Of a stretch of 64,000 nucleotides of DNA, positions 1-64,000 are shown piece after piece. Both the position numbers and the translations under genes were made by a program. The stretch is from NCBI RefSeq assembly GCF_056712565.1, contig NZ_CM160072.1. One strand, given 5' to 3'. The notes under the pieces were generated by a model. The model was not told the origin of the DNA, ran no database searches, and was given only the letters and a program-made list of their open reading frames with translations. Numbering within the stretch: position 1 is the stretch's first letter; each line of letters begins with the position of its first letter.

Positions 1-52500: not shown

Positions 52501-54722
52501 AGCGTTGGTTCCCCCGGCGGCAACGGTTCAGCCGGGGTCGCGCCCGGAGCAGGCAGCACCTGATAAGTCTGCACTGGCGCGCGAACGCCCGCCAGGTCGA
52601 AATGTTTTTTCACCTGGCTGTCGAGGGCAAAGCGTACCGTCCACTGTTTGAGTGGCAGCGTGGTGAACGAAACACGCAGTGTAAACGCGGTATTGCTTAA
52701 GCCGACAATCCCGGCAAAATTCGGTTCACCAATAATCAGCCCGCGAATTTCTTCGTTTTCCATTAATTCCGCTACCGCATCTTTCAGTGCCTGATTGGCT
52801 TTATCAGCATCTTCATGGCGATCAACATCGTAGTTTGCCACTACCGAACCAATACCGCGGACGAAGTTAGCAAAGGTGGTTATCGAAGACCACGGAATGA
52901 TGTGATACGCCCCGGTATCCTGGCGCACGCCCACGGAGCGAATCGACATCCGTTCCACAGTGCCGGTCAACGGCCCGATAGTCACCAAATCTCCAGTGTT
53001 CATGCCGTTTTCAAACTGAATAAATACTCCGGTAATAATATCTTTCACCAGCGTTTGCGAACCAAACGAGATAGCCAGACCTAATGCCCCGGCACCTGCC
53101 AGCAATGGCGCGATATTGACGCCGATTTCCGACAACACAATCATGATGGTGATGGTACTGATAATCACCGCCAGCGCGTTACGGAACAGCGTCAGCAGGG
53201 TTCGCGTACGGGCGCTGGGTAGCGGGCGGCCATGAATATCCGAAGCCAGCCGGTTTTCTATCAAACTGGCGAGCACCGTCCAGCCAACCGCCGAGAAGAA
53301 AAGAATGAGTGCGATACGGATCAGGATATCTACGGTTTTCTGCCCCGCGCCGTTTTGCAGCCAGTTCCAGAAATCGAACAATCCCCATGCGCTCAACAGC
53401 AGCATTACCGCCACGCAGACTGTCAGAATACGCGCTGTTTTCAGTGCCGCCGAAAGCCAGCCATTCAGCCGTTTTTGCAGCTCCGGATAATTTCGCTGAG
53501 TATGTGGCGAGAGGGTGATGGTTTTCGCCAACCAGCGGGAAAACATACCGGAAACAAATGCTGCGATACCAATAATCGCCAGGCTGCGCACCGTTGCACC
53601 CATCATAAATTTCAGGCTGTTGCCCGGATCGAACAACGAAAAGAAAAACAGCACGATAAAATAGGCGCTTGCCAGCCAGTGCCACACCAGCGCAAAGGCG
53701 CGGATAAACAGGCTGAAAAAGGCCAGCGAATGCTCCGCAAAATTGAGCAAATGCTGGGTGATCTCTTTTTTATTACGAAAAATCAGGTACAACGCCCAGA
53801 CGGTCATGCACAGCATAATGATGACGTTCGCCAGCGCACCTATCTGTACATTCACCTGATTAGAGATAATCGGCACAGCCACAATCAGACCATAGCCAAT
53901 CAGGCTGCTTAACCAGCTCAGGCGACGACTCCAGTAACGGGCGGTCTCGTCATGAATCGTGAACGGGCGCAGTTCAGCCACGTTTGGGCAAAAAATCAGG
54001 CGTAGTACGGCTTTGAAAAATTCAATCAGGGCAAAGGCGTTGAGAAACAAACTTTGTTGGAAAGCGATGGTGCGACTGCCCGCATTCAGGTTGTCGCTTA
54101 ATACCTGGCCGACAAATAATGTCAGTGCCAGTAACAGCAGGTCGATAATAAACGCCCCGATGATCATCGCCGGAAGCTGCAACCAGTTACTGCGCTCACG
54201 ATTTTTTTGCCGCGCCCACTGGCCCATTTTGCGATACAGCGGCAGTGCGCACAGACGAATCAGCCAGTAAAAACCAAACACTAATACCGCTAACATTGAA
54301 AAGTGGGTCAGCGCATTGCTGAAGGTTTGTGGATTAAACGGCTTATGCGGGGAGCCGGTGATATTGCGATAAAGTTGCCCGAAGCGGGCGGAAAGGGCTT
54401 CACCATAATGGCGGCTGACTTCGGTGACTTTTTGCAGCACGGTTTGCTCTTCAACCAACGTCGGCGGCACGATCTTCGGTACGGGTTCCGCAGGAGGCGT
54501 AGCGGCGACGGTGCGCAACTGGTCGATCAACTCTTTACGCGAGGTGTCATTATCCAGCACATCCGCCAGTGCGCCATAGGCCGCTTTTTTTTGTTCGATA
54601 TCCGGTTCCGGGGCCGGTTCAGTCGTTGAGTCCGTTGTCGTTGTGGTTGTAACGCCGGGTATGGATACCGCGTGGGCAGGTGCGCCCAACAGGCAGAAGA
54701 GGATGAACAGGATCCACCGCAT
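52497..54722 (-). CDS. ybiO: MscS-family mechanosensitive channel
   Basis: ORF 52497..54749; start placed at [18 protein letters not shown] (741 aa); signal peptide, multi-TM, C-terminal MscS domain. Confidence 0.88.
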
Positions 54723-54838
54723 GACTCCTCCAGTGAGAAAATAGAGCAAAAAGATAAGTATAGATGCTGGAGGCTGGGCGATTTTAAATGAGAGGAATCT
54801 GGTGTGCCTCCCTTTCGGGGGAAAGGGAGGCTGAGAAG

Positions 54839-55561
54839 TTAAGAGACGTGCTGCAAAAATTCCTGCAAGCGCTGGCTCGGTGGGTTCTTGATCAACACCT
54901 GCGGATCGCCATCTTCCGCAATCCGGCCTTTGTCGATAAAGATCAGGCGCGAAGCTACTTTCTCGGCAAAACCGATTTCGTGTGTCACGATCACCATCGT
55001 CATCCCTTCTTCAGCCAGATCCTGCATAACCTTCAGCACTTCATGGCGCAGTTCCGGGTCAAGAGCGGAAGTCGGTTCATCAAACAGCATCATTTTCGGC
55101 TTCACCGCCAGCGCGCGGGCAATCGCCACACGCTGCTGTTGACCACCAGAAAGTTCGGAAGGGTAGTGATGTGCACGTTCTGCCAGACCGACTTTCGCCA
55201 GGAGCTCACGCGCCAGTTTTTCCGCCTCTTCTTTATTCGCGCCACGCACGCGTAGCGGGCCAAACATGACGTTTTCCAGCGCCGTCAGATGCGGGAAGAG
55301 GTAAAACTGCTGGAACACCATACCCGCTTCCTGGCGAATCAGGCGCTCATCAACTTTCGGATCGTTAACCTTCAGGCCATCGACAATCAGATCGCCGGAG
55401 GTGATTTCTTCCAGTTTGTTGATGCAGCGCAGCAGGGTCGATTTACCGGAACCGGACGGCCCGATAATCACCACGACTTCGCCCTGAGCAATGTTCAAAT
55501 CGATATTGTGCAGCACCTGGGTTGGACCAAAATGCTTGGAGACGTTTTTAAATTCAATCAC
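54839..55561 (-). CDS. glnQ: Glutamine ABC transporter ATPase
   Basis: 240-aa ORF, Walker [18 protein letters not shown]. Confidence 0.95.
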
Positions 55562-56217
55562 AGGATTTTCATCCTTCTTTCCAGACGACGCAGAATAAAG
55601 CTCAGCACCAGGGTAATAATCAGATAGAACACCGCCACGGCGCTCCAGATCTCAAGGGCGCGGAAGTTACCGGCAATAATTTCTTGCCCCTGACGGGTCA
55701 GTTCCGCCACGCCGATAACAATAAACAGCGAAGTGTCTTTAATGCTGATGATCCACTGGTTACCCAGCGGCGGCAGCATACGACGCAGTGCCAGCGGTAA
55801 AATGACGTAGCGAATGGTTTCCCAACGTGAAAGACCGAGCGCCAGTCCTGCTTCACGAAAACCTTTGTGAATAGATAGCACCGCACCACGCGTGATTTCC
55901 GCAATGTACGCGCCGGAGTTGATCATGATGGTGACCACCGCCGCAGTAAACGGGTCGATGCGTAAATCGTTAAACGCCATCGGCAGGGCGAAATAGATAA
56001 ACATCACCTGGACGACGATAGGTGTGCCGCGGATCACTTCAATAAAGACCAGCGCGACGTGGTTGGCTATCCAACCACCGAAGGTGCGTGCAAAACCTGC
56101 CAACAATCCGATCACCAGACCGCCAGCCAGACCGAGGACCGAAATCCACAGGGTCATTTTGGCACCTTCAATCAGAAGCGGAATGGCAGGCCAGATGGCA
56201 CTCCAGTCAAACTGCAT
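55558..56217 (-). CDS. glnP: Glutamine ABC transporter permease
   Basis: 219-aa polytopic ORF. Confidence 0.95.
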
Positions 56218-56261
56218 ATGTTGTTCCTGTTACCGTGGTGTAAATAATCAAATTCAGGGTA

Positions 56262-56345
56262 ATTAATGGCCCCGGAGCGGGTTTGCGCCCTTCACCCTAA
56301 TCCTCTCCCCGGCGGGGAGAGGGAACTGCCAGTGCGCTTTACAGG
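56262..56345. repeat. Short GC-rich palindromic intergenic repeat
   Basis: cctctccccggcggggagagg hairpin with flanking caccctaat motif between glnP and glnH; resembles a recurrent enterobacterial intergenic element. Confidence 0.4.
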
Positions 56346-56355
56346 CGCCGCGTTA

Positions 56356-57117
<762 letters not shown>

Positions 57118-57153
57118 CTATCCACGGGACGATCCCCTGCGTGACATTCACAT

Positions 57154-57172
57154 ATATGAAAAAATCGTGCCA
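57154..57172 (-). promoter_or_regulatory. Sigma-54 promoter glnHp2 (-24/-12 elements)
   Basis: Minus strand reads TGGCACGattttTTCATAT: good -24 GG, degenerate -12 element; about 50 bp upstream of glnH. Confidence 0.6.
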
Positions 57173-57245
57173 GTTTTGCAACTCATTGATTTTTCGAGAT
57201 GCGGCAAGAACGTGATGCACGATTTATAGGGCAATATCCTGAAGA

Positions 57246-57274
57246 TGCACCATTCTGGGGCACCAAACTGGTGC
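57246..57274. promoter_or_regulatory. NtrC enhancer sites upstream of glnHp2
   Basis: Overlapping dyads tgcaccattctggggcacc and gcaccaaactggtgc (TGCACC-N-GGTGCA pattern). Confidence 0.6.
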
Positions 57275-57505
57275 GCTAAAATTGTGCACTCAACACAGTG
57301 ATTATTTAGCGTAAAACCTGATGAAAAAACAATCTTTATGTAACGATTGTGTGATGATGTGGATACAAAAAATTTACTTAACCAGCTGGGGATAGCAGAT
57401 GGATGCACTAAATAAGTGCGTTGAGGCGGGCTACAAAACAAAACGGCCTCCTGTCAGGAAGCCGCTTTTATCGTGTACTAAAGTTCTGCACCATCAGCGA
57501 TGGAT

Positions 57506-58153
<648 letters not shown>

Positions 58154-58307
58154 TTAGATATATTGATAAGAACAATTCTTATTTATTTGCTCGCTAGGAA
58201 TTTTCGGAATAAATATGCTTTTGCATAATTCGATATATAAAGACGGTGTAGAGGAAAAGTAGCGAGAAAATCTGCATGGTTATGCATAACCATGCAGAAA
58301 TGTAAAT

Positions 58308-59195
58308 TTAATTTATGTCTAATTCTTTTATTTTGCTCTCTTTGCGTACTGTCAGCGTAGAACCCATTGAAGCGGCGATGATAGCGCCGAGCGCCAGCAG
58401 CTGTATGGGTGTCAGTGTTTCTCCGAGGAAAATCATCCCGGAAACGGCAGCCAGCGCCGGTTCCATGCTCATTAGCGTACCAAATGTGCGTGTTGGCAAA
58501 CGGGTGAGGGCAATCATTTCCAGCGAATAAGGCAGAGCGGTCGAGAGAATAGCGACAGCCAGACCCAATGGAATAACCGACCAGTGCCAGAGTGCTTCAC
58601 CAGCCTGAAGCGCTCCAATTGGCACGAAAATTAACGCTGCAATCAACGAACCAATTGCCACCGTCGCAGGACCATGTTCCGCTCCAGCGCGTTGCCCACT
58701 TAAAATGTAAATAGCCCAACAAGCCCCGGCCCCCAGTGCCAGTGCACAGCCGGTTAAATCGACATGGGAAACGTCTTGCCCCAGCGGTAGCAGGAACCAT
58801 AGACCAAGAACCGCCAGCACAACCCAGACGAAATCTACCGGGCGACGAGAAGAGAACAGTGCCACCGCCAGTGGTCCGGTGAACTCCAGCGCCACCGCTA
58901 TACCCAGCGGTACCGTCTGAATAGAAAGATAAAAAAGATAATTCATTCCACCCAGCGAAACGCCGTAAAACAACAGCGGTAATCGTTGCTCTTTGGCAAA
59001 GCGCAGTCGCCATGGCTTAAAGAACGCGATGAGGATCAGCGTGCCTAATGCCAGACGCAGCGCAGTGACCCCCGGTGCGCCCACCAGAGGAAAAAGTGAC
59101 TTAGCTAACGAGGCTCCACCCTGAATAGACGCCATGGCAACGAGCAATATGACTATTGGTAACCAGACCGGCATTTTACGTAATGAACCAGGCAT
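58308..59195 (-). CDS. rhtA: Threonine/homoserine exporter (DMT superfamily)
   Basis: ORF 58308..59207; start placed at MPGSLRKMPVWLPIV (295 aa). Confidence 0.88.
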   Translation of the reverse strand: MPGSLRKMPVWLPIVILLVAMASIQGGASLAKSLFPLVGAPGVTALRLALGTLILIAFFKPWRLRFAKEQRLPLLFYGVSLGGMNYLFYLSIQTVPLGIAVALEFTGPLAVALFSSRRPVDFVWVVLAVLGLWFLLPLGQDVSHVDLTGCALALGAGACWAIYILSGQRAGAEHGPATVAIGSLIAALIFVPIGALQAGEALWHWSVIPLGLAVAILSTALPYSLEMIALTRLPTRTFGTLMSMEPALAAVSGMIFLGETLTPIQLLALGAIIAASMGSTLTVRKESKIKELDIN

Positions 59196-59547
59196 CCTTT
59201 CTCCCACAAATATCTAAACCTAAGTAAAGCGTGGAGTGTACTGGATATACCCAATGCTGGTTGAGCATTTGTTGAAAAAATTTTCCCCCGTTTTGACTAA
59301 AATGCGCCAGGATTGATGGAATCATTAGTCTGGTGATTAGGAATAATCTGGATGAATGACAGGGAAAACATGCGTAATACTTACGCAGTTCTCTGAAAAA
59401 GTGATTTAAATTTAGATGGATAGCGGTGTATGGAAACGTTCTGTTACATGAAATGGTCCGTTAGACATCATAAATCGCGAAGAGTTTCCCATTAATTTTT
59501 GATATATTTAAAACTTAGGACTTATTTGAATCACATTTGAGGTGGTT

Positions 59548-60063
59548 ATGAAAAAAATTGCATGTCTTTCAGCACTGGCCGCAGTTCTGGCTTTCACCGC
59601 AGGTACTTCCGTAGCTGCGACTTCTACTGTAACTGGCGGTTACGCACAGAGCGACGCTCAGGGCCAAATGAACAAAATGGGCGGTTTCAACCTGAAATAC
59701 CGCTATGAAGAAGACAACAGCCCGCTGGGTGTGATCGGTTCTTTCACTTACACCGAGAAAAGCCGTACTGCAAGCTCTGGTGACTACAACAAAAACCAGT
59801 ACTACGGCATCACTGCTGGTCCGGCTTACCGCATTAACGACTGGGCAAGCATCTACGGTGTAGTGGGTGTGGGTTATGGTAAATTCCAGACCACTGAATA
59901 CCCGACCTACAAACACGACACCAGCGACTACGGTTTCTCCTACGGTGCTGGTCTGCAGTTCAACCCGATGGAAAACGTTGCTCTGGACTTCTCTTACGAG
60001 CAGAGCCGTATTCGTAGCGTTGACGTAGGCACCTGGATTGCCGGTGTTGGTTACCGCTTCTAA
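59548..60063 (+). CDS. ompX: Outer membrane protein X
   Basis: ORF 59542..60063; start placed at MKKIACLSALAAVLAFTAGTSVA (171 aa); C-terminal aromatic residue. Confidence 0.95.
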   Translation: MKKIACLSALAAVLAFTAGTSVAATSTVTGGYAQSDAQGQMNKMGGFNLKYRYEEDNSPLGVIGSFTYTEKSRTASSGDYNKNQYYGITAGPAYRINDWASIYGVVGVGYGKFQTTEYPTYKHDTSDYGFSYGAGLQFNPMENVALDFSYEQSRIRSVDVGTWIAGVGYRF

Positions 60064-60080
60064 TCACTTCGGTGATATAA

Positions 60081-60110
60081 AAAATCCGCCTCTCGGGGCG
60101 GATTTTTTTG
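60081..60110. terminator. Bidirectional rho-independent terminator (ompX / opgE)
   Basis: aaaatccgcctctcggggcggattttttt hairpin with A and T runs on both sides. Confidence 0.8.
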
Positions 60111-60112
60111 TT

Positions 60113-61696
60113 TTAAGGTTTCGGGTCGAAAATATCGGTTCCGAGATGGTTGTAATCCACCTTCTGTAACTGGAAGTTGGTGATGTATATCGGCCCGGCT
60201 TTCTTCTCAGATATAAACGGGTATTTGATATTTATTTCCTTCGCTTTAATTCCCGTCCACTGCGAGAAAAAGCCTAAGAAGTCATTGGCCGAGCGGCGGG
60301 CTTTAATCACCCGATGCGCTTTATCGTCGCTGGAAATGACCATAAAAGGCACCTGGAAATTTTGCTGATACTTATCATCATGGGCAAGGTATTGCACGTC
60401 TTTGCCGCGCTCTTTAAAGGCCAGACCGTGGTCGGAAAAGTAAACCAGCGAGAAGCTGCTGCCGCTGTTGCGTAACTGATCGTACAGCTTGCGCAGTAAA
60501 TTGTCTGTTTGCGTCATGGTATAGAGATAGCACGACGTTTCTTTCGATTGCACAAAGGTTTCGTATTTTCCTTGTGTCCGGTCGCAGGCCTGCGGATGCG
60601 AGCCCATCAGATGTAGAACAATCAGCTGCGGTTGCGAGTGCTCTTGCGCCAGCACTTGAGCGGTCATATCCAGTAACGCTTCGTCTTTCGTGTTTTTATC
60701 TGCTTCAAAATTACCTTCTTTCAGGAAGTACACTTCATCTGCTCGTTTGGCGATGCTGGCGATGGCGGTATCGTATTCGCCGATTTGGCCCTGGTTGGAA
60801 AACCACCAGGTCTGGAAGCCCGCGCGATTTGCCAGGGTGACAAAGTTATCCTGAAACTGTGGTTTGCCATCGACAACGCGATTGAGCGTTAAGCCAAGCG
60901 ATTTCTGCGTGGAGCCACTGGCGGCAATGTAGTCAGCAAATATCAAACCGTTAACGCTGCTGGCAAACGGGGTATTGTCCCAGTGACCGCCAAAGGCACC
61001 GAGGGCATCGCGACGCGCGCTTTCTCCGATCACCACCACATAGGTCTGATACTTCGGCTTAACGGCAGTGACCGTCCAGGTATCTTTCATTCCGGAAAGT
61101 TTTGCCATCCGTTCTTGCTCTTCAATCACCTCGTTATTATTGACGATGACATCCTTAGCAAAACGAAATACCGGATAGCCAGTATCTTTCAGTTTAAATA
61201 CGCCGCCCCAGGCCAGGTTTTGCACGGGAGCAACAAAAAATGTCGCCACACTGAATACCAGGCACAGGCTGTCGAAGGTATTCCAGCGCGCTTTTTCACT
61301 CTCTTTTTTTCGCCTGATTGCTATTACGCCGAGCGCAAAAATAAATATGCCGACCAGGTAGCTGTACCACGGAAAAATCGTCAGGATTTCGGTCGACTCT
61401 TCCATATTGGTGGAGTGCAATGCCAGCAATGTATTGAAGTTAGGCGCGCCGTAGGCCTGAGCAAAAGGGAAATAACAAGCCGCCACCAGCGAACTGATAC
61501 CGACCAGAACTTTTTGTACGCGAGGCAATGTTCGCCATAGCAAAAGCAAAATAGCCGTAAACGCAGCGGTGTAGAGCAAACTGAAGGGGTAACCTAAGCC
61601 GAGGTTAATTAATAGCGACTGTAAAAAGTAGAACGCAGTCCACGGGCTAAATACCCGGCTACGGGTAACAAGCGATTCTTTGAGGGTTAAATTCAT
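60113..61696 (-). CDS. opgE: Phosphoethanolamine transferase for osmoregulated periplasmic glucans
   Basis: 527-aa ORF, N-terminal TM segments plus sulfatase-like domain. Confidence 0.88.
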   Translation of the reverse strand: MNLTLKESLVTRSRVFSPWTAFYFLQSLLINLGLGYPFSLLYTAAFTAILLLLWRTLPRVQKVLVGISSLVAACYFPFAQAYGAPNFNTLLALHSTNMEESTEILTIFPWYSYLVGIFIFALGVIAIRRKKESEKARWNTFDSLCLVFSVATFFVAPVQNLAWGGVFKLKDTGYPVFRFAKDVIVNNNEVIEEQERMAKLSGMKDTWTVTAVKPKYQTYVVVIGESARRDALGAFGGHWDNTPFASSVNGLIFADYIAASGSTQKSLGLTLNRVVDGKPQFQDNFVTLANRAGFQTWWFSNQGQIGEYDTAIASIAKRADEVYFLKEGNFEADKNTKDEALLDMTAQVLAQEHSQPQLIVLHLMGSHPQACDRTQGKYETFVQSKETSCYLYTMTQTDNLLRKLYDQLRNSGSSFSLVYFSDHGLAFKERGKDVQYLAHDDKYQQNFQVPFMVISSDDKAHRVIKARRSANDFLGFFSQWTGIKAKEINIKYPFISEKKAGPIYITNFQLQKVDYNHLGTDIFDPKP

Positions 61697-61967
61697 ATGC
61701 CACTATCGTAACAAACGCCATGTGCTTACCCTGGCGTCAAGGGTCAATACCTGCAAGAGTGCGTGAAGAGGGGAAAGGGGTCCGCATCCGCGAGCCGCAA
61801 TATACGCAGGGCTGCAAGAAGATAGAGCGAGCTGCTGTTCAGGTCAACTACCGACGAACAAATCTTTTGCGAAGGGGATTGCAAATCCGACAAAAAGTGG
61901 GGTTTTTCAGACCAAAACGCGTTGTGCCTGCATAAAAGCAGGAGTGAAGCGGCGTACCGCGACGCCG

Positions 61968-62096
61968 CTATTTATCGGAAGGTTTATCCTGCTGCGGTTT
62001 GTTGTTGACCATATCGCACAACATAGAGAGCAGCATTAACCGTACTTTAAAGGGAGAATGACTAAACACGCGCATACACCTCTTGAACTCATTCAT
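61968..62096 (-). CDS. mntS: Small protein MntS (42 aa)
   Basis: Short ORF missed by the track: MNEFKRCMRVFSHSPFKVRLMLLSMLCDMVNNKPQQDKPSDK; followed by GC hairpin terminator. Confidence 0.8.
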   Translation of the reverse strand: MNEFKRCMRVFSHSPFKVRLMLLSMLCDMVNNKPQQDKPSDK

Positions 62097-62154
62097 AAGA
62101 CCTCCTGACTTGCTAATCCCATCGATCCTTGAGGGATGATTGCATTACATACAG

Positions 62155-62186
62155 ATATAGCACAGGCTATATTATATAGCTATTGC
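62155..62186. promoter_or_regulatory. Putative MntR operator in mntS promoter
   Basis: AT-rich dyads atatagcacaggctatat and atatagctat upstream of mntS. Confidence 0.4.
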
Positions 62187-62281
62187 TAAAACGTTAATTT
62201 TTTGTACCTTCGCAACTCTGGTTTACAATGTGCGCACGAAATGAGAACGCTATGTATGCGTCACCATAATGAGGAAGCACA

Positions 62282-62749
62282 ATGAGTCGTCGCGCAGGTA
62301 CGCCAACAGCAAAAAAAGTGACGCAGTTAGTGAACGTGGAAGAGCACGTTGAAGGGTTCCGCCAGGTCAGAGAGGCGCATCGGCGCGAGCTGATTGATGA
62401 TTACGTTGAGCTGATTTCTGACTTGATCAGGGAAGTGGGGGAAGCTCGTCAGGTGGACATGGCTGCTCGTCTGGGGGTTTCGCAACCGACGGTGGCTAAA
62501 ATGCTTAAGCGACTGGCAACCATGGGGCTGATTGAAATGATCCCCTGGCGTGGCGTGTTTTTAACGGCAGAAGGAGAGAAGCTGGCGCAGGAAAGCCGCG
62601 AGCGACATCAGATAGTCGAAAATTTCTTGTTGGTGTTGGGCGTCAGTCCGGAAATCGCCCGTCGCGACGCGGAAGGTATGGAGCACCATGTTAGTGAAGA
62701 GACGCTGGATGCCTTTCGTTTGTTTACCCAGAAACACGGTGCCAAATGA
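62282..62749 (+). CDS. mntR: Manganese-responsive regulator MntR (DtxR family)
   Basis: 155-aa ORF with DtxR-type HTH. Confidence 0.93.
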
Positions 62750-63864
62750 GCCTGCCTTTTTTACGCACGCTGCAAGGCGATCGTTTTTTTCAGTTATTAA
62801 TTCTTGTTGGCATCGGATTAAGTTTTTTCGTTCCCTTTGCACCGAAATCCTGGCCTGCTGCTATCGACTGGCACACCATCATCACCTTAAGCGGCCTGAT
62901 GCTGCTGACCAAAGGTGTCGAGTTAAGCGGTTATTTTGATGTGCTGGGGCGCAAAATGGTGCGCCGTTTTGCTACGGAGCGTCGGCTGGCGATGTTTATG
63001 GTACTGGCGGCAGCGCTGCTTTCTACCTTTCTGACCAACGATGTCGCACTGTTTATAGTTGTTCCGCTGACTATCACGCTAAAAAGACTGTGTGAGATTC
63101 CGGTTAATCGGCTGATTATTTTTGAGGCGCTGGCAGTCAACGCTGGTTCGCTACTGACGCCAATTGGCAACCCGCAAAATATTCTTATCTGGGGACGTTC
63201 TGGTCTTTCGTTTGCCGGATTTATTGCCCAAATGGCACCGCTGGCTGGCGCAATGATGCTGACACTCCTGCTGTTGTGCTGGTGTTGTTTCCCTGGAAAG
63301 GCGCTGCAATACCATACGGGGGTGCAAACGCCGGAGTGGAAACCGCGGCTGGTGTGGAGTTGTCTGGGGCTGTATATCGTCTTTCTGACGGCGCTGGAGT
63401 TAAAACAAGAGCTGTGGGGACTGGTGATTGTGGCGGCGGGCTTTGCGCTGCTGGCGCGTCGTGTGGTGCTCAGTGTGGACTGGACGCTGCTGCTGGTGTT
63501 TATGGCGATGTTTATCGACGTCCATTTACTAACCCAACTGCCAGTTTTGCAGGGGGTGTTAAGTAACGTGAGTCATTTATCCGAACCCGGATTATGGTTA
63601 ACGGCGATCGGTTTATCGCAGGTGATCAGTAACGTGCCGAGTACCATTTTGCTGCTCAATTATGTGCCACCGTCTTTATTACTGGCATGGGCGGTAAACG
63701 TGGGGGGCTTTGGTTTATTACCCGGATCGCTGGCAAATTTGATTGCGTTACGGATGGCGAACGATCGCCGTATCTGGTGGCGTTTTCATCTTTATTCGAT
63801 ACCGATGCTGTTGTGGGCGGCGCTGGTGGGATATGTTTTGTTGGTTATGATCCCGGCGGGATAA
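62746..63864 (+). CDS. ybiR: ArsB/NhaD-superfamily membrane transporter
   Basis: 372-aa polytopic ORF overlapping mntR stop. Confidence 0.88.
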
Positions 63865-63878
63865 GGTCTGTCAAATTA

Positions 63879-63910
63879 AAAAGGCGGATTATGAGTCCGC
63901 CTTTGCTTTA
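63879..63910. terminator. Bidirectional terminator between ybiR and ldtB
   Basis: aaggcggattatgagtccgcctt hairpin flanked by A and T runs. Confidence 0.75.
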
Positions 63911-63921
63911 CGTTTTGAAGA

Positions 63922-64000
63922 TTAATTCAGACGAACCGGCATCCCGGAACGATTTTTGATCGCTTCATCCAGAACAACCTGGTCAACATCTGGCTGACCG
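63922..64000 (-). CDS. ldtB: L,D-transpeptidase, C-terminal end (gene runs off window end)
   Basis: Reverse frame reads ...GQPDVDQVVLDEAIKNRSGMPVRLN then TAA; call rests on K-12 synteny; partial. Confidence 0.6.
   Translation of the reverse strand, partial: GQPDVDQVVLDEAIKNRSGMPVRLN

What the first reader, a model, noticed from the sequence alone, without database searches (positions are those of the whole stretch)
61968..62096. Small protein genes fall below the ORF-track threshold (mntS, acrZ)
Two bona fide small-protein genes are invisible to the 60-aa track. mntS (42 aa, minus strand, with its own terminator and an upstream AT-rich dyad that may be an MntR operator) lies divergent to mntR, and acrZ (49 aa, 2949..3098) lies between modE and modA. 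Other intergenic gaps, such as 59196..59547 upstream of ompX and 45555..45818, may hold further short ORFs or sRNAs that I could not support from sequence alone.
Basis: partly seen in the sequence, partly recalled or inferred. Interest (0 to 1): 0.3.

Follow-up and report, generated by a model that had tools for sequence, protein, structure and literature searches.

The report
Known E. coli small-protein genes mntS, acrZ

Summary
The window is E. coli chromosome, galE to ldtB. The ORFs at 61968..62096 (-) and 2949..3098 (+) match the RefSeq and K-12 genes mntS and acrZ base for base, and their proteins are identical to K-12's. MntS hits NCBIfam small_MntS (6e-28). AcrZ hits Pfam AcrZ (6.5e-30) and the AcrZ chains of solved structures (4c48 and others).

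Coding was tested directly. An intact MntS ORF follows the same operator in 116 of 118 untruncated species-level genomes, with median dN/dS about 0.10.

The upstream dyad is an MntR box, ATAGC-N4-GCTAT. It occurs exactly twice in 64 kb (mntS and dps; 0.00 expected) and also upstream of mntH and mntP.

The "terminator" is a conserved 8-bp hairpin on the stop codon. Its U-tract is degraded in E. coli, which fits the published 205 to ~400 nt RybA transcripts.

Gap 45555..45818 shows nothing.

One less-trodden point: a conserved 5'UTR hairpin with an A-N-GGA loop, plus the Shine-Dalgarno GGA, coincides with a published but undiscussed CsrA CLIP-seq peak.

Verdict: already known, low interest.

The parts
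61968..62096 (-). mntS coding sequence (42 aa plus stop): MNEFKRCMRVFSHSPFKVRLMLLSMLCDMVNNKPQQDKPSDK
   Evidence: ORF list; RefSeq and K-12 annotation; NCBIfam NF033226, 96 bits against a cutoff of 36; identical to K-12; median dN/dS about 0.10 over 108 distinct sequences.
62101..62106 (-). Shine-Dalgarno AGGAGG, 4 nt before the ATG
   Evidence: Sequence; GGAG invariant in 102 enterobacterial 5'UTRs; second-best anti-SD duplex energy of 325 intergenic sORFs; the maximum of the published CsrA CLIP peak maps here.
62116..62137 (-). 5'UTR hairpin: stem AUCCCUC/GAUGGGAU, loop AAGGAUC (A-N-GGA)
   Evidence: RNAalifold on 7 genera. On 102 distinct 5'UTRs the 6-pair helix is 84.8% paired against 75.4% in shuffles (0/500), has 43 double-sided changes against 17.3 (0/500), and beats all slid registers.
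62155..62172 (.). MntR box 1: perfect palindrome ATATAGC-N4-GCTATAT, overlapping the transcription start
   Evidence: same core upstream of mntH, mntP and dps; invariant across genera.
62176..62189 (.). MntR box 2 (one mismatch): ATAGCTATTGCTAA, overlapping and lying upstream of the -10
   Evidence: lies in the conserved block.
62171..62176 (-). -10 hexamer TATAAT of the mntS/rybA promoter; the start at 62163 is taken from the K-12 rybA annotation
   Evidence: Sequence; the K-12 rybA 5' end at 853064 maps to 62163 with no indels.
61948..61969 (-). 3' stem-loop AGCGGCGU-CGCGGU-ACGCCGCU overlapping the stop codon; a leaky terminator or 3'-end element
   Evidence: The same hairpin is present in 90 of 113 species, mostly followed by TTCATTTTT. 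Other genera carry compensated or replaced hairpins at the same place. RybA is reported as a ProQ target.
61824..62163 (-). Extent of the annotated RybA/mntS transcript (K-12 b4416, 340 nt)
   Evidence: K-12 annotation mapped through a gap-free alignment.
62282..62749 (+). mntR, the divergent repressor gene
   Evidence: Synteny ybiR-mntR<>mntS-opgE holds in all six other genera checked; ompX follows in five of them (Kluyvera differs).
2949..3098 (+). acrZ coding sequence (49 aa plus stop); GGAG Shine-Dalgarno at 2939..2942
   Evidence: Pfam PF10766, 102.9 bits against 26.2; full-length match (residues 1-49 of 49, E 1.7e-27) to the 49-residue AcrZ chain of 4c48, 5nc5, 6sgr and 6sgs and identical to K-12 AcrZ.
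3105..3138 (+). acrZ intrinsic terminator: 9-bp stem followed by TCTTTTTCTC
59430..59495 (+). yliM (21 aa, METFCYMKWSVRHHKSRRVSH) in the rhtA-ompX gap
   Evidence: RefSeq and K-12 annotation. SPA-tag detection by VanOrsdel 2018. Listed as a candidate ompX uORF. The ORF is poorly conserved outside Escherichia and Salmonella.
45132..45191 (+). ybiE (19 aa), in the hcxB-ybiJ gap
   Evidence: Annotation; listed among western-blot-validated sORFs.
45064..45160 (-). ZbiJ small RNA (3' end of the ybiJ transcript), antisense to ybiE; terminator at 45093..45072
   Evidence: K-12 annotation; terminator scan.

Best explanation
These are two already-characterised E. coli small-protein genes.

mntS is transcribed as the RybA RNA from a sigma-70 promoter. 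The -10 hexamer and transcription start of that promoter are covered by two adjacent MntR boxes. When Mn2+ is plentiful, MntR-Mn2+ occupies the boxes and shuts the gene off. When Mn2+ is scarce, the 42-residue MntS is made from a strong Shine-Dalgarno site and raises cellular Mn by binding and inhibiting the exporter MntP. A GC-rich hairpin on the stop codon ends or stabilises the shortest transcript, and read-through gives longer ones.

acrZ is a separate monocistronic unit with its own Shine-Dalgarno site and canonical terminator. Its product is a single bent transmembrane helix that docks on AcrB and changes which drugs the pump exports.

Shown here: gene identity, family membership, purifying selection, synteny, operator sequence and conservation, the hairpins.
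Taken from papers: MntR repression, MntP inhibition, AcrB binding.
Inferred: CsrA binds the 5'UTR hairpin loop and the Shine-Dalgarno GGA as an extra translational control.
For: Identity and annotation. Families.

Coding selection: identity by codon position is 0.81/0.93/0.66 in 7 genera. Entropy by codon position is 0.51/0.25/0.87 and median dN/dS is 0.10 in 108 distinct sequences. An intact 40-44 aa ORF beginning MNE follows the operator in 114 of 120 genomes. Two more begin MSE, and two loci are cut by contig ends.

Operator: and the 0.93-identity block. The 22-nt operator and leader string occurs once per locus in at least 120 species-level genomes, nearly all Enterobacteriaceae.

Function: Martin 2015, PMC4361602; Wright 2023, bioRxiv 10.1101/2023.06.02.543501; Du 2020, PMC7267776.

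acrZ terminator.

CsrA.
Against: None against the gene identifications. Smaller points follow.

The local Pfam copy gave no hit for MntS, although the database's precomputed annotation lists PF26599 MntS.

The 3' hairpin is not a canonical terminator in E. coli, and its fold energy is not unusual for its composition (z = -0.93).

Its stems are invariant in most genera, so covariation support comes only from the divergent genera.

The paper that first showed MntR repression of mntS (Waters 2011) could not be read here.
Confidence: 0.97

Rival explanations
1. The locus acts as a regulatory small RNA (RybA) and the ORF is incidental, or the RNA has two functions.
For: It was first described as an sRNA. 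A 2012 study reports RybA effects on aromatic amino-acid genes under peroxide stress (cited). The RNA has conserved structured ends and is reported to bind ProQ and RhsFI.
Against: The ORF is under strong purifying selection with a 3-periodic substitution pattern. Martin 2015 attributes the Mn-sensitivity phenotype to the protein and finds it Hfq-independent. MntS is detected as a tagged protein in Salmonella. A second, RNA-level role is not excluded.
Confidence: 0.1
2. The short ORFs are chance ORFs in intergenic DNA.
For: ORFs of 20-50 aa are abundant by chance: 26 in 1.4 kb and 325 intergenic ORFs of 10-59 aa in the window. acrZ ranks only 25th and yliM 86th on Shine-Dalgarno strength.
Against: HMM E-values of 6e-28 and 6.5e-30, solved AcrB-AcrZ structures, dN/dS of 0.10, and conserved synteny. 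For yliM this rival is not fully excluded as far as a conserved protein function goes: the ORF's start, length and stop vary between genera while the DNA stays conserved.
Confidence: 0.01
3. The hairpin on the mntS stop codon is an RNA-stability or protein-binding element (for example for ProQ) and not a transcription terminator.
For: E. coli lacks the U-tract. Transcripts extend to about 400 nt. RybA is reported as a ProQ target with a 3' binding site.
Against: In most genera the stem is followed by TTCATTTTT, 6 T in 8, which looks like an intrinsic terminator. The shortest RybA species (about 205 nt) ends near the hairpin, which lies 195-216 nt from the start. The two roles are compatible.
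Confidence: 0.35

Closest known systems
MntS (RybA) of E. coli K-12, b4705/b4416; NCBIfam NF033226 small_MntS
   Same: Protein 42/42 identical. The locus is 99% identical with no indels, and has the same promoter, operator, Shine-Dalgarno site and hairpin.
   Different: Only six single-base differences over 491 nt. One is a synonymous CAG/CAA change and one lies in the 5'UTR hairpin.
AcrZ (YbhT) of E. coli K-12, b0762; Pfam PF10766; PDB 4c48, 5nc5, 6sgr, 6sgs
   Same: Protein 49/49 identical, in the same position between modE and modA.
   Different: Nothing found.
MntR operators of mntH, mntP and dps
   Same: They share the palindromic core ATAGC-N4-GCTAT.
   Different: mntS carries two adjacent boxes directly over the -10 hexamer and the start site, and this is a repression target. 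At mntP the boxes lie far upstream, and by published work they activate.
CsrA-repressed leaders with two GGA sites (one in a hairpin loop, one in the Shine-Dalgarno site), such as glgC and cstA (from my own knowledge)
   Same: An A-N-GGA hairpin loop lies about 20 nt upstream of a GGA-containing Shine-Dalgarno site. An in vivo CsrA crosslink peak is centred on the Shine-Dalgarno site.
   Different: No effect of CsrA on MntS synthesis has been shown, and the CLIP paper's main text does not mention the peak.

Membership tests
MntS (NF033226 / PF26599) | Profile HMM score above the curated cutoff | tested here: met
   96 bits against 36, E 6.3e-28. The local Pfam copy returned nothing, but precomputed PF26599 is listed for all homologues.
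MntS (NF033226 / PF26599) | Conserved N-terminal core MNEFKRC..VF.HSPF.VRL and a length of about 40-44 aa | tested here: met
   18 invariant columns in 19 sequences from more than 10 genera. Lengths are 40-44 aa in 114 genomes.
MntS (NF033226 / PF26599) | Divergent from mntR, with an MntR box in the promoter | tested here: met
   Synteny in six further genera. Boxes at 62155..62172 and 62176..62189.
MntS (NF033226 / PF26599) | Mn/MntR-repressed expression and inhibition of MntP | not testable with these tools
   Taken from papers only.
AcrZ (PF10766) | Profile HMM score above the gathering cutoff | tested here: met
   102.9 bits against 26.2.
AcrZ (PF10766) | Single hydrophobic helix with Pro16, binding AcrB | tested here: met
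   The sequence has P at residue 16. It matches the 49-residue AcrZ chain of the AcrB-AcrZ structures over its full length (E 1.7e-27) and is identical to K-12 AcrZ.
AcrZ (PF10766) | Co-regulation with acrAB (MarA/Rob/SoxS) | not tested
   Stated. By eye I found no convincing marbox in 2860..2948.
Intrinsic (Rho-independent) terminator, for the mntS 3' hairpin | GC-rich stem-loop | tested here: met
   8 perfect pairs, -13.8 kcal/mol.
Intrinsic (Rho-independent) terminator, for the mntS 3' hairpin | U-tract immediately after the stem | tested here: not met
   The E. coli tail is TTCACTCC (3 T in 8) and the scan finds no terminator. The feature is met in most other genera (TTCATTTT).
CsrA binding site | GGA in a hairpin loop plus a second GGA at the Shine-Dalgarno site | tested here: met
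CsrA binding site | CsrA binding and a regulatory effect | not testable with these tools
   Binding in vivo is supported by a published CLIP peak (logFC 1.93, padj 5.8e-12). The effect on translation is unknown.

The most novel reading that the evidence does not exclude
CsrA directly controls MntS synthesis. It would bind a conserved 5'UTR hairpin whose loop carries A-N-GGA (62116..62137) and also the Shine-Dalgarno GGA (62101..62106). This would link manganese export control to the carbon-storage/Csr network. The binding is present in a published CLIP-seq table but was never followed up. The neighbouring yliM start codon and the 5' end of mntR also carry CsrA peaks.
Probability: 0.4. Interest if true: 0.3.

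Novelty: already known. Interest (0 to 1): 0.1.

Why it matters
As a method point, the finding is sound. A 60-aa ORF threshold hides four annotated protein genes in this 64-kb window: acrZ, mntS, yliM and ybiE. Shine-Dalgarno strength alone would recover only mntS (rank 2 of 325). Biologically nothing is new, because MntS and AcrZ are textbook examples of bacterial small proteins that regulate transporters. The one item a specialist might want to pursue is the conserved GGA hairpin in the mntS leader and its overlap with an unremarked CsrA crosslink peak.

Tried and rejected
1. The Rfam gathering scan of the whole window found only the Moco riboswitch (24841..24985) and a REP-derived naRNA4 match (45217..45287). 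Permissive scans of the mntS, ompX-upstream and ybiJ regions gave nothing credible; RybA has no Rfam hit.

2. The terminator scan at mntS found none. The hairpin's fold energy is not better than shuffles (z = -0.93), so the case for it rests on conservation.

3. The local Pfam scan of MntS gave no hit.

4. The PDB sequence search with MntS gave no hit.

5. Waters 2011 (PMC3194919) is not held. The biosensor paper shows the MntR sites only in a figure.

6. A first literature search for YliM was swamped by chemical names.

7. I looked by eye for a marbox upstream of acrZ and found no convincing match, and did not pursue it.

8. I considered an anti-Shine-Dalgarno role for the 5' strand of the leader hairpin. 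I rejected it because the CCUC is not conserved in Klebsiella or Kluyvera.

9. Gap 45555..45818 gave no support for any sORF or sRNA.

10. In my first ompX translation the frame was off by one. The upstream-region comparison is unaffected, because the window and the loci were extracted the same way.

Full report
**What the window is.** The two flagged stretches match 5,391 or more of 5,426 complete E. coli genomes, and several at 100%. The gene order is galE-modFE-acrZ-modABC ... dps-rhtA-ompX-opgE-mntS-mntR-ybiR-ldtB, which corresponds to K-12 at about 792-856 kb.

**Check of the observation.** The tool lists a 42-aa ATG ORF at 61968..62096 (-), and an ORF at 2943..3098 (+) whose annotated ATG is at 2949, giving 49 aa. 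Converting RefSeq locus coordinates gives exactly 61968..62096 for mntS and 2949..3098 for acrZ. Both proteins are identical to K-12 MntS and AcrZ.

An ORF of this size is not remarkable in itself. There are 26 ORFs of at least 20 aa in this 1.4-kb stretch and 325 intergenic ORFs of 10-59 aa in the window. The claim therefore has to rest on other evidence.

**Evidence that mntS is a gene.**
- MntS scores 96 bits against NCBIfam small_MntS, whose cutoff is 36.
- A protein search found 136 homologues named MntS in Escherichia, Citrobacter, Salmonella, Klebsiella, Enterobacter, Kosakonia, Kluyvera, Trabulsiella and Silvania. The N-terminal core is nearly invariant.
- In all six other genera checked the neighbourhood is ybiR-mntR<>mntS-opgE, and ompX follows in five of them.
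- A DNA alignment of the whole mntR-to-opgE interval shows identity by codon position of 0.81/0.93/0.66.
- Scanning one genome per species for the 22-nt operator and leader string gave at least 120 loci, nearly all Enterobacteriaceae. Of these, 114 carry an intact 40-44 aa ORF beginning MNE, two carry an MSE variant, and two are cut by contig ends.
- Over 108 distinct sequences the median dN/dS against the window is about 0.10. Third codon positions are invariant at only 1 of 33 codons, against 19 of 33 for second positions.
- The Shine-Dalgarno site AGGAGG (62101..62106) gives the second-best anti-SD pairing of all 325 intergenic sORFs.

**The operator.** The dyad is ATATAGC-ACAG-GCTATAT at 62155..62172.
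- The core ATAGC-N4-GCTAT occurs exactly only twice in 64 kb, against 0.00 expected. One copy is here; the other is at 58059..58072, about 50 nt upstream of the dps start codon.
- The same exact core lies upstream of mntH and of mntP in K-12.
- A one-mismatch second box adjoins it at 62176..62189.
- Together the boxes cover the -10 hexamer TATAAT (62171..62176) and the annotated RybA 5' end at 62163.
- This block (62143..62207) is 0.93 identical and 53/65 invariant across seven genera. That is more conserved than the coding sequence.
- That MntR-Mn represses mntS is taken from papers.

**The 3' end.** An 8-bp GC-rich hairpin (61948..61969) overlaps the stop codon.
- The terminator scan does not call it, because the E. 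coli tail is TTCACTCC.
- In 90 of 113 species the same hairpin is present, usually followed by TTCATTTTT.
- Pluralibacter has a compensated stem (GCGGCAU/AUGCCGC), and Buttiauxella has a different hairpin at the same place.
- Published northern blots show seven species from 205 to about 400 nt with a common 5' end.
- So the hairpin is a conserved 3' element, a leaky terminator at best in E. coli. RybA is also reported as a ProQ target.

**How the two proteins work (from papers).**
- MntS is made when Mn is scarce and raises cellular Mn. It binds and inhibits the exporter MntP, and it descends from the signal peptide of a SitA protein linked to MntR.
- AcrZ hits Pfam PF10766 and matches the full length of the AcrZ chains of AcrB-AcrZ structures. 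It binds the transmembrane domain of AcrB and changes resistance to a subset of drugs.
- acrZ has a GGAG Shine-Dalgarno site at 2939..2942 and a canonical terminator at 3105..3128 followed by a T-run.

**The other gaps.**
- The rhtA-ompX gap holds yliM (21 aa, 59430..59495). It is annotated in RefSeq and K-12, detected by epitope tagging, and listed as a possible ompX uORF.
- Across genera the yliM DNA is conserved, but the start, length and stop of the ORF are not, and several genera have no ORF at all. A conserved protein function is therefore doubtful.
- Gap 45555..45818 (ybiJ-ybiI) has no annotated feature, no Rfam match and no promoter or terminator match.

**The one less-trodden point.** The mntS leader contains a hairpin (62116..62137) whose loop reads A-N-GGA in nearly all of 102 distinct enterobacterial 5'UTRs.
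- The 6-pair helix is 84.8% paired against 75.4% in shuffles (0/500), has 43 double-sided changes against 17.3 (0/500), and beats all slid registers.
- A GGA hairpin loop followed by a GGA-containing Shine-Dalgarno site is the usual layout of a CsrA target (my own knowledge).
- Supplementary Data 1 of Potts et al. 2017 lists CsrA CLIP peak_81 on mntS at K-12 852943..853065, which is window 62042..62164. Its logFC is 1.93 and padj 5.8e-12, and its maximum falls inside the Shine-Dalgarno site.
- That paper's main text never mentions mntS, and I found no paper that discusses the link.
- Binding is therefore published as data. Its regulatory meaning is untested.

**Verdict.** Everything central to it is already known.

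Noticed in passing
window 62042..62164 (-): A published CsrA CLIP-seq peak (Potts 2017, Suppl. Data 1, peak_81) covers the mntS 5'UTR and has its maximum in the Shine-Dalgarno site. It coincides with a conserved hairpin whose loop is A-N-GGA (62116..62137). I found no paper that discusses it.
   Followed up: partly
window ~59372..59476 (+): CsrA CLIP peak_80 in the ompX 5'UTR has its maximum 1 nt before the yliM AUG (AUGGAA). peak_82 lies on the 5' end of mntR.
   Followed up: no
window 49029..50480: fiu is interrupted by IS4 (49042..50467, 1426 bp), with a 13-bp target duplication ACCCACGCCGGGG. The transposase hits Nterm_IS4 and DDE_Tnp_1. The same junction occurs in 30 of 5,426 complete E. 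coli genomes.
   Followed up: yes
window 58059..58072: A second exact MntR-box core (ATAGCACCAGCTAT) lies about 50 nt upstream of the dps start codon. From my own knowledge, this is consistent with the reported MntR control of dps.
   Followed up: partly
window 59430..59495 (+), compared with L015-L134: The yliM DNA is well conserved across Enterobacteriaceae, but the ORF is not: the start shifts, products range from 12 to 40 aa, and several genera have no ORF. The conserved signal looks regulatory, not protein-coding.
   Followed up: partly
window 61819..61847 (-) and 61729..61743 (-): The opgE leader has a promoter-like TTGACC-17-TATCTT and a short element CCCTTGACGCCAGGG followed by CACATGGCG. 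All are conserved in seven genera. A tiny ORF starting at that ATG varies from 4 to 20 aa.
   Followed up: no
window 45064..45293: The hcxB-ybiJ gap is densely packed. It holds the ZbiJ sRNA with its terminator (45093..45072), the antisense 19-aa ybiE, and REP elements that match Rfam naRNA4 (45217..45287).
   Followed up: partly
window 40396..40593 (-): In the identical-sequence RefSeq genome this stretch is annotated as a truncated ybiA (NADAR-domain) pseudogene missing its N-terminus. K-12 has an intact 160-aa ybiA here.
   Followed up: no
window 24591..24695 (-): This is the best unannotated sORF by Shine-Dalgarno strength: GTG start, 34 aa, SD GGGAGG, ending 15 nt upstream of yvcK. It has no other support and was not checked for conservation.
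   Followed up: no
L100 (Erwinia sp. MAG) and L114 (Affinibrenneria salicis): The same 22-nt operator and leader string occurs outside Enterobacteriaceae. In the Erwinia MAG it precedes a divergent 33-aa MntS-like ORF (MKKPLLLQLLCRSPFTLRLLLLETLVTGKKTCR) with a strong terminator. In Affinibrenneria no MntS ORF follows it.
   Followed up: no
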